In this document: positions 1 to 64,000 of the stretch, one piece after another
Position numbering within the stretch: the first letter of the stretch is position 1
How the letters are laid out: each line of letters opens with the position of its first letter
Assembly: GCA_043788365.1 (NCBI GenBank)
Contig: JAYVTZ010000013.1
Coordinates: 11,071-75,070, forward strand
Source of the DNA: Burkholderiaceae bacterium
Lineage (GTDB): Bacteria; Patescibacteriota; Saccharimonadia; Saccharimonadales; AQU-01
DNA length: 64,000 nt
Reading direction: 5' to 3'
Translations under genes and position numbers: made by a program
Notes under the pieces: generated by a model
Databases searched by the model: none
The model's input: only the letters and a program-made list of their open reading frames with translations
What the model was told of the DNA's origin: nothing

Positions 1-379
1 AGAGTTCACTGGCGAAAAGACTAGCTTCGTCACCACCAGCGGCAGCCCGGATTTCGATAATCGCATCCTTCTCATCGTTCGGGTCTTTGGGGGTGAGGGC
101 CTCTTCGAGTTTGCTTATCGTCTCGGCGAGTTTTGGCGTGACTTCATCGAGTTCCATAGCGGCTAGGTCGGCCATATCGGGGTCAGATAAATGAGCTTTG
201 GCGAATTCAATAGCTTCTTGTTGCGATTTCTTATCTATAAAAAGTTGTAATATTTTTTCTAACTGGTCTTTACGCTTGGCCAGTTTAGGATAATCTTTGC
301 TACTAAAAATAGCCGAATCTTGAAGCTTAACTTCAAGCTCTTGGTATTCGGTTCGTAGGTTTTGTTCTTTAGCTTCCAT
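1..379 (-). CDS. prfA: peptide chain release factor 1, N-terminal ~126 codons (gene runs off the left edge)
   Basis: Not in the ORF track because no stop lies in the window. The minus-strand ATG at 379-377 opens a frame down to position 2: [22 protein letters not shown]...[20 protein letters not shown]. This matches the RF1 N-domain and its EIRAGxGGDEAxLFAxDL box. Confidence 0.85.
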
Positions 380-395
380 AATTAACGTCCTTAGT

Positions 396-437
396 ATATA
401 AAAAACACCGAAAAATAGATATTCTTCGGTGTTTATT
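396..437 (-). terminator. intrinsic terminator after rpmE (possibly bidirectional)
   Basis: The hairpin ACACCGAA (405-412) / TTCGGTGT (425-432) is followed by a T-run on the minus strand (complement of 397-404). The plus-strand side is also T-rich. Confidence 0.6.
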
Positions 438-446
438 TAAAATTCG

Positions 447-797
447 CTATTGTTCAGTTTTTGGAGCTGACTTTTCAGCTTTCTTTTCGTCTTGAGCTTC
501 TTTGCGGGTGCTAACTTTCTTAGCTGCCGCTGTACGCTTATCGCGGGCGGCTTGACCAGCAGCGGCGCGGGCCTTGAACTTGTCAACACGGCCTTCGATG
601 TCAACGATGCGCTCTTCACCAGTAAAGAATGGATGGCTTGAGCTAGTGATGTGGACTTTAACTAGTGGATATTCAACACCCTCAAGCTTAATTGTCTGGT
701 CAGTCGCAACTGTTGAACGAGTAAGCACAGTTGAGTTATTGTTGAGGTCTTGGAAGACTACCGGACGGTAATTATCGGGGTGAATATCTTTTTTCAT
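447..797 (-). CDS. rpmE: 50S ribosomal protein L31 (no CxxC, so type B-like, with a Lys/Ala-rich C-terminal tail)
   Basis: [17 protein letters not shown]...SSSHPFFTG is the L31 signature. I moved the start to the internal ATG at 797 (M22 of the track ORF 447..860). Confidence 0.9.
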
Positions 798-973
798 ATC
801 TCGAGTAGTATACACATCTGTTGCTATCTGGTCAAGTGCTATTGCTAAGAAGACGCTCATCTGTTAGAATAAAAGTACAATTAATTAATCAGTTTGGGGC
901 GGTAATCCTCCTGAATCATCCTATGTAGGGACGTTCGGGTATAGACCCTTTACGAAGAGAAAGGATTTACGAG

Positions 974-1756
974 ATGGCGAATGCTGTTGAAGTAGATATT
1001 AAAAAATTATTAGAAGCCGGAGCTCACTTCGGTCACAAAACTAGTCGTTGGCACCCAAAAATGGCGCCCTATATTCACTCTAAGCGTAACGGCAGTCACA
1101 TTATCGATCTAACTCAGACGGTCGTCGGGCTTGATAACGCTCTAGAATTTATTACTCAAACGGTGGCTCAGGGTCGACAGATCCTGTTTGTTGGTACCAA
1201 GCGTCAGTCTAAGGACATCGTTAAGGCTCTGGCCGAAGCGACCAACATGCCCTATGTCAACGAACGTTGGCTCGGTGGACTACTGACCAACCAAAAGACA
1301 ATTGGTGGACGCATCAAGCATCTTAAAGATCTTGAAGTTAACATGGCTTCAGGCGCCTTAGCCGCTAAGTATAACAAGCTAGAAATCCAGCGCTACCAAG
1401 AAGAAATCGACCACATGAACTACCTTTACGGTGGTGTCAAAGAGATGAATTCACGCGTTGGTGCCGTCTTTATGTTCGATATTACGCACGAGTTTAACGC
1501 CCTTAAAGAGGCTACTAAACTCGGAATTAAGACCGTCGGTATTGTCGATACTAACGCCGATCCGTCACTAGTTGATTACCCAATTCCATCAAACGATGAT
1601 GCTATCAAGGCTCTGCAACTTATTGCTGATTACGTTCAGCAGGCGGTTGAGCTTGGTCGTTCGAAAGTCAAAGCACCCGCTGTCGATAAGACCGAAGCCA
1701 AGGCTGAAGTCGAAAAAGAGAAAAAGGCTCCAGTAGCCGAAAAAGAGGAGAAATAA
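974..1756 (+). CDS. rpsB: 30S ribosomal protein S2
   Basis: LLEAGAHFGHKTSRWHPKMAPYI... and VDTNADPSLVDYPIPSNDDAIKA are typical S2. An AAAGGA lies upstream of the ATG. Confidence 0.95.
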   Translation: MANAVEVDIKKLLEAGAHFGHKTSRWHPKMAPYIHSKRNGSHIIDLTQTVVGLDNALEFITQTVAQGRQILFVGTKRQSKDIVKALAEATNMPYVNERWLGGLLTNQKTIGGRIKHLKDLEVNMASGALAAKYNKLEIQRYQEEIDHMNYLYGGVKEMNSRVGAVFMFDITHEFNALKEATKLGIKTVGIVDTNADPSLVDYPIPSNDDAIKALQLIADYVQQAVELGRSKVKAPAVDKTEAKAEVEKEKKAPVAEKEEK

Positions 1757-2004
1757 TGACTTTTCTTTCATCATCTGAACCACTGTCAACAAATAATCTA
1801 TCTGCCTGGCGTGTCAGGGGCGTGGTTGGTGACGAAAATCCATACCCTGTTTTAGCACAGAATACTGAGTACTTAAGACGACAGTATCCTGAACTTGATG
1901 CTGTTTATCAAGATAGACTACAGAGACTAATGACTGAAGCAACAGTTCAAATTACAGCTGTTGACCTGACTGGTCTAGGTTCAGAACACGGCCCGCACGC
2001 TTAA
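1756..2004 (+). CDS. hypothetical 82-aa protein inserted between rpsB and tsf
   Basis: Its ATG overlaps the rpsB stop (TAATG), suggesting translational coupling. I recognise no motif. Confidence 0.3.
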   Translation: MTFLSSSEPLSTNNLSAWRVRGVVGDENPYPVLAQNTEYLRRQYPELDAVYQDRLQRLMTEATVQITAVDLTGLGSEHGPHA

Positions 2005-2036
2005 CAAGCCAAGAACAACTAAAGTAGGAGATCAAA

Positions 2037-2627
2037 GTGAATATAGATGACATTAAAAGATTAAAAGCTCTAACCGGTGTTGGTCTAACTGACGCCAAGG
2101 CAGCGCTTGAAGAAGCCAAGTGGAACTTTGATAAGGCCCTAGCGGCGATGCGTAAGAAAGGTCTGACCAAAGCCGAGAAGCGTGGTGAGCGCGAAGCTCG
2201 AGCTGGTGTGGTTGGTACCTACAACCACGACGGTCGTATCGGCGTATTGGTAGAAGTTAATTGCGAGACCGATTTTGTCGCCCGTAATGAAATTTTTGCT
2301 GAACTCGTCAAAGATATTGCTATGCATATCGCTGCCAGCAATCCTGAATTTGTGAGTACTGAGGCAATTCCAGCTGATGTAAAAGCCAAGGCCGAAGCTG
2401 AATTTAGCGAAAAAGTTAAATCAGAAGGCAAGCCAGAGGCCATGGTGCCACAAATCGTTGAAGGCATGCTTAAGAAGTATTTTGCCGAAAAATGTCTACT
2501 CGACCAGCAGTTCATTAAAAATCCAGACCAAACTGTTGACGCCCGCATCAAAGAATCAATCGCTGTCCTCGGTGAGAACATCATCGTTCGTCGCTTCAAC
2601 CGGATTGCTCTCGGCGAATTAGCCTGA
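2037..2627 (+). CDS. tsf: translation elongation factor Ts (short ~196-aa form)
   Basis: N-terminal UBA-like LKALTGVGLTDAKAALEEA and VEVNCETDFVARNE. GTG start preceded by GTAGGAG. Confidence 0.9.
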   Translation: MNIDDIKRLKALTGVGLTDAKAALEEAKWNFDKALAAMRKKGLTKAEKRGEREARAGVVGTYNHDGRIGVLVEVNCETDFVARNEIFAELVKDIAMHIAASNPEFVSTEAIPADVKAKAEAEFSEKVKSEGKPEAMVPQIVEGMLKKYFAEKCLLDQQFIKNPDQTVDARIKESIAVLGENIIVRRFNRIALGELA

Positions 2628-2679
2628 AGCAGTCAACCCCTAGTGGTATAATCAAAGAGTTATTAATAGTAACCAATTA

Positions 2680-3255
2680 TTGAAAGTGAATATGACACCA
2701 CAGCAAACAGTTGATAGCGCCAAAACCAAAATGAAGGCGGCCGTTGCCCATTTTCAGGAAGAAATTAAGAAATTACGCACAGGTCGCGCTCACGCCTCAA
2801 TGTTAGACGGGGTTATCGTTACAGCCTACGGAACACCAATGCCAATTATTCAGGTTGCAACTGTATCGGCACCCGAGGCCCAACTTTTGCAAATTACACC
2901 CTTTGATCCGGGCAATATTCAGGCGATATCGACTGCTATCCGCGATAATCCTAGTCTAGGTATGAATCCTAGCGACGACGGGCGAGTCGTGCGCGTGCCA
3001 GTCCCACCACTAACAACTGAGCGTCGTCAGCAAATCACCAAGCAACTTGGCGAAAAGGTAGAAGACTGCATGATTAGCATGCGCGGTATTCGTCATGAGG
3101 CCTTAAAAGAGGTCGACCAGATGAAAAAAGACAAAGTTGTCGGTGAAGATGACGCCAAGCGACTCGAAAAGCAGGTCGATGATGCTATGAACGCCAGCAA
3201 AACTGAAGTTGATAGTCTGTCAAAGGCCAAAGAACAAGAAATCATGACGGTCTAG
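2680..3255 (+). CDS. frr: ribosome recycling factor
   Basis: LRTGRAHASMLDGV...PLTTERRQQITKQ. The true start may be the ATG at 2692 rather than the TTG at 2680. Confidence 0.9.
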   Translation: MKVNMTPQQTVDSAKTKMKAAVAHFQEEIKKLRTGRAHASMLDGVIVTAYGTPMPIIQVATVSAPEAQLLQITPFDPGNIQAISTAIRDNPSLGMNPSDDGRVVRVPVPPLTTERRQQITKQLGEKVEDCMISMRGIRHEALKEVDQMKKDKVVGEDDAKRLEKQVDDAMNASKTEVDSLSKAKEQEIMTV

Positions 3256-3399
3256 GTGGTATCTAGTAGTTAGTTTCTGGTTTTCTTGCATGGAAGAGAC
3301 TTGTTGACGCTGCCACCGAGTAGCTACTAGTTCCAGAGTCTTAATACTAGCTACTAGAAACGAGCGACGAGATACTAAAGACAGTGTATAATTAATCAG
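3256..3399 (+). repeat. CTAG-rich intergenic element, copy A (MITE-like)
   Basis: Starts 4 nt after the frr stop with GTATCTAGTAG (3259-3269). It ends with CTAGCTACTAGAAACGAGCGACGAGATACT (3347-3376). Related to copies at 23842, 27896 and 62669. Confidence 0.55.
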
Positions 3400-4617
3400 A
3401 TGTCGCTATTGCTTTTGATTTTGGGTCTAGTCCTGTTCGTCGCTCTCGTAGTCGTCCACGAGTTTGGCCATTTTATTATGGCTAAAAGAAGTGGTGTAGA
3501 GGTTGAAGAGTTTGGAGTCGGCTTCCCACCACGCGCCAAGGTGCTAACTCGCCATAATGGAACTGTTTACACGCTAAATTGGTTACCGCTCGGTGGCTTT
3601 GTCCGCCTCAAAGGTGAGCACGACGCCGATAAGTCCGAGGGTAGTTATGGCAGCGCTAGGTTACGAGATAAGATTAAGATTATGTTGGCAGGTGTATTCA
3701 TGAACCTAGCCACAGCATTTGTGCTGCTAACGTTACTCGCTCTGATTGGTCTACCGAAGTTAATTGACAATCAATTTACTATAAAATCGGATACAAAAAT
3801 TGTTCGCAATGATGTTCTAATTGGCGATGTTGAACCGGGGTCACCAGCCACAAAGACGGTTTCAGAACAGCTCGTAACTAAGAAGGTTAACTCAACTTCC
3901 AACAAAACTTACACTCTCGTTAATCAAGTTGCTAATCCAATTCGACAACGCGATCAAATTGTAAGTATGTCAGTTGCCGCTGGTAGCGAGAATCAAGCGG
4001 TTACGCAGATAAAAACAAACAATGACTTATCGCACTTCACGAGTACGCACCCCGACCAGTCGATAACCATAATTATTAAAAGAGACAATAGGTTAATAAA
4101 GTTAGGCACCAAGATCCGTAGTCGTGCAGAGATTGAAGCCAGTATTGAAGCCAACAACCAGAAAGGTTACCTCGGTGTCATACCGACCGAATACACTTTA
4201 CAGCGCTCAACTTGGTCGGCGCCAATAGTTGCAGCTGGGCTAATCAAGCAGTTTACCGTTTTGACGTTCCAAGGGCTAGGTAAGGCGATTGGTGGCCTAG
4301 CTAGCGGCAACACTGCTCAGGCGAGTGCTCAAGTATCTGGTCCGGTCGGTATATTTGTTTTGCTTAACGACGGCAGTAGTCTCGGTTACCAATTTATTTT
4401 AATGATAATTGCGATAATTTCGCTAACACTGGCAATTATGAACGGCTTGCCGATACCGGCACTCGATGGTGGCCGTCTATTTGTGACTTTATTATTCAGG
4501 GTCTTCAAAAAACCTCTAACTCGTCGACGTGAAGATGTAATTCATGGCACCGGTTTCGCTCTGTTAATGGTGTTATTTGTACTGGTCACAATCGTTGATG
4601 TGAAGCGGAACTTCTAG
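3400..4617 (+). CDS. rseP: RIP (site-2) zinc metalloprotease, M50 family
   Basis: HEFGHF zinc motif in TM1, a central PDZ-like region and a C-terminal NGLPIPALDGG motif. Confidence 0.85.
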   Translation: MSLLLLILGLVLFVALVVVHEFGHFIMAKRSGVEVEEFGVGFPPRAKVLTRHNGTVYTLNWLPLGGFVRLKGEHDADKSEGSYGSARLRDKIKIMLAGVFMNLATAFVLLTLLALIGLPKLIDNQFTIKSDTKIVRNDVLIGDVEPGSPATKTVSEQLVTKKVNSTSNKTYTLVNQVANPIRQRDQIVSMSVAAGSENQAVTQIKTNNDLSHFTSTHPDQSITIIIKRDNRLIKLGTKIRSRAEIEASIEANNQKGYLGVIPTEYTLQRSTWSAPIVAAGLIKQFTVLTFQGLGKAIGGLASGNTAQASAQVSGPVGIFVLLNDGSSLGYQFILMIIAIISLTLAIMNGLPIPALDGGRLFVTLLFRVFKKPLTRRREDVIHGTGFALLMVLFVLVTIVDVKRNF

Positions 4618-5441
4618 TGAACCTTAACTGGTCAATGCCACTCTACGCTCTCGCTATTTACGGAATTATTAGGTATTTCCACCGGCCGAAAGAGATTAGT
4701 CAAAAAATCCAGTGGACGCCAATAGAGTCTGTCGGGGTCACTTTAGCGATTTATTTTGGTGCTCAGTTAGTCGGGGCATTAACAGCGTTTATGATTCCGT
4801 TGCTTATGGGTAAGAGCAAGTCTGATGCAATCGACTGGCTTGATAAAAACACCTATGGGCAATTCATATTTATTGTTCTTATAGAAGTGTTAACAATCTG
4901 GGCGATCCACATTTTTCTTAAAAGACGTAAGGCTAATTTTGATACGATTGGACTTCGGCGTCGACCCAAATGGAGTGACCTAGCTTATTTGGTTATAGCT
5001 TTTGTCTGTTATGTCGTAACTTTTATTGCTATCACCACTATCGTTAAAAATTTGGCGCCAAGCCTGAATGTCAACCAGAAGCAACAGCTTGGTTTTGACA
5101 ACTATACTCAATTACAACTACCTTTTATCTTTGCTAGCCTGGTACTGCTACCACCGATTGCAGAGGAGTTATTGGTACGAGGTTTGCTTTATACTGGGCT
5201 TAAGAACGGTATGAAGCGCTGGTTAGCAGTTATAGTTGCGAGTGGACTATTTGGAATTGCACACCTGCAGGCTGGTAGTGGTGAACCGTTGTTATGGATT
5301 GCCGCTATTGATACTTTTACCCTGTCACTATTCCTGATTTATCTGCGTGAAAAAACTGGCAGCCTATGGGCCTCAATCGGACTACATATGCTCAAGAACC
5401 TAATAGCATTTCTTAGTCTTTTTGTTTTTCGTCTCGGATGA
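4617..5441 (+). CDS. CPBP (CAAX/Abi) family intramembrane glutamic endopeptidase
   Basis: Polytopic membrane protein carrying AEELLVRG, FGIAH and HMLKN, the three CPBP motifs. Confidence 0.75.
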   Translation: MNLNWSMPLYALAIYGIIRYFHRPKEISQKIQWTPIESVGVTLAIYFGAQLVGALTAFMIPLLMGKSKSDAIDWLDKNTYGQFIFIVLIEVLTIWAIHIFLKRRKANFDTIGLRRRPKWSDLAYLVIAFVCYVVTFIAITTIVKNLAPSLNVNQKQQLGFDNYTQLQLPFIFASLVLLPPIAEELLVRGLLYTGLKNGMKRWLAVIVASGLFGIAHLQAGSGEPLLWIAAIDTFTLSLFLIYLREKTGSLWASIGLHMLKNLIAFLSLFVFRLG

Positions 5442-5458
5442 TGCGATAATAATCAGCT

Positions 5459-6712
5459 ATGAGAGTATCACAATTATTTACTAAAACTCAAAAACAGGCT
5501 CCGGCCGACGAAGTTAGCAAGAATGCCCAGCTACTAATAAGGGCGGGTTATATTCACAAAGAAATGGCCGGTGTCTACACCTTTCTACCACTTGGACTTA
5601 AGGTACTAGATAACATCTGTCAGGTAATTCGTGAAGAGATGAATGCTATAGGTGGTCAAGAGCTTAAACTTACGGCCCTACAGGATCCAGCCATCTGGCA
5701 AATAACAGATAGATGGGATGATGATAAAGTTGATGTTTGGTTCAAGACAAGACTTAAGAACGGTAGCGAGATTGGTCTTGGCCCAACTCACGAAGAGCCC
5801 CTAATCAGAGCCGTTCGACCATTCGTAAAATCCTATAAAGATTTACCGTTTTTGGCTTATCAAATTCAGACTAAGTTTAGAAATGAAGTCCGCGCCAAGA
5901 GCGGTGTTATGCGTGGCCGTGAGTTCTTAATGAAAGATCTCTATAGTTTTGCTCGTAACGAAGACGAGCACGACGAACTCTATGCCAAAATTACCGAAGC
6001 GTACCATAAAGTTTATAAGCGTTTAGGTGTTGGTGAGCAGACGTTCCTGACATTTGCCAGTGGTGGCATGTTTAGCCAGTTTAGTCACGAGTTCCAGACG
6101 GTTTGTGAAGCTGGCGAAGACATAATTTATCTCGACCGAAAAAAGGCGATTGCCGTTAATGAAGAGGTGAATGATGACAAGGTGCTCTTGGACTTAGGGC
6201 TAAAGCGTGAAGACCTCGAGGAAGTAAAGGCCGCAGAAGTTGGTAATATATTCACTCTTAAGGATAAATATTCTAAACCGCTCGGCCTGACTTTTGTTGA
6301 TGAAAATGATAAAGAAATGAACGTTATGATGGGTTGTTATGGTATTGGTCCGTCACGACTCTTAGGTGTAATCGCCGAACTACTTGGTGATGACAAAGGG
6401 CTAGTCTGGCCCTATAATATAGCACCCTACAAAGCATATATTGTCCGGATTGGTGAATCTGAGGCTGTTATTAAGGCTACTGATGAGCTATACGACGAAC
6501 TAACTCAGGCAGGAATCGATTGTTTATATGACGACCGTGATGCCCGCCCAGGTGAAAAATTTGCTGATGCCGATTTACTCGGTATTCCTTATCGAGCTAT
6601 AGTTAGTGAAAAGACATTGACCTCAGGTGAGCTTGAACTCAAGTCACGGACATCGAATGAAGTTGAAATGATAAAACGTAGCACAATAATCGATTATTTC
6701 ACAGCAAAATGA
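5459..6712 (+). CDS. proS: prolyl-tRNA synthetase (short form without an INS editing domain)
   Basis: Class II aaRS motifs (FRNEVRAKSGVMRGREF, GCYGIGPSRL) and an anticodon-binding C-terminus. TGcGATAAT ends 8 nt before the ATG. Confidence 0.85.
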   Translation: MRVSQLFTKTQKQAPADEVSKNAQLLIRAGYIHKEMAGVYTFLPLGLKVLDNICQVIREEMNAIGGQELKLTALQDPAIWQITDRWDDDKVDVWFKTRLKNGSEIGLGPTHEEPLIRAVRPFVKSYKDLPFLAYQIQTKFRNEVRAKSGVMRGREFLMKDLYSFARNEDEHDELYAKITEAYHKVYKRLGVGEQTFLTFASGGMFSQFSHEFQTVCEAGEDIIYLDRKKAIAVNEEVNDDKVLLDLGLKREDLEEVKAAEVGNIFTLKDKYSKPLGLTFVDENDKEMNVMMGCYGIGPSRLLGVIAELLGDDKGLVWPYNIAPYKAYIVRIGESEAVIKATDELYDELTQAGIDCLYDDRDARPGEKFADADLLGIPYRAIVSEKTLTSGELELKSRTSNEVEMIKRSTIIDYFTAK

Positions 6713-6720
6713 GCCGGCTA

Positions 6721-6748
6721 TTGACGTCGTAGGGTATGACTGTATAAT
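6721..6748 (+). promoter_or_regulatory. sigma-70-like promoter (TTGACG-16-TATAAT), about 200 nt upstream of greA
   Basis: TTGACG 6721-6726, TG at 6741-6742, TATAAT 6743-6748. Confidence 0.5.
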
Positions 6749-6946
6749 TATAAATCCGAGCAGTACTAACTGATTGACAATGTCAACATTAGACATGAAG
6801 CTGCCGACATACGAAGAATCTACTAGCCATAGCTAAATAAGTTTGCTAGCATAGTCGTTGCGGATGACAATAGAGCAGAGAACAAAAATTGAAAGGCTCT
6901 ATCAGCCGTTTTTATTTTTACCAAGTTAAATAACAGAGAACAACTA

Positions 6947-7408
6947 ATGAAAAAATTATTCCGACTTACTGCCGAAGGTGTGACCAAGCTTGAAGAGGAG
7001 TTGGTACGTCTTAATGCCGAACGTAGTCCAATTGCTGAGAGAATAAAATCTGCTCGTGAGTTTGGTGATTTGGCCGAAAACGCTGAGTACAGCTCAGCCC
7101 GCCAAGAACAAGACCAGAACGAGATTCGGATCGGCGAGATTGAGCATATTCTAGCTAATGTAGAAGTCATCAAGAAGCCAAAGGGCGATAATAAGGTCCA
7201 GATTGGCAATAGTGTTAAGTTGAAAAGCGATGACGGTAAGACCAAAGAATTCCAAGTTGTCGGCACAGTTGAAGCTGACCCGCTAAACGGCAAAATCAGT
7301 GACGAATCACCAATTGGTAAGGCACTTATCGGTAAATCAGTCGGCGACCATGTTGAAATTATAACTCCAGCTGAGACAACTTCTTACAAAGTCACAAACA
7401 TCTCCTAG
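6947..7408 (+). CDS. greA: transcription elongation factor GreA
   Basis: Coiled-coil N-terminus with REFGDLAENAEYSSARQEQ, and a C-terminal ISDESPIGKALIGKSVGD. Confidence 0.9.
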   Translation: MKKLFRLTAEGVTKLEEELVRLNAERSPIAERIKSAREFGDLAENAEYSSARQEQDQNEIRIGEIEHILANVEVIKKPKGDNKVQIGNSVKLKSDDGKTKEFQVVGTVEADPLNGKISDESPIGKALIGKSVGDHVEIITPAETTSYKVTNIS

Positions 7409-7445
7409 CTTGCTGCTATTCAACCTCTAGCTGGTATAAGCCATA

Positions 7446-7484
7446 TTGCAAGGTTTCTCCTTGTAGCGAGGAGAAACCTTGCAA
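7446..7484 (+). other. perfect 15-bp stem hairpin downstream of greA
   Basis: TTGCAAGGTTTCTCC (7446-7460), 9-nt loop, GGAGAAACCTTGCAA (7470-7484). No T-run follows. TGgTATAAG at 7432-7440 lies just upstream. Confidence 0.7.
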
Positions 7485-7614
7485 AGTCTTGCACGACTTA
7501 CTTGTGGTGTGATAACCTACCTCAGTAATGATAAAATCCATCCAACAGACAAATAATAATACTAATCCCTCGGCGGCTGCCTAGCGTTATTTGTTAATTT
7601 AAGAAAACATCAAA

Positions 7615-7643
7615 CCCTCGGCAGTAAAAAGCCGAGGGTTTTT
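7615..7643 (+). terminator. intrinsic terminator
   Basis: CCCTCGGC (7615-7622), 8-nt loop, GCCGAGGG (7631-7638), then TTTTT (7639-7643). Confidence 0.75.
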
Positions 7644-7726
7644 AATTTGCAGACATTTTAAGGAGAGAATCATGAATACAAAGTCTAAATAGAATCAATA
7701 AGAAATAATTAACAAGGAGAAGAGAA

Positions 7727-8035
7727 ATGATTGAAGTAAGTATTTTGGGTGAACCAAGCCCCAAAGATATAAGTATAGAGTTATCTGGCATGACAGGCCC
7801 AGTCCAAATGGTTGACCGTTACCCGGGAGAACTTCGAGACATATATCGGCTAGGCTATTACATGGGTGCCAATATATTTTATGAGACTGAAGCCGTCGTT
7901 AAAGATGTCATCGATAAAACACTTGGGCTGTATTTTCCTGAGCAAGGCGACCTAATCGGTCCAAGTGTCGATGAGTCAGGTCTTGTGACTAGGGGTCTAG
8001 CAGTTTGGCACAAGCGAACCCGCCAACCTAGTTGA
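7727..8035 (+). CDS. hypothetical 102-aa protein
   Basis: A strong AAGGAGAAG precedes the ATG. No recognised motif. Confidence 0.5.
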   Translation: MIEVSILGEPSPKDISIELSGMTGPVQMVDRYPGELRDIYRLGYYMGANIFYETEAVVKDVIDKTLGLYFPEQGDLIGPSVDESGLVTRGLAVWHKRTRQPS

Positions 8036-8092
8036 ACGTTTAGCATCAGACTAAACTTAAGGTATAATGACTGCAAATAATAAAGGATATAA

Positions 8093-9625
8093 ATGCGTTG
8101 GTTAAGTAGTTTAGTGGATCAAGTTTTAGCCGAGCACCCCGAGGGTGAGATTCTGATTGAGTCGGGGGCTTCGCCTTCGGGCACCTATCATATGGGCCAC
8201 CTGCGGGAAATATTGACATGTGACGCGGTACTATTAGAGATAAGAAGTCGTGGTCGCGAAGCTAGACATGTACAATTTGCTGATGATTTAGACGCATTAC
8301 GAAAGGTACCGGTTAACGTTTCGGCTGAATATGAAAAGTATTTAGGTAAGCCGCTCTGTGATATACCGGCACCGGACGGCTCAACTAAGTCATATGCTGA
8401 CTATTTCCTAGACGACTTTATTGATAGTGCCAAGGCTTTGGGCGTCGAAATGGAAGTCATTAACAGTCATAGCAAGTATCGATCTGGTTATTTTGTACCA
8501 GCTATCGAGAAAGTTTTATCAAAACTGCCCGAGGCGAAACATGCCCTCGAAACAATTTCAAGTCGTAAGCTAGACGACCACTGGTCGCCAATCCAAGTTA
8601 TGGAAGATGGCTATTTGAAGAACCGTAAGTTCATAAGCATTGACATTGGCGCCAAGCAGGTTGAGTACGAAGACAACGAAGGGACTAGAAGTAGCGTCAA
8701 CTACAGCGATGGCAACGTAAAACTAGACTGGCGACTTGATTGGCCGGGTCGCTGGTGGTTAATGCGGGTTGCGGTTGAGCCTTTTGGCCGTGACCATGCC
8801 AGTGCTGGTGGTTCGTTCGATACTGGTAAGGAAATTATGAAGGTTGTCTACGACGCGCCAGCGCCGACGCCAGTCCCGTATGATTTTATTAACAGGGCTG
8901 GTGATACCAAAAAAATGAGCGCCAGTAAGGGTACGGGCATTGCCGCCGCTGAAGCCGTGAAGGTCCTACCGCCAGAAGTTCTAAGATACTTTGTCTTGTC
9001 ATTTCCGCCCGAAAAGCGACTGTATTTCGACCAAATTGATGGGGCCGTTCGCCTAGTCGACGAATATGCAGCTCTTAGCGCTAAGACTGACTTGACCGAA
9101 GATGAAAAGCACACATTATTTATCTGTACCCGCGGTTCGAATGATCGCACAGTTAGTCGTGTGCCATTTTCACACCTTGTCGCTAGTTATCAAGCCGCTC
9201 TTAAAGACGTTGATGCAACTCTCGAAATTATTAAGCGCACCGAACACGGCGACATTGTCGAAGCCGACAAAGATATCATCAAAAATGAACTAAAGTTTAT
9301 TAAGCAGTGGCTGGATAAGTGGGCACCAGATGAAGTTAAATTTACGATTAAAGAATCGGTAAATAAATCAGAGTTCAGTGAGCTAGAAGTAAACTACTTT
9401 AGTTCACTGGCTGATAAAATTGCTTTAGCCCCAAAAGATGCCGATGGAGAATGGTTTCACAAAGCTATTTATGAGTTTAAAGATACAAGTCATTTAGAAC
9501 CAAAAGTTTTATTTACAAGTCTATATCGTTTACTAATCGGCAAAGAAGCTGGTCCACGAGCTGGCTGGTTTTTGAGTCTTTTGCCGAGAGATTGGCTGCT
9601 TGACAGGCTAAGGCTGCATAAATAA
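8093..9625 (+). CDS. lysK: lysyl-tRNA synthetase, class I type
   Basis: Class I signatures: PSGTYHMGHLRE (HIGH-like) and KMSASKG (KMSKS). The 510-aa length fits class I LysRS. Confidence 0.85.
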   Translation: MRWLSSLVDQVLAEHPEGEILIESGASPSGTYHMGHLREILTCDAVLLEIRSRGREARHVQFADDLDALRKVPVNVSAEYEKYLGKPLCDIPAPDGSTKSYADYFLDDFIDSAKALGVEMEVINSHSKYRSGYFVPAIEKVLSKLPEAKHALETISSRKLDDHWSPIQVMEDGYLKNRKFISIDIGAKQVEYEDNEGTRSSVNYSDGNVKLDWRLDWPGRWWLMRVAVEPFGRDHASAGGSFDTGKEIMKVVYDAPAPTPVPYDFINRAGDTKKMSASKGTGIAAAEAVKVLPPEVLRYFVLSFPPEKRLYFDQIDGAVRLVDEYAALSAKTDLTEDEKHTLFICTRGSNDRTVSRVPFSHLVASYQAALKDVDATLEIIKRTEHGDIVEADKDIIKNELKFIKQWLDKWAPDEVKFTIKESVNKSEFSELEVNYFSSLADKIALAPKDADGEWFHKAIYEFKDTSHLEPKVLFTSLYRLLIGKEAGPRAGWFLSLLPRDWLLDRLRLHK

Positions 9626-9627
9626 AA

Positions 9628-10842
9628 ATGGATCAAAAGTTATTGGAGAAGAAATACCTCCAATCACGTGTCTTTGGGTCACTATGGTTTATGGGCGCCA
9701 TAGGGCTATTCTTCTATAGATTTTTTATGACAGATTACAGTGTTGGTATTTTGGATGCAATATCTTTTGGAATAGGCCTTTTAGCAGAAATTCCAACTGG
9801 TGCACTTGCTGACCACTTTGGCAGAAAAAAACTTGTAATTATAGGAATCGTGATAGCAGGGCTTGGGATGTCCGCTCAAGGTTTAGCAAGAGGCTACTGG
9901 TTAATTCTAGTAGGGCAAGTTGCCGTAACCGTAGGTTGGGCCTTCAGGTCTGGAGCCGATGACGCGTTGTTTTATGATTCTCTCAAATACGATGAATCAA
10001 GTAGTAGCTGGAAGAAGCTCGTATCAAAAGGTAATCAGATTGGACTTGCGACTACTTTGATTGCGAACGTTATCGGTGGTTTTTTGTATACGCTTTCGCC
10101 AAGATTACCTTTTCTAGCTGCGATACTAACCATTGGTGGAGCCTTAGTAATTATAGATATCCCAGAAATCAGAAACAAACGTAGTGCTCAAAAGAAAAAA
10201 CTAAAAGCACATCTTGATACCGTCAGAATTGGGTTAACTCAACTGCTCAACAAGCAGATCATCGGCTATATCCCGATAATACTAGTGTTAGAAGGGCTAT
10301 TTTATTCATTTGGCTATGGCTTACTACGGCCAATATTACAATCTAGGTTTAATTTCGGTGCTAGTGCTAGCGGTATAGTTCTATTGATTTGCGGATTAGT
10401 TGCCTTAATATTTCAAAAAATCCAGAACGATAATGTTGATAAGATATCAGAGAGAAATAGTATATTCGGAATTGGTATTATTGCCACAGCAGCACTAATT
10501 CTTGGCTCGTTTTCGATCGGCCATCTTGGGTTTGTAGTCATCTTAATAATTTATGTATCTGAATATTTATTAGATCCAATTATTAGCGCTGGGCTAAATA
10601 CTCATATGAAGTCAGACAATAGGGCGACTGGCTTATCTGCCGCCTCATTCTTAAAATCCTTGCCTTATGTCATAACCGCACCAGTCATCGGGTACTTAAA
10701 TTCCAGAGGCGAACTAAATATATATTTGCTAACCATTGCTGTATTAAATATTTTTGCAGTTACATTTTATTTATTAAATATTAGAGATCAAAAACAACTT
10801 AGCAATTTTAGTAATATTTTCGACGAGGAAAGACAGCAATAA
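9628..10842 (+). CDS. MFS-type transporter
   Basis: About 12 hydrophobic segments and a GALADHFGRKK loop 2-3 motif. Confidence 0.7.
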   Translation: MDQKLLEKKYLQSRVFGSLWFMGAIGLFFYRFFMTDYSVGILDAISFGIGLLAEIPTGALADHFGRKKLVIIGIVIAGLGMSAQGLARGYWLILVGQVAVTVGWAFRSGADDALFYDSLKYDESSSSWKKLVSKGNQIGLATTLIANVIGGFLYTLSPRLPFLAAILTIGGALVIIDIPEIRNKRSAQKKKLKAHLDTVRIGLTQLLNKQIIGYIPIILVLEGLFYSFGYGLLRPILQSRFNFGASASGIVLLICGLVALIFQKIQNDNVDKISERNSIFGIGIIATAALILGSFSIGHLGFVVILIIYVSEYLLDPIISAGLNTHMKSDNRATGLSAASFLKSLPYVITAPVIGYLNSRGELNIYLLTIAVLNIFAVTFYLLNIRDQKQLSNFSNIFDEERQQ

Positions 10843-10872
10843 CATGGTGCCAGTAATGACCTTGATGTATAC

Positions 10873-11616
10873 TTGTATTCAATGATTGAGGTTAACAAGC
10901 TTACAAAAGTCTACGGCAAAAAACAGAACAAATTTGTTGCTCTAAAAAATATTAATTTTAATATTCCAAAAGGCGCGACAGTTGCGATCATTGGTAAAAG
11001 TGGCTCGGGTAAATCGACACTGATGCATATTATGAGCGGGCTTGATCATCCTGATGAGGGCAGTGTGGTGATTGGTGGCCATACCTTACATAAACTCAAG
11101 GGCAAGGCGATGGACAATTTCCGCGCCAAGCAGATGGGTTTTATTTTTCAAGCTTTCTTTGTTGAGGGCAATCAAACTTGTTTCGAAAATGTCATGTTGC
11201 CGCTTGAAATTGCCAAGATTCCACGTGGTGAGAGGCGTAAGCGTGTCGAAACCGCCCTTAAAGCAGTAGAACTAGCGGATAAAATTGACGTTAAGGCTAA
11301 GAATTTGTCAGGTGGTCAGAAGCAGCGCCTTGCTATTGCTCGGGCAATCGTTAATAAGCCCAACCTAATTTTCGCCGATGAACCAACCGGTAACCTAGAC
11401 AGTACAACCGGCAATAAAATAATGGAGTTATTGTTTGGGCTTAACCGAACGCTTGGTAGTACGCTTTGCATCGTTACTCATGACCATGAGCTGGCTAGCA
11501 AATGCCAATACCAAATTAGGTTAAAAGACGGAGCGGTAGAATCAATTGTTGAGAGCGATCACCCACTGCTGGCAGCAAATATAAAGACTACTAAAGGGAC
11601 AAAAGGCAAGGCTTAA
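10873..11616 (+). CDS. ABC transporter ATP-binding protein (MacB/LolD-like)
   Basis: Walker A GKSGSGKST, signature LSGGQKQR, Walker B LIFADEPT. The likely true start is the ATG at 10882 (MIEVNKL), 8 nt after TATACT at 10868-10873. Confidence 0.9.
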   Translation: MYSMIEVNKLTKVYGKKQNKFVALKNINFNIPKGATVAIIGKSGSGKSTLMHIMSGLDHPDEGSVVIGGHTLHKLKGKAMDNFRAKQMGFIFQAFFVEGNQTCFENVMLPLEIAKIPRGERRKRVETALKAVELADKIDVKAKNLSGGQKQRLAIARAIVNKPNLIFADEPTGNLDSTTGNKIMELLFGLNRTLGSTLCIVTHDHELASKCQYQIRLKDGAVESIVESDHPLLAANIKTTKGTKGKA

Positions 11617-11620
11617 ACTT

Positions 11621-12985
11621 ATGTATTTGCGAGATACGATTAGACGCAGCGGTCGCAGCCTAAAAAGCGCTAAAGGCCGGACTATTTTAACCGCTCTTGC
11701 TATCGCCGTTGGCGGCTTTACGCTGACCATTACTCTTGCCGCCGGCAACGGCATAAGTGACTATACTAACAAGTTTGTAGCTAGCAACCTTGACCCAGCC
11801 GAGCTAATCGTAACGAGAGATAAAGATGCTTTTGCACTCGGTGGTGGCGATAATAAACCAAAAGAATTTGAAGATAGTGTCGCCTCGCTTAACTTTGGCG
11901 GTGGTGGTGCAACTGTCCAGTTTAAACAGGTTACCGACAAAGATGTGGCAGAAATTAGGGGACTAAGTTTTGCCGAGCAGGTTAGAGAACGATACACCTT
12001 ATCGGTTCGTTATGTCACTAGGCCTGGCATCAAAAAATATACAGCCAGTGCTGAGGCTTATAATCCGGCCCAAAAACCAGACCTAGCGGCGGGTAACCTC
12101 CCGTCTGGCAGCGATTTAAACAAGGGTGAAATAGTTTTACCGGAAGATTATGCCACTATTCTTGGCTTCAAGGATGACGCTGATATGTTGGGCAAAACAG
12201 TCACCGTTAACATTCAAAAATCATTTTCGACCGAGTCGATTATTGCCCAGTTCCAAAGTGGCGGTTTGACGAAGCTTGACCCGACAAAATTAGCCCCTAG
12301 CACTACCGACCAGACCTACACGGTTGCGGCAGTTAGTAAAAAATCAACTACAGCACTTGCACCTGGACCGTTGTCGATAATTTTTAGCTCCAAAGATTCT
12401 AGAGCGATATACGACTACGAAGCTAAGGATACGGCTAATTATGGCAAGTATTTCACGGTCTTTGTCCACGTTCAAGACGGCAAAGATGATGCTAAACTGA
12501 CGGCTGCACGTCTTGAGCTGGAGAAAAGAGGCTACTTCGTAAAAACTAGTAAAGACTTGCAGGCCACCATCAATAAAATTGTTCAAATCTTTACGGCTTT
12601 AGTTGGGGTCTTCAGCATCATTACCTTAATAGCCTCAGTTTTTGGAATAGTCAACACGCAGTATATTTCAGTGCTTGAGCGGACCCGTGAGATTGGATTA
12701 ATGAAGTCGCTGGGCATGCGTAGTCGTGACATCAGGCGCTTATTTATGCTTGAAGCTGGCTGGATTGGCTTTATCGGCGGCTTAATCGGCACGGTCGCCG
12801 GTGTTATCATGGCCATCATACTCAACCCATGGATAGACAAGCAGCTCGGCGTTCACTTTATTTTTAGGCCAGTTCAAGTAGTGGCTTTAATAATCGCCTT
12901 AATTTTGATTGCAATTTTAGCTGGTTTCTTCCCAGCTCGCAAAGCCGCACGGCTTGATCCGATTGAAGCGCTGCGCACCGAATAG
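11621..12985 (+). CDS. ABC transporter permease, FtsX/MacB-type with a large extracytoplasmic domain
   Basis: One N-terminal TM, a long loop, and a C-terminal FtsX-like 3-TM bundle (REIGLMKSLGMRSRDI, ARKAARLDPIEALR). Confidence 0.85.
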   Translation: MYLRDTIRRSGRSLKSAKGRTILTALAIAVGGFTLTITLAAGNGISDYTNKFVASNLDPAELIVTRDKDAFALGGGDNKPKEFEDSVASLNFGGGGATVQFKQVTDKDVAEIRGLSFAEQVRERYTLSVRYVTRPGIKKYTASAEAYNPAQKPDLAAGNLPSGSDLNKGEIVLPEDYATILGFKDDADMLGKTVTVNIQKSFSTESIIAQFQSGGLTKLDPTKLAPSTTDQTYTVAAVSKKSTTALAPGPLSIIFSSKDSRAIYDYEAKDTANYGKYFTVFVHVQDGKDDAKLTAARLELEKRGYFVKTSKDLQATINKIVQIFTALVGVFSIITLIASVFGIVNTQYISVLERTREIGLMKSLGMRSRDIRRLFMLEAGWIGFIGGLIGTVAGVIMAIILNPWIDKQLGVHFIFRPVQVVALIIALILIAILAGFFPARKAARLDPIEALRTE

Positions 12986-13099
12986 TTTGTGATCTAAGCA
13001 CTAGCGTAATAACTAAGATTTCTTTATAGTATTAACAGATTAATTAGTTGAGGTATTATGTAGCCGAGTGGAGACAGATCAGTAGTTATAAGTTTTCGA

Positions 13100-14467
13100 T
13101 TGGAACACCTACTAGGCTGGGGTGTCACTATTGGCTTGTGTGCGGTACCATTGGTTCTATGGCTGAATCTACATCCTCTGTCGACCGTCCAGGGTTTCCC
13201 GGCCATTATGCTGGCAATTGGTCGTGTGACTGGGCTAATTGGCATGGTAATGTATGCCTTAAACTTAGTTTTTGCCACTAGACTTCGTTTCTTGGAAAAC
13301 TTTTTTGGTGGTCTCAACCGTGTCTATATCGCCCATCACATGCTTGGTGGCTTTGCACTGATATTTCTGTCACTACACCCACTATTTTTGGCACTACGCT
13401 ACATAAAAGTCTCTTTACTGCAGGCGGCACTGTTATTAATTCCTAACGGACTAACTCCTATCGGGGCACTATTTAATACCAACTCTCCATATCACAGCCT
13501 GGTCTTGGCGCAGTGGGCGACCTTCTTTGGTATCATTGCGCTTTGGGGCATGGTAGTGCTGCTGCTGGTAACTTTCTTTATCAAAATCCCATATCGTATT
13601 TGGCTATTCACTCATCAATTCCTTGGCTATGCCTTTTTTATTGCCGGCCTACACGTATTATTCATTTCATCTGATACTTCGAGAAGTAGTGCTTTGAAGT
13701 ATTACATCTTGGTGATGTCGGCTATTGGCATCATTGCCTTTATCTATCGTAGTATAGTTGGCAAGATTCTAATTCGTCATTACAAATATACCGTCGATCG
13801 GGTGATTGGTTCACCGACGGGTGTCACGCAGTTGCTTATGACCCACCAGAAACTAAAGATGAGCTATCGTTCAGGCCAGTTTGTATTTGTCAGGTTTCTG
13901 GGTGATGGTAGTGATGGTATTAGCCGCGAGTGGCACCCGTTCTCAATCTCGTCGTCACCAAAAGATACACAACTACGTCTTAGTGTTAAGGCGCTTGGTG
14001 ACTACACGACTATTTTGGGTAACTTGAAAGCAGGCACCACAGCCGAAGTTGAAGGTGCTTACGGTCGGTTTGGCTACACTAACTTCAATAATAAAAACCA
14101 GGTTTGGATAGCTGGTGGCATCGGCATTACGCCTTTTATTTCTATGGCTAGGGATTTAAGGCCCGATGACGGGTTGCGAATCGACCTGTACTACTCAGTC
14201 AAAACCGCCAGTGAGTTAATTAATTGGGAGGAATTGACGGGTATCGTTGCATTGAAGAACGGCTGGTTTAGATTAATTCCATATGTAGGCGACCAGCAGC
14301 CAGGGCACTTAAATGCTGATTTCATCGAAAAAAACAGTAGTGGCACCAAAGGTAAGGACTTTTATATCTGTGGTCCACCGGGAATGATGAAGTCACTACG
14401 CGAACAATTGCGCCAGAAGCATGTGCCAGGTACGAGTATTCATAGTGAAGAATTTGCAATGTCGTAA
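13100..14467 (+). CDS. NOX/ferric-reductase-family flavocytochrome (6-TM bis-heme domain plus FAD and NAD(P)H domains)
   Basis: Two His pairs 13 residues apart sit in TM segments (IAHHMLGGFALIFLSLH; THQFLGYAFFIAGLH). These are followed by HPFSISS (FAD), GGIGITPF (NAD(P)H) and CGPPGM. Confidence 0.8.
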   Translation: MEHLLGWGVTIGLCAVPLVLWLNLHPLSTVQGFPAIMLAIGRVTGLIGMVMYALNLVFATRLRFLENFFGGLNRVYIAHHMLGGFALIFLSLHPLFLALRYIKVSLLQAALLLIPNGLTPIGALFNTNSPYHSLVLAQWATFFGIIALWGMVVLLLVTFFIKIPYRIWLFTHQFLGYAFFIAGLHVLFISSDTSRSSALKYYILVMSAIGIIAFIYRSIVGKILIRHYKYTVDRVIGSPTGVTQLLMTHQKLKMSYRSGQFVFVRFLGDGSDGISREWHPFSISSSPKDTQLRLSVKALGDYTTILGNLKAGTTAEVEGAYGRFGYTNFNNKNQVWIAGGIGITPFISMARDLRPDDGLRIDLYYSVKTASELINWEELTGIVALKNGWFRLIPYVGDQQPGHLNADFIEKNSSGTKGKDFYICGPPGMMKSLREQLRQKHVPGTSIHSEEFAMS

Positions 14468-14535
14468 GTAAGGGAAGTCAAAATGAAAGATATAGCTGAA
14501 CACAAAATTTGCTCTAATAACAAGAAGGTTGCCAT

Positions 14536-15288
14536 ATGTGGTTAAAGCGACTGGTTGGATTGACTATGATAATCACCTTAGTTGGTATGAATGCACTGGT
14601 TGTTTTTGGACTGCTCGCACCTCCGAAGAAAAAAGAGGTTTTCATTGAGCCAGCAGTTGTGGCTGTCGTTCCAGTACCGACAGTAACATTAGCGATAGAA
14701 CCAGCCGTCGTTCCGGCCCAAACTACCTCAGGTCTAAAATGGTCGACGACTGGTAATCCAACTGATTGTAAGGCGACGGGCGCTTGGTCTGGTGCCAAAA
14801 CACCATTTGGTTCGGAGAGTACTGGACGTCTAGCTACCCCAGGCAACTTTACCTATACACTGAATTGCACCAATGCCAGTGGTAGTGCTGTTGCAGCAGC
14901 GACAGTAACAGTTGGTAACGCCATTCCACCCAAGAAAAGTGTTGTTAGCTCGAGTACGGCTAATGCCGGCGGAGCAACCTATTGTGGTGGCAGGGCACCA
15001 TGCTACGGCAAAAAAGACATTGCCTCGCATTCATCACAAGGTAACTGTTGGGGTTGGAATGGTGATAGGGTCATAAACGTTGGTAGTTTTGATAGCGCCT
15101 ATCATCAGGCTAAGTCTGGTATTAGTAGTATTCAAATCGGTGGTGTCTGTGGCACCGACCTTGGGCCGTCACTCGGTGGTTCGGTGTCTGCCGGCGGCCA
15201 AACCCGTAATCATAATCCAACTTCCAAAGCTAACTTAGACAAAAATATGACGCCGTATTTTGTCGGTTATTTTGACGCCACTAAGTAA
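14536..15288 (+). CDS. membrane-anchored surface protein: one two-Cys Ig-like repeat plus a Cys-rich cytochrome-b5-like C-terminal domain
   Basis: N-terminal TM, then the repeat LKWSTTGNPTDCKATGAWSGAK...YTLNCTNASGS. The C-terminus reads YCGGRAPCYGKKDIASHSSQGNCWGWNGDRVINVGSF and is paralogous to the C-terminus of 16428..18929. Confidence 0.7.
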   Translation: MWLKRLVGLTMIITLVGMNALVVFGLLAPPKKKEVFIEPAVVAVVPVPTVTLAIEPAVVPAQTTSGLKWSTTGNPTDCKATGAWSGAKTPFGSESTGRLATPGNFTYTLNCTNASGSAVAAATVTVGNAIPPKKSVVSSSTANAGGATYCGGRAPCYGKKDIASHSSQGNCWGWNGDRVINVGSFDSAYHQAKSGISSIQIGGVCGTDLGPSLGGSVSAGGQTRNHNPTSKANLDKNMTPYFVGYFDATK

Positions 15289-15302
15289 TAAGAAAGAATA
15301 AT

Positions 15303-15845
15303 ATGATTGCCAAAAAATCACCGAGTAACAGCGTAAATTTAACCCGTCAGCAAGCAAAAAATCTGTTGGTTATTGTTGGTGGGATCTTGCTCCTGTCGGT
15401 TATATTACTTTTAATGGCATTCAGGGTCGAACACCGCGAGGTGAATAGACTAAGTGCAATACCAACAAAGTCAATTGAGCTAGGTAAACCGATTACGATG
15501 GGTGCCGTCGAGGTGACAATTGATAAGGTTGCTTATGGGACTGGTCAACCGCCATTTATCGCTCCTAAAGGTAAACGTTACGCTATTGTCAGCTTTAATA
15601 TAATGAATAGAACAGACGCGCCGATTCAAGTCTTGCCAGCTAATGACCTATATCTTAAGAATAGCGCCGGCGATGTTGCTTATATCAGCCCTTATTCATT
15701 GGAGCAACCGTTTCGTGCCGGTGAGTTATCACCTGGTGAGCGTCAAAAAGGCGACCTAAGCTTTCTAGTTAGTGACTCGGGCGACTATAAGCTTTATGTT
15801 GATGCTATTTGGAGTGGCGGCGTAATTACTTTCGCAACTAAGTAA
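15303..15845 (+). CDS. membrane-anchored DUF4352-like beta-sandwich protein
   Basis: N-terminal TM, then the pattern RYAIVSFNIMNRTDAPIQV...LKNSAGDVAY...LSPGERQKGDLSFLV, typical of DUF4352. Confidence 0.6.
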   Translation: MIAKKSPSNSVNLTRQQAKNLLVIVGGILLLSVILLLMAFRVEHREVNRLSAIPTKSIELGKPITMGAVEVTIDKVAYGTGQPPFIAPKGKRYAIVSFNIMNRTDAPIQVLPANDLYLKNSAGDVAYISPYSLEQPFRAGELSPGERQKGDLSFLVSDSGDYKLYVDAIWSGGVITFATK

Positions 15846-15918
15846 CGATGTGACTAAGACGGTTGTATAAGAGGGGTCGAGTCTTATATAATACGCTTAA
15901 GCTAAATGTGGAGAATTA

Positions 15919-16431
15919 ATGATTACGCTAGGCATTGGCATCAAGATACGACAAGCACTGGGTTCAATAATGATTGTTTTTGGACTAAGCCTTATCCTTA
16001 TTGGCGCAAACCAAACTTTAATTAGACATCAGGACGAGCTAGCTTCTAAGCAACTCATAAATCAGAATCAAGTTTTAGGTGCAACATATATTGCCAAAGA
16101 TTACTCAGTCTATGTTAATAAAGTCGTCTCTCATCCAACAGATATTGCTAATAGTGGGCGGCGTTATTCGGCAGATGTAACACTAGTTAACACCTCAAAC
16201 CTAGCCCTAGATTATTCACCTGGTCTACAGCTGAGTTTGGTAGATGGAACTGGGCAAATCTATGCACCGACTGCAAAATATCTGGCTGATGGTCAGACGC
16301 TAGGTGGTAGCCTTGCCCCAGGTCAAAACACGACATCGACTATCGACTTTGATTTGCCTCAGGCGTCTCAACCAACCGAACTACAGTTTCAAGAAGATTT
16401 AACCAGCAAAGTAACCAAAATCAAATTATGA
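15919..16431 (+). CDS. membrane-anchored DUF4352-like protein
   Basis: N-terminal TM, then YSADVTLVNTSNLALDYSP...LVDGTGQIY...LAPGQNTTSTIDFDLP. Confidence 0.55.
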   Translation: MITLGIGIKIRQALGSIMIVFGLSLILIGANQTLIRHQDELASKQLINQNQVLGATYIAKDYSVYVNKVVSHPTDIANSGRRYSADVTLVNTSNLALDYSPGLQLSLVDGTGQIYAPTAKYLADGQTLGGSLAPGQNTTSTIDFDLPQASQPTELQFQEDLTSKVTKIKL

Positions 16432-18929
16432 GCCTTGACCCGATAGTTTTTACTCTACCTACGCCACCTCCACCACCGGTCAAGCTGCAGCGCCCCAAAT
16501 TTATTCCTGACTCAACCAAGCAAACCAAGATAATCGCTTCAATATCGGCAATTGTAATTGCGCTTAGTATGATTAGTTTTGCACTATTTACAGCCCTTAC
16601 TAACAACCAGACTTTTAAACAAAGCCATGGCATTAAAACCGCTGTTGAAGAGGCCACGCCTGGCGCATCGCTTAGTTCGGACAAGAGTTCAGCAGCATTG
16701 CCTGGTGGTGGAGTTGCAGTAGGTACTGGCGGAACTTCTGGAGGTGTAAATAGCCCAGTCGTGACTCTAACTGCTGAACCAGCCTCGGTACTACTCGGTG
16801 GCACAACTCAAATTAAATGGAAGGTTACAAATAATCCAACAAGCTGTCTGGCAACTGAAGACTGGGCAGGCAATAAAAATGTTGCCGGCGGTAGTGAAAC
16901 CACAGCACCACTGACCAAAGCACAGACCTATATTTTTACACTTACCTGTAAGACTGCAACAGACACAGGCTACGCAACGGTTACTGTTGGTGTCATCGAA
17001 CAATCAGTCAACACGAGCCCAACAACTAAGCCGACCGTAACACTGGCGGCGACACCGTCGGGTGTTTATGTTGGTCAAAGCTCAATCCTAAGCTGGAGCG
17101 TATCCAATAATCCAACCTCATGCACCGCAAGTGGTGACTGGTCAGGTGCCAAGCCAACCGGCGGTTCGGCTGACACCGGTGTACTGAACACCGCTAGACA
17201 GTATAACTACACACTGACATGTTCTAATGGCGCCGGCAGTAACAGTTCGACTACACATGTCTCGGCCATTAATATCCCTCCGAATACGCCGATAGTTGGG
17301 CTATCTAGCAATCCTTCGGGCCCGGTAGCACCCGGTGCAACTGCGACTCTAACCTGGACTTTCCTGGGTGGTGCACCAACCTCGTGTACGGCCAGTGGCG
17401 ACTGGACGGGCGCCAAGAGTACGGCTGGTGGCTCGGCAGTTGTAGGCCCGATGAATACAATTCGTACCTATAGCTATACTTTGACATGCTCTAATGTCAG
17501 CGGTTCATCCTTTGACACGGCCTCAATTCTGGTGATTCCAAATCCACCAGCTATATCTCTAACGGTTAGCCCCAGTGCGATATTTGTCGGTAGCTCGGCG
17601 ACTATAAGCTGGTCGGCAACAAATAGCCCGACAACCTGCACAGCTAGCGGTGATTGGGCGGGCGCCAAGGCTGCCAGTGGTACGGCTTCGACCGGCTCGT
17701 TAGCCGTCGCCAGAACCTATTTGTATAGCTTGTCTTGTGCGAATAGCGGCGGTACTACCACTGTCAGTAATATTCCGCTGACAGTAACTTTGCCGCCGGC
17801 TCCGGTGGTGACTATAAACGCGAACCCTATTTCGACAACTGTCGGTAGTTCGTCGACGTTATCATGGTCGGCAACAAATAGCCCGACAACCTGCACAGCT
17901 AGCGGTGATTGGGCGGGCGCCAAGGCTGCCAGTGGTACGGCTTCGACCGGTGCGCTAACCCTTGCCAAGACATATACTTTTACTCTGACGTGTTCAAATG
18001 CTGGTGGCTCAGGAGTTGGGTCGACCAGTGTAACTGTTTCCGTTGGTGGTGGAGCGGTCATAGCACCAGTCGTGACTATCACCGTTAGCCCAGCCAGTAT
18101 CGGTACGGGTAGTTCAGCGACGATTAGTTGGTCGGCAACAAATAGTCCAACGACATGTACGGCTAGTGGCTCGTGGACTGGCGCGAAAGGGACGAGTGGT
18201 ACGACCAGTACTGGAGTAATGAACGCCGCCGGAACCTTCACATACACTCTAACTTGTTCAAACACCGCAGGTAGTGACGTTAAGTCGGCAGTTTTAACTG
18301 TTATTGCAATTCCAGTCGTCACGATTTCGGTCGCGCCGACCTCAATAATTGCCGGCGCAAGTGCCAATATCTCCTGGAGCGTTACCAATACGCCGACAAC
18401 TTGTACGGCTGGCGGTAGCTGGACGGGCTCCAAGGCCGCCGCCGGTGGTCCGGTAACTACTGGTGTTATGTTAACTGCTGGCTCGTTTATTTACTCGCTA
18501 AGCTGTACCAACTCGGGCGGCACCGGTTCTGGCTCGGCGACCCTAACCGTCACCAGTGCCTCACCAGTTTTCTGTACTGGACTGGTGCCATGTTATGGCA
18601 TTAGCGAGATGGCGACTCGTGCCACTGTCGGTAATTGTTGGGGTTGGAACGATCCAGCCAACGGCACCGTGCCATGGGTGATTAATGTTACCAACTTTAG
18701 ACCAAGCCATCTCGGCGGCACGTCGCTTGGCTCACTTGAAACCGTCGGTTCGACCTGTAATAAGAATATGTTTGCTATTTTAGCTGGTACGGCGGCGATA
18801 CCGGGCTATAAGGATGCGAGCGGCGCCACGACCCATGCGCACGTTGCTGCCACCAAGAATAATACCGCCAGCTCAGGCCTTAAATCAGCCAGCTTCCATG
18901 TTGGCTATTATGATCCGACTAAACCATAG
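16428..18929 (+). CDS. large surface protein: seven tandem two-Cys Ig-like repeats plus a cytochrome-b5-like C-terminal domain
   Basis: A proline-rich N-terminus and TM anchor are followed by 7 repeats of about 86 aa (consensus ...SWSxTNxPTxCTASGDWxGAK...G...TYxYTLTCSNxxGS...). The last 120 aa read FCTGLVPCYG...GNCWGWN...VINVTNFRPSHLGG. Confidence 0.8.
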   Translation: MSLDPIVFTLPTPPPPPVKLQRPKFIPDSTKQTKIIASISAIVIALSMISFALFTALTNNQTFKQSHGIKTAVEEATPGASLSSDKSSAALPGGGVAVGTGGTSGGVNSPVVTLTAEPASVLLGGTTQIKWKVTNNPTSCLATEDWAGNKNVAGGSETTAPLTKAQTYIFTLTCKTATDTGYATVTVGVIEQSVNTSPTTKPTVTLAATPSGVYVGQSSILSWSVSNNPTSCTASGDWSGAKPTGGSADTGVLNTARQYNYTLTCSNGAGSNSSTTHVSAINIPPNTPIVGLSSNPSGPVAPGATATLTWTFLGGAPTSCTASGDWTGAKSTAGGSAVVGPMNTIRTYSYTLTCSNVSGSSFDTASILVIPNPPAISLTVSPSAIFVGSSATISWSATNSPTTCTASGDWAGAKAASGTASTGSLAVARTYLYSLSCANSGGTTTVSNIPLTVTLPPAPVVTINANPISTTVGSSSTLSWSATNSPTTCTASGDWAGAKAASGTASTGALTLAKTYTFTLTCSNAGGSGVGSTSVTVSVGGGAVIAPVVTITVSPASIGTGSSATISWSATNSPTTCTASGSWTGAKGTSGTTSTGVMNAAGTFTYTLTCSNTAGSDVKSAVLTVIAIPVVTISVAPTSIIAGASANISWSVTNTPTTCTAGGSWTGSKAAAGGPVTTGVMLTAGSFIYSLSCTNSGGTGSGSATLTVTSASPVFCTGLVPCYGISEMATRATVGNCWGWNDPANGTVPWVINVTNFRPSHLGGTSLGSLETVGSTCNKNMFAILAGTAAIPGYKDASGATTHAHVAATKNNTASSGLKSASFHVGYYDPTKP
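16758..18566 (+). repeat. intragenic tandem array of seven ~255-260-bp coding repeats
   Basis: Repeat boundaries were read from the protein. It includes an 86-bp perfect direct repeat at 17610-17695 and 17865-17950. Confidence 0.85.
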
Positions 18930-18951
18930 CAAACTAATAAGGAGATAAATC

Positions 18952-19575
18952 ATGCGTAGGAAAAAGAAGCAAGAAACGGCACTCGACCAACTCGAAGACA
19001 CCATCAAAAGAGAATATAAAATTCTAAAAATGTTTAAGGAAAAGAATGAAGATAAACTGTTGTTGGCCGCTTTTTTGGTCGTGCTAACAAGCCTAGTCGT
19101 TATCAATACTATTTACTTTATTGACCATCAGTCAGGCAAGAGCAATCTCATTGGGTCATTAATCTCACCGCCGAATCCGAACCGCGTCCTAACATCACTC
19201 CAAAAAGCCAAGAACGGAGCATACGAGACTAAAGTCTCAAATGTTACAGAGATGAACAAAGATGACAAAGCCTTCACGCTCGCTCCAACCGACACACTGC
19301 TAGTCATGGACATATCGATAACCAATAGCTCCTCGAACATGCAGCAACTAGTGCCGGCATCGCAATTTTACGTACGTGACCGTGAGGGTGGCTTCTATAT
19401 GATGCATCCGTCGTCGTACCTGACTTCGCCATTGGTTCTCGGGACGCTAGCTCCAGGCAAGACTGTTACTGGGCAGTTGTCGTTTGCTGTGCCAAAAATT
19501 TTAGCTCACCCACTGCTTTATATTGATCTTGGCTGGGAAGATACTGCGCCAGTCGTCATCGACGTAATGAAATAG
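18952..19575 (+). CDS. membrane-anchored DUF4352-like protein
   Basis: AAGGAG SD and one TM, then LLVMDISITNSSSNMQQLVP...VRDREGGFY...LAPGKTVTGQLSFAVP. Confidence 0.55.
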   Translation: MRRKKKQETALDQLEDTIKREYKILKMFKEKNEDKLLLAAFLVVLTSLVVINTIYFIDHQSGKSNLIGSLISPPNPNRVLTSLQKAKNGAYETKVSNVTEMNKDDKAFTLAPTDTLLVMDISITNSSSNMQQLVPASQFYVRDREGGFYMMHPSSYLTSPLVLGTLAPGKTVTGQLSFAVPKILAHPLLYIDLGWEDTAPVVIDVMK

Positions 19576-19609
19576 TTTTAGTTACCATTTAAGCACATTA
19601 TCTGTCGCC

Positions 19610-19671
19610 CTGAACTTGTTTCAGGGTCCATTTCAAACTATTCAGATCAATAGATACTGAAACAAGTTCAG
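19610..19671. promoter_or_regulatory. paired 15-bp inverted repeat (each arm itself CTGAA-N5-TTCAG) between the surface-protein cluster and msrA
   Basis: CTGAACTTGTTTCAG at 19610-19624 and its exact reverse complement CTGAAACAAGTTCAG at 19657-19671. Confidence 0.5.
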
Positions 19672-19797
19672 TATGACGGTGATGGATTTATAAACTGTCA
19701 CGAAAAAGTTAGTTACTTCGGCATAAGTATCAGTAATGATATTAGTGGGGCCATCTCCAAACTAGCCTAGGTGTGGAATTATTGCTATTCTAGATTT

Positions 19798-20295
19798 ATG
19801 GATAAATCACAAAAAGCCGTTTTTGCTGCTGGTTGTTTCTGGGGAGTGCAGTTTTATTTTGACCAAGTCCCGGGCGTCCTCAAAACGACTGTCGGTTATA
19901 CCGGTGGTCGTACCAAAAATCCGACCTACGAAGAGGTTTGTACGCACACAACAGGGCACGCTGAGGCGACATTAATCGAATTTGACCCCGTAATTATTAG
20001 TTACAAACAGTTACTGATGCATTTTTTCAGGATTCACGACCCAACCCAACTCAACCGCCAAGGCCCTGATATTGGCGATAGTTACCGCTCGGCGATATTT
20101 TATCTAGACGATAGCCAACAGCTAGAAGCCGAAGGATATATAAGTGAACTTGGCATGAATATCGAATATAAGGAGCAAATAGTCACGGAAGTTACGAAGC
20201 TAGATGAATTCTATCCGGCCGAAGACTATCACCAAAAATTCTCTGAGCGCACGGGCCGTGGCATGTGCCACGTGGCTTACGCACCAGTCGGTTGA
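19798..20295 (+). CDS. msrA: peptide-methionine (S)-S-oxide reductase
   Basis: AVFAAGCFWGVQFYF catalytic motif and GYTGG. I moved the start to the ATG at 19798, 6 nt after TGcTATTCT (19783-19791). Confidence 0.9.
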   Translation: MDKSQKAVFAAGCFWGVQFYFDQVPGVLKTTVGYTGGRTKNPTYEEVCTHTTGHAEATLIEFDPVIISYKQLLMHFFRIHDPTQLNRQGPDIGDSYRSAIFYLDDSQQLEAEGYISELGMNIEYKEQIVTEVTKLDEFYPAEDYHQKFSERTGRGMCHVAYAPVG

Positions 20296-20337
20296 TAGTA
20301 GTAGGCAATTGAACAGGGCAAATGGTATATTATTGGC

Positions 20338-21234
20338 ATGGCAAAAAAGTCTAAAAAAGCACAGAAGATAAAAGTTACTAAACTTTCAGTTGTCGATGAG
20401 CAGCTCAGAAAAACGCCAACACCAAAAAAAGCAAAAGTCGAAGAAGCGCCTCAACCGACAGAAGAACTAGGCAACAAACAGTTTAGACATTGGAACTTTT
20501 TTGTGTCACTAGTTTTAATTGCCCAGGCCATAACTCTGACTATCTATGCACAATCTCAGAGCTTGGCGATAACTAGTAATTTTTTGAACACTGATAGTTT
20601 AGCCTCACAGAGTTCCAAGCGGGTTGTCTTAGCACCAGCTGTGCGCCGAGTCTTTGAGCTCGATCTTAAAGTAGTCGTAATTATATTTTTGCTGTCCTCG
20701 GCCTTCTTTCATCTACTAATTGCCACTTATTCTCGTAAAAAAACCGACGATGATATAAAACACGGCGTAAACCGACTACGATGGATAGATTATGGCCTGA
20801 CGTCTGGGCTGATGTTTGTCGCCATCAGTCTAATTAACGGTGTATATGACCTCGCAACCATGGTACTGATTTTTGCCTTAGTACTCTCGCTGCATTTATA
20901 CGGTTATCAGCTCGAAATGCAAAAACTATCCGGCGTAAAGGTTACCTACCATAATCTAGTCGGTCTACTTGGCTCTGGTGGTGCGATTTGGCTAGCTATT
21001 GCAATCTACCTAAAGAACTCAATTATTTATGGTCACGTTGCCGGCAATTACGTTTACTATATCGATGGCTCGATTTTTATTGTTACTTTGGCGCTGGCGA
21101 CCAACGCCTATTTGTCATACAAAAGTCATGGTCCGTGGCAGCGCTATTTTTTCACCGAGAAAGTCTACATCTTACTTAGTCTAGTCGCTAAATCGGCGCT
21201 GGCTTGGCAAATATATTACGGTCTGCTCAGGTAG
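20338..21234 (+). CDS. heliorhodopsin (7-TM retinal protein)
   Basis: Seven hydrophobic segments. The C-terminal helix YILLSLVAKSALAWQIYYG matches, from memory, the TM7 Schiff-base-lysine motif SLVAKSALAWQIF of heliorhodopsin 48C12. NRLRWIDYGLTS aligns with its TM3 RWVEYSLSS. Confidence 0.85.
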   Translation: MAKKSKKAQKIKVTKLSVVDEQLRKTPTPKKAKVEEAPQPTEELGNKQFRHWNFFVSLVLIAQAITLTIYAQSQSLAITSNFLNTDSLASQSSKRVVLAPAVRRVFELDLKVVVIIFLLSSAFFHLLIATYSRKKTDDDIKHGVNRLRWIDYGLTSGLMFVAISLINGVYDLATMVLIFALVLSLHLYGYQLEMQKLSGVKVTYHNLVGLLGSGGAIWLAIAIYLKNSIIYGHVAGNYVYYIDGSIFIVTLALATNAYLSYKSHGPWQRYFFTEKVYILLSLVAKSALAWQIYYGLLR

Positions 21235-21256
21235 TTGCTGTTACAATATAGCCATA

Positions 21257-22075
21257 GTGGCAAACAATTATTTTCGGGAACGCTCAAAGCCTTATAGTCC
21301 TGGTCAAAAGGAAGTCTTTAAGTTGTCGCGTAGTAAAATTGAGCTTTTTACTCAGTGTCCACGTTGTTTTTGGCTCGATGCGCGGCTCAAAATTACTCGT
21401 CCTAACACGCCGCCGTTCAATATCAACAAAACCATCGACGAATTATTCAAAAAAGAGTTTGACCATTACCGTGCCCTTGGACAACCGCACCCAATGATGA
21501 CCGATAATCAGATCAAGGCAGTGCCGATGCAACATAAAGACCTCGATAAGTGGCGTTACAACTTTACCGGAGTTACAGCTCTGCACGAACCAACTAACTT
21601 GCACATTTTTGGCGCAATCGATGACGTCTGGATTGATGACGACGGTCAGGCAATTGTGGTTGACTACAAGGCTACAAGTAAGAATAAAGAAATTGATATT
21701 GATGCTGACTGGCAAATGAGCTATAAGCGCCAGATGGAAGTTTATCAATGGCTACTACGGCGTAATGACCTACTAGTTAGCGACACTGGTTATTTTGTTT
21801 ATACTAACGCCCGAATCGATTTAGATGGCTTTAACGACAAGCTCGAATTTGTCACCAAAGTTATTCCGTACACTGGCGACGACAGTTGGGTCGAGCCAAC
21901 AATTGTTAAAATGAAACAGTGTATAGATGGTGATATGCCAGCCGTCGGCATGGCGGCTATGGGTGGAGCTTGTGACTACTGTGCTTACGCCGAAGCCCGC
22001 ACTCGTTTAACTCTCGAACACCCAGCCACTTACAAAGCCTTGCACGCCCGCGTCAGCAAAAAATCAACTAAATAA
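21257..22075 (+). CDS. PD-(D/E)XK nuclease family protein (Cas4/RecB-like, Cys-rich)
   Basis: N-terminal CPRCFW, a core IDDVW...AIVVDYKAT (D...D/ExK), and a C-terminal CDYCAY consistent with an Fe-S cluster. GTG start 9 nt after TGtTACAAT. Confidence 0.65.
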   Translation: MANNYFRERSKPYSPGQKEVFKLSRSKIELFTQCPRCFWLDARLKITRPNTPPFNINKTIDELFKKEFDHYRALGQPHPMMTDNQIKAVPMQHKDLDKWRYNFTGVTALHEPTNLHIFGAIDDVWIDDDGQAIVVDYKATSKNKEIDIDADWQMSYKRQMEVYQWLLRRNDLLVSDTGYFVYTNARIDLDGFNDKLEFVTKVIPYTGDDSWVEPTIVKMKQCIDGDMPAVGMAAMGGACDYCAYAEARTRLTLEHPATYKALHARVSKKSTK

Positions 22076-22126
22076 TTTAATTTTTACAGTGAACTGATTG
22101 CGCTTTAGCTGTATAATATAAAGTAT

Positions 22127-23482
22127 ATGATTGATATTCAGTATATTCGCGATAACGCCGATTTAGTTGCCGAAAAATCAAAACAAAAAGGCTACCCAGT
22201 CGACGTTCAAACCTTGCTTCAGAAGGACAATCAACGGCGTTCGCTCTTGGCTAACGTAGAGACATTGCGCCAACAACGCAATGAACTAAGTGCTGCTAAT
22301 AAGGGCGAAAAGCCAAGTCCGGCAGCGATTCAGGCCGGCAAAACGATTAAAGAGAAAATTTCAATGCTCGAGGTAGAACTCGAAACCACCGAAGCCGACT
22401 ACCAGAAACTTATCAAACAAGTCCCAAATATGCCGAGTGCTGACGTGCCGGTTGGTGCCAGTGAAGACGAAAATCAAGAAGTCTACAAGCGGGGTGAACC
22501 ACCTAAATTTGATTTTGAGCCCAAAAATCACGCAGATCTTGCAGAAACTTTGGGTTGGCTAGATAAAGAACGGGCGACTAAAGTTTCAGGTTCTCGCTTT
22601 GCCTACATTAAGGGCGACATGGTCAGGCTACAAATGGCCCTGATATTTTGGATAATGGACGTCGTCACTAACGAAAAAATTTTGCGCGAAATCGCCGACT
22701 ACGCCGGGCTGACTAAAGTATCGAGCAAACCATTTACTCCAATTTTGCCGCCACTGATGCTCAAAACCGAGATGTATGATGCGATGGATCGCTTAGAACC
22801 GCGCGACGACCGCTACAAAATTGAGGGCGAGGAGTTGTGGCTACAGGGTAGTGCCGAACACGTGCTCGGTAGTATGCACGCTGACGAAATTTTTGATGAG
22901 TCAGAGCTGCCGGTCAGATATCTCGGTTACGCTACCAGTTTTCGTAAAGAGGCTGGCACCTATGGTAAGGACATGGAAGGCATTATTCGTATGCACCAGT
23001 TCGACAAACTCGAGATGGAAAGTTTCACATCACCAGAAATGGGCGCCGACGAGCACTTATTCATTATAGCAATTCAGGAGTACATCTTAAGTCAGCTACA
23101 AATCCCGTATCGCAAACTACTGAAGTGCACTTTTGATATCGGTAAGCCTAATGCTCGCGGCGTTGACCTCGAAGCCTGGCTGCCATCTCAGAATAAGTAC
23201 CGCGAGACCCACACCGCCGACTATATGACCGATTATCAGGCGCGCCGTTTGCAGACCCGTTACCGGCATTTTATACCAGCTGTGGAAACAACTGGTGGTG
23301 TTGACCCAGGTCTCGCGAGTAAAGCGGGAAGTAAAATTGACCTAATCCACACCAATGATGCAACTGCCTTGGCACTCGGCCGGGGTATGGTCGCAATCCT
23401 CGAGAATTATCAAACAAAAGAAGGCCGGGTACGTGTACCAGAAGTCTTAAAGCCATATTTAGGAGGCAAAGAAGTTCTATGA
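22127..23482 (+). CDS. serS: seryl-tRNA synthetase
   Basis: N-terminal coiled-coil arm and class II motifs (FRKEAGTYGKD, RMHQFDKLEM, LENYQ). Confidence 0.9.
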   Translation: MIDIQYIRDNADLVAEKSKQKGYPVDVQTLLQKDNQRRSLLANVETLRQQRNELSAANKGEKPSPAAIQAGKTIKEKISMLEVELETTEADYQKLIKQVPNMPSADVPVGASEDENQEVYKRGEPPKFDFEPKNHADLAETLGWLDKERATKVSGSRFAYIKGDMVRLQMALIFWIMDVVTNEKILREIADYAGLTKVSSKPFTPILPPLMLKTEMYDAMDRLEPRDDRYKIEGEELWLQGSAEHVLGSMHADEIFDESELPVRYLGYATSFRKEAGTYGKDMEGIIRMHQFDKLEMESFTSPEMGADEHLFIIAIQEYILSQLQIPYRKLLKCTFDIGKPNARGVDLEAWLPSQNKYRETHTADYMTDYQARRLQTRYRHFIPAVETTGGVDPGLASKAGSKIDLIHTNDATALALGRGMVAILENYQTKEGRVRVPEVLKPYLGGKEVL

Positions 23483-23841
23483 TCGAAAAACTAGAGATTA
23501 ACCCAGTCCACACCAAAGTCGACGACGATTTACGCAAATATGTTAACAAGAAAATTGGTCGCTTGGATCAATATTTGTCGCGGCACAGTCGCCAGTCAGC
23601 CCACGCCGAGGTTAAGCTCAAGGAGTCAAACGCTAAGGACAAAAAGCAATTTACCTGCGAAGTGATTTTGCACTTGCCGCACGATGTTATTTCGACCAAA
23701 GAGACGACGATTAATATGTATGCCGCCGTCGATATTGTCGAGGCCAAACTCAAGAATCAGCTGAAAAAATACAAAGAAAAGCACGATAGTTCCAAGCTCC
23801 GCCGCCGCGTCTTGGCCCGCCTCCGCCGTAATAGTATTTAG
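23479..23841 (+). CDS. hpf: ribosome hibernation/associated factor (HPF/RaiA family)
   Basis: YVNKKIGRLDQYL...AEVKL...AAVDIVEAKLKNQLKKYKEK. ATGA overlap with the serS stop. Confidence 0.8.
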   Translation: MIEKLEINPVHTKVDDDLRKYVNKKIGRLDQYLSRHSRQSAHAEVKLKESNAKDKKQFTCEVILHLPHDVISTKETTINMYAAVDIVEAKLKNQLKKYKEKHDSSKLRRRVLARLRRNSI

Positions 23842-23993
23842 TTTCTCGTTTCTTGTAACTAGTATTTGAATGTCCATTTTAAAGAAAAGCATATTCTACT
23901 ACATAAAATACCAGAAACTAGCTCCTAGCTACTAGATACGAATATCTGAATAGGTTACAATATATAGAACTGCTAAGAGAGGTTACTATTCTT
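23842..23993 (+). repeat. CTAG-rich intergenic element, copy B
   Basis: TAGTTTCTCGTTTCTTG resembles TAGTTTCTGGTTTTCTTG of copy A. It contains CCAGAAACTAGCTCCTAGCTACTAGATACGAATATCT (23911-23947). Confidence 0.55.
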
Positions 23994-26600
23994 ATGAAAA
24001 AGATTTTTAAACGAGTTTTGGGCGACCCACAGGCCAAGACGATAAAGCGACTTAAAAAGCGGGTGATTGAAGTCAACGCTCTCGCCGACAAGTACAAGAA
24101 ATTATCAGATGAAAAACTAAAAGACCAAACTGAGGTGCTCAAAAAGCGCCTAGAAACCGAGTCGCTCGACAAAATCCTGCCTGACGCCTTTGCCGTCACT
24201 CGCGAAGCCGCCACCCGCACCCTCGGTCAGCGCCACTTTGACGTCCAATTAATCGGTGGCATGGTCTTGCACGAAGGCAATGTCTCAGAGATGAAAACTG
24301 GTGAAGGTAAGACCCTAGTCGCCACACTGCCAGTTTATCTAAATGCCCTAACCGGCAAAGGCGTCCACGTCGTTTCGGTTAACGACTATCTTGTCCAGCG
24401 TGACGCTGGCTGGATGGGCCAAATTTATAACTTCCTAGGCCTATCAACCGCTGTTATTATCGCCGATGAATCATTTATTTTTGATGCTAGCTTCGTAAAC
24501 AAAAAGCACGATGACGAGCGCTTTAGACATTTAAAGCCTTGTACTCGTCAGGAGGCCTATGCCGCCGACATCACTTACGGCACCAACAACGAATTTGGTT
24601 TCGACTACCTACGCGACAACATGGTCCGCGAAATCGACCAATTGCGCCAGCGCGACCTGCATTACGCCATCGTCGACGAAGTTGACTCAATCTTAATCGA
24701 CGAAGCCCGCACGCCGCTGATTATCTCAGCCCCGGCTGTCACTAGTGGTAACGCCTATGCCCAGTTCTCGAAAATTGCCCGTCAGTTAAAGATTGACGTT
24801 GACTATGAAGTCGACGAAAAGCAGCGCTCAGTCATTCTAACTGATGCTGGTGTCGAACACGTCGAGAAAATCCTTGGCCTGACAAGTTTATACGGTACCG
24901 AAAACATCCGCACGATTTATCACCTCGAACAAGCCCTCAAAGCTCAGGCTATTTTCAAGCGCGACAAAGATTACGTCGTAACCAGCGACGGCGAAGTTGT
25001 GATTGTCGACGAGTTTACCGGTCGACTTCTAAAGGGCAGGCGCTATAGTGAAGGCCTCCATCAAGGTATTGAAGCTAAGGAAGGCGTCGAAGTCCAAGAA
25101 GAATCAATGACGCTGGCCACGATTACTTTCCAAAACTACTTCCGTCTATTCGACAAATTAGCTGGCATGACCGGTACGGCCATGACCGAATCAGAAGAGT
25201 TTCACGAAATCTACAAACTCGATGTCGTCGAGATTCCACCAAACCGCAAAATCACCCGTATCGACCGTCCCGACCGAATTTACCGATCAGAGGATGCTAA
25301 ATTCCGTGCCATCGTTAAAGAGGTCAAAGTGCTACATACCCGAGGCCAGCCAGTTCTACTCGGCACCGCCTCAATTGAGAAGAACGAACAGCTCGGCCGG
25401 ATGTTAATCAAGGCCAAAATCCCGCACCAAGTATTGAACGCCAAGAATAATGAGCGTGAAGCTAAGATTGTATCTGGCGCTGGTCAAGTTGGGGCCGTTA
25501 CACTGGCCACCAACATCGCCGGTCGTGGTACCGACATTGTCTTGTCGGAAGAAGTCAAAAAGCTCGGTGGTCTGTTTGTACTCGGGTCTGAGCGCCACGA
25601 GTCACGCCGCATTGATAACCAATTACGCGGTCGTTCTGGTCGTCAAGGTGACCCTGGTGTCACCCAGTTCTTTGTTAGTACCGAAGACGATTTGATGCGT
25701 ATTTTCGGTGGTGAGCGTATCGCCTCAATCATGGATAGGCTCAATGTCGACGACGAAACGCCGATAGAGAACAGGATTATTTCTAAGAGTCTCGAAGCCG
25801 CCCAAAAGAAAGTCGAAGGCTTCAACTTTGACCAGCGTAAAAATGTTGTTCAATACGACGACGTCATGAACCGTCACCGCAAGGCGACTTACGCCATGCG
25901 CCGTGAGATATTAAATCAACCCGATATCAGCAAGCGCATCAAGATGTATATCGACGAAGAAGCCCGTATTTTGGCCGCTTCGCCACAAATTACCTCTGAT
26001 GATTTCCAAGACGTCGTCCAGTCAGTCTTCCCGTTTGACGACAAAGTCCTCGATCGTTTGTTTGACTCAACCACCGATACTTTCGGCAAAGTCCTAGTCA
26101 CCGAGGCCAAGGAACTATACGACGCTCGTACTGTCGCTTTTGGTGAAGAGGTCATGAACAAAGTCGAGCGCGACGTTTACTTACAGATTCTCGACAACCT
26201 TTGGATGCAACACCTCGAGAATATGTCACACCTTAAGGAAGGTATTCACTGGATTTCAGTCGGTCAGCGTGACCCATTGGTCGAATATCGCCGCCAAGGT
26301 CAGATTTTGTTTGAAACGATGCAGGGTACATTGCGTCAAGAGGTGATTCAGGCGCTATTTAACGCCGAGCCAGTCACCGAGGACGAGTTGTATCGTCCAG
26401 TCGAGACCGAGTTGACCCGTGCCGCTCGTGGTTCGGTCGACAACGCTGACCGCATCATCGAAGCCGAGGAATTCCACGAGGAAGATTTCGTCACCACGGC
26501 CGAAGCCAAGGCGACACATAAGAAGGTGACCCATAACGACCGCAAAAAAGCCCACAAAGCCGAGCGCAAACGCCGCGCTAAGGGCAAAAAGCGCAAATAA
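23994..26600 (+). CDS. secA: preprotein translocase ATPase SecA
   Basis: MKTGEGKTLVATLP, DEVDSILIDEARTPLIIS, TNIAGRGTDI, and a basic C-terminal tail. Confidence 0.95.
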   Translation: MKKIFKRVLGDPQAKTIKRLKKRVIEVNALADKYKKLSDEKLKDQTEVLKKRLETESLDKILPDAFAVTREAATRTLGQRHFDVQLIGGMVLHEGNVSEMKTGEGKTLVATLPVYLNALTGKGVHVVSVNDYLVQRDAGWMGQIYNFLGLSTAVIIADESFIFDASFVNKKHDDERFRHLKPCTRQEAYAADITYGTNNEFGFDYLRDNMVREIDQLRQRDLHYAIVDEVDSILIDEARTPLIISAPAVTSGNAYAQFSKIARQLKIDVDYEVDEKQRSVILTDAGVEHVEKILGLTSLYGTENIRTIYHLEQALKAQAIFKRDKDYVVTSDGEVVIVDEFTGRLLKGRRYSEGLHQGIEAKEGVEVQEESMTLATITFQNYFRLFDKLAGMTGTAMTESEEFHEIYKLDVVEIPPNRKITRIDRPDRIYRSEDAKFRAIVKEVKVLHTRGQPVLLGTASIEKNEQLGRMLIKAKIPHQVLNAKNNEREAKIVSGAGQVGAVTLATNIAGRGTDIVLSEEVKKLGGLFVLGSERHESRRIDNQLRGRSGRQGDPGVTQFFVSTEDDLMRIFGGERIASIMDRLNVDDETPIENRIISKSLEAAQKKVEGFNFDQRKNVVQYDDVMNRHRKATYAMRREILNQPDISKRIKMYIDEEARILAASPQITSDDFQDVVQSVFPFDDKVLDRLFDSTTDTFGKVLVTEAKELYDARTVAFGEEVMNKVERDVYLQILDNLWMQHLENMSHLKEGIHWISVGQRDPLVEYRRQGQILFETMQGTLRQEVIQALFNAEPVTEDELYRPVETELTRAARGSVDNADRIIEAEEFHEEDFVTTAEAKATHKKVTHNDRKKAHKAERKRRAKGKKRK

Positions 26601-26608
26601 GCTCATAT

Positions 26609-27895
26609 ATGAAGCATACCGTCCACGAAATTAAGCTTAAAAACGGCGCTAAAGGTCTGATAATTAACGTCCCCGAGGCGAGTGTTGTCACATATGATAT
26701 AAATTTTCGAGCCGGTGACTATTTAACCAAGGCCGGCAAGTGGGAGACGGCTCACATTATGGAGCACGTTTTACTCGGTGCCAACCAGCTGATTCCTAAA
26801 GCTCGCACTTTCCAAGCCGAGTTTGAGAAAAACGGTGCCTACTCCAACGCCAGTACTAGCAGCTACGATATTATTTACGAAGCTGAGTGCGCCGAATTTG
26901 AGTGGAACCGCATTCTTGACCTTCTACTCACCGCCGTCACCAAGCCATTATTCTTAAAAGAAGAGTTTGAAGCCGAATTCGGCAACGTCAGGGAAGAGTT
27001 AACAGCCAGGTCAAATAATCATTTCCGACATTTGAGCCTAGCGCTCAGGCAATCATACGGCTTTATGATGAAGACCGACCAAGAGCGTTTGAGGTTAATG
27101 GACAACGTCGTACTTAAAGACATCCGCGAGCACTACAAGGCTACTCACACTACTAGTAATATGCGTTTTGTGATTGCCGGCCACTTGCCACCGGAGCGCC
27201 GAGCCCTAATCAAGAAAACTTTTGAGGCGATTGATTTACCGGTGGGTGACGGTCGTATTCCATTGCCAGACGAATTACCGGCACCACTCGAAAAGCCGTT
27301 ATATATTGAGAACAAAACCATCGACAACATGTATCTCTACGTCGACTCGTTTATGAGTCGCCGGATGCGTGAGCCCGAAGTCGACGCTCTCGGCCTGATT
27401 AATACGATGTTAACTGAGACGCTATATTCACGCATTTTCGGTGCCGCCCGCGAAAAGGGCCTAATTTACGGCATGAGCTCGGGCTTTGGCCAGACCAAAG
27501 ACAGCTCAGGCTGGTGGTTTGGTGCTCAGGTTATGCCGGGGAACGCGCCAGCACTGTTTGACATCGTCGTCCGTGAACTAACGGCCGTTTTTAAGGGCAA
27601 GATTAATGAAGAAGACATCGCCGCCGCCAAACAATACGCGATTGGTCGCTATCAGCGTAGTGGTCAAACCGTTGGTGGTACGGCTGCCGGCTACACTTAC
27701 CACTATTTCTTTGACGACACCATCGATGATTATTATAAAATCCCTGAGCGCATCAAAGCTGTTACTCGCAACCGTGTCGTTAAGATAACTAAAGAGATGT
27801 TTGCCGAGAAAATCTGGGGCATCGGCGTCCTCGGTAACGTCGGCGAAGACTACGTCAAAGAACTCCAAGATAAACTGAAGCCCCTCTGGAAATGA
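26609..27895 (+). CDS. M16 (pitrilysin/insulinase) family zinc peptidase
   Basis: HxxEH zinc motif as AHIMEHV, and a two-domain M16-like length of 428 aa. Confidence 0.7.
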   Translation: MKHTVHEIKLKNGAKGLIINVPEASVVTYDINFRAGDYLTKAGKWETAHIMEHVLLGANQLIPKARTFQAEFEKNGAYSNASTSSYDIIYEAECAEFEWNRILDLLLTAVTKPLFLKEEFEAEFGNVREELTARSNNHFRHLSLALRQSYGFMMKTDQERLRLMDNVVLKDIREHYKATHTTSNMRFVIAGHLPPERRALIKKTFEAIDLPVGDGRIPLPDELPAPLEKPLYIENKTIDNMYLYVDSFMSRRMREPEVDALGLINTMLTETLYSRIFGAAREKGLIYGMSSGFGQTKDSSGWWFGAQVMPGNAPALFDIVVRELTAVFKGKINEEDIAAAKQYAIGRYQRSGQTVGGTAAGYTYHYFFDDTIDDYYKIPERIKAVTRNRVVKITKEMFAEKIWGIGVLGNVGEDYVKELQDKLKPLWK

Positions 27896-28039
27896 TGAGC
27901 AGTATCTAGTAGCAGCGGCTAGTGTCTTGTATAACCGCCCTCGACTTTACTAGCTGCTTTTTATATGAGCGACTAGGCACTAGCTACCGTATACTGCCTT
28001 ATACGAGCAACTAGAAACTAGATACGATATACTAATACC
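27896..28039 (+). repeat. CTAG-rich intergenic element, copy C
   Basis: GTATCTAGTAG at 27902-27912 (7 nt after the stop) and CAACTAGAAACTAGATACGATATACT at 28009-28033. The two ends are inverted copies of each other. Confidence 0.6.
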
Positions 28040-29125
28040 GTGGAAGACCTCGATAAATCCCTACATGCTCTAGACAAAGCCGTCCAAGACGCTGCCAAGC
28101 GTCTCAAGCTTGATACCCTTGAATCAGAGCTGTTAGGCTTAAACGAAGACAGCGAGGCCAGTGACTTCTGGGCCGATAATTTGCGCGCCCAAACTGTCGT
28201 CAAGCGTCAATCGCAGCTTCAAACTCGCATCGAGCCGTGGCAAAAGCTTTTGAGCGACCTGGCCGATGCCAAAGAGTTAGCCGAGCTAAAAGACGACACT
28301 ATGACCGACGAGCTAGCCACCCAGCTAGACGACCTACAAAAGTGTTTTGACGGCTTAAAAGACGAATTAAAACTCGCCGGCCCATATGACGACCACGACG
28401 TTGTGCTCAGTATTTTTGCTGGCGCTGGCGGCACCGACGCCCAAGACTGGGCCCAGATGTTACTGCGCATGTATGTTCGTTACTGCGAAAAATCAGGCTT
28501 CGAAATCAAGACAATTGACGAGTCCGGTGGCGACGAAGCCGGTATAAAATCTGTACTCTTAGAAATTAGCGGTAATTTCGCTTATGGCAAGCTAAAAGGT
28601 GAGCACGGCGTCCATCGTTTGGTGCGATTAAGCCCGTTTAATGCCGATAGCCTGCGTCAAACCAGCTTCGCCAAAGTCGACGTCATTCCCAAGGTCGCCG
28701 GCCAGGCAGAGGTGTTAATCGACGACAAAGACCTCAAAATCGACGTTTATCGTAGTGGCGGCAAGGGCGGCCAGTCGGTCAACACGACCGATTCGGCCGT
28801 GCGCATCACACACCTGCCAACCAACATCGTCGTCGCCATTCAAAACGAGCGTTCCCAGCTCCAAAATCGCGAAACTGCCATGACAATATTGCGCTCAAAA
28901 CTTGCTCAATTAATGCTCGAGCAACACAAGGAGCAGTTAAGTGAACTAAAGGGTCCAAATGAGCAGGCCAGCTGGGGCAACCAAATCCGCTCTTACGTTT
29001 TGCACCCTTACAAGATGGTCAAGGACTTGCGCACCCTCTACGAAACCTCCGACACAGAAGGTGTCCTAGACGGCAGCCTCGAACCCTTCATCGAAGCCTA
29101 TTTAGAATATTCTCTTGGCAAGTAA
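28040..29125 (+). CDS. prfB: peptide chain release factor 2 (single uninterrupted frame, GTG start)
   Basis: RLSPFNA (SPF), GGKGGQSVN (GGQ), WGNQIRSYVLHPY. Confidence 0.9.
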   Translation: MEDLDKSLHALDKAVQDAAKRLKLDTLESELLGLNEDSEASDFWADNLRAQTVVKRQSQLQTRIEPWQKLLSDLADAKELAELKDDTMTDELATQLDDLQKCFDGLKDELKLAGPYDDHDVVLSIFAGAGGTDAQDWAQMLLRMYVRYCEKSGFEIKTIDESGGDEAGIKSVLLEISGNFAYGKLKGEHGVHRLVRLSPFNADSLRQTSFAKVDVIPKVAGQAEVLIDDKDLKIDVYRSGGKGGQSVNTTDSAVRITHLPTNIVVAIQNERSQLQNRETAMTILRSKLAQLMLEQHKEQLSELKGPNEQASWGNQIRSYVLHPYKMVKDLRTLYETSDTEGVLDGSLEPFIEAYLEYSLGK

Positions 29126-29127
29126 TT

Positions 29128-29190
29128 TTGCCCCACTTTTGTCTCGGCAAAAAGTTACCACCAAGCCCCCTAAAATGCTATGGATGCATA
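29128..29190 (+). repeat. mini copy of the structured repeat (both ends, no core)
   Basis: TTGCCCCACTTTTGTCTCGGCAAAAAG plus CCAAGCCCCCTAAAATGCTATGGATGC match the two ends of copy 38080-38294. Confidence 0.6.
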
Positions 29191-29320
29191 CGTATCAGTG
29201 AGTGTAATTTGGATTTTTGAGCTGTTACTTTAGGGACATAGTATCGCATATTAGTATCTTATAAGGTAATCATAAGAGAAGACATATATTTAAAAATCCA
29301 ACCGACCATTGATATCTACT

Positions 29321-30397
29321 TTAGTCTGTAAAGACCTTATCACGATGGTATTGTAAATAATTTTTTCTTTCTTGGTTTAGTAAAAATTCATCTATTCTAT
29401 ATACGCTTAGATGATCTTTAAGTCTTTTCGATAAGTTTCTTGTTTGAGAAATTACTATGGTGCCATCATCAGAGAAGCTAATATATCCTTGGTCAAAAAG
29501 CTGATCTATGTTTCTACTTAATAACAGACCATTATTCTCATCAAAGGCTTCTTCCTCAGTTGAATGAGAATAGGGTTTTATGTGGCTAGCTATTAAGACA
29601 GGGTAGTCTAACTTTTCAACCATACAAACAACAGCATCGTAATATTTGTTTGACTCTGATATTAGCTGATTTTTATAAAGCCTCTGTAAGTAACTGTCTC
29701 TTAGTCCACTTACGGATTTGCCATCTGTTAGTATGGACTTTGATCTTGAGTCGCTACTGAAATATACGGCATCTTGCCTTACAGCAAGATCATCCAGTTG
29801 ATCTAAGAGGTTCCACAAATATCTTATTTGATTGTACTTTCTTTCAACAAATCCAATTGATCGTATATATGTGACTCCGGAATCTATCATTTCTCTTGTG
29901 GCAAAATCTTGTTTTGCTAACGAAACATTAATAGTCATTAGCGCGACAGCTTCTTCTTTTGTCAGTCTGCCGTCAGCAGCCGTTAGAGTGTTAACAAAAA
30001 AATTTATTTCGTTAACGTCTGAATCATTAGTAAATGATCGTCCAAAACTAGAGTTCGAATATACTATCTTAGAGAATATAGTACCTTTTTCCGATGGATC
30101 TGACGTAGATAGAAAATCCTTAGTATGTTTATGGTATCCTGCTAAGGCAGAATTCACGAAGCCTAGCTTGATAAATTGATTGATAGCTTTACGCGTTGAA
30201 ATAAGTTGAATAGGGTAATTCTTAACTAGTTCATGTTGTAGTTTATCATATGCATTACCAGCATTTGAAGATATTTCTTGTCTATTATCGTCAATGAAAT
30301 TAACAATTATTCCTAGACTACCGTTAAACCCATCTCCTGTTATGTCTGAGTAAGCTAGAGTAAGTTTCCAGTATGATTCGTACGTTTGGTCTGTCAT
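29321..30397 (-). CDS. restriction endonuclease candidate with a C-terminal HNH (HNH_2-like) nuclease domain
   Basis: The C-terminus reads VLIASHIKPYSHS...ENNGLLLSRNIDQLFDQGYISF. It is the last gene of the operon, 2 nt after the adenine methyltransferase. Confidence 0.6.
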   Translation of the reverse strand: MTDQTYESYWKLTLAYSDITGDGFNGSLGIIVNFIDDNRQEISSNAGNAYDKLQHELVKNYPIQLISTRKAINQFIKLGFVNSALAGYHKHTKDFLSTSDPSEKGTIFSKIVYSNSSFGRSFTNDSDVNEINFFVNTLTAADGRLTKEEAVALMTINVSLAKQDFATREMIDSGVTYIRSIGFVERKYNQIRYLWNLLDQLDDLAVRQDAVYFSSDSRSKSILTDGKSVSGLRDSYLQRLYKNQLISESNKYYDAVVCMVEKLDYPVLIASHIKPYSHSTEEEAFDENNGLLLSRNIDQLFDQGYISFSDDGTIVISQTRNLSKRLKDHLSVYRIDEFLLNQERKNYLQYHRDKVFTD

Positions 30398-30399
30398 AA

Positions 30400-31431
30400 C
30401 TAAGATCTCTCGGCGATAAACAAATATTCAGAATTCTTGTGCTTGTTTAATTTCCCTGTAATTTTATATGTGTGTTTCACTTCTACTACTTTAACACTTT
30501 TAGCGTGTTTACTTATAATGTCTATCAAAACATCCTTAGATGGAAAAGAAGACGTATTGTAACTAAGCATCCAATATTTGAAATTCCCAAGACTTGAAAA
30601 AAGTTTTTCGAATAGCTCGATGGAAGCGTCTTTATTGATGAAGTTGTTATTAAAGGGAGGAATAACCTCCCCTTGAATATAGTTATCCAAAAAGCTATAG
30701 AACTCATAATAGTTATTCATAGTGCCGGTATAGGGTGGATCAATATACACAAGGTCTGCAGACAATTCTTTTATTGCATCGAATGCATCCATATTTACTG
30801 AAACGTTTTCTTGACCATTATCAAAAACAGCCTTATTATACTGCTGAATATTAGATTTGAAGTGGTGTTCGAACGATTCATTATGATATGCCCTGCGTCT
30901 TTTATACTTAGCGTAGCTATACTCCTCGTCTCTTAATTGCTCTACCTTTTCCCATTTAATATTGAACCTAGAATAGGGCATTTTTCTAATCAACGACCTT
31001 CGCATTAATATTAGGGCAAGCGACTTTTTATACTCAGAACTCAAGTGTCGAATGTTTTCTCTGTATAGGTCGAGCTGTTCGCATTCATTGGGATAGAATA
31101 ATTTCCCAGCGTAATTACTATACACAAAGCCCCTAAATGGCTTACCTTTAAATATTAAATCTACGTCACTATCGGTAAGAGTTTCTCTATCGTTTTCAAT
31201 CAGCGCCCTACCTATCTCGTAGTTAATCCTCATGATATCGTTAGATATAACTGACATACCGCGCCTCTTATAGGCGTATGCAACTGAGGCTCCACCCGAG
31301 AATAAGTCAAGTACGGTATTAACCCCTGAAGGGGTGTTGTCGCATATCCAGTCAGTAATTTTTTCTTTATTTCCGATGAAGTTTACTGTCGGGTACTTGA
31401 TTCTACTTGCAGGATGATTTTTACTTATCAT
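30400..31431 (-). CDS. DNA N6-adenine methyltransferase (Dam/D12-class-like)
   Basis: DLFSGGASV (motif I) and VYIDPPYTG (motif IV, DPPY). Confidence 0.8.
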   Translation of the reverse strand: MISKNHPASRIKYPTVNFIGNKEKITDWICDNTPSGVNTVLDLFSGGASVAYAYKRRGMSVISNDIMRINYEIGRALIENDRETLTDSDVDLIFKGKPFRGFVYSNYAGKLFYPNECEQLDLYRENIRHLSSEYKKSLALILMRRSLIRKMPYSRFNIKWEKVEQLRDEEYSYAKYKRRRAYHNESFEHHFKSNIQQYNKAVFDNGQENVSVNMDAFDAIKELSADLVYIDPPYTGTMNNYYEFYSFLDNYIQGEVIPPFNNNFINKDASIELFEKLFSSLGNFKYWMLSYNTSSFPSKDVLIDIISKHAKSVKVVEVKHTYKITGKLNKHKNSEYLFIAERS

Positions 31432-32425
31432 GAACTGAACCGGTGCTCATCATATGTCTAATATTTTTCGCTAAATGATAACCAAGGAGCGGTGGGACTG
31501 AGTTACCTACTTGTTGCTGCTGGGAGATTACCGAGCCTTCAAAAATAAAATTATCTGGATACGTTTGTAAGCGAGCAAGTTCTCTGACTGTGAGCGCTCG
31601 ATTATCTCGGTAGTGAAAAACTTTACGCATGTCCCCGGTAATGCAAACTGAGGGCTCTGCACTCGAGTACCGTATGTACTTTCTTATATCGCCAGAAGTT
31701 GGTCTAATTGCTTTAGGAATATCATTGCGAGTACCTCCATCTGTGACAAAACTCATTTTATGTAGCATTTGGTCCGTATGATTCATGGCAACATGATTAG
31801 GAATGCATGAATTTTCTCCAGATTTCAATCTGGGCAAGTCGTCGATTGCATCTTTTACAGAGACAGGTTTTGAACCTAATGGTTTAGGGAATATTATATT
31901 GACATCAAGTTTTGTTCCAATAAATATAGTTCTTCTGCGTTGTTGAGGCACACCATAATCAGCGGTATTTATGACTTTAACTTTTACGTTATAACCGATT
32001 TTTTTAAATGTTTCTAATATCTCGGCGCGTGTTTTCCCCTGGTTATGCGTATATAGTCTAGCTACATTTTCCATTATGAAGAAGTCTGGACTTACGGCAT
32101 CAACTACTCTAGCAAACTCCTTAAACAAATAGTTTCTGGGGTCGTCCACAAACTTTCGACCAATACTCCCAGCCATGCTGAACCCCTGGCATGGTGGACC
32201 GCCAACAACCACATCAATCTTTTGTTTCTTAATCAATGTGCGAATCTCTTCAGTGGTTAATTCAGTTATATTCTTCTTGATGAGTGTGTGAGATGGAAAA
32301 TTACGTGAGTATGTCTTATTGAACGTCTGATCAAAATCCACCGAAAAAACATTAGCAAAGGCTGCTTGCTCGAAACCGAGAGTTAACCCTCCCGAACCAC
32401 TAAATAGATCTATAAATGTTGGCAT
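31421..32425 (-). CDS. DNA cytosine-5 methyltransferase
   Basis: DLFSGSGG, GGPPCQGFS, ENV, QRRRT and GNSVPP are the canonical m5C motifs I, IV, VI, VIII and X. Confidence 0.9.
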   Translation of the reverse strand: MPTFIDLFSGSGGLTLGFEQAAFANVFSVDFDQTFNKTYSRNFPSHTLIKKNITELTTEEIRTLIKKQKIDVVVGGPPCQGFSMAGSIGRKFVDDPRNYLFKEFARVVDAVSPDFFIMENVARLYTHNQGKTRAEILETFKKIGYNVKVKVINTADYGVPQQRRRTIFIGTKLDVNIIFPKPLGSKPVSVKDAIDDLPRLKSGENSCIPNHVAMNHTDQMLHKMSFVTDGGTRNDIPKAIRPTSGDIRKYIRYSSAEPSVCITGDMRKVFHYRDNRALTVRELARLQTYPDNFIFEGSVISQQQQVGNSVPPLLGYHLAKNIRHMMSTGSVHDK

Positions 32426-32656
32426 AACTTACTCTGATTTTAGCACAGATTATGATGGTCAGGCACGTTGTTATGAAGAATTCATTTAATTGTAATGTTC
32501 GAAATAACCACACGCATTTGAGCGAAAAAATAGAGTGCCTTACTTTATTTACATCTGGTGTTGAAGCTGTAAAATACCATATGCCACAACAGTAATATTA
32601 GACATAAGTATTCAGAATTATGCTATATATTAATTAATCACAAGAGCTATCATAAA

Positions 32657-33097
32657 ATGATGAATATTTACTTAGACATTGATGGGGTGTTGGTGGCAAA
32701 TGATTATAATGCCGCTAATTATTCTGCGGAGTTTATTGAGTACGTATTGACCAAGTTCCCAGATACAACCTACTGACTGACCACTCACTGCCAAGGGGAT
32801 GCTAGTCGACCGATTAAGGATATTGGCCACTTGTTTGATGCGAAAACTATTGATTATATGAAGATGATTAAGCCAACAACGTGGCTAGAATCACCAAATA
32901 AAACATCGGCCATAGATTTTAGTCAGCCCTTTTTATGGTTTGATGATGATTCTTTTTACGGCGAGAGGCAAGAGTTAATCAAGAACAATGTACTAGATAA
33001 TTGGATAGAAGTTGACCTGCGCAAAGATCCAGACCAACTACTAAAATTCATTACCAGTTTCCCGATTGCTTCTGAAATGGTGCAAGAAGGCAATTAA
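32657..33097 (+). pseudogene. HAD-like hydrolase gene interrupted by one in-frame TGA
   Basis: The frame from ATG 32657 reads MMNIYLDIDGVLVAN...PDTTY, then TGA (32774-32776), then LTTHCQGD... and continues into track ORF 32831..33097. DIDGVL is HAD motif I. Confidence 0.55.
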
Positions 33098-33105
33098 AAA
33101 AAATA

Positions 33106-33343
33106 GCCCGCTTCCAGCGGGCATACATGGTCTTTGGTGGGGCTTGGCTGCTTCCTGATACGGACTCGTCAAACTGACAACTATTGGAGCGGACTCCGCC
33201 ATCAAACTCTATTATGAATCTTTGCTGGCCGACTGAAAGGAGTCGTCTGCTCTTGTTGTCAGGCTTGACTGGAGAACAGTACCCAAGAAGTAGACACCGC
33301 CCCTCGGCTTTTGCGCTATCTTTTGCCGAAACAAAAGTGTCAG
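33106..33343 (-). repeat. structured repeat, copy 1 (candidate ~240-nt ncRNA or mobile-element end)
   Basis: GC hairpin GCCCGC-TTCCA-GCGGGC (33106-33122), nested helices, and a terminal hairpin CTTTTG-CCGAAA-CAAAAG. On the minus strand, TGaATAATT lies just outside the outer end and the GC hairpin is followed by T8. Confidence 0.6.
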
Positions 33344-33387
33344 AAATTATTCATTTTTCTTTGCTAAATTAGTGCTAAAATATGACT

Positions 33388-33651
33388 ATGAACGACTACC
33401 AAATAGATGATCTCAAACAATTTATTCTAGCCACTTCATCACAAACTGAAGCGCGCATAATGCAAAACCTCGGCGGTGAAATTAGCCAATTTAGAACTGA
33501 ATTAAAAGGTGAAATAAACGAATTAAGAACCGAAATGAGGGGCGGGTTTGAAGGTGTAGCCGTGGCTTTTGAAGAAACCCACCGGATTATTGAAGAAAAT
33601 AAAGTCGAAACTGACGTACGCTTAACTAGACTCGAAAGTCACTTTATTTAG
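33388..33651 (+). CDS. hypothetical small coiled-coil protein
   Basis: Heptad-like EISQFRTELKGEINELRTEM. I chose the second ATG (33388) because TGcTAAAAT ends at 33381, 6 nt upstream. Confidence 0.45.
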   Translation: MNDYQIDDLKQFILATSSQTEARIMQNLGGEISQFRTELKGEINELRTEMRGGFEGVAVAFEETHRIIEENKVETDVRLTRLESHFI

Positions 33652-33733
33652 CCCGGGGCTGAAAAGTCTTAATGTAACTTTTGCGTGCGCAGGTGGAAGT
33701 AGCATAAGAGATTTGCTGGTATAATAGAAACAC

Positions 33734-34417
33734 ATGATTCTATTAGACAGGGTAACCAAAACATATAGCCGCGAAACAGGCGCAGCTCTCGAGCGCATCA
33801 GCCTACACGTTGAGCCTAAAGAGTTCGTTATCATTATTGGCTCGAGTGGCGCTGGTAAGTCGACACTCCTAAAACTTTTGACCAGAGAAGAGAAACCGAC
33901 CAGCGGCAAAATCGTTGTTGGTGGTATCGACTACAGTAAGCTAAAAGACAAAGACATCCCATTGCTGCGCCGTAAAATTGGCACGGTATTTCAGGACTTT
34001 AAGTTACTGCCGGGCAAGAACGTGTTTGAAAACGTCGCTTTTGCACTGGAAATTGTCGGCATGAGCAATAAAGAGATTAATCACACTGTACCAAGGGTCC
34101 TTGATATTGTCGGCCTAAAAGGCAAAGAAAAACGGATGCCAATGGAACTGTCTGGTGGTGAGCGTCAACGTGTCGCCATCGCCCGGGCAATCGTTCGGCA
34201 GCCGAAAATTTTGATCGCCGACGAGCCAACTGGCAACCTCGACCCCAAGCACGCTTGGGACGTTATTAAGGTTCTAGAAAAAATTAATCGTTTCGGTACA
34301 ACCGTGATATTGACCACACACAACCAAGAAATCGTTAACAAACTAAAGCGCCGCGTGATTACAATTAGCGATGGCAAAATTGTTAGCGACAGAGCCAACG
34401 CGGAGTACCACGCATGA
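33734..34417 (+). CDS. ftsE: cell-division ABC ATPase FtsE
   Basis: GSSGAGKST, LSGGERQR, ILIADEPTGNLD. Followed by ftsX with an ATGA overlap. Confidence 0.9.
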   Translation: MILLDRVTKTYSRETGAALERISLHVEPKEFVIIIGSSGAGKSTLLKLLTREEKPTSGKIVVGGIDYSKLKDKDIPLLRRKIGTVFQDFKLLPGKNVFENVAFALEIVGMSNKEINHTVPRVLDIVGLKGKEKRMPMELSGGERQRVAIARAIVRQPKILIADEPTGNLDPKHAWDVIKVLEKINRFGTTVILTTHNQEIVNKLKRRVITISDGKIVSDRANAEYHA

Positions 34418-35376
34418 GCAGCGGCGAACGATTCAAGCGCTGGCTGATTACGCTGTGGCGGATATTCCGCACCGGCTGCACCAACTTTGTCCGCAATGCC
34501 TGGCTAAGTATCGCCGCCATGGCGGTAATGTTAATTACGCTGACAATCGTATTATTTTCGGTGATTGCCAACGCTACTTTTACCCATACTATTCAGCAAA
34601 TCACCGACAAAATCGACATCTCGGTCTACTTAAAAGATACCGTCACCAAAGATCAGCGCGACAAACTACTAAGTGATGTTAAGGGACTGGCCAACGTAAA
34701 GTCGGTTAATTACCTCAGCAAAGACGACGCTTTGACAGCCTACAAAGCCCAAAATGCTGGCAACGTCAATCTGTTATTAGCAATTTCTCAGACCGACAAC
34801 CCTCTACCGGCCAGCCTGCAAATTAAGCCTAGAGACGTTAACAAAATCGGCGACATCAAGACCTACCTCGATAAAAAAGATATTAAGGCTATGCAGTCGG
34901 ACGAGACGTCGTATTCCGGCGACCGCAAAGAAGCCGTCGACAAAATTACTCACGCCACCAACTTTATGCGCAAGGCCGGCATCATTGGTGTGCTAGTTTT
35001 TGCATTTATATCAATGCTGATAATCTTTAACACTATTCAAATGGCAATCTTCAACCGCCGTGACGAACTGACAATCATGCGACTACTTGGCGCTAGTACT
35101 TCGTTCATCCGCGGGCCGTTTGTGGTCGAATCGGTACTGTATGGAATTATCTCAGGCATGATATCAATTGTACTGCTTAATGGTTTGTTTGCAGTCTCAT
35201 CGTCGACTCTGCAGGCCAGCAGTTTAGGACTTTTGGATATTAATTATGCCAACGAATATTTTGCTTCTAAGTTCTGGCTGTTTTTGACATTACAGCTGGC
35301 AACCGGTATATTTATAGGTGCCGCATCATCGATAATTGCCACGCGGCGCTACCTCAAATTCAAGACCAGCAAATAA
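34414..35376 (+). CDS. ftsX: cell-division permease-like protein FtsX
   Basis: TM1, a large extracellular loop, and 3 C-terminal TMs with RRDELTIMRLLGAS. Confidence 0.85.
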   Translation: MSSGERFKRWLITLWRIFRTGCTNFVRNAWLSIAAMAVMLITLTIVLFSVIANATFTHTIQQITDKIDISVYLKDTVTKDQRDKLLSDVKGLANVKSVNYLSKDDALTAYKAQNAGNVNLLLAISQTDNPLPASLQIKPRDVNKIGDIKTYLDKKDIKAMQSDETSYSGDRKEAVDKITHATNFMRKAGIIGVLVFAFISMLIIFNTIQMAIFNRRDELTIMRLLGASTSFIRGPFVVESVLYGIISGMISIVLLNGLFAVSSSTLQASSLGLLDINYANEYFASKFWLFLTLQLATGIFIGAASSIIATRRYLKFKTSK

Positions 35377-35459
35377 AACTCTATATTGAAAACAAACGTG
35401 CGTAAAAAGCCTTTATTTAGCAAGGTTTTTTAAACTCCGAAGAAGTAGGTGAGCGTAGC

Positions 35460-36695
35460 ATGAAAAATCATCGAAATACACCGTTAAATAGACAGGCAGT
35501 AGCCTTGCGTAAGTTTGCACAAAGTGCTACATTTATGGTGGTTATGCTAAAACAAAAATTCATAAATAAAATCAGTCATGTTATTAAGAGCACGCCGACG
35601 CTGATTATTACCCTTGTCGTTGCTAGCGGCGCCCTCATTGCACCAAGGGTTCAGGCCGATCAATTCGACGCCAAAATTCAGGCCCTGCAGCAAGCTAATG
35701 CCGCCAAACAACAGGCTAAATCACAACTCGGCGCCGAAGCTTCATCCTTAGCCGATGCCCTAAATAAGCTTCAAGTTCAGATTAACGCACTCCAAGCCCA
35801 AATTGATGCCAACAAAGCCAAGGTTGCCGACCTAGAAAAACAGATTAGTGATGCCGAAATTGAGCTAGCCAAGCAAAAGCTAGTACTCGGCGAAAATATC
35901 AAGGCGATGTACTTAGAAGGCCAGATAACTACATTAGAGATGTTGGCTTCGAGTAATGATTTAAGCGAGTTTGTCGACAAGCAACAATATCGAAATACCG
36001 TCCAGAACAAGATTAAAAGCATGGTTGATGCGATTACGGCCCTAAAACTACAGCTAAAAGAACAAAAAATATCTGTCGAACAAACATTGAGCGACCAAAC
36101 CATTTTGCAAGGCCAACTTGACGGTCAACGCGCCGAGCAACAAAGAATTCTATCACTCAACCAGTCTCAGCAAGATGCTCTTAATCAGCAAATCAGACAA
36201 AACAGCCAAGCTGTCGCGGCCTTAAGAGCCGAACAAGCGGCGGCCAATGCCAGGTTATTCAACGGTGCTAACGTCGTTCTTGGCACGGCCCGCGACACCG
36301 CTCACGGTGACACTTATCCGAGCCCTTGGTGTTCGTCAACCCAAGACAGCATGCTCGATAGCTGGGGTATGTTTAACCGCGAGTGTGTCAGCTACACGGC
36401 TTGGCGGGTGTCCGAGAGTGGTCGTTATATGCCACCATGGGGCTGGCAGGGACTTGGCAACGCTAACCAGTGGAACGATGACGCCATCGCCTCCGGTATC
36501 CCAGTCGACACGCATCCTCGGGCCGGCGATGTCGCTATCAAAAACAGCCTACCATTTGGCCACGCCATGTACGTCGAGAGCGTCAATGCTGACGGCACGA
36601 TTAACATCAGTCAATACAACGCCAGTCTTGATGGCCGCTTCTCGCTAGCCTACAACGTTCAGGCCGGTGGCTTACTATTCATCCATTTTCGATAG
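35460..36695 (+). CDS. secreted coiled-coil plus CHAP-domain peptidoglycan hydrolase (PcsB/CwlO-like FtsEX partner)
   Basis: Signal peptide, about 200 aa of Q/A/L-rich coiled coil, and a C-terminal CHAP domain (NRECVSYTAWRV Cys; GHAMYVESV His). Confidence 0.75.
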   Translation: MKNHRNTPLNRQAVALRKFAQSATFMVVMLKQKFINKISHVIKSTPTLIITLVVASGALIAPRVQADQFDAKIQALQQANAAKQQAKSQLGAEASSLADALNKLQVQINALQAQIDANKAKVADLEKQISDAEIELAKQKLVLGENIKAMYLEGQITTLEMLASSNDLSEFVDKQQYRNTVQNKIKSMVDAITALKLQLKEQKISVEQTLSDQTILQGQLDGQRAEQQRILSLNQSQQDALNQQIRQNSQAVAALRAEQAAANARLFNGANVVLGTARDTAHGDTYPSPWCSSTQDSMLDSWGMFNRECVSYTAWRVSESGRYMPPWGWQGLGNANQWNDDAIASGIPVDTHPRAGDVAIKNSLPFGHAMYVESVNADGTINISQYNASLDGRFSLAYNVQAGGLLFIHFR

Positions 36696-36800
36696 ACTCG
36701 GATATTCGCCTTAGCAAGTTTTCAATTTAGTAGCGTAGCCATAAGCATGTATGCGATAATGCTTGGGAGTCAAAATAAATAGAGATTTTTTGGAGGCTAT

Positions 36801-38048
36801 ATCAAGACACTGCCACTTCCACCACAAGATGGTGCCCAACCGAAGCGACGTAAAAGATGGTTTAGATTTGTTGAAACGGCCAAGTTACTAGTTTTTGGCA
36901 TAGTAGTTTTTTGGTTTGGGCTAACCGTCGGACAGGGAAAGATTGTCTTTGGCCGCGACGCAATCCTACATAAGCCAGTCGCTAAAGGCCTGCCCAATAA
37001 TCTCGACTACACGGCTGTCGAGCAGGTCTATGACAGCCTGAAAGATAACTACGACGGTCAATTAGACAGTGCCAAGCTACTTGATGGTCTCAAAGAGGGC
37101 CTAGCTAAATCAACTGGCGACCCATACACTCAGTACTTTAATCCAAAAGCCGCCAAAGACTTTAAAGAGCAATTAACAGGCACATTCACTGGTATCGGTG
37201 CCGAACTGAGCAAGGACACGACCAATAATGTCATTGTTGTCGTCTCGCCGATTGCTGGTTTCCCAGCCGATAAAGCAGGACTAAGGCCAAAAGATGTTAT
37301 TGCCCAAATCGACGGTAAGTCGGCGGTTGATTTGTCGATTAATGACGCAGTCAGTAAGATCCGCGGCGCTAAAGGCACTACCGTCAAACTCACGATTATT
37401 CGAGACGGTAAGCAACAAATTGAAATGAGCATTGTTCGAGATGAAATAACGATTCCAAGCGTGACCTCAAAAGTTTTGGACGGCAACATTGGCTACATCA
37501 AGATAGTTAGATTCGCCGAAGACACGGCACTATTATCTAGCCAGGCGGCAGATAAGTTGAAATCACAAAATGTAAAAGGCATTGTACTCGATTTGCGGTC
37601 TGACCCAGGCGGTCTACTCGATGCTGCGGTATCGGTCTCAAGCTTGTGGCTAGACAATCAAACCGTTTTGACAGAACGCCGCGGTGGAGTCATCATCCGC
37701 ACCTATGCCTCCAAGGGCATCCCGACTCTAAAAGGCATACCAACGATTGTGCTAATTGATGCTGGTAGCGCCTCGGCTAGTGAAATCACTGCCGGAGCCT
37801 TGCACGACAATAAGGTCGCAACTCTAGTCGGCGTTAAGAGTTTTGGTAAGGGCAGTGTCCAGCAAATCGTTAACTTTAACGACGATAGCTTCTTAAAGGT
37901 TACGATTGCCCGTTGGTACACGCCAGATGGCAAGAATATCGATAAGGAGGGCATTAGCCCTGATACCGAGATTAAGCGGACTGATGATGACTACAAAACT
38001 GGTAACGATCCTCAGCTCGACTTTGCTACCGCACAACTCAAGAAATAG
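36801..38048 (+). CDS. ctpA: C-terminal processing (S41) peptidase; start codon non-canonical or uncertain
   Basis: The frame is open from 36783. It encodes a TM segment, TGDPYTQYFNP, FTGIGAEL, a PDZ domain (AGLRPKDVIAQIDG), GSASASEI (Ser) and SFGKGSVQ (Lys). The track shows only 37332..38048 because no ATG, GTG or TTG occurs in frame upstream. GGAGG (36792-36796) precedes ATC at 36801. Confidence 0.8.
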   Translation: MKTLPLPPQDGAQPKRRKRWFRFVETAKLLVFGIVVFWFGLTVGQGKIVFGRDAILHKPVAKGLPNNLDYTAVEQVYDSLKDNYDGQLDSAKLLDGLKEGLAKSTGDPYTQYFNPKAAKDFKEQLTGTFTGIGAELSKDTTNNVIVVVSPIAGFPADKAGLRPKDVIAQIDGKSAVDLSINDAVSKIRGAKGTTVKLTIIRDGKQQIEMSIVRDEITIPSVTSKVLDGNIGYIKIVRFAEDTALLSSQAADKLKSQNVKGIVLDLRSDPGGLLDAAVSVSSLWLDNQTVLTERRGGVIIRTYASKGIPTLKGIPTIVLIDAGSASASEITAGALHDNKVATLVGVKSFGKGSVQQIVNFNDDSFLKVTIARWYTPDGKNIDKEGISPDTEIKRTDDDYKTGNDPQLDFATAQLKK

Positions 38049-38079
38049 TTTTCTTTAGTCCGCTAAAGCGGACTTTAAT

Positions 38080-38294
38080 TTGCCACTTTTGTCTCGGCAA
38101 AAGATGGCGCAAAACCGAGGGGCGGTGTCGACAACTCGATATAGCTTCCAAACAAAAAGACAACACACCCTCCGGAACTCATCCTAACGGATTTCAAACA
38201 GTCCTCGGGAATTAGTTTGTTGTCTTTTTGATTGAATCTATTTCGGGTCGCCGTCAAGCCCCCATAAGACCATGGATGCCCGCTGGAGGCGGGC
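38080..38294 (+). repeat. structured repeat, copy 2 (same ends, different core)
   Basis: TTGCCACTTTTGTCTCGGCAAAAG...GGGGCGGTGTC...CAAAAAGACAACA/TGTTGTCTTTTTG...CAAGCCCCC...GCCCGC-TGGAG-GCGGGC. Confidence 0.6.
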
Positions 38295-38375
38295 GATTAC
38301 ATAACAGCTAAAACTACCAATTCACATAATCCCCATCTGTTTGGGGACGAACCCCAACCCACATAATAAATATGA

Positions 38376-38597
38376 TTAATGATTGGCTGCGGACTTGTAT
38401 AACACTCTGATCACGTACCTAACGCCTTTGTATAGTTGTAAGTAGAAAAGTACGGGTAGCGAATACGTTAGTAGGCCTAAGATAAGAGAGAACCGATTAT
38501 GTCTGTCTGGTAATATATTCCGCTCATCAAGCATGCGATACGACTCTTTAAAGCTCTCATAAGTCTTAGCTGGTAATTCTTTATAATTAATCGACAT
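38376..38597 (-). CDS. hypothetical 73-aa single-TM protein (cassette cargo)
   Basis: Hydrophobic stretch FSLILGLLTYSLPVLFYLQL. On the minus strand, TGgTATCAT ends 6 nt before the ATG. Confidence 0.45.
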   Translation of the reverse strand: MSINYKELPAKTYESFKESYRMLDERNILPDRHNRFSLILGLLTYSLPVLFYLQLYKGVRYVIRVLYKSAANH

Positions 38598-38710
38598 AAG
38601 TGTATGATACCATCTAAATAATAAAACTAGCCCATGACTCCTGGTCTGCTATCCCACCCTACGCACTTGTTGCCAGGGGATATTCACCTATATTTTTAAT
38701 TTATAAAATT

Positions 38711-38968
38711 GCCCGCCTCCAGCGGGCATCCTTGGTATTAGAGGGGGCTTGGCTGCTTCCTGATACATGTCTCGTCAAACTGACAACTTCTGCAGTGGAC
38801 TCAGCCATCAAACTCTATTTTGAAACTTTGATGGCCGACTGTAAGGAGTCGTCCACTGCGTTGTCAGGCTTGACAGGAGACTGTATCAAGAAGCAGACAC
38901 CGCCCCGAGTTTTTGCGCCATCTTTTGGCGGTCCAAAAGTGGCAAAGAGTAGTCTGCTTTAGCGGACT
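38711..38968 (-). repeat. structured repeat, copy 3
   Basis: By eye, roughly four-fifths identical to copy 1, with compensatory changes in helices. GC hairpin at 38711-38727. Confidence 0.6.
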
Positions 38969-39109
38969 AAAATAGACCTATCTTAAATTATAATTGAGGT
39001 TTATATCAGAGAACCAGTTTGCAGAGTTGCATATTTTACACTTGCCATAAGCGTTGCATCTAGGGTAGTATCTATAATGTAAAGTTCAAAACGAGGGGTT
39101 GTATAAGAG

Positions 39110-40714
39110 GTGGCAAAGCCTACTAAGTATATTTTTGTAACTGGTGGGGTGCTTTCCGGATTAGGAAAGGGTATTACCGCCGCTTCAATTGGCAATCTCT
39201 TAAAGGCCCGCGGCCTAAAAGTAAACATTCAAAAGTGTGACCCGTATCTTAACGTCGATGCGGGTCTTTTAAATCCTAGAGAGCACGGTGAGTGTTTTGT
39301 GACTAAAGACGGCGCCGAAACTGACCTCGATCTTGGGCATTATGAGAGATTTTTAGACCAAGAATTAACATCGTCCAGCAGCCTAATGAGTGGACGTGTT
39401 TTATTACAAGTTATTCAAGACGAACGGGCCGGTAAATACGACGGCGAAGACGTACAAATTATTCCACATTTAACTGCTGCAATTCAGAAATATATTGTTA
39501 AGGCTGGCGAAGGCTTTGACGTCCATATAGTGGAAATCGGTGGTACTGTCGGAGACTACGAATCACTCAGCTTTATCGAAGCAATCCGCGAAATGAGTCT
39601 GAAAGTGGGTCAGGAAAATTGTTTGTACGTCCATGTGGTTTATTTGCCATTCCTCGGCGCTAGTCAAGAGACTAAAACTAAGCCAGCCCAGAACTCTGTT
39701 CGTGAACTACGTGGCCTTGGCATTGCACCTGATATTTTGGTAGGACGTAGCGAAAAGAAGGCTAATAACGGTGTTAAAAATAAGTTAAGTCTGTTTTGTG
39801 GTGTGCCAGAAGAAGCGATCGCATTGTTACCAAACGCGTCGTCGATTTATGAAGTCCCTTTGACGCTAGAAGATACCGGCATTGCCGACGTGATTTGTAA
39901 GAAGTTAAGGTTACGCCATAAGAAACCAGACCTAAAAACTTGGCGCTCGGTCGTCAAGAAGGCGACTACCTCGCACAAGAATAAGGTCACGGTTGGAGTA
40001 GTTGCTAAGTATATGGATAACACCGATACCTACATGTCGGTTTTTGAAGCGCTGCGCTCAGCCGCACTATGGAATGATGTCGAACTCAAAATAAAATGGA
40101 TCGACGCCGAAAAACTTAAAAAAGAAAAAGATGTCGAAAAAGCCCTGACAAATATTGATGGTATTGTTGTGCCCGGTGGCTTTGGTACCCGTGGTCTAGA
40201 GGGTAAAATCTTGGCCGCCCAATACTCACTAAATAAGAAATTGCCATATCTTGGTCTGTGCTTGGGCCTACAAATGGGAGTAATCGCTGCCGCTCGTAAT
40301 GCTGGTATCAAGGACGCTACTTCCGAAGAGATGAATCCTGGCGGCAAAGACATGGTCATAAACACCATGGTTGATCAAAAGGGCAAAGAAAACACTGGTG
40401 GCACTATGCGTCTTGGTAATTATCCATGCGTGATTGAAAAGGGTAGCTTGGCGGCTAAAGTTTATAAATCAACAAATATTGTCGAACGCCATCGCCATCG
40501 CTACGAGTGCAATAACGACTATCGTGACCAATACGAGTCTTGGGGCATCCGCCCAGTCGGCAAGTCACCAGATGGCCACCTAGTAGAGATAATTGAAGGT
40601 ATCGACCACCCATTCTTCTTAGCTAGTCAATTCCACCCAGAGTTTTTGTCACGACCGAACCGTCAGCACCCGATGTTTGATGGCTTCATCCAGGCCAGCA
40701 AGCACAAGTCGTGA
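39110..40714 (+). CDS. pyrG: CTP synthase
   Basis: KYIFVTGGVLSGLGKG, and a GATase domain with GLCLGLQ and HRHRYE. Confidence 0.95.
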   Translation: MAKPTKYIFVTGGVLSGLGKGITAASIGNLLKARGLKVNIQKCDPYLNVDAGLLNPREHGECFVTKDGAETDLDLGHYERFLDQELTSSSSLMSGRVLLQVIQDERAGKYDGEDVQIIPHLTAAIQKYIVKAGEGFDVHIVEIGGTVGDYESLSFIEAIREMSLKVGQENCLYVHVVYLPFLGASQETKTKPAQNSVRELRGLGIAPDILVGRSEKKANNGVKNKLSLFCGVPEEAIALLPNASSIYEVPLTLEDTGIADVICKKLRLRHKKPDLKTWRSVVKKATTSHKNKVTVGVVAKYMDNTDTYMSVFEALRSAALWNDVELKIKWIDAEKLKKEKDVEKALTNIDGIVVPGGFGTRGLEGKILAAQYSLNKKLPYLGLCLGLQMGVIAAARNAGIKDATSEEMNPGGKDMVINTMVDQKGKENTGGTMRLGNYPCVIEKGSLAAKVYKSTNIVERHRHRYECNNDYRDQYESWGIRPVGKSPDGHLVEIIEGIDHPFFLASQFHPEFLSRPNRQHPMFDGFIQASKHKS

Positions 40715-40751
40715 CGTTGATAATTAAATTATAGTAGGGTAGTATTTAGAT

Positions 40752-41162
40752 ATGGACGAACAAACCCCCGCTGCAGCGCCAGCACAACCAAATAACAAGA
40801 AAATATTATTAGTCGAGGATGACGAAGCTCTAGCAACAGTCTATATGGCTCGACTCGAGGCCGAAGGCTTTACCCTTAAGCGTGTGCCAAATGGTGAAGA
40901 TGCTCTAGCTGCTGCACTGGCTTTCCATCCTGATTTAATTTTGCTCGATGTCATGATGCCAAGAATCAACGGCTTTGACGTACTAGATATTTTACGTAAC
41001 ACTCCAGAAACCGCCAATGTCCGCATTATTATGCTGACTGCTCTAAGTCAAGATGCCGACGTTCAACGTGCTCGCTCGCTTGGTGTCGATGATTATCTTG
41101 TTAAGTCTCAAGTTGTTATCGCCGACGTCGTTACTCGTATCAAGCAACACCTTGGGCTCTAA
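40752..41162 (+). CDS. stand-alone response-regulator receiver domain (canonical Asp)
   Basis: LLVEDDE, LILLDVMMP (Asp), MLTA, LVKS. Confidence 0.8.
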   Translation: MDEQTPAAAPAQPNNKKILLVEDDEALATVYMARLEAEGFTLKRVPNGEDALAAALAFHPDLILLDVMMPRINGFDVLDILRNTPETANVRIIMLTALSQDADVQRARSLGVDDYLVKSQVVIADVVTRIKQHLGL

Positions 41163-41243
41163 GATAAAGACCCCCTACATTGACATTACTTAGTTCTTAT
41201 GCTAATATATATTTAGTTTAATCTAAAACAAAAAGGATAAGCA

Positions 41244-41546
41244 ATGGAACGAATATTAAATCAAGGAAAACAAGAAATGGTTGGCGGCATGGCACCCGAA
41301 GCTGCACTACAACCGATTATGGATAGCGTACCAGGCGTCGAAAGAGTACCGGATATCGCAGCGTTACCAGACACTATTGAGCCAGCATTAGGTGAAAGGG
41401 GTAACCCGGTCGTAGTTGAAAACAGTGGTTTTATGGGAGACCCATCGCGAGTTATTGGTCATCCTTCAAATCCAAATAGCGCCATGACGCAGGCTATAGC
41501 CGAGTCATTGACATCCGTTCAAACTCCGCCCTCAGCTGGACAATAA
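41244..41546 (+). CDS. hypothetical 100-aa protein
   Basis: ORF with AAAGGA upstream. No recognised motif. Confidence 0.4.
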   Translation: MERILNQGKQEMVGGMAPEAALQPIMDSVPGVERVPDIAALPDTIEPALGERGNPVVVENSGFMGDPSRVIGHPSNPNSAMTQAIAESLTSVQTPPSAGQ

Positions 41547-41560
41547 GTTAAACAAGAAAT

Positions 41561-41597
41561 AAATAAACCACCGCCATAATGTCGGTGGTTTATTTAT
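41561..41597. terminator. bidirectional intrinsic terminator between convergent genes
   Basis: AACCACCG (41566-41573) / CGGTGGTT (41583-41590), flanked by an A-run and a T-run. Confidence 0.7.
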
Positions 41598-41612
41598 AAT
41601 AAATCGCTATTT

Positions 41613-41885
41613 TTAGACTACAGTTACTTCAGTACGACCAGTGCTGGCGCCAGTGAAGCGCTTAACGCGGCGAACTTTGTATTCAACGACACCGTCGCGG
41701 TTAGCAAAAATCGTGTAGTCACGACCAAGGCTAGTGCCGACACCAGAACGCTTAGTTAGACCAACTTGGCGAATGATAACTTGACCGGTTTTAACTTTTT
41801 GGCCACCAGATACTTTAACGCCTAGTCTTTGACCGGGACTGTCTCTATTATTTTTACTGGTTCCACCAGCTTTGACATGTGACAT
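41613..41885 (-). CDS. rpmA: 50S ribosomal protein L27
   Basis: MSHVKAGGTSKNNRDSPGQRLGVK matches the L27 N-terminus. There is no Prp-type propeptide. Confidence 0.95.
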   Translation of the reverse strand: MSHVKAGGTSKNNRDSPGQRLGVKVSGGQKVKTGQVIIRQVGLTKRSGVGTSLGRDYTIFANRDGVVEYKVRRVKRFTGASTGRTEVTVV

Positions 41886-42051
41886 CTAATTTATTCCTTA
41901 CTGCGGCCTGTCTCAGGCGACGCATTACTTCGTTGCCGACTCCGGTTCGCGCTCACCGTACGTTCCTGTACGGCTCACTTGCGGTCCTCGTCGTCGCCTA
42001 GTACTGCATTCACCTGAGACAGGCCTTAACAGTGTTAGGCAGAAGGGCAAC
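41886..42051 (-). promoter_or_regulatory. 165-nt structured leader upstream of rpmA (candidate r-protein autoregulatory element or small ncRNA)
   Basis: A 13-bp long-range stem (GGCCTGTCTCAGG 41905-41917 with CCTGAGACAGGCC 42013-42025) encloses GGCGACG/CGTCGCC and the hairpin CCGTAC-N6-GTACGG (41956-41973). Confidence 0.5.
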
Positions 42052-43263
42052 TCACTTTTTCTGTAAAACTACTAGTTCACGGGCGACGATTTGGCCATCA
42101 CGGTGATAAACCAGATCTTTATTGTCGACGTGCACAAAACTCAATCGATTGTACCCTATATCTGTTAAAGAATCAAGTAGGGGCAGGTGTTTTATGGTGC
42201 CACGGACCGACCAGGCCGGCACTGCTAGGCATAATCTAAAACCTGATTCAATTTGAGGAGCCAGGTTTTGTAAAAACTTTTTATGGATGTAGTTACAGTC
42301 GGTAATTATCTCTTTTAGGTCGTTATCTGACGGACTAGAGGATAGCGCTCGACCCAAATATGTCTCGCCAGCGACAACCTCAAACTTTTGTGACCACGCG
42401 GTTTGCATGGCATCACCAACTTCTGTCCGCCACGATACTTCTGGGATTGCAAAATTTTTACCTAGCCAAGTCATATTTTCGTCGCTGTATTCGATCATGC
42501 GTGGTTCTAGGTCGGTTCCGTAGGCGTCATAACCCTGGAGCAGGGCTTCTTGGAGCATGACTCCGGTGCCGCAAAATGGATCGAGCACAGTTTTATGTTT
42601 TGGCTCGTGTGGGCCGCAAACGTCGCCAGCTGGTTCGGCTGGCCCGACCGCTAGATTCAAGATTGTTTGAGCCAGTTTTGGTGGCAGCATGCCGACACGG
42701 GCATCGCGCATCGGCCGACCTTGGTCACGCTTGGCATAGGCTTCGATATTTTGTTCGGCGATGTTTTGGGCTAAGATAGTTTTGTTGCCGTCACGGACAA
42801 AAATAAGTTCCCAACCCAGCGCGCTAGTTAGCTGATTGTGTAGGACTTGGGCGCTGTTGAGAGCCGACTCATTATTTGGAATAACCCGAATCGAGCGACC
42901 ACTTTTTTTGATAATCTTTTTTAGCGACAGAGCAGTGTAGTTTATCTGCTTAACACCTGGGTTTAGGCCATAAACACTCAGACCTAGCTTCATTTTGCCT
43001 TCGGGCAAATCGGTGGCGTGGGGTACGACGTTATCTTCTAGAAACTTTTGCAGCTTTGACCACTCGGTAGTCTCTAAAATAGTTAAAACCTTGCAAAACT
43101 TAACCGTGCCGCCGAGCCGGCTAAAGTCGATGTCTTTTGGCTCAAGATTAAGCAGGGCAGCGTAACTAGCAATCGGACGTAAATTAGTGGCGCCGTATAA
43201 ACTTTCTAGCTCAGCCAGACCTAGCGCTGGTTGGCGCCCCAAGATACATAGTGTTTGAATCAT
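42052..43263 (-). CDS. class I SAM-dependent methyltransferase (UPF0020/Trm11-like, probably RNA)
   Basis: Motif I is VLDPFCGTGVMLQEA followed by YGTDLEP. Motif IV is atypical (GETYLG rather than D/NPPY). Confidence 0.5.
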   Translation of the reverse strand: MIQTLCILGRQPALGLAELESLYGATNLRPIASYAALLNLEPKDIDFSRLGGTVKFCKVLTILETTEWSKLQKFLEDNVVPHATDLPEGKMKLGLSVYGLNPGVKQINYTALSLKKIIKKSGRSIRVIPNNESALNSAQVLHNQLTSALGWELIFVRDGNKTILAQNIAEQNIEAYAKRDQGRPMRDARVGMLPPKLAQTILNLAVGPAEPAGDVCGPHEPKHKTVLDPFCGTGVMLQEALLQGYDAYGTDLEPRMIEYSDENMTWLGKNFAIPEVSWRTEVGDAMQTAWSQKFEVVAGETYLGRALSSSPSDNDLKEIITDCNYIHKKFLQNLAPQIESGFRLCLAVPAWSVRGTIKHLPLLDSLTDIGYNRLSFVHVDNKDLVYHRDGQIVARELVVLQKK

Positions 43264-43270
43264 TGGCTAT

Positions 43271-43295
43271 ATTATACCCTGTAATGCGTTATAAT
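43271..43295. promoter_or_regulatory. back-to-back -10 boxes for divergent leaderless genes
   Basis: ATTATA (43271-43276, TATAAT on the minus strand) lies 7 nt from the minus-strand ATG at 43263. TATAAT (43290-43295) lies 8 nt from the ATG at 43304. Confidence 0.5.
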
Positions 43296-43303
43296 GTAGA
43301 GCA

Positions 43304-44353
43304 ATGAGCGAAACCCACTTCTTAAGACGTAACTGGAAAATGATATTTAATATCATTACGATTGGCGCCATGATTGGCCTAGGCGTAGCGCTAAGGCACC
43401 AGATACTCACGACGATTGAAAATTTTGGCAAAGTTAATGCTTGGGCAATTCTACTGATGATTCCGCTCGAAGCCTGGAATTATGATGCCTATGCTAGGAT
43501 GTACCGGTCGTTCTTTAAAACTCTAGGTAACGAGACTACCTACCGCGAAATGTATAAAGTGTCGCTAGAGTTAAATTTAATTAACCATCTTTTCCCAAGC
43601 GGTGGAGTGTCAGGTTTTTCGTACTTTAGTCTAAGACTTAAGAAGCTTGGAATTTCGACGGGCAAGGCAACACTGGTCCAAACCATGCGTTTTGTATTTT
43701 TGTTTTTGTCATTTGAGATTTTATTATTCTTCGGTATCATTGCTCTCGCCATTGGTGGTCACGTCAATAGCTTCACAATTTTGGTGGCTGGCTCAATTGC
43801 GACATTCTTGATAATGAGTACAATCGGTCTGGCGTTCATAGTCAGTAGTTTGAACCGTATCAATACTTTCTTTGCCGCTATTACCAAATTCTTTAACCGA
43901 ATTATTCACATCGTTAGACCTAAGCACCCCGAGACAATTAATGTCGCCAAAGTTAAGCATATGTTTACCGACCTGCACGAAAACTACTTAATCTTGCGTG
44001 CTGATTATCGTCAGCTACTAAAACCGTTTTGGTTCGCACTGATTGCCAACTTTACCGAACTAGTGACCGTCTACATGGTTTATATCGCATTTGGTCATTG
44101 GATAAATCCTGGTGCCTTGGTGCTCGCTTACGCCGTAGCCAACATCGCCGGACTAATATCGGTACTACCTGGCGGTATTGGTATCTATGAAGCCATTATG
44201 ACGGCCGTTTTAGCTGCGGCCGGGATATCACCAGCCATTAGTTTGCCAGTAACTGTTATGTACCGCGTGATTAACATCGCCATTCAAGTCATCCCGGGCT
44301 ACTATTTTTATCACCGCGCTTTTCGGGGTAAGCCAACCAGTGGACGACAATAG
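43304..44353 (+). CDS. UPF0104 / lysylphosphatidylglycerol-synthase-TM-like flippase-type membrane protein
   Basis: Polytopic membrane protein with GLISVLPGGIGIYEAIMTAVL, typical of the family. Confidence 0.6.
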   Translation: MSETHFLRRNWKMIFNIITIGAMIGLGVALRHQILTTIENFGKVNAWAILLMIPLEAWNYDAYARMYRSFFKTLGNETTYREMYKVSLELNLINHLFPSGGVSGFSYFSLRLKKLGISTGKATLVQTMRFVFLFLSFEILLFFGIIALAIGGHVNSFTILVAGSIATFLIMSTIGLAFIVSSLNRINTFFAAITKFFNRIIHIVRPKHPETINVAKVKHMFTDLHENYLILRADYRQLLKPFWFALIANFTELVTVYMVYIAFGHWINPGALVLAYAVANIAGLISVLPGGIGIYEAIMTAVLAAAGISPAISLPVTVMYRVINIAIQVIPGYYFYHRAFRGKPTSGRQ

Positions 44354-45464
44354 TCTCGTATTCAGTGTTAGTGACTTCGTGGCCGTTTTTAATCAAACGC
44401 TGGAGTACGCATACCCTAGTGTAACGATTGTTGGCGAGTTGGCTAATTTTAGAGTTAGTAAAAATCGCTGGGTTTATTTTGACCTCAAAGACGAAGAGTC
44501 GAGTGTTAAGTTTTTTGGTACTGTCTATAATTTACCAGGCCCACTAGAAGATGGATTAAGGCTAGAAGTCAAAGGTTCGCCGAGACTACATTCACTATTT
44601 GGATTTAGCATTAACGTCATAAATATGAAGCCGGTTGGCGAGGGGTCGATCAAAAAAGCCGCCTCGTTACTAGAATCCAAATTACGCCATGAAGGTTTGT
44701 TTGATCCAGAGCGCAAGCGCTCGCTGCCATATCCGCCCAAGACAATCGGCCTGATAACATCATCGGAATCCGCTGCCTACCATGACTTTATTAAGATAAT
44801 AAATGAGCGCTGGGTTGGTATTGATATCCGTCTTTATGATGTTTTGGTCCAGGGCGAGCAGGCAACAGAACAAGTAGTTCAAGCGATTAATTATTTTAGT
44901 CAGCACGCCGACGCACCAGAGGTTATAGTTATGACCCGCGGCGGTGGTAGTGCCGATGATTTAGCCGTCTTTAGTGGCGAACAGGTAACCAGGGCTGTGG
45001 CCGGTAGTCGTGTGCCAACACTGGTCGCAATTGGTCACGAAGTTGATGTTTCACTAGCTGAACTAGCCGCCGATCGAAGAGCCAGTACACCGTCCAATGC
45101 CGCTGAGCTACTGACACCAGATAAAAATGCATCGACCAGGCAGCTCGTCCAAATGTCGATGCAGCTTAGCAACCTAATTACAGCGGTTGTTGGTAGAGCC
45201 GAAGACAGCTTAAGCACGACAGTAACAAGTTACCAAGCTGCAATTAATCAGTTAATACTGAAGTACGAAACCGACCTTGGCCAAAGCCATAGTCTACTAG
45301 TGGCACTTAGCCCACGCGCGGTACTTGGTCGGGGTTACGCAATCGTAAGACAAAGTGGCAGCGTAATCAAATCGGGCAAACATCTAAAAGTACATGATGA
45401 ACTGAGCATTGAATTAAAAGATAGTAATATCACGGTTATAACTAAGGAAGTTAAGGTAAAATAA
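44340..45464 (+). CDS. xseA: exodeoxyribonuclease VII large subunit
   Basis: N-terminal OB fold (VTIVGELANFRVSKNRWVYFDLKD), TRGGGSADDL, IGHEVD. Confidence 0.9.
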   Translation: MDDNSLVFSVSDFVAVFNQTLEYAYPSVTIVGELANFRVSKNRWVYFDLKDEESSVKFFGTVYNLPGPLEDGLRLEVKGSPRLHSLFGFSINVINMKPVGEGSIKKAASLLESKLRHEGLFDPERKRSLPYPPKTIGLITSSESAAYHDFIKIINERWVGIDIRLYDVLVQGEQATEQVVQAINYFSQHADAPEVIVMTRGGGSADDLAVFSGEQVTRAVAGSRVPTLVAIGHEVDVSLAELAADRRASTPSNAAELLTPDKNASTRQLVQMSMQLSNLITAVVGRAEDSLSTTVTSYQAAINQLILKYETDLGQSHSLLVALSPRAVLGRGYAIVRQSGSVIKSGKHLKVHDELSIELKDSNITVITKEVKVK

Positions 45465-45468
45465 GACT

Positions 45469-45657
45469 ATGGCAACAAAAAAAGAATTTGACTATCGCAA
45501 ACTAAACGAAGAGCTAGACAGTATTTTACACGTGCTTCAGTCTGGCGAAGTCGACGTTGAAGTGGCCATTACCAAATATGAACGTGGCATGGCGATAGTC
45601 GAAGAACTGAAAAAGTACCTGAGCACTGCAAAAAACCAAATTAGTCGCGCAAAATAA
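45469..45657 (+). CDS. xseB: exodeoxyribonuclease VII small subunit
   Basis: A 62-aa helical protein immediately after xseA, with LEELDSIL...YERGMAIVEELKKYL. Confidence 0.85.
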   Translation: MATKKEFDYRKLNEELDSILHVLQSGEVDVEVAITKYERGMAIVEELKKYLSTAKNQISRAK

Positions 45658-45705
45658 CCAGCCAGCCACTTGCTACAATCAAGACCATAAGTTACCATAA
45701 ACAGT

Positions 45706-46383
45706 ATGAAGCGATTAAATAACGACGGTGCCTTAAACAGCTTAGCAATCATCTTCTTTTTAACAATCGTACTTTTGATTGGGTCGCTAGTCTTTGGTTT
45801 TTGGGCGTTCATGGGTCGTCAAGACTTCAAGTCTCAATCAGATAAAAAAATTGCTATTGCGGTTGCCGCCGCCGAGAAAAAAACTGCCGCCGCCAAAGAT
45901 GCTGAATATGCTGACAAAGAAAAAAATCAACTAAAAACCTATCTTGGCCCCGTAGCCTATGGTTCAATGAGTTTTAAATATCCAAGAGCCTGGAGTGCGC
46001 TAATTACAGAGGCCGTTTCTGGTACCAATGTGGTTGACGGCTACTTTTATCCAAATTACTTACCGGGCGGTCCGGGCAATGGTACGGTGTCACAAGCGAT
46101 ATCCTATTCGCTCCGTGTGCAAATAATTTCATCAGCATATAGTGACGCCTTGAGGCCGTTTGTACCTGGTGTAACTTCCGGCAAACTCAAAGCTAGACCG
46201 ATTAAGGCGACACTGGCATCAAACACGGTCGGTACTCGTTATGATGGCGAGATATTCCTTGGCAAGCAGGGTAGTATGGCCGTGTTCCCGCTAAGAGACA
46301 AGACGATTCTGGTCTGGACAGAGTCAACTAACTTTTCTTCTGAATTTGAAAATACACTCGCCAGCCTGTCATTTGTGCCGTAA
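45706..46383 (+). CDS. hypothetical membrane-anchored extracytoplasmic protein
   Basis: One N-terminal TM (LAIIFFLTIVLLIGSLVFGFWAF). No recognised domain. Confidence 0.5.
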   Translation: MKRLNNDGALNSLAIIFFLTIVLLIGSLVFGFWAFMGRQDFKSQSDKKIAIAVAAAEKKTAAAKDAEYADKEKNQLKTYLGPVAYGSMSFKYPRAWSALITEAVSGTNVVDGYFYPNYLPGGPGNGTVSQAISYSLRVQIISSAYSDALRPFVPGVTSGKLKARPIKATLASNTVGTRYDGEIFLGKQGSMAVFPLRDKTILVWTESTNFSSEFENTLASLSFVP

Positions 46384-46433
46384 ATACAACACCAAAGTCA
46401 AAGTTAGTTTGATATACTAGAATTTAATAAGTA

Positions 46434-47189
46434 TTGGTATTTGTTTTCGAGAGGGGTTTAATGTCAATGAACCGACATTCGTCTAATTCTAACGTCGATG
46501 GGCGTTTGCTCCAGGCGGTCGTAGAACAGATGAAACTACCCTTAATTCAGATGGCGCGTCAAGCAGAACTAGGGCGCTTAAACGGCAGTCTATTGTCGTC
46601 ACTCGACAACATAGAGCTCGCTGCCGACAGCGCCCTAAGGTTGCTTGATAGTTATTTATTAAGCGCCCGCCTAGCAGAGCAATCACACGTAATCGAGCTT
46701 GAGCCGGTCTCTGTTTCGGCGGTTCTAAATGACATCGCCCACCAGCTAGCGAGAATCGCAAAAGAGGAGCAGTGTGAGCTCCAACTCCATTTGTCGGGCA
46801 GATATGAGCCAGTTGTGGCCCATCGAGCCGCCCTTGAGGCGGCGCTGATTAGTCTTGGTTATAGCATGATTGAGGCCAGAGCTGCGCAGCCAGAATCCGA
46901 CTCTAAACGAATCATCAAACTAGCGGCTCATCGTGGCAAAAGTGGCATTGTGGCCGGTATTTATACTGACACAGAGACTTTATCGGGCGAAGTATTTAGA
47001 CGTGGCCAACAGCTTTACGGCAATAGTCGCCAGTCTTTACCAGAGTTTATAGCAGGTAGTGGGGCAGGCGTCTTTGTGGCTAACGCCTTGTTTGAGTCGA
47101 TGTCGGCAAAGCTCAGGGTCGCTCACCACCAGAGCTTCAGTGGCCTAGCGGCGACTCTATTATCAAGTCAACAACTAAGCCTAATCTAA
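46434..47189 (+). CDS. soluble histidine-kinase-like protein lacking the phospho-acceptor His
   Basis: The DHp-like helix VVEQMKLPLIQMARQ aligns with the H-box xSHELRTPL, placing Glu where His belongs. The degenerate HATPase part ends in GSGAGVFVANALFESM. The start is uncertain (TTG 46434 or ATG 46461/46467). Confidence 0.45.
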   Translation: MVFVFERGLMSMNRHSSNSNVDGRLLQAVVEQMKLPLIQMARQAELGRLNGSLLSSLDNIELAADSALRLLDSYLLSARLAEQSHVIELEPVSVSAVLNDIAHQLARIAKEEQCELQLHLSGRYEPVVAHRAALEAALISLGYSMIEARAAQPESDSKRIIKLAAHRGKSGIVAGIYTDTETLSGEVFRRGQQLYGNSRQSLPEFIAGSGAGVFVANALFESMSAKLRVAHHQSFSGLAATLLSSQQLSLI

Positions 47190-47582
47190 ATGGCTCTGAT
47201 TCTAATAATTGAACCAGACAGGACTCTGGGTAAGATTTATCGTCAAGCGCTAGAAGCCGATGGTCACAAAGTAAGTTTATGTCAGAACGCTCAATCGGCG
47301 ATTAACGCTGTCGACGAAAATCCCCCTAGACTTATAATTCTCGAGCTCGAGCTAGCCACACACAATGGTATCGAATTTCTTTATGAGCTTAGATCGTACA
47401 GCGAATGGCAGACAATTCCAGTACTTATTTTAAGCCACGTTACTCCAGCTAGGTCGGCCCGGCAACCAAGAGCTTGGGGTGACCTGAACATTGTCGGCTA
47501 TATGTACAAGCCCACCACTAAACTCAGTAAGTTAATTTCAAAAGTTAATCTGATACTGGGTGATGAGTTGGCCCATGAATAA
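47190..47582 (+). CDS. receiver-domain protein with Glu at the phospho-acceptor position
   Basis: ILIIEPD, RLIILELELATHNG (E52 where Asp is expected), VLILSH, YMYKP. Confidence 0.65.
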   Translation: MALILIIEPDRTLGKIYRQALEADGHKVSLCQNAQSAINAVDENPPRLIILELELATHNGIEFLYELRSYSEWQTIPVLILSHVTPARSARQPRAWGDLNIVGYMYKPTTKLSKLISKVNLILGDELAHE

Positions 47583-48261
47583 AATAGTCACCCAGGCAAT
47601 CATTCTATCGCGCACAAACTATGGCGAGGCTGATAGAATTATCACAATTTTGACACCCGATAACGGCAAGGTCACGTTGATGTCTAAGGGTGTAAGGCGA
47701 ATTAATAGTAAATTAGCTGGCGGCATCGAACTTTTTTGTTTGAGTGAGATAAGTTATCTGGTCGGCAGGGGCGATATGGGACGACTAATCTCTTCTAGGC
47801 TAGTCAGATACTTTGATAATATTGTCCGTAATATTGATCGCACGATGTACGGCTACGACGTTATCAAGCTGATAAATAAAATTACTGAAGACTTAGCCGG
47901 CAATGAGTACTTCAACCTCCTAAGACAGATGTTGGCGGCAATCAATGACGACACTATAAGCCTTGAGATTCTAAAACTATGGTTTGGCCTGCAACTTTTA
48001 AAACTAACAGGGCATACGCCCAATTTAGTAACTGATAGTAATGATAATAAATTAGATAGTGAGTCGAGTTATGGTTTTAGCGTTCAGGAAATGACTTTTG
48101 AGACGGGTAAGCAGTTTAGTGCCAAACACATTAAGTTACTAAGATTAGGAATCAGCCTTGAGTCGCCAACGGCACTAAGTAAAGTGAACGATATCGATCA
48201 AGTGCTGGCTGATTGCTTAGTCCTGGTCAAGGACATGACCGCCCAGTATCTACGTGTCTGA
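47575..48261 (+). CDS. recO: DNA repair protein RecO
   Basis: The N-terminal OB fold reads TQAIILSRTNYGEADRIITILTPDNGKVTLMSKGVRR. The start was set to ATG 47575, which overlaps the upstream gene by 8 nt. Confidence 0.8.
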   Translation: MNKIVTQAIILSRTNYGEADRIITILTPDNGKVTLMSKGVRRINSKLAGGIELFCLSEISYLVGRGDMGRLISSRLVRYFDNIVRNIDRTMYGYDVIKLINKITEDLAGNEYFNLLRQMLAAINDDTISLEILKLWFGLQLLKLTGHTPNLVTDSNDNKLDSESSYGFSVQEMTFETGKQFSAKHIKLLRLGISLESPTALSKVNDIDQVLADCLVLVKDMTAQYLRV

Positions 48262-48305
48262 AAACACTATCGCTGTAGGCTCTGTTATGAGTTACAATAT
48301 AGCTT

Positions 48306-48677
48306 ATGTTACTTGAGTTTCTGTATTGGTGGTACGGACCAGGTTGGTTAGGTACAGTAAAGCGCATTGGTCACAGGGTAGTGGCGATTATGCAGATTTT
48401 TTCGGTGCCAATTTTACTGGCGACACTATTCTCCCCTTGGAAGAGGATTATTTCTGAGTCAGATGGTTCGTTAGATATGATGGTAAGGAGTGTAGTCGAT
48501 AATGCTGTATCGCGCACTGTCGGTTTTGTCGTCCGAATAATTGTCATATCGACAGCCTTACTATTTACCTCAGTAGCATCGATAGTCGGCTTTTTAATCG
48601 CAGTGTTATGGCCGCTCTTACCAGTTACTGCCATGGCTAGTTTACTTATGGCTATATTCGGAGGACTGGTAAAATGA
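48306..48677 (+). CDS. hypothetical small membrane protein (about 3 TM)
   Basis: Hydrophobic segments. Its stop overlaps the start of the Clp-like gene (ATGA). Confidence 0.5.
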   Translation: MLLEFLYWWYGPGWLGTVKRIGHRVVAIMQIFSVPILLATLFSPWKRIISESDGSLDMMVRSVVDNAVSRTVGFVVRIIVISTALLFTSVASIVGFLIAVLWPLLPVTAMASLLMAIFGGLVK

Positions 48678-51046
48678 CCACAGACCTGAACCTAGCTAGC
48701 CTGCGATCAAAGCGGGCAAGACTTGGACAGCGAGTCGGTAGTCGGGGTATTAACATGCTTTGGCTCGGTTTCTTTATCCTCAGTTTCTTAGGCGCATATT
48801 TGTTTTACGCCTATAGGCTCAATAGTTTTACGTACCTAACGTTTGGTTTATTACAGCTTACAATTATTGCCATCTGTTGGCAGCGTTATGACCTGAGTAT
48901 CGATCCAATTAAACCAAACCCCAGTCGACTTGACGACGTAGTCGCACCAAATTTACTCGGCATACTCAAGTCGCCAATTAGTCCGAGGTCATTATGGAGT
49001 GCGGCTATGAAAACTAAAGAAGGTATGTTTTTTGTTAATCGTTTACTTATCTCACCCGAAGACATTGCAAATTTACTAAGCGACAAACCCGAAGACGCGG
49101 CGGTCATTTTGCAAGCTGCAGAAGCTTTGCGAGAACAAGAAACGGTAAAAACCAAGGAGTTACATGGTGGCATGATAGCCACAGTTCTACTGACTTCAAC
49201 TGAACCCGTCAAAGCCTATTTGGCCGAACACAACTTTCGTGACGAAGATATCTTGGAGATTCATGAATGGCTTGACCGACTACTAGTATATTCAACTATG
49301 CCCAAACCGTATTTTGGTGGCATGGGTCGAGATTGGGCGATGGGCTTTACGCCAACACTTGGTAAATTTAGCCAGAATGTCAGTCAAGTAGTCGAATACG
49401 ATAATGTTCATTTCCACTTTTTGGCCCAAGGCGCTTCTGTCGACACCGTAATCAACAATTTACAGCAAGGTTCAGGCGGGGTCGCGATTGTCGGTCAAAC
49501 TGGGACTGGAAAGACTGGTTTGGTACACGCTGTAGCCGAGCGACTACTACTCGGCAAGGACGAAGGATTGAAGCACTATCAGGTGATAAGCTTAAATGCC
49601 GCCCAGATTTTATCATCTAAAAAAGACGAACTCGAAAAACTAATGTTGAAAATTTTCTACGAAGCCGTGGCAGCTGGCAATATTATATTGTTTCTAGATG
49701 AAGCTCAATTATTCTTTGGCGAGGGCGTTGGCGCCTTCGACATATCTCAGTTACTCCTGCCGGTGCTACAGACTAGGCGTGTCAAAATCGTCGCCGCCTT
49801 TACGCCTAATGATTTCCAGCGACTTAGGACCAAGAACGAAAGTTTATCGACAAACTTTTCGGTCGTAACTTTGAACGAGCCACCAGAGGCCAGTACTTTT
49901 AAGGTGCTTGAAGATACGGCGCTAACGTTCGGTGCTCGCAGTGGTGTTTTGATTACCTATGAAGCAATTCGTGAGGCCTATCGTCTGAGCGGTCAGTACA
50001 TGAGTGAGTTAGCTTACCCAGGCAAGGCGATTAGTTTGCTCGATCAATCACTAGTCTATAGCGACAATAAAGTCATGACCGCCAAGTCAATCCAGCAATC
50101 AATCGAGAAAACCATGGGCATTAAAGTTGGTGCGGCTGGTGCCGAAGAAGTTGATACGCTCCTTAATCTCGAAGACAAAATCCACGAGCGCATGATTAAC
50201 CAAACCCAGGCTGTTTCAGCAATTGCCGCAGCGCTTCGCCGCGTCCGTGCAGGTGTCACTAGCCCAAACCGACCGGCAGGCAGCTTTTTGTTCTTAGGCC
50301 CAACTGGTGTTGGTAAGACCGAGCTAGCCAAATCTCTAGCCGCTACCTATTACGGCAATGAGTCAAACATGATTAGGCTTGATATGAGTGAATACCAACA
50401 GGCCAGCGATGTTTCGAGGTTATTAGCCGACGGCGCCGACAGTGCGCAAAGTTTAATCTTGGCTATACGCAAGCAACCTTTCTCGGTCGTATTACTGGAC
50501 GAAATTGAAAAAGCTCACCCCAACGTCTTGAACCTATTACTACAATTACTAGACGAGGGTATGTTGACCGACAGCCGAGGCCGGCCAGCGTCGTTTAGAA
50601 GCGCTATTATCATTACCACTTCAAATGCCGGCGCAATCGATATCATTGGACGGATTGAATCTGGCCAGCCGCTAGATGGCTTTAAGCGACCGCTACTCGA
50701 TAAGTTGATTGCCAGTGGTCAGTTTAGACCAGAACTGATTAATCGCTACGATGAAGTTGTCCTATTTAGACCTCTTAATGAAACCGAAATGCTTCAAGTC
50801 GCTAAACTCATGATTGCCGGTGTCAACAAAAACTTGTCTAAGCAAAACGTTAGCGTCGAATTAACCGACGCAGCCCTAGCCAAAATCACCAAAGCCGGTT
50901 ACGACCCAGAGTTTGGTGCTCGTCCGATGCGCCATATTGTCCAGCAGACGGTCGAAGATTATGTTGCTCCGCTGATACTGCAGGGTAAGGCAAAATACGG
51001 CTCAGTTATCAAGCTGGACGAAAAAGACGTAATTTTACCTGAGTAG
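48674..51046 (+). CDS. Clp/Hsp100-family double AAA+ ATPase with an N-terminal membrane anchor
   Basis: Two N-terminal TM segments and a Clp_N-like region. AAA-1 has GQTGTGKTG and LFLDEAQ. AAA-2 has GPTGVGKTELAK, VLLDEIEKAH and a sensor-2 region. I see no obvious M-domain. Confidence 0.75.
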   Translation: MTTDLNLASLRSKRARLGQRVGSRGINMLWLGFFILSFLGAYLFYAYRLNSFTYLTFGLLQLTIIAICWQRYDLSIDPIKPNPSRLDDVVAPNLLGILKSPISPRSLWSAAMKTKEGMFFVNRLLISPEDIANLLSDKPEDAAVILQAAEALREQETVKTKELHGGMIATVLLTSTEPVKAYLAEHNFRDEDILEIHEWLDRLLVYSTMPKPYFGGMGRDWAMGFTPTLGKFSQNVSQVVEYDNVHFHFLAQGASVDTVINNLQQGSGGVAIVGQTGTGKTGLVHAVAERLLLGKDEGLKHYQVISLNAAQILSSKKDELEKLMLKIFYEAVAAGNIILFLDEAQLFFGEGVGAFDISQLLLPVLQTRRVKIVAAFTPNDFQRLRTKNESLSTNFSVVTLNEPPEASTFKVLEDTALTFGARSGVLITYEAIREAYRLSGQYMSELAYPGKAISLLDQSLVYSDNKVMTAKSIQQSIEKTMGIKVGAAGAEEVDTLLNLEDKIHERMINQTQAVSAIAAALRRVRAGVTSPNRPAGSFLFLGPTGVGKTELAKSLAATYYGNESNMIRLDMSEYQQASDVSRLLADGADSAQSLILAIRKQPFSVVLLDEIEKAHPNVLNLLLQLLDEGMLTDSRGRPASFRSAIIITTSNAGAIDIIGRIESGQPLDGFKRPLLDKLIASGQFRPELINRYDEVVLFRPLNETEMLQVAKLMIAGVNKNLSKQNVSVELTDAALAKITKAGYDPEFGARPMRHIVQQTVEDYVAPLILQGKAKYGSVIKLDEKDVILPE

Positions 51047-51059
51047 TTCTGAAACAACA

Positions 51060-51088
51060 TTGACAGATACGCTTATGTTTGCTATAGT
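51060..51088 (+). promoter_or_regulatory. near-consensus sigma-70 promoter for a leaderless gene
   Basis: TTGACA (51060-51065), a 17-nt spacer including TGc at its 3' end, then TATAGT (51083-51088). The ATG at 51095 lies 6 nt downstream. Confidence 0.6.
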
Positions 51089-51094
51089 ATTTTT

Positions 51095-51556
51095 ATGTCA
51101 TCAACACAAGATTCTTTTGAACAACAAAAATCAATACCGGCCGGCGCTCGCATTTTTGACTGGCAGCACGATGATTCTGATTTAAAAATTCGACCGGTAA
51201 CTCATATTAATCCTGAAGGCCACCTAGCGCACGATTTAGGTCAGGGTATTATAGAGTCAGGCCCGGCTAACCCGAGGGGAACTGCCAGACCAGTTGAAAC
51301 TGGAGAAGGCTTTGCTGGTAATGTTACTCCGATTAGGCAACTTGGTGAGGCTGCATCTGGAAAAAACGTAAAAGTCGTTCACATCTCGTCTGCGCCGAGT
51401 CTTATGAATCAGGCGCCTATGCCTAACATTAAGGCTGCAGTTGAACGTAGGGGTAAAACTAACCCTGCTCAAGGTTTTGTCGCCCGAAGAAGATATGAAA
51501 AAGATGTGTGGGGCAAAACTGGTTCTGCCCACCAAAATCCGCTCAGAGACAGATAA
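51095..51556 (+). CDS. hypothetical 153-aa protein
   Basis: ORF with the promoter described above. No recognised motif. Confidence 0.45.
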   Translation: MSSTQDSFEQQKSIPAGARIFDWQHDDSDLKIRPVTHINPEGHLAHDLGQGIIESGPANPRGTARPVETGEGFAGNVTPIRQLGEAASGKNVKVVHISSAPSLMNQAPMPNIKAAVERRGKTNPAQGFVARRRYEKDVWGKTGSAHQNPLRDR

Positions 51557-51669
51557 AAGTTACAAGTTAGGCAATTAATATTGAAGTCTATTTTCGGCGT
51601 CATTATTTACTATAACTATACGATGAAGGCGAGGCTAGTAGTCTCAACCACCTAGTTATAGAAATGGTC

Positions 51670-52488
51670 TTACAACCCGTCAGGATGCAGGAATAATCTT
51701 CTAGTCGCAATTCTAATACCAGTTGCTGGCTGATCTATAAGCCCAAAAGTTGTTTGTTCTATCGTGTCGTGGTTTAGCTCGACGGTAGTATCATCGACTA
51801 GAATATTACCAGTATGACGCTGAGTGACGTCGTTTAGGCTTTTAGGCCAGCTGCGGCCAACTACATCATCTAATCTGAGAGCGATTGTTTCTAGCACTTC
51901 ATCTTTAAGTGCTATTGTTTCTTCCATTGATCGTGTAGAACCTAGAGGGCGCAAGGCCCAGCCTAGAGTTTTTCCTGGCAAACGGTCCATGACAATGGTT
52001 TCATGGCCAGACCTTGATGACTTAAATTTAGCGTACTGTCTAGGTGATGTTAGCCCCGGATCGTGTGGCGATTGATCAATAGCGCCACGTAGAGCGTTCA
52101 TAGTTTCGAACTGTACTTTTCCTTCTACTTTACGGCGTTTATCTAAGTCAAACGCTTTGAACATCAATCCTCCAGATTTATAGAGCGATGAAGTGTGATA
52201 CTTATTGTAGCTTGGGGCGATACAAGCCGGCCTGACAAGTTCAATTGGAAGTGTTGATTTGTTAACGACTTCCGCGGGCTGAAGGCCGCCGTGCCTAACT
52301 ATAAAGTCTGCTAACTGTAGTAACTCGTGAGCAAATCCAGGTTCATAGGCGACCTTGTTCTTACCATCTTGGCTAAGAGTTAGCGCAAGATTGTCGGGAC
52401 CTCGTAGAACTGTCAGGGGTTGGCCCAAAGCTTCATAATCCTTGACTGGTTTAAAACCTTCTAGGTCCGGTGAATATATTTTTTGCAT
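51670..52488 (-). CDS. hypothetical protein (weak kinase-fold hints)
   Basis: HTGNILVDD and LIDQP faintly resemble kinase catalytic and DFG-type segments. This is not a firm call. Confidence 0.4.
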   Translation of the reverse strand: MQKIYSPDLEGFKPVKDYEALGQPLTVLRGPDNLALTLSQDGKNKVAYEPGFAHELLQLADFIVRHGGLQPAEVVNKSTLPIELVRPACIAPSYNKYHTSSLYKSGGLMFKAFDLDKRRKVEGKVQFETMNALRGAIDQSPHDPGLTSPRQYAKFKSSRSGHETIVMDRLPGKTLGWALRPLGSTRSMEETIALKDEVLETIALRLDDVVGRSWPKSLNDVTQRHTGNILVDDTTVELNHDTIEQTTFGLIDQPATGIRIATRRLFLHPDGL

Positions 52489-52603
52489 AATTAGAACGAC
52501 TAAAACTCAACAGTTAGCACATTATATAACAATTTTTACTAAAATACAACGATTGGTAAATTCTAGATATTTCGAAGTCTGAGGTACAATATTAGTTATA
52601 AAT

Positions 52604-53965
52604 ATGAACGAAAATACTGTTTCTTTGGACGATATTGTTAGCCTGGCCAAACGCCGCGGCTTTGTTTTTGGCAGTAGCGAAATATACGGCGGCTATGGCG
52701 GTGTTTACGATTACGGTCCACATGGTGTTGAACTGGCCAACAATCTCAAAAACGCCTGGTGGAAGTATATGGTCCAGCTGCGCGAAGACATAGTCGGGCT
52801 TGATAGTGGTATTTTTATGCATCCGGCAATCTGGAAGGCCAGTGGTCATGTTGACGGTTTTAGCGACCCATTAGCAGAGTGCAAAAATTGTCATACGCGA
52901 ATTCGTGCCGATCATGTTCTTGAGGAACTCGGCGAACAAGCTGACGAGAAAATGACCGTTGATGATTTAAACACTTTATTTGATAAACATCGGGCAGAAA
53001 TTAAATGTCCAAATTGTGGCAAAAAAGAATTTGGCGAAGTTAAAGCCTTCAATCTGTTAGTAAAAGCTAATTTAGGTAACTTTAGCGATGATTTCGACGA
53101 CAATCCGGCCTATTTACGCGGTGAGACTTGCCAAGGGATTTACGTTAACTTTCCAAACGTTTTGGATAGTTCACGTGTCAAAGTACCTTTTGGTATTGCC
53201 CAAATCGGTAAAGCATTCCGTAACGAAATTAGCCCACGCCAATTTATTTTCCGTACTCGTGAATTCGAGCAGATGGAAATGCAGTTTTTTACAAATCCTG
53301 AATCTGAATTAGAAGAGTATGAAAAACTTCGGCAATACCGCTGGGATTTTTATAAGACTATTGGACTCCGTGATGAGAACTTACAGTGGCACAAGCATGA
53401 AAATCTAGTTTTCTATGCTAAAGAAGCATATGATATTGAGTACAAATTCCCATTTGGTTTCAAAGAGCTTGAAGGTGTGCATGCCCGCGGTGACTACGAC
53501 CTTACTCAGCACCAAAAAAGTAGCGGCAAAGACCTGACTTATTTTGACCCAGCCACGAACCAGCGTTACTTGCCACATATTATTGAAAGTTCGGTAGGTG
53601 TTGGCAGGATGTTCTTAGCTGTTTTAAGTGACGCTTATACGGTTGAAACCATGCCAAACGGGGAAGAGCGGACAGTACTAAAACTTGACCCGAGTATCGC
53701 GCCGATAAAATTTGCTGTTTCACCATTACTTCGCAATAAGCCGGAACTTGTCGCCAAAGCTCATGAAGTTTACGACATGCTTAGCAAAAACCATATGTGC
53801 GAATTCGACGACAACGGTAACATCGGTAAGCGCTACCGCCGTCAGGACGAGATTGGAACGCCAAAATGTATTACGATTGATTTCCAGACACTGGAAGACG
53901 GCACGGTAACCGTACGTGACCGTGACACCACCGAGCAGACGCGAATAAAAATTGAGGACTTATAA
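52604..53965 (+). CDS. glyQS: glycyl-tRNA synthetase (alpha2 dimeric type)
   Basis: RGFVFGSSEIYGG, FRNEISPRQFIFRTREFEQMEMQFF, SVGVGRM. Confidence 0.9.
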   Translation: MNENTVSLDDIVSLAKRRGFVFGSSEIYGGYGGVYDYGPHGVELANNLKNAWWKYMVQLREDIVGLDSGIFMHPAIWKASGHVDGFSDPLAECKNCHTRIRADHVLEELGEQADEKMTVDDLNTLFDKHRAEIKCPNCGKKEFGEVKAFNLLVKANLGNFSDDFDDNPAYLRGETCQGIYVNFPNVLDSSRVKVPFGIAQIGKAFRNEISPRQFIFRTREFEQMEMQFFTNPESELEEYEKLRQYRWDFYKTIGLRDENLQWHKHENLVFYAKEAYDIEYKFPFGFKELEGVHARGDYDLTQHQKSSGKDLTYFDPATNQRYLPHIIESSVGVGRMFLAVLSDAYTVETMPNGEERTVLKLDPSIAPIKFAVSPLLRNKPELVAKAHEVYDMLSKNHMCEFDDNGNIGKRYRRQDEIGTPKCITIDFQTLEDGTVTVRDRDTTEQTRIKIEDL

Positions 53966-54050
53966 ATTACTACAAAACCATGCAATTTAGTTGCATAATA
54001 ATTAATTATTTGTAAACTTATAGTTAAGTATTAAAAACAAAAATATATAG

Positions 54051-55250
54051 ATGGAAGATCCAGCAGCAGTTAACCCAGTAGAAAGAACACACCGCTTTGG
54101 TATTGGACGGCGGGCGCTTATAAGTGGTGCAGCTCTAGGCATGTCGATGAGCGGTACTATGCCGGGAGTCAATGAGGTTTTAGCCGAAAAGGCACCTGTT
54201 GTTGCGGTTGGGGTTGAGCAAGGTCCACTACTAGGCAATGATAATGGTACGAAACCCGCGATTGTCGAACATCATGTTAGAGAGTTTCATGATGAAGTAG
54301 TTATAACTCCAGAAGAGCAGATCGTTCAATCCCAGAATATCCAAATGGAGTGGGCAAGACTGTTTTCAGCCGACCCTAACGCCGAGAAGCCGACAAATCC
54401 TACCGAAATTACTGACATCGTTGAACGTATCAAAGAGTTAGAAAAGCAAGGTTATAGCATCAGCACCATCGAACTTCAGGGCTGGGCATCAATGGAACAA
54501 GACAGCGTTACCGTCGGCCCAGATGGCCGGAATCCTGGATTTGGCGTGCCTAGTGAAAAGAATCAACAGCTAGCAGACGAACGCGAACGCGCTGTTGAGA
54601 ATATTATCGGGCCGCTTCTGGTTGACGAAGCTGGTGTCAAAATTCCGATTACTAGAGTTCCTGGTCTGGAGATGGAAGACCCGTCACTAGCTCAAGACAT
54701 TATGAACTATGCTAAAGATCATGGTACGGACGCGGTCACGCTGGTCAGGGCTTACAATCGTCATCCCGACACACTTTCAGAGGATGCCCGTAAGTTACTT
54801 GATGGTTTGAAATATCAGAGAGTAGTTAATGTATCGGTAATCGCTACAAAACCGGCTAGTTCTAAAATTGTTACGGTTGAAGAAGACAAGACAATATTTG
54901 AAACCACAGGCGTCAATCAACAAGATGACATTGATATGATAAGATTTAATATGATAGTCCCAATTGATATATTTAGTGACCCAGGCGACACGACATCTGT
55001 TCCTGAGCCCGAAAAGGCAGTCTTGCCGGAGCCAGTTGCAGTAGAACCATTAAAGCCGAGTCATAATGGTCCGAAAGATGCAATGTTTAAGGCCAAATCC
55101 AGAGAAGTGTCTAGTAAGTTCATTGATAATTCAAGAAATAAGCCTCGGATTCAGCCAAGGGAGTATAACATGTCTAGGCGACCAAGCTACGCTATACCAG
55201 GATCTCCACGAGGTAAGATGCCTAGAAGTGTCGGCGGTAATCGCAGCTAG
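54051..55250 (+). CDS. hypothetical exported protein
   Basis: The N-terminal GRRALISGAALGMSMSG looks signal-like. The rest is unassigned. Confidence 0.45.
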   Translation: MEDPAAVNPVERTHRFGIGRRALISGAALGMSMSGTMPGVNEVLAEKAPVVAVGVEQGPLLGNDNGTKPAIVEHHVREFHDEVVITPEEQIVQSQNIQMEWARLFSADPNAEKPTNPTEITDIVERIKELEKQGYSISTIELQGWASMEQDSVTVGPDGRNPGFGVPSEKNQQLADERERAVENIIGPLLVDEAGVKIPITRVPGLEMEDPSLAQDIMNYAKDHGTDAVTLVRAYNRHPDTLSEDARKLLDGLKYQRVVNVSVIATKPASSKIVTVEEDKTIFETTGVNQQDDIDMIRFNMIVPIDIFSDPGDTTSVPEPEKAVLPEPVAVEPLKPSHNGPKDAMFKAKSREVSSKFIDNSRNKPRIQPREYNMSRRPSYAIPGSPRGKMPRSVGGNRS

Positions 55251-55298
55251 TTAAAAATTGAGACGATAAATAACAAACAAGTTTGCTATTATATATCG

Positions 55299-56015
55299 AT
55301 GAAAACAGTCGGTATCATAGGTTTTGGCAGTTTCGGTAGGTTTGTGGCAGAAAAGCTGCCCAGCCAGTATAAAATTTTCGCAGTCGATAATAGCGTCAAA
55401 ATTCCTGCCAAATATAAGGCGTCGTGGCGTGAAGTTTGTTCGGCTGACTACATAATTATTGCAGTGCCATTATCATCGTACCCTCAGGTTTTGGCAAAGA
55501 TAAGGCCGATACTTGGCACGAAGTCCGTCATTGTTGATATATCGTCAGTTAAGGTTGAGCCAATTAAGCTTATTGAGGCCGTTCTAGGGTCTCATCAGCC
55601 ATTCATCGCATTTCATCCGCTGTTTGGTCCGGAATCGGCCGCTGAGAGCTTAAAAGGGCACACCGTTATCTTCTGTGAGTCTAACCTAGTTAATAAACGA
55701 ATATTAACGATAAAGAAGTTTTTGAAGACTCTAGGCCTTGAGGTCGTTAGTATGACAGCCGATGAACACGATAAACAGATGGCGACTGTGCAGGCTTTGA
55801 CATTTTTCTTAGCTCGTTCGTTGAACGAATTTGGTCTTCACGAAATGAAGCTAAGAACACCATCGTTTCAACGATTACTTGATTTAGCAGAACTCGATAA
55901 GCGTCATTCTACTGACCTACTGTGGACAATCTGGCAGGGCAATAAATATGCCGCAAAAGTCAGGCAGAAGTTCATGAAAGATATCGAGAATCTTGACCGG
56001 AAAATTAGTGAGTAA
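55299..56015 (+). CDS. tyrA: prephenate/arogenate dehydrogenase family protein
   Basis: GIIGFGSFG (Rossmann fold), DISSVK, FHPLFGPE, ADEHDKQMATVQALTFF. Confidence 0.65.
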   Translation: MKTVGIIGFGSFGRFVAEKLPSQYKIFAVDNSVKIPAKYKASWREVCSADYIIIAVPLSSYPQVLAKIRPILGTKSVIVDISSVKVEPIKLIEAVLGSHQPFIAFHPLFGPESAAESLKGHTVIFCESNLVNKRILTIKKFLKTLGLEVVSMTADEHDKQMATVQALTFFLARSLNEFGLHEMKLRTPSFQRLLDLAELDKRHSTDLLWTIWQGNKYAAKVRQKFMKDIENLDRKISE

Positions 56016-56607
56016 TCTCGTCGGTTCTAGCTTTATCAAGGCTGTCGACTAAGTTATCCCAAGCTGCCGGCAATAGCTCATGTACTCCAAACAAAGTAAT
56101 TAGTTTTCGATTGGCGTGAATTTCGCTTGGACTTACGTCACCGGCGAATGGTGAAGACTGCTTTAGTCGCTGCATGGTTTCGGCCGCCAACCTAGCACCA
56201 CTAAAACTGAAAGTTAGTTCGTGAGCGTAGAGCGATTCGACATAACTATCAATCACCGATAGTGGATCTTCGGTTCCAGTAACGGGATTTATGATTAGCA
56301 TCGGTTGTTGTGTTCTTTCGACACTAGAAATTAGGCCATCATTATTAGCCTCTCTACCATTAGGGGTTCTTGTCGTCGACCTATAGATGCCGTTCTTAGA
56401 ACTGTAGGTCAGCTGATTGCCACCTACGTTGCCACTATTTCTGTAGCCAGATTCATTCGTTGGGCCAGGGGCCATAAGTATTTGGGCTCCAGCCACCGAC
56501 AGCATGCCGTTATGGGCCCGTGTGGTGTAACCATTAACCCTAACCACCAAGGGCTCGTCTAATCCTTCTGCGGCCATTTTTCTTTTTCCCCTCAAGCTTA
56601 GAATCAT
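56005..56607 (-). CDS. hypothetical protein
   Basis: ORF convergent with tyrA-like and overlapping it by 11 nt. No motif recognised. Confidence 0.35.
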   Translation of the reverse strand: MILSLRGKRKMAAEGLDEPLVVRVNGYTTRAHNGMLSVAGAQILMAPGPTNESGYRNSGNVGGNQLTYSSKNGIYRSTTRTPNGREANNDGLISSVERTQQPMLIINPVTGTEDPLSVIDSYVESLYAHELTFSFSGARLAAETMQRLKQSSPFAGDVSPSEIHANRKLITLFGVHELLPAAWDNLVDSLDKARTDEITH

Positions 56608-56748
56608 ATTTAAATACTTATCATGCTTAAAATCAAGTAAATACTGCTGTAATTTTTATGCTTATTTTAGATCACGCTAACTAGACCTGTTTTTGTTTGG
56701 CCCGTTAAGATATACTTGTGCCAATACCGTTAAACTAGAAATTTGAAA

Positions 56749-57168
56749 ATGATTATTTATTATACTGATGGTAGTTGTGAACCAAACCCGGGCAAGGGTG
56801 GCTTCGCTGTCATACGCGACATGAAACCGGCCGTGCTTGGAGCTGAGCCTGAGACTACTAATATTAGGATGGAAGGCCTGGCTATAATTGCCGCGCTTAA
56901 TGATGCTAATAATGAGCACTGTGAGATTTATACTGATAGCGAATTTTGGATCAATGTCATTACTAAATGGTCAATCGCCTGGGAGGCCAGTGGCTGGAAG
57001 AAAAAGGGCGGCCCAATTAAAAACCTAGATATTGTCCAAGAAGTTTGCCCTTTGTACCGTGAGTCAAAAGCTACCCTAGTTTGGGTGCGCGGTCATAATG
57101 ACGACCCCGGCAACGAACTGGCTGATGAATGGGCTAATAAAGCCCGTCTCGGCCAAAAGTTGGCCTAG
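56749..57168 (+). CDS. rnhA: ribonuclease HI
   Basis: IYYTDGSCEPNPGKGGFAV, TDSEF, VRGHNDDPGNELADEWA. ATG 56749 is preferred over the TTG at 56743. Confidence 0.85.
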   Translation: MIIYYTDGSCEPNPGKGGFAVIRDMKPAVLGAEPETTNIRMEGLAIIAALNDANNEHCEIYTDSEFWINVITKWSIAWEASGWKKKGGPIKNLDIVQEVCPLYRESKATLVWVRGHNDDPGNELADEWANKARLGQKLA

Positions 57169-57283
57169 AAACTGACAGAAAAATTACAAAGTACCTGAAA
57201 TATTAACTCAAAATGAATAACGTTTGACGCCCTAATCGCTATAGGTGCAGTATGAAAATACTATTAAATTTTAGGAGGGTAGT

Positions 57284-57862
57284 ATGAGTAAAAAAACAAT
57301 ATGGGTAGGGGCTATAATGCGAGCAGTCGGTGTGATAAGTGCCGTCGTTGTCGTCATGACAGGTGTAACTTATGCGGCGTTGCAAAGCCCACAAGCAATG
57401 CTGCTTAATAATTCAATTTCGAGCGCTACGGCTGATCTCCGAATTGGTACTTCAGCGACAAGTTTTGCGGCAACTAGGACGGGTTTTAGTTTTGCTGATA
57501 TTGTTCCTGGCGGTGCCGCAATGCCGGTTGATGGTAACTTGTTCTATTTAAAGAACTATGGCTCGGCTAATTTAGGGCTGCGTGTTTCAGTTGGGAGTAT
57601 ACCAATTAACACAAGCAATGTTGATCTTACAAAAGTCTCGTTTGTCTTAACTAGGGTCGATACCAATGCTAGTCAAACCTTCACGGTTCAGGCCCTAGTC
57701 GATGCTTATGTTAATGGTGGCTTAACTATGACCGACTCATTGTCAGGTGGCGTAATTGCACAATATAAACTGCAGGCTATCATGGGCACAGATGCTTTCA
57801 GCGGTCAGTCAGCCGCAATTAGTGACCTAGATATCGTGTTCACTGGTACTGGTTCAAACTAA
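57284..57862 (+). CDS. secreted protein with a SipW-type (TasA/camelysin-like) signal peptide
   Basis: AGGAGGG SD. The N-terminus VVVVMTGVTYAALQS resembles the SipW-cognate signal class. The body is beta-rich and the gene is adjacent to a sipW-like peptidase. Confidence 0.5.
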   Translation: MSKKTIWVGAIMRAVGVISAVVVVMTGVTYAALQSPQAMLLNNSISSATADLRIGTSATSFAATRTGFSFADIVPGGAAMPVDGNLFYLKNYGSANLGLRVSVGSIPINTSNVDLTKVSFVLTRVDTNASQTFTVQALVDAYVNGGLTMTDSLSGGVIAQYKLQAIMGTDAFSGQSAAISDLDIVFTGTGSN

Positions 57863-57871
57863 TTTACAGCT

Positions 57872-58402
57872 ATGAAAACTAGATTACTACGTACCATGTT
57901 TAAAACTCTGAGGCTCATAATGATCGTCAGCCTGATAGCATCAGCCAGTCTGTTAGCGATCGCAGAACTCAAGGGCGTCAAGTTTATGACAATTAAATCT
58001 GGTAGTATGGGACCAAAGCTTCATAAGTCTGATCTTGTTGTAGTCACGCCCTTGGTCGATTGGCCAAGGGTTGGTGAGATTGTTAGTTTTTCAAGTAGGG
58101 TTACCTCCGGTGAGCTAGTAACTCATAGGGTTGAAAGAGTGGATACAGTGCATGGCTATATTGTAACAAAAGGAGATAATCTGGAGCTTACTGACCCGCC
58201 TTTACGTCGACAGCAAATTATTGGTAAGGTTGTTTGGCATTCAAGTATTGCCGGCCAAGTTGAAGAAAAGTTAAGGCAGCCCATGGGATTGGTCATAGCC
58301 ATATACTTACCAGGAATAGTCATTATTGTACTAGAGCTTAAGAGGTTGTTAAGGCGGCGTAGTGGTCATCAACACTATTCATTGTTAGCATCCAGACGTT
58401 GA
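57872..58402 (+). CDS. sipW: signal peptidase I, SipW/archaeal-ER type (S26B)
   Basis: IKSGSMGPKL (catalytic Ser), VTHRV (His), KGDNL, and a C-terminal TM. Confidence 0.7.
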   Translation: MKTRLLRTMFKTLRLIMIVSLIASASLLAIAELKGVKFMTIKSGSMGPKLHKSDLVVVTPLVDWPRVGEIVSFSSRVTSGELVTHRVERVDTVHGYIVTKGDNLELTDPPLRRQQIIGKVVWHSSIAGQVEEKLRQPMGLVIAIYLPGIVIIVLELKRLLRRRSGHQHYSLLASRR

Positions 58403-58455
58403 AATAGGACTAGTTTCGTAGCGTCGGCAGTCGCTTGGCGTGGTATGATTGAACT

Positions 58456-59010
58456 ATGAAGCCAAAGGGGAATTACGCATTTATAGATAGTCAAAATCTA
58501 AATCTAGGTACCCAGAAAATGGGTTGGAAGATGGACTGGCGCAAATTTCGGATTATGTTACGTGAAAAGTACGGAGTCACTAAAGCATATATGTTCATTG
58601 GTCATATGCCAGAATTTGAGGACATGTATATGCAAATGCACGACCTCGGTTATTTGGTAGTTTTAAAGCCAACCCAAAATCTAAATAAGCCGATAGTTGA
58701 AAAGCCAGTAGTTGCCGGTGCCGAGCCAGAAGAGAAGAAGCCGATTAAGGGAAACATCGATGCCGATCTAGTGCTTTGGACTATGCGTGAAATCAATGAT
58801 TATGATAAGGCTATTATCGTGTCTGGTGATGGTGATTTTTACGGTCTAATTGAGTACTTAGTTGAGCAAAAAAAGCTATTGCATATTATGGCACCGAACT
58901 GGCAATACTCTAGTTTGCTTAAGAATTTTGAAGATTACATCGTCAGAATTGACCAGCTGAAGCGCGAGCTTGCATATTTTTCGCACAAGCGAAGTGTTCA
59001 GAAAAAATAG
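58456..59010 (+). CDS. NYN/LabA-like domain protein
   Basis: YAFIDSQNLNLG and IIVSGDGDFYGLIEYL. Confidence 0.7.
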   Translation: MKPKGNYAFIDSQNLNLGTQKMGWKMDWRKFRIMLREKYGVTKAYMFIGHMPEFEDMYMQMHDLGYLVVLKPTQNLNKPIVEKPVVAGAEPEEKKPIKGNIDADLVLWTMREINDYDKAIIVSGDGDFYGLIEYLVEQKKLLHIMAPNWQYSSLLKNFEDYIVRIDQLKRELAYFSHKRSVQKK

Positions 59011-59150
59011 CTTCAAAAGCTAATTTTGACCGAACATCTGCCCTAAGGTTGCGCAATGGTCTGCTCGTTTATGATAAAATAGTAGGCCATAGCAAAGTTT
59101 GAATTGATAATCCAAGAAGTTTGTGGAAACAGGGAAGAGTAAACGAATAA

Positions 59151-60701
59151 ATGACTCAAGACGAAGCCTTAGCAATATTAGAGTCGGGCACTTCTGTACT
59201 ATTAACTGGCGCAGCTGGCGCAGGTAAAACACATACCCTGAATAAGTTTATTCAGCGTTCCAAGCGGGCCGGCAAGAATGTTGCAGTTACGGCCACAACC
59301 GGCCTGGCCGCTACTCATCTGAATGGCACGACACTGCATGCCTGGTCTGGCATAGGTGTTCACGACGAATTACCACACGAGTTTTTCAAGCGTATGAGTA
59401 AACAGCGACGTGATCTAATCACAAAGGCTGATATTTTGGTAATTGACGAGATTAGTATGCTCCACGATTTTCGTCTGGATATTGTTGAAGAAGTTACTCG
59501 GCGGATTCGTGAAATTGACCAGCCATTTGGTGGCCTACAGGTTGTCATGAGTGGTGACTTCTATCAGCTACCGCCAATAAACCGTGGCGACTCACGTCAA
59601 GGTGGTTTTGTTACGTTTTCAAAAGCATGGCACAACGAAATATTTGAAGTTTGCTACTTGTTGGAGCAGCATCGTCAAAAAACTGATCAAGAATACACTG
59701 ATATTTTAAACGGTATTCGAGTGGGGGTATTGCGCCAAAGCCAGATTGATAGATTGAAGTCAAGCAGCGACACAATACATGATCCGTGGCTTTCCATGAC
59801 TAGATTGCTAACGACTAATGCCGACGTCGACACCATAAACTTACGTCAATTAGCTAAGCTTGAAGGCGACTCAAAGCAATTTGTGATGTCGTCGTCAGGT
59901 GGCAAAAAGTATGTTGAACAGTTGAAGCGATCGTGTTTAGCGCCGGAGCTGCTCGAACTTAAAGTCGGCGCTATCATAATGTGTATCAAAAACAGCCAAG
60001 ACAAAAAATATGTTAACGGTAGTTTGGGTGTTGTTGAAGATTTCGACGGCGATAGCGGCTATCCAGTCGTAAAACTAATCAATGGCCGTACGCTAACAAT
60101 TAAGCCTGATACTTGGGAGCTTATTGATGGTGATAAGCGCCGGGCCCAGATTACCCAACTACCGCTCAGATTGGCATGGGCGATAACGGTCCACAAAAGT
60201 CAGGGTATGACACTTGATGCGGCCAGAATTGATCTTAGCAATGCGTTTGTAGAAGGCATGGGCTATGTAGCTTTATCACGGGTCCGCGGACTCGAACATC
60301 TGATACTCGATGGCCTTAATGGTATGGCTCTGCGAGTTAGTCCTGTGGCTAGGCGGATCGATGAGGAGTTGCGTAGTAAAAGTGAAGAGGCACTTGAAAG
60401 ACACAAGAGTCTGATAAATATCTGGAGAGAGGCCGAAAAATCGAGACCCAAAATTAGCGCTCGGCCTAAATCTAAACCCGAGCCAGCTGCAGGTGCCTGG
60501 ACAGAAAAACTCGAAAAAATGCGTGAAGTTTACCCCAATGCCTATCGCCCTTGGACCGAGAAAGATGATGCTAAACTCAGACAGCAGTTTGACGCAGGTG
60601 CAGGTCTATCGACCCTTACTTCTAGTTTTGGTCGCCACCCAGGCTCTATCAAATCACGGTTGAAGAAGCACTATGGTGACGATTTTAGCTTTAAAGCTTA
60701 A
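59151..60701 (+). CDS. Pif1/RecD-like SF1 helicase with a C-terminal helical (HTH-like) tail
   Basis: TGAAGAGKTH (Walker A), VIDEISML, SGDFYQLPPI, AITVHKSQG. Confidence 0.8.
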   Translation: MTQDEALAILESGTSVLLTGAAGAGKTHTLNKFIQRSKRAGKNVAVTATTGLAATHLNGTTLHAWSGIGVHDELPHEFFKRMSKQRRDLITKADILVIDEISMLHDFRLDIVEEVTRRIREIDQPFGGLQVVMSGDFYQLPPINRGDSRQGGFVTFSKAWHNEIFEVCYLLEQHRQKTDQEYTDILNGIRVGVLRQSQIDRLKSSSDTIHDPWLSMTRLLTTNADVDTINLRQLAKLEGDSKQFVMSSSGGKKYVEQLKRSCLAPELLELKVGAIIMCIKNSQDKKYVNGSLGVVEDFDGDSGYPVVKLINGRTLTIKPDTWELIDGDKRRAQITQLPLRLAWAITVHKSQGMTLDAARIDLSNAFVEGMGYVALSRVRGLEHLILDGLNGMALRVSPVARRIDEELRSKSEEALERHKSLINIWREAEKSRPKISARPKSKPEPAAGAWTEKLEKMREVYPNAYRPWTEKDDAKLRQQFDAGAGLSTLTSSFGRHPGSIKSRLKKHYGDDFSFKA

Positions 60702-60720
60702 TCGTATACAATTAATAGTG

Positions 60721-61980
60721 ATGGAATCCAAAAAACAAAGAAAAACAATCTTCCCGAAAGACTTCCTTTGGGGTGCAAGCACGGCTAGCCATCAAGTCGA
60801 AGGCGGCAATTATAATCAGTGGACTGTTTGGGAATTAGAGAATGCTAAACGACTGGCGAGTACTGCACAAAAAAGACTTGGCTGGATGCCGTCGTGGGAC
60901 TTAGTCGAGAAAAGAGCCACCAGCCCGAGTAATTACGTGTCAGGTGAGGGTATTGATCATTATCATCGCTATGAGCATGATTTTGATATAGCCGAGAAGC
61001 TGAACATTAATTCATTACGCTTCGGTATTGAATGGTCGCGCCTAGAGCCAGAAATGGGTAAATGGGATAACGAACAAATCATCCATTACAAAAAGTATAT
61101 TAAAGCCATGACTACCAAGGGTATGACACCAGTGCTTAATCTTTGGCACTGGACGCTACCAACTTGGTTTAGCGATAATGGCGGCTTCAAGAACCGTGCT
61201 AATTTGGTCTACTGGCAGGGCTTTGTCCAAAAAGTTGCCGATGAACTATTGACTGACATCGACTACGTGATTACGCTGAACGAGCCTAATGTTTATGCTA
61301 GCTTTGGCTATCTCAACGGCGAGTGGCCACCTCAGGAAAAGAATCTCATCAGCATGGCCCGGGTCTATTGGAATTTAACCCGCGCCCATAAGCAAGCCTA
61401 TGCCATCGTCAAAGCTAAAAATCCAAAAATCCAAATTGGTATCGCTGCCCAACTAGCTAATATTCAAGCCAAGCGGCCACACAATATGATTGATTCAGTC
61501 GTGACTAAAATAATGCGGTATGTATGGAACTGGTGGTTTTTGCATCGTATTAACAATCAGCAAGACTTCGTCGGCTTTAACTATTATTTTACCGATTATT
61601 ACAAAGGCTTTAAACGGGCTAATCCGGCCGTCCCGGTCAATGATCTCGGCTGGTACATGGAACCAGAAGGAATTTATCCTTTGTTGCTAAGAGTTTGGTC
61701 CAGATTTAAAAAACCGATTATGATTGCCGAGAATGGCACGGCTGACGAAGGCGACGAATACAGGCAGTGGTGGATCGGCGAAACCATCGTTGCCATGGAG
61801 CGGGCGATTAGTGAAGGTGTCGATGTTATTGGCTATTTCCACTGGAGTCTACTTGATAATTTTGAGTGGGCCTATGGTTGGTGGCCAAAATTTGGTCTAA
61901 TTGCAGTTGATAGAAATACAATGAAGCGACAAGTTCGTAAAAGTGCGCTTTGGTATGCCGAGCAGATAATTAAAAGATAA
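60721..61980 (+). CDS. GH1 family beta-glucosidase
   Basis: FLWGASTASHQVEGG, TLNEPN (acid/base Glu), IAENG (nucleophile Glu). ATG 60721 lies 8 nt after TACAAT (60707-60712). Confidence 0.85.
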   Translation: MESKKQRKTIFPKDFLWGASTASHQVEGGNYNQWTVWELENAKRLASTAQKRLGWMPSWDLVEKRATSPSNYVSGEGIDHYHRYEHDFDIAEKLNINSLRFGIEWSRLEPEMGKWDNEQIIHYKKYIKAMTTKGMTPVLNLWHWTLPTWFSDNGGFKNRANLVYWQGFVQKVADELLTDIDYVITLNEPNVYASFGYLNGEWPPQEKNLISMARVYWNLTRAHKQAYAIVKAKNPKIQIGIAAQLANIQAKRPHNMIDSVVTKIMRYVWNWWFLHRINNQQDFVGFNYYFTDYYKGFKRANPAVPVNDLGWYMEPEGIYPLLLRVWSRFKKPIMIAENGTADEGDEYRQWWIGETIVAMERAISEGVDVIGYFHWSLLDNFEWAYGWWPKFGLIAVDRNTMKRQVRKSALWYAEQIIKR

Positions 61981-62192
61981 TTGGTTGAGATAAGCACTTC
62001 TAGTACTGTAGTATTTGTTATTTTCGCAAATCCGTGACCAACGGTTGCCGCTCAAATTCCTAACATTGTCTAAAGTAATATAGCGTTATACAAGAAGTAG
62101 TTCACACCATATATTGTGTTTTTAGTGCATAATTATCAAACTGTGGATAAGTAATTACAGAATGGGTAATTTCTATCAATAAAGTACTTGTA

Positions 62193-62229
62193 GTGGGTGC
62201 ACGTGGGTAGTATATTCATGTTAGTGGGT
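62193..62229 (+). promoter_or_regulatory. candidate MraZ operator overlapping the mraZ promoter
   Basis: GTGGGT at 62193, 62203 and 62224 (10- and 21-bp spacing) flank TAGTATATT (62208-62216). Confidence 0.55.
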
Positions 62230-62302
62230 CAACGTAGAAAGACCAAAATAGTCTGACTACTACAAAAATAAAAACCACTAGTACACGGGGCAAGAGGGAT
62301 CA

Positions 62303-62668
62303 ATGGCCAATTTAGATTACTTCGAACGCAAGTTAGATGACAAACGTCGTCTGACTGTGCCGACCGAACTTCGATCGGTATTTGCAGACGGAGCAGTCAT
62401 GACCAGAGGATTCGGTAACTACCTCCACCTTTATCCCAAAAAGGTCTGGGACACACTGGTTGAGCCAAAGCTCGAAGGAGATATCCTTGATGAGCGCATA
62501 GCTGACCTGAATGTTCAATTCCGAATGGGTAAAGTCGAGTCAAATCTAGACGGCAAGCAAGGCCGTATCACAATAGAGCAACACCTTCTTGATTACGCTA
62601 ACATCGATCGTGATGTTGTAGCAGTCGGTGTTGGTAGGTATTGGCGTATCATGGCCGCCGAGAAATAG
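62303..62668 (+). CDS. mraZ: transcriptional regulator MraZ (short form)
   Basis: LDDKRRLTVPTELR and LDGKQGRITIEQHL give two SpoVT/AbrB-like DxxxR repeats. Confidence 0.8.
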   Translation: MANLDYFERKLDDKRRLTVPTELRSVFADGAVMTRGFGNYLHLYPKKVWDTLVEPKLEGDILDERIADLNVQFRMGKVESNLDGKQGRITIEQHLLDYANIDRDVVAVGVGRYWRIMAAEK

Positions 62669-62800
62669 TTTCGGTGAAGGTCCAAGTTCATTAACAAATT
62701 AGTAGCTCGTAGTTAGAAACTCGTAGCTAGTATATAAGCAGTTGTCAAAAGTAGTGACTCGTTAGACGAGTAACTAGTAGCTAGATACGAAATACTATCA
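62669..62800 (+). repeat. CTAG-rich intergenic element, copy D
   Basis: AGTAGCTCGTAGTTAGAAACTCGTAGCTAG and TAACTAGTAGCTAGATACGAAATACT (62771-62796). Confidence 0.5.
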
Positions 62801-63079
62801 GAGGTCAGCTATTTGGCAGTCAACAAGTGGCAATAAAAAGGCACCACTCTAAAAACCTTCGCACCTTACTTAAAAAAACACCTCCCAAAACTCCACCTCA
62901 CACAAAAAGTCTCTCAAAACTTTTGACACTAACCAGTAAAGGAAATTCTAAGGGTTCTACCCGCAGAACGTCTCTTACATACAAGTGCTAGTGTCATACA
63001 ACAAAAACAAAAACAACAAAAAAACAAAAATGTTGGCTGCTGATTAGGTGACCTTGCAAAAATAAAAACAAAAACAAAA

Positions 63080-64000
63080 ATGCAAACAAGTACACCAAAA
63101 AACCAAACCATGACTGATGAATCATACGACGAGTCAGTTTTACCCGTATCTCCGTTAGGAGGGCCGGGTGATCATACCCCAGTTCTACTGAAGGAAGTTC
63201 TTTATTACCTGGACCCGAAATCTGGAGATAGCTATCTAGATTTGACGGCTGGTTATGGAGGACATGCCGAAGTAGTGCTAGGTCGCACCTTAAATGGTCC
63301 AGCGGTATTAGTAGATCGTGATATAAATGCGGTTGAACATCTCATGGCAAGATTTAAGCAGGACAGTGTGTCGATTAGACACGCCGATTTCTTAAGTGTA
63401 AGCATTGATTTAATTAAACAAAATCAAGCTTTTGATCTAATTTTGGCAGACCTAGGCGTATCGTCACCGCACCTTAACATTGGAAGCCGAGGATTCTCCA
63501 TTAGCAGCAATGGACCGCTTGATATGCGGATGAATCAAAGTCAAAAACTGACAGCTGATATGATCGTAAATGGTTATAAGGAGTCAGAATTGGCCAAGAT
63601 AATTTTGCGCTACGGCGAAGAACCAAAAGCTTTCAAAATAGCACGTAAAATCGTGCAAAACCGGCCACTGCACACAACCCATGATCTAGCAGCGGTTGTT
63701 GCAAGGGCAGTGACCAGTAAGAGCAAAGTTCATCCGGCAACAAGAGTCTTCCAGGCTCTGCGCATAGCGGTAAATGACGAACTCGAACAAATCGAGCAAG
63801 CCATACCAATATGGGTGGAACTACTTAAGCCCGGTGGCCGACTGGTTATTATCAGTTTTCATAGTTTAGAAGATCGCTTAGTCAAGCGGAAGTTTTCTGA
63901 ACTCGGTGATAACACCTATGACGCAACGCTCAAGATCCTGACCAAAAAACCGGTTGTTGCGGATAGTAAAGAATTAGTTTTCAATCCACGTGCGCGAAGT
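63080..64000 (+). CDS. rsmH: 16S rRNA m4C1402 methyltransferase RsmH (3' end beyond the window)
   Basis: Not in the ORF track because no stop lies in the window. HTPVLLKEVLYYL, DLTAGYGGH, LADLGVSSPHL, ISFHSLEDR, NPRARS. The start is ATG 63080 or the in-frame ATG 63110. Confidence 0.85.
   Translation, partial: MQTSTPKNQTMTDESYDESVLPVSPLGGPGDHTPVLLKEVLYYLDPKSGDSYLDLTAGYGGHAEVVLGRTLNGPAVLVDRDINAVEHLMARFKQDSVSIRHADFLSVSIDLIKQNQAFDLILADLGVSSPHLNIGSRGFSISSNGPLDMRMNQSQKLTADMIVNGYKESELAKIILRYGEEPKAFKIARKIVQNRPLHTTHDLAAVVARAVTSKSKVHPATRVFQALRIAVNDELEQIEQAIPIWVELLKPGGRLVIISFHSLEDRLVKRKFSELGDNTYDATLKILTKKPVVADSKELVFNPRARS

Follow-up and report, generated by a model that had tools for sequence, protein, structure and literature searches.

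The function of heliorhodopsins (HeRs) is still unsettled, and to our knowledge nearly all of their biophysics has been done on proteins of the Glu/His type. A HeR is expected to bind all-trans-retinal covalently and to run through a slow photocycle that pumps no ions. The closest described systems are 48C12 and TaHeR (PDB 6SU3 and 6IS6), where a single glutamate of TM3, Glu107 in the former and Glu108 in the latter, serves as the counterion, and where the Schiff-base cavity comprises His23, His80, Ser76, Ser111, Asn101, Tyr92, Asn16 and Glu230 (48C12 numbering, also used below). Tyr92 is the cytoplasmic gate of the HeR hydrogen-bond network (PMC9726877), and the Met141/142 pair and Phe206 belong to the retinal pocket (PMC7049168). 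The engineered mutants 48C12 E107D and TaHeR E108D (PDB 7CLJ) bind retinal with an unchanged lambda-max, so that an aspartate supports both retinal binding and visible absorption, and Ser112 of TaHeR compensates for the shorter side chain in E108D (bioRxiv 10.1101/2020.06.24.168591).

The window, meaning the whole 64-kb stretch of DNA that was analyzed, carries an intact open reading frame for a 298-residue HeR at 20338..21234 (+). The protein matches Pfam PF18761 (Heliorhodopsin; 6.6e-52, 176.7 bits, cutoff 26.7), with residues 50-297 aligned to positions 2-242 of the 242-position profile, and NCBIfam NF038020 (167.9 bits, cutoff 100), which places it in the family by both models, above curated cutoffs and over the full domain. 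The AF2 model (pLDDT 84.2, pTM 0.77) has seven TM helices and the AB-loop beta-hairpin of HeRs. In Foldseek searches with this model TaHeR and 48C12 ranked top (TMt 0.85-0.93) and type-1 rhodopsins were far behind, the best match of the predicted fold being TaHeR 6IS6 at 0.93. The initial annotation had called a heliorhodopsin with seven TM segments, on which the two profiles, AF2 and Foldseek agree, and the structure prediction it proposed returned a HeR fold with the TM-score to TaHeR just given. Of the lysines and arginines, 18 fall on the side predicted to be cytoplasmic and 5 on the outer side, a positive-inside count that fits the inverted topology of HeRs, with the N-terminus inside, and the charge bias of 48C12 and TaHeR. 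Flanking genes are 55-89% identical to those of Saccharibacteria MAGs and, together with synteny, are the basis for placing the contig in that group. The gene is a real, full-length heliorhodopsin of a Saccharibacterium. Synteny with the window holds in 26 Saccharibacteria loci from GTDB, with the conserved order msrA, HeR, variable genes, PD-(D/E)XK nuclease, serS, hpf and secA, and by its position the gene is orthologous to the HeR of Saccharibacteria.

Identity to 48C12 and TaHeR is 28-32%, and the equivalents of Arg104, Trp105, Tyr108, Ser76, His80, Glu149, Glu230, Trp173 and Asn16 are present. The TM7 motif SLVAK (21178..21192, +) retains the SxxxK pattern, with Ser281 aligned to Ser237 and the Schiff-base Lys285 (codon 21190-21192) to Lys241. 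In a phmmer search of the PDB, RWIDY of TM3 aligned with RWFEY of TaHeR and RWVEY of 48C12; Asp151 (20788..20790, +) therefore corresponds to Glu108 and Glu107, its carboxylate being one methylene shorter than that of the usual single Glu. Both Asp151 and Lys285 had been read from the letters beforehand, and the PDB alignment confirms the two codons. Neither Pfam nor NCBIfam requires a Glu counterion in defining the family. An alignment and a rarity survey of the kind that the initial annotation advised confirmed the Asp in the query: among the 120 best word-index matches the residue was Glu in 119 and Asp in one, the query itself, and an Asp counterion occurred at none of 80 GTDB loci. It was found in 10 of the 63 Lys-bearing proteins among representatives taken at 50% identity. 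By these alignments the Asp counterion is rare overall, yet recurrent in divergent branches.

An archaeal clade (Euryarchaeota/Halobacteriota MAGs; P0121-P0169, L082-L115) shares the changes Glu107->Asp and His23->Leu and has kept the Lys, but it is of independent origin and 31-33% identical to the query. Its members all have Leu at position 23 and their Glu relatives all have His; none of the 10 Asp representatives has His there. Elsewhere in the pocket this clade is canonical (Ser111, Met141, Asn142, Phe206, Met213, Gln216), it is without the basic tail, and it evolves slowly, its members being at least 81% identical to one another.

The window protein, in contrast to 48C12 and TaHeR, departs from the described pocket at many further sites. 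Leu60 (20515..20517, +) occupies the His23 position of 48C12, part of the Schiff-base cavity and proton-acceptor network, which is His in 26/26 canonical Saccharibacteria orthologues. Thr136 (20743..20745, +) takes the place of the gate residue Tyr92, a change found in this protein alone, and Thr155 (20800..20802, +) that of Ser111 (Ser112 of TaHeR), one turn from the counterion, so that Asp151 and Thr155 yield a bacteriorhodopsin-like R..D...T spacing. With these three replacements the cavity set is incomplete; Ser121, His125, Asn145, Asn53 and Glu274 are retained. Near the beta-ionone ring Leu185-His186 (20890..20895, +) replaces the Met141-Asn/Ile142 pair, and in the retinal pocket wall Thr250 (21085..21087, +) stands at the Phe206 position (Trp182 of bacteriorhodopsin), all by alignment. 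Ser113->Gly, 213->Ala, Gln216->Ser and an extra basic tail of 40 residues are further differences from the two reference proteins. Of 72 columns with at least 95% conservation across the 119 nearest matches, the query differs in 24 (His23->Leu, Ser111->Thr, Tyr92->Thr, Met141->Leu, Asn142->His and Phe206->Thr among them), while the next worst sequence differs in 5 and the median is 0. By alignment, the rebuilding of the chromophore pocket goes well past the Glu-to-Asp change. The initial annotation had offered that change as a possible modifier of the photocycle; the Asp is real, but rather than an isolated adjustment it is one of about 24 changes at conserved sites. Because E107D and E108D keep their lambda-max, the Asp alone predicts little. 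These mutants resemble the natural protein in having an Asp counterion and the Lys, yet they keep His23 and Ser111/112 where the natural protein, with its remodeled pocket, has Leu and Thr.

Three relatives (P0241, P0391 and P0392) share 43-53% identity with the query, occupy the same locus and have retained the Lys; judged by flanking genes (nuclease 84-89%, SecA 86-88%), no known genomes are closer than theirs. Ten derived substitutions are fixed in 4/4 members and the terminal Pro is lost, while 41 conserved residues, the Lys included, are retained in all four. The shared changes comprise Glu107->Asp and His23->Leu in the Schiff-base region, Met141->Leu, Asn142->His, Phe206->Thr, Phe209->Leu, Met213->Ala/Thr, Gln216->Ser/Asn and Pro172->Ile/Val in the pocket, and the gained residues Asp243 and Lys226; Ser281, Ser121, His125, Arg148, Trp149, Tyr152, Glu193, Trp218 and Glu274 are kept alongside Lys285. 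Gly165->Leu was not counted as solid, since the subfamily has a Gly one position earlier (G209-L210) and the difference may be a register shift. The query thus belongs to a small, fast-evolving, clade-specific D/L subfamily, of which four sequence clusters are known so far. Canonical Saccharibacteria HeRs (PMC9166423; P0023, P0398, P0411) share with it the locus, the host clade and a basic tail of the MAKKS/MATTTKK type, and retinal synthesis is expected in neither. They are 50-87% identical to one another, whereas the window protein is 33-42% identical to them and altered at each of His23, Glu107, Ser111, Met141, Asn142 and Phe206, which they have.

We favor, at a probability of roughly 0.55, the reading that the protein binds retinal as a photosensor whose proton-acceptor network has been rewired. 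It would still bind all-trans-retinal through Lys285, the retinal being taken up from outside. Among the 20 window ORFs and five upstream ORFs scanned in the 64-kb window there was no retinal or carotenoid gene. Asp151 would be the sole counterion, hydrogen-bonded by Thr155 and Ser121, and the proton-acceptor and relay network would be cut down to the His125 branch. Since His23 is lost in the subfamily, and Tyr92 also in this protein, photocycle and output should differ from those of 48C12 and TaHeR. The protein may then work as a photosensor with a slow cycle, its cytoplasmic face and disordered polybasic tail being the surfaces through which it acts on partners in the cytoplasm. A point against retinal binding is that pocket-wall residues invariant elsewhere (Phe206, Met141, Phe209 and position 213) are altered here.

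The tail itself (residues 1-41; 20338..20460, +) is predicted to be disordered (pLDDT about 50 in the AF2 model) and cytoplasmic, with 12 K+R in 41 residues and with 11 K, 1 R and 6 D/E in the first 46. It was rightly noticed in the initial annotation, but it is not peculiar to this protein: relatives carry homologous MAKK(S/T) and MATTTKK tails, and at least 40 residues precede TM1 in 70/151 representatives, whether or not the Schiff-base Lys is present. By these comparisons a basic tail is a trait of the clade, common among Saccharibacteria HeRs.

The main rival is a retinal-independent role, in which the HeR fold and basic tail would act as a scaffold for a light-independent task such as membrane organization or partner binding, and Lys285 and Asp151 would be leftovers en route to the Lys-less state of other Saccharibacteria. 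The Schiff-base Lys is missing in 87 of the 150 nearest representatives at 50% identity, and the five Lys-less orthologues that were checked (P0242-P0244, P0247 and P0275) lie at the same syntenic locus, so the scaffold is evidently useful without retinal. A literature search for Lys-less heliorhodopsins found nothing specific. Among type-1 proteins there is precedent in Rh-noK and the FArhodopsins (PMC10308929; bioRxiv 10.1101/2025.04.29.651185), the latter keeping the Lys in a remodeled pocket without binding retinal; as analogues these share fast evolution, pocket remodeling and Lys loss in some members, although the window protein, which is not of type 1, has both the Lys and an acidic counterion. 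The equal frequency of tails with and without the Lys and the remodeling at Phe206, Met141, Asn142, Phe209 and position 213 also fit a scaffold. Conservation of the TM7 motif ALAWQ extends to Lys-less forms and is therefore uninformative on retinal. Two observations speak for the photosensor instead. Glu or Asp stands at the counterion position in 56/63 Lys-bearing but 26/87 Lys-less forms among the 150 representatives (Fisher p = 1.5e-13, uncorrected for phylogeny), and since the acidic counterion tracks the Lys, the Lys-bearing forms may be argued to carry a protonated Schiff base still. In addition, Lys285, Ser281, Asp151, Trp149, Tyr152 and Trp218 are kept in 4/4 subfamily members despite saturated synonymous divergence. 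We regard the scaffold as the less probable of the two, at about one chance in four.

The initial annotation had placed the gene between msrA and an Fe-S-type nuclease and suggested a light-sensing partner for an oxidative or DNA-damage response. Both neighbors were recovered. Upstream, msrA (peptide-methionine (S)-S-oxide reductase; PF01625 5e-62, TIGR00401 194.6 bits) lies at 19798..20295 (+), with a likely ATG start at 19798 as called on the Logan contig, a stop at 20295 and a 42-nt gap to the HeR gene. Downstream, a PD-(D/E)XK nuclease (21257..22075, +; PF12705 PDDEXK_1 2.4e-14) starts with GTG at 21257 after a 22-nt gap and has five cysteines, at positions 34, 37, 222, 239 and 242. The initial annotation described it as Cas4-like, but a bona fide Cas4 was rejected, with PF01930 at 19.7 (cutoff 22.7) and TIGR00372 at 29.4 (cutoff 65); no cas genes were seen near it. 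Neighborhood counts, which had also been advised, put msrA within 2.5 kb upstream of the HeR gene in 17/26 syntenic Saccharibacteria loci and 4/4 subfamily loci, but the nuclease is not a regular direct neighbor: RlmD-like, RsmE (rRNA methyltransferase), HAD or unknown genes intervene in relatives. The nuclease adjacency is collinearity and no conserved partnership, the place of HeR beside msrA and the nuclease being for the most part an inheritance of gene order, and it is a caution for such small collinear genomes that conserved synteny alone yields operon-like adjacencies.

Could HeR be a light sensor that governs MsrA and the nuclease beside it, as a damage-response module? HeRs are known to regulate neighboring enzymes (PMC9529153, PMC11109279), and oxidative-stress links have been proposed for them (PMC8612252, PMC9166423). 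Operons that join HeR to a partner, such as glutamine synthetase or an ABC transporter, would be recognized by same-strand adjacency or co-transcription that is conserved across lineages. Beyond the counts above, msrA also accompanies the Lys-less P0242 and a Thermoleophilia HeR (L061), and two msrA types, about 40% identical and in both orientations, occur at the HeR locus. However, msrA is missing beside HeR in 9/26 syntenic loci and in almost all loci outside Saccharibacteria, and the Saccharibacteria cases may all trace to a single ancestral arrangement. A sortase lies between msrA and HeR at many loci, and in the sister genome msrA is frameshifted with HeR intact, as three assemblies (L116-L118) show independently. 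An apparent 440-residue MsrA-HeR fusion in L021 was an artefact of ORF extension, two stop codons separating the genes. Unrelated housekeeping genes part the nuclease from HeR in most relatives, and each gene has a promoter-like box of its own. A leaderless-type promoter had been called for HeR, and the extended -10 box TGgTATATT (20324..20331, +) does end at 20331, 6 nt from the ATG; a consensus scan upstream gave TAGGCA-18-TATATT with the TG. A separate -10 box stands 6-8 nt ahead of the start codon in HeR, in the nuclease (TACAAT, 7 nt before its GTG) and in serS, and the same layout recurs at many window genes. Promoter-like sites were not enriched over shuffles (3 against 6.7 expected), and the HeR box would best be read as a pattern match, not proof of function. 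No paper connecting heliorhodopsin with methionine sulfoxide reductase or msrA emerged from the literature searches. A joint module is therefore doubtful on these points. A connection with oxidative damage is possible, though unproven, and the DNA-damage link is without support; under the photosensor reading MsrA would be the sole recurrent neighbor plausible as a partner, and the nuclease would be none.

Proton transport driven or gated by light, as in the viral V2HeR3 group, is less probable again. A transporter of this kind would use the new polar and charged residues of the extracellular half, which is normally hydrophobic, and Asp243, Lys226, His186 and Thr250 are invariant within the subfamily and do not occur in canonical orthologues. 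Asp243 (21064..21066, +), in the extracellular half of TM6, is Tyr in canonical orthologues. V2HeR3, which shares the HeR fold and polar or carboxylate residues in this half of TM6, needs the TM6 carboxylate Glu191 and polar residues there (PMC9448325). In the register of the PDB phmmer alignment Asp243 lies three residues, or one helical turn, before the Glu191 equivalent, but that residue itself is Ile246, the aromatic gate (Trp195 in V2HeR3) is Thr, and Gln216, the E205 equivalent, is Ser; moreover, E191 is reported to be necessary, not sufficient.

The rapid divergence is confined to the HeR gene. Identity between the window and the other loci is 37.8% for HeR, against 60.9% among the others, whereas the corresponding values are 67.9% and 67.1% for the nuclease, 55.7% and 56.0% for SerRS, and 78.3% and 75.6% for SecA. 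Compared with the sister locus L116, dN is 0.57 for HeR and 0.09-0.39 for its neighbors; dN/dS was rejected because synonymous sites are saturated (pS 0.72-0.94), and dN alone was compared. The terminal branch of the query in a neighbor-joining tree measures 0.87, the median being 0.116; its placement under midpoint rooting was dropped because the long branch captured the root, and only branch lengths were used. Acceleration is thus specific to HeR, with flanking genes diverging normally. Neutral drift to 40-50% identity would introduce 7-8 stop codons, giving a probability of at most 0.002 for an intact frame, and retention of the consensus is graded with column conservation, being 63% where columns are invariant and 17% where they vary, a pattern that points to an intact HeR maintained by purifying selection. 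A decaying pseudogene or a divergence-inflating assembly artefact, which the extremely long branch and altered conserved positions might suggest, is hardly credible and largely refuted already by the intact 298 codons, the graded retention, three intact relatives with the same derived residues, an identical 6.7-kb contig in a Logan assembly and the confident predicted fold.

Saccharibacteria hosts must scavenge retinal. It is conceivable, at long odds, that HeR at one Saccharibacteria locus is undergoing a lineage-by-lineage functional radiation in which Glu/His, Asp/Leu and Lys-less forms are orthologous and the D/L subfamily, with its invariant new Asp243, Lys226, His186 and Thr250, has a photochemical output that is novel for bacterial HeRs; proton transport, strongly shifted absorption or a different host-derived chromophore would then be among the possible outputs. 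Asp-counterion HeRs, which in two independent lineages always lack His23, provide naturally made variants with which to probe the counterion network and the proton-acceptor group, and the canonical, remodeled and Lys-less versions at a single Saccharibacteria locus form a graded series by which retinal-dependent and scaffold-dependent roles could be told apart.

The 298-aa ORF at 20338-21234 (+) encodes a heliorhodopsin (HeR) that covers the whole Pfam Heliorhodopsin profile (6.6e-52) and scores 167.9 bits against the NCBIfam HeR equivalog (cutoff 100). In phmmer searches against PDB sequences it matched the reference proteins TaHeR (1.3e-32) and 48C12 (3.4e-24), with PDB 7CLJ also among the matches. 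R148-W-I-D151-Y of the query falls on RWFEY of TaHeR and RWVEY of 48C12, and SLVAK285SALAWQ on the Schiff-base motif. By this alignment, Asp151 sits in the Glu107/108 counterion column and Lys285 in TM7 is the retinal lysine, as the initial annotation had proposed. An AlphaFold2 model built with 40 homologues as input (pLDDT 84.2, pTM 0.77) has the seven helices expected from that annotation and, in its first extracellular loop, the beta-hairpin typical of HeRs, with residues 1-41 at the N-terminus disordered. Foldseek ranked TaHeR and 48C12 closest to the model (target-normalised TM 0.85-0.93, E to 1.5e-16), followed by type-1 rhodopsins at TM ~0.55. Lys and Arg number 18 on the predicted cytoplasmic side versus 5 outside, which fits an N-in topology.

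Within the 120 best word-index hits, query included, the counterion column holds Asp in the query only and Glu in 119. As judged from this alignment, the Asp does not stand alone: of the 72 columns with at least 95% conservation among the other 119, the query is off consensus at 24, versus 5 departures in the next most deviant protein and a median of 0. The changes include, with 48C12 positions and their roles from the structural literature (PMC7049168, PMC9726877, PMC7807009), His23 to Leu60 in the Schiff-base cavity and proton-acceptor network, Tyr92 to Thr136 at the cytoplasmic gate of the hydrogen-bond network, Ser111 to Thr155 one turn from the counterion, Ser113 to Gly157 in the helix C-D hydrogen-bond cluster near retinal, Met141 and Ile(Asn)142 to Leu185 and His186 near the beta-ionone ring, the conserved helix E proline Pro172 to Ile217, Phe206 to Thr250 in the pocket wall (the bacteriorhodopsin Trp182 position), Gln/Met213 to Ala257 at an already known colour-tuning site, and Gln216 to Ser260 in the water-mediated network round Glu149. 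Equivalents are kept of Asn16, Gln26, Phe72, Ser76, His80, Asn101, Arg104, Trp105, Tyr108, Met115, Glu149, Trp173, Tyr226, Glu230, Ser237, Lys241, Trp246 and Gln247. With Asp151 and Thr155, TM3 of the query reads R..D...T, the spacing of Arg82, Asp85 and Thr89 in bacteriorhodopsin.

A scan of GTDB species genomes gave 80 HeR loci, and 26 Saccharibacteria loci are ordered (msrA) - HeR - variable genes - PD-(D/E)XK nuclease - serS - hpf - secA, with 0 to 4.5 kb between HeR and nuclease; gene order in the window matches. Median identities of the window to the others, and of the others to each other, are 67.9% and 67.1% for the nuclease, 55.7% and 56.0% for SerRS and 78.3% and 75.6% for SecA. For HeR they are 37.8% (maximum 41.8) and 60.9% (minimum 50.4). 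By this measure the flanking proteins of the window diverge like those of other genomes, but HeR does not. In a neighbour-joining tree of 223 HeRs the terminal branch of the query is 0.87, against a median of 0.116 and 0.47 for the longest other. On the evidence of its reading frame and retained residues the gene is not decaying. Simulated neutral drift of the genes of four relatives, down to 40-50% protein identity, produced 7-8 in-frame stops, and no more than 0.2% of runs kept the ORF intact. The query retains the orthologue consensus at 63% of invariant columns, and as conservation loosens from class to class the share falls to 52, 35, 24 and 17%. Its replacements are in many cases conservative (E>D, S>T, M>L, F>Y, L>I).

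When 1.84 billion 50%-identity representatives were searched exhaustively with phmmer, one match was clearly the best, P0241 (254 bits, 43% identity, full length). A two-sequence profile of query and P0241 then recovered P0391 (53% identity) and P0392 (46%), after which the score falls to 268 bits from 386. All three share the query's locus and come from the genomes closest to the window by flanking genes (nuclease 84-89%, SecA 86-88%, M16 peptidase 81-83%), and the four proteins, here termed the D/L subfamily, are 43-62% identical pairwise. Relative to positions at least 90% conserved in 26 canonical orthologues, ten substitutions are fixed in all four: His23 to Leu, Glu107 to Asp, Met141 to Leu, Asn142 to His, Phe206 to Thr, Phe209 to Leu, Gly165 to Leu (possibly a one-residue register shift), and changes at 48C12 positions 73, 79 and 148. 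The terminal Pro is lost besides. Positions 172, 213 and 216 are altered in all four with varying replacements, Asp243 (canonically Tyr) and Lys226 are invariant novelties, and 41 conserved residues are kept throughout, Ser281 and Lys285 included. Tyr92 to Thr, Ser111 to Thr and Ala to Ser156 belong to the window protein alone. Between the window and its sister genome (L116), dN is 0.57 for HeR versus 0.09-0.39 for seven neighbours, and synonymous sites are saturated; the shared derived states of the subfamily have therefore long persisted.

Asp counterions also occur elsewhere. A DNA pattern encoding RWxDY ... AK[ST]xLAWQ picked out 34 contigs from JGI metagenomes, with 28 distinct proteins in a single clade, and a protein search with one of these gave ~54 clusters with identities of at least 81%, some of them labelled 'heliorhodopsin HeR [Euryarchaeota / Halobacteriota archaeon]'. 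All carry Asp and, in every sequence that includes the N-terminus, Leu at position 23; the next relatives (at most 66% identity) are all His plus Glu. This coherent clade of Euryarchaeota/Halobacteriota MAGs (L082-L115, P0121-P0169) is otherwise canonical. Counted at positions 23, 107 and 111 over 222 HeRs from three sources, His-Glu-Ser occurs in 192, Leu-Asp-Ser/Ala in 22 (the archaeal clade), Phe-Glu-Ser in four and Leu-Asp-Thr in one, the query. Among the 150 nearest 50%-identity representatives (P0241-P0390), 63 keep the Lys, with Glu in 46 and Asp in 10; His23 is found in 0/10 of the Asp forms (8 Tyr, 2 Leu) versus 15/46 of the Glu forms. By these counts Asp is uncommon but recurrent, and accompanied by loss of His23. 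Engineered E107D and E108D proteins kept retinal and lambda-max, the shorter side chain being compensated by a neighbouring serine (bioRxiv 10.1101/2020.06.24.168591).

The Schiff-base Lys is absent from the other 87 of these 150 representatives, and only 11 have the canonical His23/His80/Glu107/Ser111/Ser237/Lys241 set; because 50%-identity clustering over-represents fast evolvers, such counts describe lineages, not genes. Of five Lys-less proteins examined (P0242, P0243, P0244, P0247, P0275), four lie at the same Saccharibacteria locus, with HAD, RlmD-like or RsmE genes next; the contigs of P0247 and P0275 continue into nuclease - serS - hpf - secA, and that of P0243, with a HAD gene only, is too short to place. 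The Lys-less set mostly has Saccharibacteria-type basic tails (loci L119-L122, L126, L127). Our literature search found no description of Lys-less heliorhodopsin homologues; analogues exist among type-1 opsins (PMC10308929; bioRxiv 10.1101/2025.04.29.651185). The main rival reading, which we consider rather unlikely, is that the query is a scaffold functioning without retinal, as the Lys-less orthologues must. In the Lys-less proteins the counterion column mostly holds Gly, Gln, Ser, Ala or Thr, and an acidic residue is present in 56/63 Lys-bearing versus 26/87 Lys-less proteins (p = 1.5e-13, uncorrected for phylogeny). The case for a protonated Schiff base persisting in Lys-bearing Asp forms, the query included, rests chiefly on this strong tracking of the Lys by an acidic counterion.

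The Lys-rich tail noted ahead of TM1 is borne out, with 11 K, 1 R and 6 D/E in 46 residues. The nearest Saccharibacteria HeRs commonly carry Lys/Thr/Ser-rich tails (MATTTKKSTTKSKSK..., up to ~85 aa), beside which that of the query is short and relatively acidic. At least 40 residues precede the Asn16 column in 70 of 151 representatives (mean K+R 0.26, mean D+E 0.04), and Lys241 is present in 29/70 long-tailed versus 35/81 short-tailed proteins. On these counts the basic tail characterises the clade and does not depend on retinal chemistry; candidate roles are partner, nucleic-acid or lipid binding, or topology.

Upstream, msrA (PF01625, 5e-62) runs from a likely start at 19798 to 20295 (+), 42 nt before HeR. 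A PD-(D/E)XK nuclease (PF12705, 2.4e-14) with five Cys (34, 37, 222, 239, 242) starts 22 nt downstream; the initial annotation was right on its fold family, cysteines and spacing, and the protein scores under the Cas4 profile thresholds, so that it is not a bona fide Cas4. The leaderless-type box described there, TGgTATATT, does end 6 nt ahead of the HeR ATG. Similar TGnTATAAT-like boxes stand 5-9 nt (mostly 6-8) before the start codon of ~12-18 of 58 window genes, among them HeR, serS and the nuclease (before GTG), and these three are probably separate leaderless transcription units. Strong -10 boxes without a Shine-Dalgarno sequence, 6-8 nt from the ATG, mark many gene starts, for example those at 3400, 22127, 33734, 42052(-), 43304, 48306, 51095 and 55299. 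The pattern suggests that leaderless mRNAs are widespread in this organism.

The proposed msrA/HeR/nuclease module finds only partial support. At 17 of 26 syntenic loci and 4/4 subfamily loci msrA lies at most 2.5 kb upstream of HeR. The nuclease directly adjoins HeR only in the window, L116, L125, L017, L021 and L032. In relatives an RlmD-like U5 methyltransferase, RsmE, a HAD hydrolase or unknowns intervene, and a sortase on the opposite strand often separates msrA from HeR. Relative to HeR, msrA is co-directional in the window and in L116, and divergent in L123 as in L125; comparison of window 19798-20295 with L123, L125 and L119 distinguished two msrA types, ~40% identical, that occupy this position in Saccharibacteria in either orientation. 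In three independent assemblies of the sister genome (L116 7398-7876, also L117 and L118) HeR is intact and msrA is broken in the same way into two overlapping ORFs (78 and 92 aa), which makes a frameshift pseudogene likely. Outside Saccharibacteria, msrA abuts HeR at one Thermoleophilia locus (L061) and lies 1.7 kb away on one archaeal contig. A HeR-MsrA link is thus possible but weak. HeRs in Saccharimonadia have already been reported, with 80 occurrences (PMC9166423), and an oxidative-stress role of HeRs in general was proposed earlier (PMC8612252, PMC9166423).

Other features of the window were also recorded. A NOX-like membrane oxidoreductase (Ferric_reduct TM domain, FAD_binding_8 and NAD-binding; 13208-14467, +) lies 5 kb upstream of msrA and is absent there in sister loci L116 and L123. 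The 833-aa product of 16428-18929 (+), a secreted or surface protein, consists of ~eight tandem repeats of ~85 aa that share a conserved ...W(S/T)xxN(S/T)PT(S/T)CTASG(D/S)W(A/T)G(A/S)K... motif; its sole Pfam match, DUF5979, is weak, and L125 has a 54%-identical fragment. SerRS (22127-23482, +) is only 54% identical to SerRS of L116 and L123, the closest relatives, unlike their SecA and nuclease (84-89%), and 60-63% identical to that of the more distant Saccharibacteria L009, L010, L013 and L017, which suggests two SerRS types or a replacement. A restriction-modification-like row at 29321-32425 (-) comprises an HNH_2 endonuclease, a D12-class N6-adenine methyltransferase and a C5-cytosine methyltransferase.

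Proton transport by the query, a reading suggested by the invariance of Asp243, Lys226 and Thr250 within an outer half that is normally hydrophobic (compare PMC9448325), seems improbable. The best supported reading, to which we give a probability of roughly 55%, is that the query, as a member of a new D/L subfamily, works as a photosensor that binds retinal. Asp151 would serve as counterion, held by Thr155 and Ser121, with His125 the sole histidine remaining in the acceptor network and the beta-ionone region altered through Leu185, His186, Thr250 and Ala257. Output of such a photosensor would pass through the cytoplasmic face and the tail.

Follow-up and report, generated by a model that had tools for sequence, protein, structure and literature searches.

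A segment of low GC content between prfB and ftsE is best explained as a horizontally acquired type II restriction-modification (RM) cassette with a decaying HAD-like gene, centred in a tail-to-tail pair of a resident structured repeat, and we assign this reading as a whole a probability of about one half. The repeat belongs to a dispersed family whose pairs mark swap sites for accessory genes, being empty or holding other defence genes in relatives. Judged from sequence comparison, the repeat arms are probably resident elements under structural constraint that were in place before the RM cassette.

The island between prfB and ftsE

The window, i.e. the whole stretch of 64,000 nucleotides analysed here, contains a segment at 29.1-33.3 kb for which an earlier note had proposed a low-GC insertion between prfB and ftsE. 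Composition and synteny agree with both parts of this proposal. The GC content is 0.364 over positions 29191-33097, compared to 0.445 for the whole window and 0.47-0.53 in the flanks; in 400-nt windows it drops to 0.31-0.42 over 29.0-33.4 kb, with prfB and its upstream sequence at 0.47-0.53. The core flanks prfB (peptide chain release factor 2, left; 28040-29125, plus strand; Pfam PCRF and RF-1) and ftsE (right; 33734-34417, plus strand; Pfam ABC_tran) are syntenic in the relatives L001, L002 and L006. In L001 and L002, which are free of the island, the two genes are directly adjacent, with gaps of 51 nt and 129 nt, respectively. Compared to these relatives the extra DNA extends to about 33.70 kb, past the right arm, so that an 89-aa ORF without family match (33382-33651, plus strand), located outside copy 1 and the arm pair, is also missing there. 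Reading the spacer by eye, a degenerate remnant of the hairpin that follows prfB in L001 and L002 is seen at 33676-33704 (plus strand), just 5' of the ftsE promoter.

The inverted repeat copies said to bracket the island are both present, the left one as a degenerate remnant and the right one in full. The left arm (mini copy; 29123-29219, plus strand) is detected by the covariance model (CM) R1 and by nhmmer and consists of hairpin B (29135-29153) fused to the 3' tail (29161-29187); terminator and long hairpin are both deleted. Its end-to-end alignment with R1 scores 14.9 bits (E = 0.003 over 184 kb) with 150 internal model positions skipped, and in the nhmmer alignment model positions 4-31 and 178-210 fall on adjoining sequence. 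A small GC hairpin over the prfB stop codon (29117-29132, plus strand; terminator-like scan) is the equivalent of the 'hairpin A' preceding most copies. The right arm, copy 1 of type A1 (33098-33346, minus strand; nhmmer 176 bits, CM 168.8 bits, fold z -3.7), comprises the terminator (33106-33122), located with the help of a terminator scan, the long hairpin (33139-33303) and hairpin B (33318-33338), all on the minus strand. The 5' hairpins point outward on both sides, as had been described.

Between the arms, Pfam and PADLOC matches bear out the predicted three-gene RM operon on the minus strand. The first gene encodes a C5-cytosine DNA methyltransferase (31421-32425; PF00145, E = 1e-76; PADLOC), followed by a D12-class N6-adenine DNA methyltransferase (30400-31431; PF02086; PADLOC MTase_II, E = 1.6e-139) and an HNH_2 type II restriction endonuclease (29321-30397; PF13391; PADLOC REase_II, E = 5.7e-91). 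The genes overlap or abut in one operon, as in a type II RM system. The top non-self homologue of the endonuclease is 57% identical, with homologues spread over many phyla, and the C5-D12-HNH_2 unit is also found on the unrelated contigs L071-L074, there without repeats.

The second cargo component is a 145-aa HAD-like gene (32660-33097, plus strand), which had been regarded as broken and indeed carries an in-frame TGA (32774-32776). The TGA is real and recurs in the independent assembly L075. Because it replaces the invariant Trp39, the gene is probably a recent pseudogene. The HAD label itself is tentatively suggested by a DIDGV motif together with weak fold similarity: the protein has the invariant motifs D6-I-D8-G-V and W93-F-D-D96 and no sequence match in Pfam, NCBIfam or PDB, and the top PDB fold matches of its AlphaFold model (pLDDT 90.6) are the SCP1/CTD and YrbI HAD phosphatases (E 0.02-0.1, TM about 0.5). 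At the nucleotide level the gene is 83-85% identical to an arm-adjoining counterpart at another site in L056/L062; for the gene together with its arm this 83-85% compares with 70-78% for core genes. A further occurrence of the HAD-like gene is in an ICE-like region that includes a large serine recombinase.

As noted before, the island is devoid of mobility genes and tRNA by our searches: its ORFs match no integrase or transposase families, and a tRNA search found none within it. Target-site duplications, which had been suggested as a feature to look for at its ends, are not present, no direct repeat being shared by 29120-29135 and 33338-33360.

A dispersed family of structured repeats

The repeat family comprises 52 copies at 29 loci of freshwater Saccharimonadales, dispersed over at least eight kinds of site. 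An arm is about 240-270 nt long and consists, in this order, of a small hairpin and, after it, a U-run, the conserved palindromic hairpin B, an irregular long hairpin of ~165 nt and an intrinsic terminator. Apart from the degenerate mini copy, every copy closes with this terminator; most are preceded by a terminator-like hairpin at most 10 nt upstream, and some begin 5 nt past a stop codon. No conserved promoter was seen upstream of the copies. Hairpin B, with arms of about 11 nt and a 6-nt spacer containing an invariant CG, is the part of the repeat most conserved in sequence.

Covariation was tested on the A4 alignment of 33 distinct copies. In this alignment 96.4% of the cells are paired and 20 of the 45 pairs show compensatory changes. 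The covariation score of 0.335 exceeds that of shuffled alignments (0.151; 0 of 500) and of alignments with the pairing slid (at most 0.089), as is expected for a structured RNA or a folded single-strand element. The excess of G.U over A.C (114 versus 30) favours the terminator-bearing strand. No Rfam 15 family reaches its gathering threshold in any part of the window, and over copies 1-3 the matches are at chance level (E 0.4-8), far under the cut-offs. Having no counterpart in Rfam, the repeat is a candidate for a new structured element of RNA or DNA. The arms are 85-88% identical, compared to 70-78% for protein-coding genes, and we infer that what is conserved in them is a structure of their own, be it of RNA or of single-stranded DNA.

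The same features can be read differently. The arms could be structured 3'-UTR, terminator or small-RNA elements with their own function in the cell, between whose inward-facing terminators foreign genes gather because insertion there is harmless in so compact a genome, without the arms promoting any exchange. The terminators that close every arm and the terminator-like hairpins that open most of them fit such a passive role, as do the syntenic intergenic positions of the arms, their conservation above that of protein-coding genes and the structural covariation, which implies a function independent of the cargo. However, unlike cargos begin at the same points beside the terminators, the same cargo-end sequence is found beside arms at different sites, inner arm sequence varies together with the cargo, and the arms themselves are mosaic. 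We therefore consider a purely passive role unlikely.

Paired repeats and their variable cargo

The recurrence of the layout at 38058-38968, also pointed out in the earlier note, holds, with arms at 38079-38300 (plus strand) and 38702-38948 (minus strand). The left arm, copy 2 of type B, extends over 38057-38300 with hairpin A (plus strand; nhmmer, CM and terminator scan) and contains hairpin A (38057-38074), hairpin B (38082-38108), the long hairpin (38119-38262) and the terminator (38277-38295). The right arm, copy 3 of type A1 (38702-38968 with hairpin A, minus strand; fold z -11.5, nhmmer and CM), contains the terminator (38710-38728), the long hairpin (38744-38906), hairpin B (38917-38943) and hairpin A (38951-38968). 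The 400-bp spacer between them (38301-38701) carries a 73-aa ORF (38376-38597, minus strand). Over its first 50 nt, the spacer matches the cargo start in L061 at 80% identity.

Neighbouring copies are mostly arranged tail-to-tail (16 of 23 pairs); nine such pairs abut directly and the other seven hold accessory genes over 0.4-9.4 kb. The remaining copies include tandem and solitary ones. The cargo of filled pairs is mostly related to defence, comprising type IIG and type IV restriction, PbeA-like, AbiO/Nhi-like and HKD-Snf2 genes. Pairs are located at syntenic intergenic sites in different species (ctpA-pyrG and infC-comM), and a degenerate copy lies in the prfB-ftsE spacer of L002. This synteny and the degenerate copy suggest that the arms probably predate the RM cassette.

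A contrast between cargo and surroundings is seen in L056, L058/L062, L069 and L050, where flanks and arms are 97% identical and the cargo is unrelated. Cargo also differs between constant flanks at infC-comM and ctpA-pyrG, and the rnc-rpsP site behaves in the same way. At infC-comM the inner arm parts vary with the cargo, with T2 in empty pairs and T1 in filled pairs. Homology between strains breaks at the inner arm ends or in hairpin B, and tandem cassettes are bounded by half-arms that are 99-100% identical. Inverted repeats around cargo thus recur at several sites in several Saccharimonadales genomes, beyond chance as had been supposed, and a search for other cargo between them returned both empty pairs and near-identical strains with different cargo. 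The RM genes were not found at this place without the repeats, nor are the repeats confined to single copies unrelated to accessory DNA.

The arms themselves are mosaics. At one site hairpin B is 96-100% identical and the long-hairpin module merely 56-62%, and L037 and L045 show a reciprocal exchange of the long-hairpin module. Across arm types, only short runs of about 10-18 nt are identical; these lie at the long-hairpin bases and are exactly where the modules have been swapped. In several truncated copies the break falls within the hairpin B loop that contains the CG (e.g. L058 at 4560-4576). No recombinase, transposase or integrase is found among the ORFs annotated in the island and the repeat-bearing loci. 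The arm mosaics point more to homologous recombination than to an enzyme dedicated to capture.

Site-specific recombination would nevertheless account for part of the pattern. In this alternative, hairpin B is an att- or dif-like core at which an integrase or Xer-type recombinase encoded elsewhere moves cassettes. Hairpin B is the most conserved part, with its invariant spacer CG, a solo hairpin is kept after prfB in the island-free L001 and L002, and several copies end exactly in the spacer, e.g. in L058 or as a half-hairpin prefix before GTTAC-type copies. A small Zn-ribbon and FtsK-gamma protein is encoded beside the right arm in L056, L062 and L050, FtsK-gamma being an activator of XerD, and the ICE-like occurrence of the HAD-like gene together with a serine recombinase points the same way. 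On the other hand, the island and the annotated ORFs of repeat-bearing loci lack a recombinase, and the flanking sites are mostly inverted, which would give inversion rather than excision or integration. Moreover, cargo breakpoints fall for the most part where the arms have their terminators, on the inner side, and not at hairpin B, the ICE-like loci L076-L078 have no hairpin B, and this hairpin is not known to resemble dif cores. On balance we regard this alternative as improbable.

A non-autonomous transposon, related to MITEs or mobile insertion cassettes and moved together with its cargo by a transposase acting in trans on the arms as long terminal inverted repeats, appears very unlikely. 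It would be compatible with the inverted arms, the multi-copy family spread over its many kinds of site, the different site occupancy among relatives (L001 has no repeat at ctpA-pyrG) and the presence of the HAD-like gene with an arm in two different chromosomal contexts. However, there are no consistent termini, since in 9 of 11 pairs the outer flanks beyond hairpin B show no relationship and the inverted repeat extends past hairpin B only in the second pair of the window (copies 2 and 3) and in L002. Furthermore, no target-site duplication is visible at the other arm pairs, the two arms within a pair usually differ in internal type, some copies stand in tandem or alone, and no transposase is present among the annotated ORFs. 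Pairs at the same site in species with core genes just 70-78% identical point to vertical inheritance. From the earlier suggestion of a cassette-capturing or non-autonomous mobile system we hence retain the non-chance pairs with variable cargo; the unrelated outer ends, the missing target-site duplications and the lack of a transposase or integrase among the annotated ORFs speak against a transposon-like unit.

A proposed model for cassette exchange and its relation to known systems

We propose, with about even confidence and from sequence comparisons, that the resident repeats may provide portable homology arms, through which cassettes would be exchanged by homologous recombination rather than transposition. 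Because the arms are similar across many sites and genomes, they could provide homology wherever a pair resides. DNA of the form arm-cargo-arm, probably arriving by natural transformation, would replace the content of a resident pair by homologous recombination. Inverted arms would leave the cargo undeleted, which would explain the convergent orientation of filled pairs. Saccharibacteria are naturally competent (PMC10633639, PMC10187176). Several observations count against this model. Identical runs of 10-18 nt are a poor RecA substrate, a site-specific enzyme would fit the truncations in the hairpin B loop equally well, the left arm of the island is a mere remnant, and the 89-aa ORF lies outside the pair. 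A more speculative possibility, which we consider doubtful, is a dedicated cassette-exchange platform of Saccharibacteria, integron-like without an integron integrase, in which a putative host factor recognises the hairpins. These would fold either as RNA or, in the course of natural transformation, as single-stranded DNA, and the factor would cut or recombine at the hairpin bases, so that defence cassettes and long-hairpin modules could move between pads within and between genomes.

The homology-arm model resembles the minimal mobile elements (MMEs) of Neisseria, a naturally competent bacterium in which whole-gene cassettes, often RM systems, differ from strain to strain between identical conserved flanks and are taken in by homologous recombination (PMC3082526). 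As in MMEs, varying cassettes lie between constant flanks (here rnc-rpsP, infC-comM and ctpA-pyrG), and varied cassettes between constant flanks are what is found in L056, L058/L062, L069 and L050. In contrast to MMEs, whose flanks are single-copy core genes, the flanks here are a multi-copy repeat conserved in structure, for which we infer homologous recombination; being present at many sites, this repeat makes the homology transferable from site to site and across species.

Correia elements are about 100-150 bp long, with defined terminal inverted repeats and a TA duplication. Like these and like REP/BIME and NIME, the arms are dispersed intergenic repeats with an inverted-repeat structure; unlike Correia elements, they measure ~240-270 nt, have three to four hairpins with compensatory substitutions and their own terminator, and form tail-to-tail pairs around cargo. 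Correia repeat-enclosed elements are co-transcribed with adjacent genes and influence both termination and processing by RNase III (PMC2649163).

Mobile insertion cassettes and cargo-carrying MITEs likewise hold passenger genes without a transposase between inverted repeats. Both defined outer termini and a target-site duplication were looked for here and not found, and we know of no cognate insertion sequence for the arms. In pdif modules of Acinetobacter plasmids, 28-bp XerC/XerD binding sites flank modules in inverted orientation, and integron attC sites act as folded single strands. The present pairs share with both the bounding of small gene modules by short palindromic sites, and hairpin B has palindromic arms and a 6-nt spacer as in pdif, a resemblance of geometry that serves as a lead only. 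They differ from pdif modules in that hairpin B is not known to match the dif consensus and in that the arms are chromosomal sites of a CPR bacterium. An integron was rejected, as no integrase family is found among the scanned island and cargo ORFs and the arms are mostly inverted, two per cargo block, rather than each cassette having a single arm in the same direction as the next.

Genomes of Saccharibacteria (TM7) and other CPR bacteria measure about 1 Mb and contain very little non-coding sequence, and to our knowledge the acquisition and turnover of their phage-defence genes are poorly understood. The covariance model R1 would provide a simple sequence handle for variable defence loci in metagenomic CPR contigs. 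For genetics in naturally competent Saccharibacteria, the arms would offer ready-made homology arms and neutral landing pads. If a dedicated enzyme does act on the hairpins, the repeat pairs would represent a new gene-capture system.

Structure and distribution of the repeat arms

The window holds three full copies of a structured repeat of about 240 nt, termed arms, at 33098-33346 (minus strand, copy 1), 38079-38300 (plus strand, copy 2) and 38702-38948 (minus strand, copy 3). Oriented so that the terminator comes last, every copy comprises hairpin B, a conserved palindrome (GCCACUUUUG-N6-CAAAAGUGGC) whose loop contains an invariant CG, followed by an A-rich linker, a long irregular hairpin of about 165 nt with the conserved base GGGGCGGUG ... 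CCAAGCCCC, the motif GACCAUGGAUG, and a 3'-terminal GC hairpin with its U-run. Upstream of most copies, no more than 10 nt away, there are also a small hairpin A and a U-rich run; hairpin A varies in sequence by site, with its CGC...GCG core kept and flanks that by eye seem to covary. A mini copy at 29123-29219 (plus strand) is a genuine but decayed family member: it aligns end to end to the covariance model once 150 positions are skipped (14.9 bits, E 0.003 in 184 kb). Hairpin B and the 3' tail are retained in it, and the long hairpin and the terminator are lost. No solo hairpin-B site was found in the window beyond the four known positions. Some arms from other loci (L016 5866-6166, L051 11333-11624, L055 4219-4497) carry an extra insertion of about 50-60 nt, itself a hairpin in L016, in the apex of the long hairpin, which thus tolerates insertions.

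With a cut-off of 50 bits, a profile search recovers 52 copies, spread over 29 loci. Among 33 distinct full copies standard pairs fill 96.4% of cells, with changes on both sides in 20 of 45 pairs. The covariation score is 0.335, compared to 0.151 after shuffling (0 of 500 reach 0.335) and at most 0.089 with partners slid. On the terminator-bearing strand G.U outnumbers A.C by 114 to 30, an excess that indicates selection on this strand, as RNA or single-stranded DNA. The arms match nothing in Rfam at gathering or permissive thresholds. Type-A arms generally, and the window at 33134-33152, contain GGAAGCAGCCAAG, the same sequence as the conserved 3' strand in domain IV of SRP RNA. We rejected the arms as SRP RNA: this stretch is not conserved in type-B arms, no Rfam SRP match was obtained, and the identity is probably due to chance.

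Two pattern scans find the repeat, among genomes, only in Saccharibacteria, and in addition in freshwater metagenome contigs; about 30 of the 36 matches of a looser first collection pattern were chance hits in unrelated phyla. A phage or plasmid origin was discarded after blastn against 50,697 phage and 72,556 plasmid records gave no match, and a single match of the 3' pattern in viral contigs is assumed to be chance. Between species the arms are 85-88% identical, compared to 70-78% for neighbouring core genes. The literature searched on repeats, non-coding RNAs and defence hot spots in Saccharibacteria contained nothing relevant, and both the repeat family and its organisation in paired landing pads seem to be undescribed.

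A second, unrelated repeat of about 36 nt (TTATACGAGCAACTAGAAACTAGATACGATATACTA-like, ACTAG-rich) occurs at 3342-3377, 23906-23941, 27961-27996, 27999-28034 and 62762-62797, with an inverted copy at 62699-62733; two of the copies, in tandem, immediately precede the prfB start. At 14758-18434 a coding region contains 8-9 tandem units of about 255-264 nt (families D1/D2) with a CxxxxxDW-like motif conserved at the DNA level, probably a repeat-domain surface protein.

The island between prfB and ftsE

FtsX and its neighbours identify the window as Saccharimonadales (Saccharibacteria/TM7). The closest homologues (83-86% identical) come from MAGs and from lake and groundwater metagenomes, some of them named Candidatus Saccharimonadales, and exact-protein look-ups returned no protein identical to the window FtsE or FtsX. 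Identity to the window is 100% for L070 and 99.98% for L075, both short Logan contigs, which therefore represent independent assemblies of the same strain.

The low-GC island described in the earlier note is borne out by a GC profile in 400-nt windows, with 0.31-0.42 at 29.0-33.4 kb compared to 0.47-0.53 in prfB and upstream; the mean is 0.364 for 29191-33097 and 0.445 for the whole window. The mini copy and copy 1 bracket it in inverted orientation with their 5' hairpins outward, as had been proposed. The expected minus-strand RM operon is present: an HNH_2 type II endonuclease (PADLOC REase_II, E 6e-91), a D12 N6-adenine methyltransferase and a C5-cytosine methyltransferase, whose genes abut or overlap within one operon. 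The same C5-D12-HNH_2 unit is present in unrelated contigs, and the endonuclease shares only 57% identity with its best non-self homologue, in a family spanning many phyla; on these comparisons the operon is a travelling RM cassette. That the arms travel with it was rejected, as homologous operons in four other loci (L071-L074) lack arms. No tRNA lies in the island, nor do its ORFs match any family of integrases or transposases, in agreement with the earlier note; the RM island itself is ordinary. Elsewhere in the window, ARAGORN predicts a 96-nt tRNA with a four-base anticodon (ggag) and without an assigned identity at 61761-61856, which could be intron-containing or otherwise unusual.

In the HAD-like gene at 32660-33097, called broken in the earlier note and probably a recent pseudogene, an in-frame TGA (32774-32776), also found in the independent assembly L075, replaces a Trp invariant in 36 homologues. 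Two motifs are invariant, motif I (DIDGV) and WFDD. Profile searches gave no match, and the structural model (pLDDT 90.6) yields weak matches to SCP1/CTD and YrbI phosphatases, so the HAD assignment is tentative. Together with the adjoining part of copy 1, the gene is 83-85% identical to a block in L056 and L062 that adjoins rpsP there and ftsE here. At this rnc-rpsP site, by the right arm and immediately upstream of the HAD-like gene, lies a gene for a 94-aa Zn-ribbon and FtsK-gamma-domain protein (L056 9763-10047, L062 7603-7887, L050 12266-12547) that has no counterpart in the window. A further Saccharibacteria genome carries the 145-aa HAD-like family within an ICE-like region (L077 1-20438, L078 1-11645), together with T4SS genes (TraG-like, TraC-like, PrgI, TrbC pilin), a CHAP protein, ThsB_TIR, an FtsK/SpoIIIE-like protein and, in L078, a large serine recombinase. 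No hairpin B was found in the ICE-like HAD loci L076-L078, nor repeat arms in L077 and L078.

Synteny with relatives agrees with an insertion between adjacent core genes, as the earlier note supposed: ftsE follows prfB after 51 nt in L001 (FtsX 86% identical) and after 129 nt in L002 (83%), and these short spacers retain the hairpin-B motif immediately behind the stop codon of prfB. The L002 spacer contains a degenerate minus-sense copy with a weak covariance-model score (11.5 bits, E 0.04), and the window at 33676-33704, just upstream of the ftsE promoter, reads by eye as a degenerate remnant of the spacer hairpin. On these remnants the repeat is probably an old resident of the prfB-ftsE intergenic site, with the RM and HAD-like genes lying between its arms. 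In L006 (FtsX 84% identical) the gap holds a 183-aa ORF; it is unrelated to the HAD-like gene or any window sequence and was dismissed as the ancestral HAD gene of the site. An 89-aa ORF at 33382-33651 (GC 0.39), between copy 1 and ftsE and directly preceded by an extended -10-like TGCTAAAAT, is extra DNA outside the arm pair, with no family match and absent from all relatives examined.

Paired arms and probable exchange of their cargo

Of 23 neighbour relations between copies 16 are tail-to-tail, nine abutting (empty pairs, at ctpA-pyrG, infC-comM and a third site) and seven enclosing 0.4-9.4 kb. The recurrence of this layout at 38.06-38.97 kb noted before is confirmed by copies 2 and 3. Six relations are tandem with a single gene between each, and one, copies 1 and 2 with the ftsE-ctpA core genes between, is head-to-head. 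The metagenome search called for earlier found the repeats around other cargo: an MmeI-type IIG RM enzyme, DEAD helicase and T5orf172 protein (L056); an SRA-HNH (type IV-like) nuclease, C5 methyltransferase and PbeA-like PLD-SNF2 protein (L058/L062); HNH, MazG and an AbiO/Nhi-like Schlafen helicase (L069); an HKD-Snf2 candidate defence protein (L050); Fic/DOC (L060); a C39-like peptidase (L054); and a P-loop kinase-like ORF (L002). Tandem arrays carry heliorhodopsin and a DUF6624 protein.

In L056, L058/L062, L069 and L050 the flanks are 97% identical and the cargo is unrelated, with homology restarting exactly at the inner (terminator) end of the arm or at hairpin B. On the infC side of infC-comM, empty pairs have terminator T2 and filled pairs T1, together with cargo. 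Of the spacer at 38.3 kb in the window, the first 50 nt occur again in L061, beside an arm that occupies another site. Arms are mosaic: genomes compared at one site share 96-100% identity in hairpin B and have long hairpins of different types (56-62%). In one empty pair (L037 4298-4777, L045 1425-1909) the long-hairpin modules are reciprocally swapped between arms, switching at the hairpin bases, with hairpin B and terminators staying put. In tandem arrays the half-arm flanking a cassette shares 99-100% identity with the next full arm, by sequence the signature of a single-crossover insertion.

We favour, at a probability of about one half, the view that the arms are resident homology arms for cassette exchange by homologous recombination. 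An enzyme that acts site-specifically on hairpin B or on the hairpin bases is unlikely; it would fit the short stretches of identity shared where modules swap, the truncations located in the loop of hairpin B, and the small FtsK-gamma protein beside some arms. The cassette part of the earlier interpretation is supported by variable cargo between the same flanks. Its mobile-element part is not supported: target-site duplications are absent at the island ends and outer ends are mostly unrelated. More generally, a transposon mobilised in trans is very unlikely, since sequences outside hairpin B are unrelated between the arms in nine of 11 pairs, a search for target-site duplication and extended terminal inverted repeats found neither, and no recombinase was seen in the island or annotated cargo ORFs. 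Moreover, pairs occupy the same sites in species whose core genes have diverged to 70-78%, and the two arms of a pair usually differ in internal type, which would avoid an unstable perfect palindrome. That the arms are a purely passive safe harbour for cargo is rather improbable.

For exchange by homologous recombination, the arms would be resident elements selected for their own structure. An arm that opens with a terminator-like hairpin and closes with a terminator is predicted to stop transcription from flanking genes before the cargo. Being multi-copy and well conserved, arms would offer homology on both sides of any content. Saccharibacteria are naturally competent (PMC10633639, PMC10187176), and an arm-cargo-arm fragment taken up by a competent cell could replace the content of a pair. 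Between inverted arms cargo can only be inverted, between direct arms it can be deleted, and the inversion-only outcome may enrich filled pairs for the convergent layout. The exchange logic would resemble that of the minimal mobile elements of Neisseria, as defined in PMC3082526; there the flanks are unique core genes, whereas here they would be portable repeat arms.

Follow-up and report, generated by a model that had tools for sequence, protein, structure and literature searches.

The 64,000-nt stretch of DNA analysed here (64 kb, hereafter the window) carries three full copies and one 63-bp mini copy of a family of structured intergenic repeats, and 16 additional full copies as well as fragments were found beyond it, in related Saccharibacteria assemblies, so that 19 full copies were sampled altogether. 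Overall, these repeats resemble a DNA repeat element more closely than a classical small-RNA gene. The reading that we favour, and to which we give about an even chance, is that they are lineage-restricted, interspersed, modular palindromic DNA repeats of a small clade of freshwater Saccharibacteria, which are maintained at the DNA level and mark cassette slots. Our results show that accessory genes are found between the members of convergent pairs of these repeats.

The genomes of Saccharibacteria, of about 1 Mb, contain hardly any repeated or non-coding DNA, and to our knowledge the gain and loss of their defence genes is poorly understood. Repeats that mark slots for restriction-modification and orphan genes would give a concrete handle on this gene flux. 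They could also be useful as strain-typing markers, and flag assembly breaks and chimeras in metagenome-assembled genomes (MAGs). In the literature, we found no earlier account of repeats of this kind, either for Saccharibacteria or for CPR bacteria.

Architecture of the repeat unit

The unit is about 225-245 bp long and comprises, in order, P1, a linker, P2, a tail and P3 (Table 1). P1 is a 5' hairpin of 11-6-11 geometry, whose arms (TGCCACTTTTG and CAAAAGATGGC) flank a centre of 6 bp in which a CG is invariant. Next come the conserved linker CAAAACCGAG, P2, which is a long hairpin with imperfect pairing (145-165 nt), and the conserved tail AAGACCATGGA, which precedes P3, a terminator-like hairpin. 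The copies are mosaics, in which different 5' end variants, outer stem types (A, B and C), interiors (X and Y) and four different P3 hairpins are combined.

Table 1. Positions of the repeat copies, their parts and the associated cargo in the window.
Feature	Position	Strand	Remarks
Mini copy	29128-29190	+	P1 hairpin CACTTTTG-TCTCGG-CAAAAA fused straight to 3' tail CCAAGCCCCC..ATGGATGC
Type II restriction-modification system	29321-32425	-	cargo between mini copy and copy 1; Pfam, PADLOC
HNH restriction enzyme	29321-30397	-	PADLOC REase_II, 5.7e-91; nearest non-self homologue just 57% identical
D12-class N6A methyltransferase	30400-31431	-	Pfam
C5 methyltransferase	31421-32425	-	Pfam
Orphan ORF	32657-33097	+	further cargo; DIDG (HAD-like) N-terminal motif; no Pfam match
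Copy 1	33098-33343	-	outer stem type A, interior Y (flipped), short 5' end
Copy 1, P1	33315-33341	-
Copy 1, P2	33139-33303	-
Copy 1, P3	33106-33122	-	followed by UA + U8
Flanking hairpin	38057-38074	+	AGTCCGCTAAAGCGGACT + T-rich tail; just 3' of ctpA stop codon
Copy 2	38080-38304	+	outer stem type B, interior X with GGAACT...CAAACAGTCCTCGG
Copy 2, P1	38082-38108	+
Copy 2, P2	38119-38262	+
Copy 2, P3	38278-38294	+
Spacer (slot) between convergent copies 2 and 3	38305-38701	.
Orphan 73-aa ORF in the copy 2/3 spacer	38376-38597	-	no Pfam, PHROG or PADLOC match
Copy 3	38702-38945	-	type A, interior Y
Copy 3, P1	38917-38943	-
Copy 3, P2	38744-38906	-	near-perfect hairpin
Copy 3, P3	38711-38727	-
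Mirror of flanking hairpin	38951-38968	-	AGTCCGCTAAAGCAGACT on minus strand; outside copy 3

An initial annotation of this DNA had described an unclassified family of structured repeats. The family is real: its ends are conserved, its cores vary while remaining paired, and the sequence features listed were all found, at or a few bases from the positions given to them. As had been proposed, copies 1 and 3 are about four-fifths identical (83% identity, blastn), copy 2 shares both ends and differs in its core (blastn), and each copy closes with a hairpin and a U-rich tract on the inward-reading strand. In copy 1, the GC hairpin, which scored as terminator-like, is followed by T8 on the minus strand (A8 at 33096-33103 of the plus strand). 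The 63-bp copy was said to retain the two ends; its P1 hairpin and 3' tail are indeed present, but it has no GC terminator. It is also devoid of P2, and the prfB stop codon lies immediately upstream of it.

The motif CACTTTTG-N6-CAAAAG is exact in copies 1-3 and has one mismatch in the mini copy. With at most two mismatches, it is matched 8 times against 0.9 expected (0/100 shuffles reach 8), these 8 matches including opposite-strand matches of the palindromic hairpins of copies 1-3 and an unrelated match at 57616; ATGCCCGCTGGANGCGGGC is matched 3 times against 0.01 expected. All three full copies fold better than shuffled sequences, with an energy of -125.6 kcal/mol for copy 3 (z -10.2), -85.5 kcal/mol for copy 1 (z -3.7) and -78.2 kcal/mol for copy 2 (z -4.2). 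The profile searches for copies were run with nhmmer --max, and a profile of 17 copies detected no further copy in the 64-kb window. The inverted repeat formed by copies 2 and 3 (I1) has 96-nt arms, and, since the hairpin next to ctpA is mirrored outside copy 3, it reaches about 25 nt past P1.

Comparison with Rfam, which the initial annotation had proposed, yielded no matching family. No match in the window attained its gathering score, and at E <=10 there were, on the copies, only two chance-level matches, to a plant miRNA (19 bits for a cut-off of 120) and to a Trp leader (18 bits for a cut-off of 41). In the related loci, RNase P and tRNA were detected and the element was unmatched. Phages and plasmids gave no blastn match, and two pattern scans of viral contigs gave one chance match, in a GC-rich coding region (L023), and otherwise none.

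Other candidate features of the unit were considered and rejected. In type A copies, GGAAGCAGCCAAG resembles the conserved sequence of SRP RNA domain IV, but it lies in a fully paired helix with no GGAA-capped hairpin, and no SRP model scores. Pairing of the P1 loop (CUCGG) with the linker (CCGAG) into a pseudoknot was discarded, as the changes in copy 3 and L007 are uncompensated and the loop residues extend P1. A coding function, such as a type I toxin of the Ldr or Ibs/Sib kind, was dismissed, as the sole recurrent ORF (MPLLSRQKMAQNRGAV...) is not hydrophobic. This ORF has no start codon in the window copies, is frameshifted by an extra G in copy 1 and has an early stop in type A.

Distribution, convergent pairs and cargo

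The family is also present in other Saccharibacteria genomes, among which the initial annotation had suggested looking for it: it was located at 8 loci in 3 Saccharibacteria MAGs and 1 metagenome contig. Altogether, the copies occupy at least six distinct intergenic sites in at least four species, next to prfB, ftsE, ctpA, pyrG, comM, infC, dut, priA and a response regulator gene. The element was undetected in L016-L018, L022 and L024-L027, whose PyrG is 82-88% identical to that of the window. The copies of L019 are diverged: their sequence has changed extensively, yet their architecture is intact. This suggests that purifying selection acts on more than palindromy, and it counts against our preferred reading.

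The copies are usually arranged as tail-to-tail convergent pairs, in spacers between housekeeping genes, where they form a composite palindrome of about 500 bp. The pairs can be tight, with spacers of 30-60 bp, as in L005, L006, L007 and L008, or contain cargo, as in L009 (1.17 kb), L019 (one 164-aa gene) and the window, between copies 2 and 3 (0.4 kb) and between the mini copy and copy 1 (3.9 kb, restriction-modification). In all the cargo-bearing cases (4/4), the cargo is inside the pair. The orphan ORF next to copy 1 is broken by an in-frame TGA (32774-32776). The first ~56 nt after P3 of copy 2 (38295-38350, with the hairpin CCCCATCTGTTTGGGG) are common to the cargo edge of L009. The same cargo was not seen at two sites, and the idea of cassette exchange rests on four cases. 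The restriction enzyme gene of the window is also found on a 2.8-kb Logan contig. Exact-protein searches with PyrG and FtsE of the window, and with P0001, gave no match.

In related genomes, the sites at syntenic positions are empty, decayed or filled differently. The prfB-ftsE spacer is empty in L010-L015 (50 bp) and in L007 (about 50 bp), and it contains a 183-aa ORF in L016 and the restriction-modification island in the window. Between ctpA and pyrG, the site is empty in L022 and carries a fusion of two 5' halves in L010-L015. It contains orphan ORFs in L016 and L027, xfp-ackA in L025, and the pair, with or without cargo, in the window, L006, L007 and L019, the order of the pair being inverted in the window relative to L006/L007. 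As both slots vary in relatives that are devoid of the element, the co-occurrence of repeats and cargo could partly reflect how few permissive sites a compact genome offers. The restriction-modification island was also considered as a transposon, a candidate that was rejected because the island is not bounded exactly by the element ends: the inserted stretch at prfB-ftsE passes copy 1 and extends to ~33690, taking in ORF89. The convergent pairs, the bracketing of accessory genes by them and the empty or decayed syntenic sites of relatives had been overlooked by the initial annotation.

One mechanism that could account for these features is DNA-level upkeep, in which recombination or gene conversion would operate among copies and between the arms of each hairpin. 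These processes would then keep the arms complementary, flip the apices, swap modules and delete P2, thereby generating mini copies. A unit that is transcribed from outside would fold and halt transcription before the centre of the pair. Furthermore, the repeated units could provide portable homology, with which homologous recombination, following DNA uptake, might bring in or exchange cassettes such as the restriction-modification island. With the units inverted, recombination between the flanks of the cargo would not delete it. As to the mechanism of spread, no target-site duplication was found in the flanks of 8 pairs or solo copies, and no transposase was recognised by eye beside the copies of L001-L008.

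Strand symmetry and alternative readings

The pairing of the copies is strongly supported, as 95.9% of cells are paired, compared to 84.2% in shuffled and 35-47% in slid controls, and changes on both sides are observed in 27 pairs. The initial annotation had taken compensatory changes between copies 1 and 3 as evidence for selection on structure. Of its two examples, the first is correct, the helix GAGCGGAC/GTCTGCTC with one mismatch being replaced by the perfect CAGTGGAC/GTCCACTG, but the second, GCCATCAAA...TTTGCTGGC, does not involve compensation on both sides: what is mismatched in copy 1 is perfectly paired in copy 3. Moreover, much of the apparent compensation consists of swaps of whole modules (type A versus B, 7 versus 10 sequences), and thus of few independent events.

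Covariation does not hold, either, as evidence of selection on an RNA read from one strand. At the opposed positions of P2 in the 19 copies, G·U and A·C occur 41 and 37 times, respectively, wobble counts that are few and come from copies that are not phylogenetically independent. The one-strand covariation of a structured RNA gene, with G·U tolerated and A·C avoided, is therefore not observed. The antisense folds as well or better, the reverse-complement alignment forming 62 pairs at -64.2 kcal/mol compared to 57 pairs at -55.5 kcal/mol for the forward alignment. Furthermore, the apex can be flipped: the interior of copies 1, 3 and L006+ aligns with the other interiors only as reverse complement, and this flipped-interior alignment is ~3.5-4 standard deviations above shuffled sequences. 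Strand-symmetric covariation and flipped apices, taken together, point to palindrome dynamics at the level of the DNA rather than to selection acting on a single RNA strand. An apparent excess of G·U on the inward-reading strand, read from the RNAalifold table, was set aside, as the arm-versus-arm count and reverse-complement folding show no such bias. The strand-symmetry control alters the conclusion here, and it calls for caution: strong compensatory covariation in a palindromic DNA repeat is by itself no proof of RNA function.

These results also bear on the possibility, which we find rather doubtful, that the copies are multicopy structured small-RNA genes, each transcribed inwards from its own promoter, folding into P1-P2-P3 and ending at P3. 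The linker, the tail and the internal-loop motif GGAACU...CAGACAGUCCUCGG (motif X) would, with the same degree of doubt, serve in trans as binding sites for a protein or a target. The high proportion of paired cells is consistent with such genes, but the wobble pairs have no strand bias, and flipping of the apex in copies 1, 3 and L006+ puts the complement of motif X in its place, in copies that nevertheless persist and stay paired. A promoter could be provided by the -10-like box AATAAT, which in copy 1 precedes P1 by 6 nt, or by TTGCCA-16 nt-TAGCTT, which ends ~7 nt before P1 in the long 5' variant; however, promoter sites are no commoner in the scan than in shuffled sequence, and several short-5' copies begin 8-10 nt past the terminator of the upstream gene, so that a promoter would not fit. 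Decayed, fused and absent copies at the syntenic sites of close relatives, as well as the absence of a matching Rfam family, also argue against small-RNA genes. The observations that fit them, and that speak against our preferred reading, are that all 19 copies have a terminator-like P3 with its U-rich tract on one and the same side, despite four unrelated sequences, and that the unpaired, asymmetric linker and tail are conserved, like motif X, even in the diverged copies of L019. Both are as in a transcribed RNA gene, and a purely DNA-level element has no obvious need of either.

Another explanation, which seems to us unlikely, is that a cassette-mobilising system has its ends or recombination sites in these units, a putative site-specific recombinase or transposase encoded elsewhere in the genome acting on the P1 palindrome. 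The DNA between convergent copies would then be inverted, inserted or exchanged, like that between pdif modules on which Xer acts. The 11-6-11 geometry of P1, with its invariant central CG and an arm asymmetry (a bulged A) conserved in short-5' copies, would suit such a site. The long 5' variant opens with a P1 half-site and centre (TGCCACTTTTGTCTCGG) joined to unrelated sequence, as after a central-region crossover, and the same 17 nt form the perfect terminal inverted repeats of the L005-L007 pairs. The constant location of cargo within pairs and the inversion of the pair between the window and L006/L007 would also fit, as would L020, which has the same pair as L019 with a different left flank, but this last difference could be an assembly chimera at a repeat, and all the rearrangements observed can be obtained by ordinary homologous recombination between repeats. 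Neither a target-site duplication nor a clean empty-site junction was found, and the 150-nt P2 and the conserved tail are left unexplained. The adjacent transposase, recombinase, TnpB or IscB gene that the initial annotation had suggested looking for was not encountered: none was recognised by eye among the translated ORFs of at least 120 aa beside the copies in the 8 related loci (L001-L008), and no recombinase or transposase among the ORFs beside the copies in the 27-42 kb stretch of the window. An equally improbable extension is that the convergent modules form a dedicated Saccharibacteria platform for cassette capture and exchange, involving a putative recombinase at P1 or the module RNA. 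If true, two insulating terminator modules would receive accessory and defence genes between them, and these genes would travel among chromosomal slots and strains, making the platform a functional analogue of integrons and pdif modules in ultra-small episymbiotic bacteria.

Finally, it is very improbable that the copies are functionless leftovers of a few segmental duplications with a coincidental cargo association: the narrow and patchy distribution with decayed copies and the variation of both slots without the element would be in keeping with this, but not the at least six intergenic locations in at least four species, the architecture retained by the L019 copies, a pairing that far exceeds both controls, or the recurrent convergent arrangement with cargo inside in 4/4 cases.

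Comparison with known systems

The copies share traits with several known systems. They do not fit guide or bridge RNAs of IscB/TnpB or IS110, which directly adjoin or overlap the gene of the nuclease or recombinase, the neighbours of the copies being the housekeeping and regulator genes listed above. As in pdif modules and integrons, structured or palindromic sites bracket the cargo, pdif sites being inverted and of 11-6-11 geometry like P1, and attC sites conserving structure above sequence. P1, however, has by eye no resemblance to the dif consensus. Furthermore, attC sites are of 57-141 bp, form direct-orientation arrays and fold in a strand-specific manner, whereas the present copies are convergent and their structure is strand-symmetric; no integrase was noticed among the ORFs of the 26-43 kb region of the window.

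REP units are of 20-40 nt, occur in hundreds of copies and are linked to a RAYT gene. Like REP, BIME and REPIN sequences, our repeats are palindromic, intergenic and often in inverted pairs, and REP can terminate or stabilise mRNA. Unlike REP, they are units of ~230 nt (225-245 nt), few per sampled genome, with no Y1 transposase recognised adjacent to them.

Correia (NEMIS) elements, in turn, duplicate a TA target, whereas no target-site duplication was found in the flanks of 8 pairs or solo copies. They occur at full length (156 bp) or with an internal deletion, carry terminal inverted repeats in each unit, are described as transposon-like, and give transcripts that are RNase III substrates according to a study cited therein (PMC1797815). 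The two forms parallel our full and mini copies. Our units are nevertheless larger, with three separate hairpins, and their ends (P1 and P3) are not mutual inverted repeats; as no transposase was recognised by eye either, they do not fit a DDE-type MITE.

BOX, RUP and SPRITE of Streptococcus pneumoniae are intergenic interspersed repeats limited to one species group, and BOX combines conserved end modules (boxA and boxC) with a variable middle, extensive secondary structure and slow turnover between strains, being judged parasitic, yet capable of affecting co-transcribed genes (PMC3049150). In the neisserial intergenic mosaic elements (NIME) of a naturally transformable bacterium, short conserved inverted repeats enclose a mosaic of many repeat families (PMC1797815). 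Our family is likewise interspersed among non-homologous intergenic locations, lineage-restricted, modular and mosaic, highly structured, and present or absent in relatives, BOX being compared here by description, with no sequence relationship expected. Unlike our family, BOX has tandem boxB modules instead of one long hairpin, has no built-in terminator hairpin, and is not reported as convergent pairs around accessory genes.

In the minimal mobile elements of Neisseria, alternative small cassettes, notably of restriction-modification genes, are found between conserved housekeeping genes, have no mobility genes of their own and are exchanged via transformation and homologous recombination (PMC1797815). 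The prfB-ftsE and ctpA-pyrG sites behave in the same way, with alternative unrelated content between conserved genes and no mobility genes. In minimal mobile elements, the homology arms are the flanking housekeeping genes, whereas here a repeated structured module brackets the cassette as well. These bracketing modules could allow cassettes to move between different sites.

Repeat copies and their setting in the window

The three full copies and the mini copy described in the initial annotation are found where it had placed them, and a profile search of the window reveals no other. The direct and inverted relationships among them are recovered by a repeat finder, and MAFFT alignment bears out the proposed conservation of the ends, the 5' and 3' ends being kept around two kinds of core. 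Copies 1 and 3, previously estimated to be about four-fifths identical, show 83% identity by blastn. CACTTTTG-N6-CAAAAG matches 8 times when up to 2 mismatches are allowed (0.9 expected), and the GC hairpin 3 times (0.01 expected), both well beyond chance. Upon folding, each copy gives three hairpins: a 5' hairpin of about 11 bp (P1), a long imperfect one of 145-165 nt (P2), and the terminator-like GC hairpin at the 3' end (P3). The strongest fold is that of copy 3 (-125.6 kcal/mol, z -10.2). The opposite strand of copy 1 folds equally well, a first hint of a palindrome rather than of a strand-specific fold. Gene order and copy strands indicate that both groups in the window are convergent, with P1 ends outward, P3 ends inward and other genes between.

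Repeat copies, neighbouring genes and side features in the window and in loci from other assemblies or contigs (L handles)
Locus	Position	Strand	Feature
Window			secA, M16 peptidase, prfB
Window	29128-29190	+	mini copy, 63 bp
Window		-	type II restriction-modification system: HNH restriction enzyme, D12-class methyltransferase, C5 methyltransferase
Window	32657-33097	+	orphan ORF
Window	32774-32776		its single in-frame TGA
Window	33098-33343	-	copy 1
Window			89-aa ORF (ORF89), ftsE, ftsX, CHAP peptidase
Window	36786-38048	+	ctpA
Window	38080-38304	+	copy 2
Window	38295-38350		56-nt cargo edge past copy 2 terminator
Window			400 bp with 73-aa orphan ORF
Window	38702-38945	-	copy 3
Window	38990-39109		pyrG-upstream region
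Window			pyrG
Window	16428-18929		833-aa ORF
Window	17557-18263		three tandem units
Window	60673-61980		435-aa ORF
Window	61761-61856	+	ARAGORN "tRNA-???"
L005	2614-2983		RNase P RNA gene
L009	2245-2781		RNase P RNA gene with insertion
L009	4667-4721		cargo edge after (+) copy
L010-L015	9516-9833		fused half-copies, ctpA-pyrG spacer
L019	3806-3835	-	solo P1-like hairpin, prfB-ftsE spacer
L019	7321-9659		diverged pair, 164-aa cargo gene, pyrG
L020	6815-8304		same diverged pair, 164-aa cargo gene, pyrG

The orphan ORF next to copy 1 has a DIDG (HAD-like) N-terminal motif, and its TGA stands where Trp would fit (..TTY*LTTHC..); this makes it a recent TGG-to-TGA pseudogene unless the codon is read through, and it matches nothing in Pfam, whether or not the TGA is replaced by W. 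Homology shows ctpA to be intact, with a stop-free alignment of residues 20-419 of the L010 protein to 36843-38045; its ORF list entry reaches only 238 aa because in-frame ATG, GTG and TTG are all absent before 37332. The region upstream of pyrG (..TTCTACACTTGCCATAAGC..GGTAGTATCTA..GTAAAG..GAGGGG..) is kept in all relatives (L006, L007, L010, L016, L019, L027), element present or not, and probably serves as promoter and leader of pyrG. The ARAGORN call, with a four-base anticodon and inside the 435-aa ORF, is probably a false positive; Rfam finds no tRNA in the whole window. The tandem units (about 255-264 nt each, with 63-79% identity across the 188 nt compared), lying inside the 833-aa ORF, look like a repeated protein domain.

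The Rfam comparison proposed by the initial annotation yields zero gathering-score matches in the window with Rfam 15, and only two, both chance-level, at E up to 10. Rfam models work on this lineage, since RNase P RNA and one tRNA are detected in related loci, the element itself being unmatched. Phage and plasmid collections hold no blastn match to the element, two pattern scans of viral contigs give a chance match only, and such a repeat was not found described in the literature for Saccharibacteria or CPR bacteria. The repeat family is real and previously undescribed.

Modular architecture and strand symmetry

In alignments of 17 and 19 copies, conservation extends to P1, to the linker CAAAACCGAG, to the GGGGC/GCCCC base of P2 and to the tail AAGACCATGGA, which is followed by a hairpin. 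There are two 5' end variants, with a lower P1 stem GCCA/UGGC or GUUA/UAAC (GCUA/UAGC in L019). The swappable parts of P2 are three outer-stem types (A, B and C), two interiors (X and Y) and many apical hairpins, and P3 is represented by four unrelated hairpins across copies.

The pairing is real. Of the 57 pairs predicted by RNAalifold, 26 show changes on both sides; an explicit count gives 27 such pairs, with 95.9% of cells paired, as compared to 84.2% in shuffled controls, none of which (0/500) reaches the observed value, and to 35-47% when partners are slid. Many of these double changes are a single swap between type A and type B modules, common to 7 or 10 sequences.

Compensatory changes had been taken as evidence for selection on RNA structure, a claim that fails the strand-symmetry control. 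When the P2 arms of 19 copies are compared, 1090 positions are Watson-Crick, 41 G·U, 37 A·C and 137 other mismatches, and the alignment folds at least as well when reverse-complemented (62 pairs, -64.2 kcal/mol, versus 57 pairs, -55.5). Conserved G·U pairs in the RNAalifold table were rejected as support for the inward-reading strand, as the table lists only pairs allowed there. Furthermore, interior Y (copies 1 and 3 and the plus-strand copy of L006) matches interior X (L004, L005, L007, L008) only when reverse-complemented, this alignment lying about 3.5-4 standard deviations above shuffled sequences and the direct one at background. The apex flips at the DNA level, by recombination between the arms of a single hairpin, and every RNA motif of the segment is thereby turned into its complement; copies carrying the flip persist in two species with pairing retained. 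Together, the counts, folds and flipped apices make the covariation fit a DNA palindrome homogenised by recombination, and selection on one RNA strand does not follow from it.

Of the proposed inward-reading unit, what stands is the hairpin and U-rich tract, found regularly on the inward side; the covariation gives no sign of one-strand selection. Together with the asymmetric conserved linker and tail, this regularity still points to a direction. A genuine small-RNA family would share this directionality, and we consider it unlikely, at perhaps one chance in four, in view of the symmetric covariation.

Distribution, convergent pairs and turnover of sites

One exact-pattern scan of species-representative genomes gave 8 loci in 3 Saccharibacteria / Saccharimonas MAGs, and a metagenome scan one further contig; 14 additional full copies were read from these scan-derived loci. 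Syntenic loci, obtained through PyrG homologues, added two strongly diverged copies in L019 and the decayed fusion of L010-L015. The element was not detected in L016-L018, L022 and L024-L027, though their PyrG is 82-88% identical to that of the window. The family is therefore limited to a small clade, and a patchy one, in which six or more distinct intergenic sites carry it: prfB-ftsE, ctpA-pyrG, comM-infC, a site after a response regulator, the spacer that separates a cob(I)alamin-adenosyltransferase-like gene from dut, and a site close to priA.

Two further structures were noted in these loci. The solo hairpin of L019 (GCTACTTTTG-TATCGA-CAAAAAAAA) is preceded by GCAAGAGATATCAC..TCTTGC, also present 5' of both full copies in the same genome. 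The RNase P RNA genes of L009 and L005 are nearly identical (one substitution outside the insertion junction), but in that of L009 there is an insertion of 167 nt, which is closed by an inverted repeat of 11 bp, GGCGCTCCTTT...AAAGGAGCGCC, and has no nhmmer similarity to the family.

Slots for accessory genes lie inside convergent pairs. L001, L003 and L004 have solo copies, and tight pairs are found in L005, L006, L007 and L008, where an AT-rich stretch and the two P3 hairpins make up spacers of 30-60 bp. Cargo-bearing pairs are both window groups, L009 (a PLDc_N-like 83-aa protein and a 218-aa orphan) and L019 (a 164-aa orphan). In 4/4 cases the cargo lies between the pair members, though no part of the spacer is smaller than this space; by our own arithmetic, and under the simple assumption of three equally likely positions, the probability is about 0.01. 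The cargo edge of copy 2 is about 80% identical to that of L009, whose copy occupies a different chromosomal site. This edge contains the hairpin CCCCA-TCTGTT-TGGGG, and the L009 version, TCTCTA/TGGGGA, is kept only via plus-strand G·U pairs.

Sites turn over. The prfB-ftsE spacer is empty in L010-L015 (50 bp), measures about 50 bp in L007 and holds a 183-aa ORF in L016; the 4.6-kb insertion of the window runs past copy 1 to take in ORF89, so that element ends are not clean transposon boundaries. Slots vary even without the element, the ctpA-pyrG spacer being empty in L022 and containing orphan ORFs in L016 and L027 and xfp-ackA in L025. The core order at ctpA-pyrG is B then A in the window and A then B, inverted, in L006 and L007. 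In L010-L015, the 5' halves of two convergent copies are fused around a new central hairpin, neither unit being intact; this decayed form has the same sequence in six independent assemblies. The pair shared by L019 and L020 has ctpA as left neighbour in the former and a histidine kinase and response regulator in the latter, owing either to recombination between copies at different sites or to an assembly chimera at the repeat. The restriction-modification island was imported, as the homologues of its restriction enzyme indicate: the nearest non-self one is 57% identical, and they are spread across many phyla.

Target sites of a recombinase, with the 11-6-11 P1 palindrome at their centre, are an improbable reading, less favoured than a small RNA. 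No target-site duplication is found in the flanks of copies, and the mobility gene that the initial annotation suggested looking for beside the ends was not recognised by eye among ORFs of 120 aa or more next to the L001-L008 copies, whose translations gave recognisable housekeeping genes only. MITE/Correia, REP/RAYT, attC, guide RNA and type I toxin repeat assignments were rejected, the family failing their defining membership tests.

Interpretation and likeness to known repeats

Most economically, these are read as a family of interspersed palindromic repeats restricted to one lineage; the form of the repeats, we infer, is maintained and shuffled by DNA recombination. The repeats could provide portable homology for cassette gain or exchange following DNA uptake, and their inward terminators might insulate the slot. 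The interest is moderate and lies in the host group and in the link of repeats to accessory-gene slots. The nearest known kinds are the BOX elements of pneumococci, modular and structured repeats that have been judged parasitic (PMC3049150), and, in Neisseria, NIME, the Correia elements, with full and internally deleted forms, and the minimal mobile elements, which place restriction-modification genes between conserved housekeeping genes (PMC1797815).
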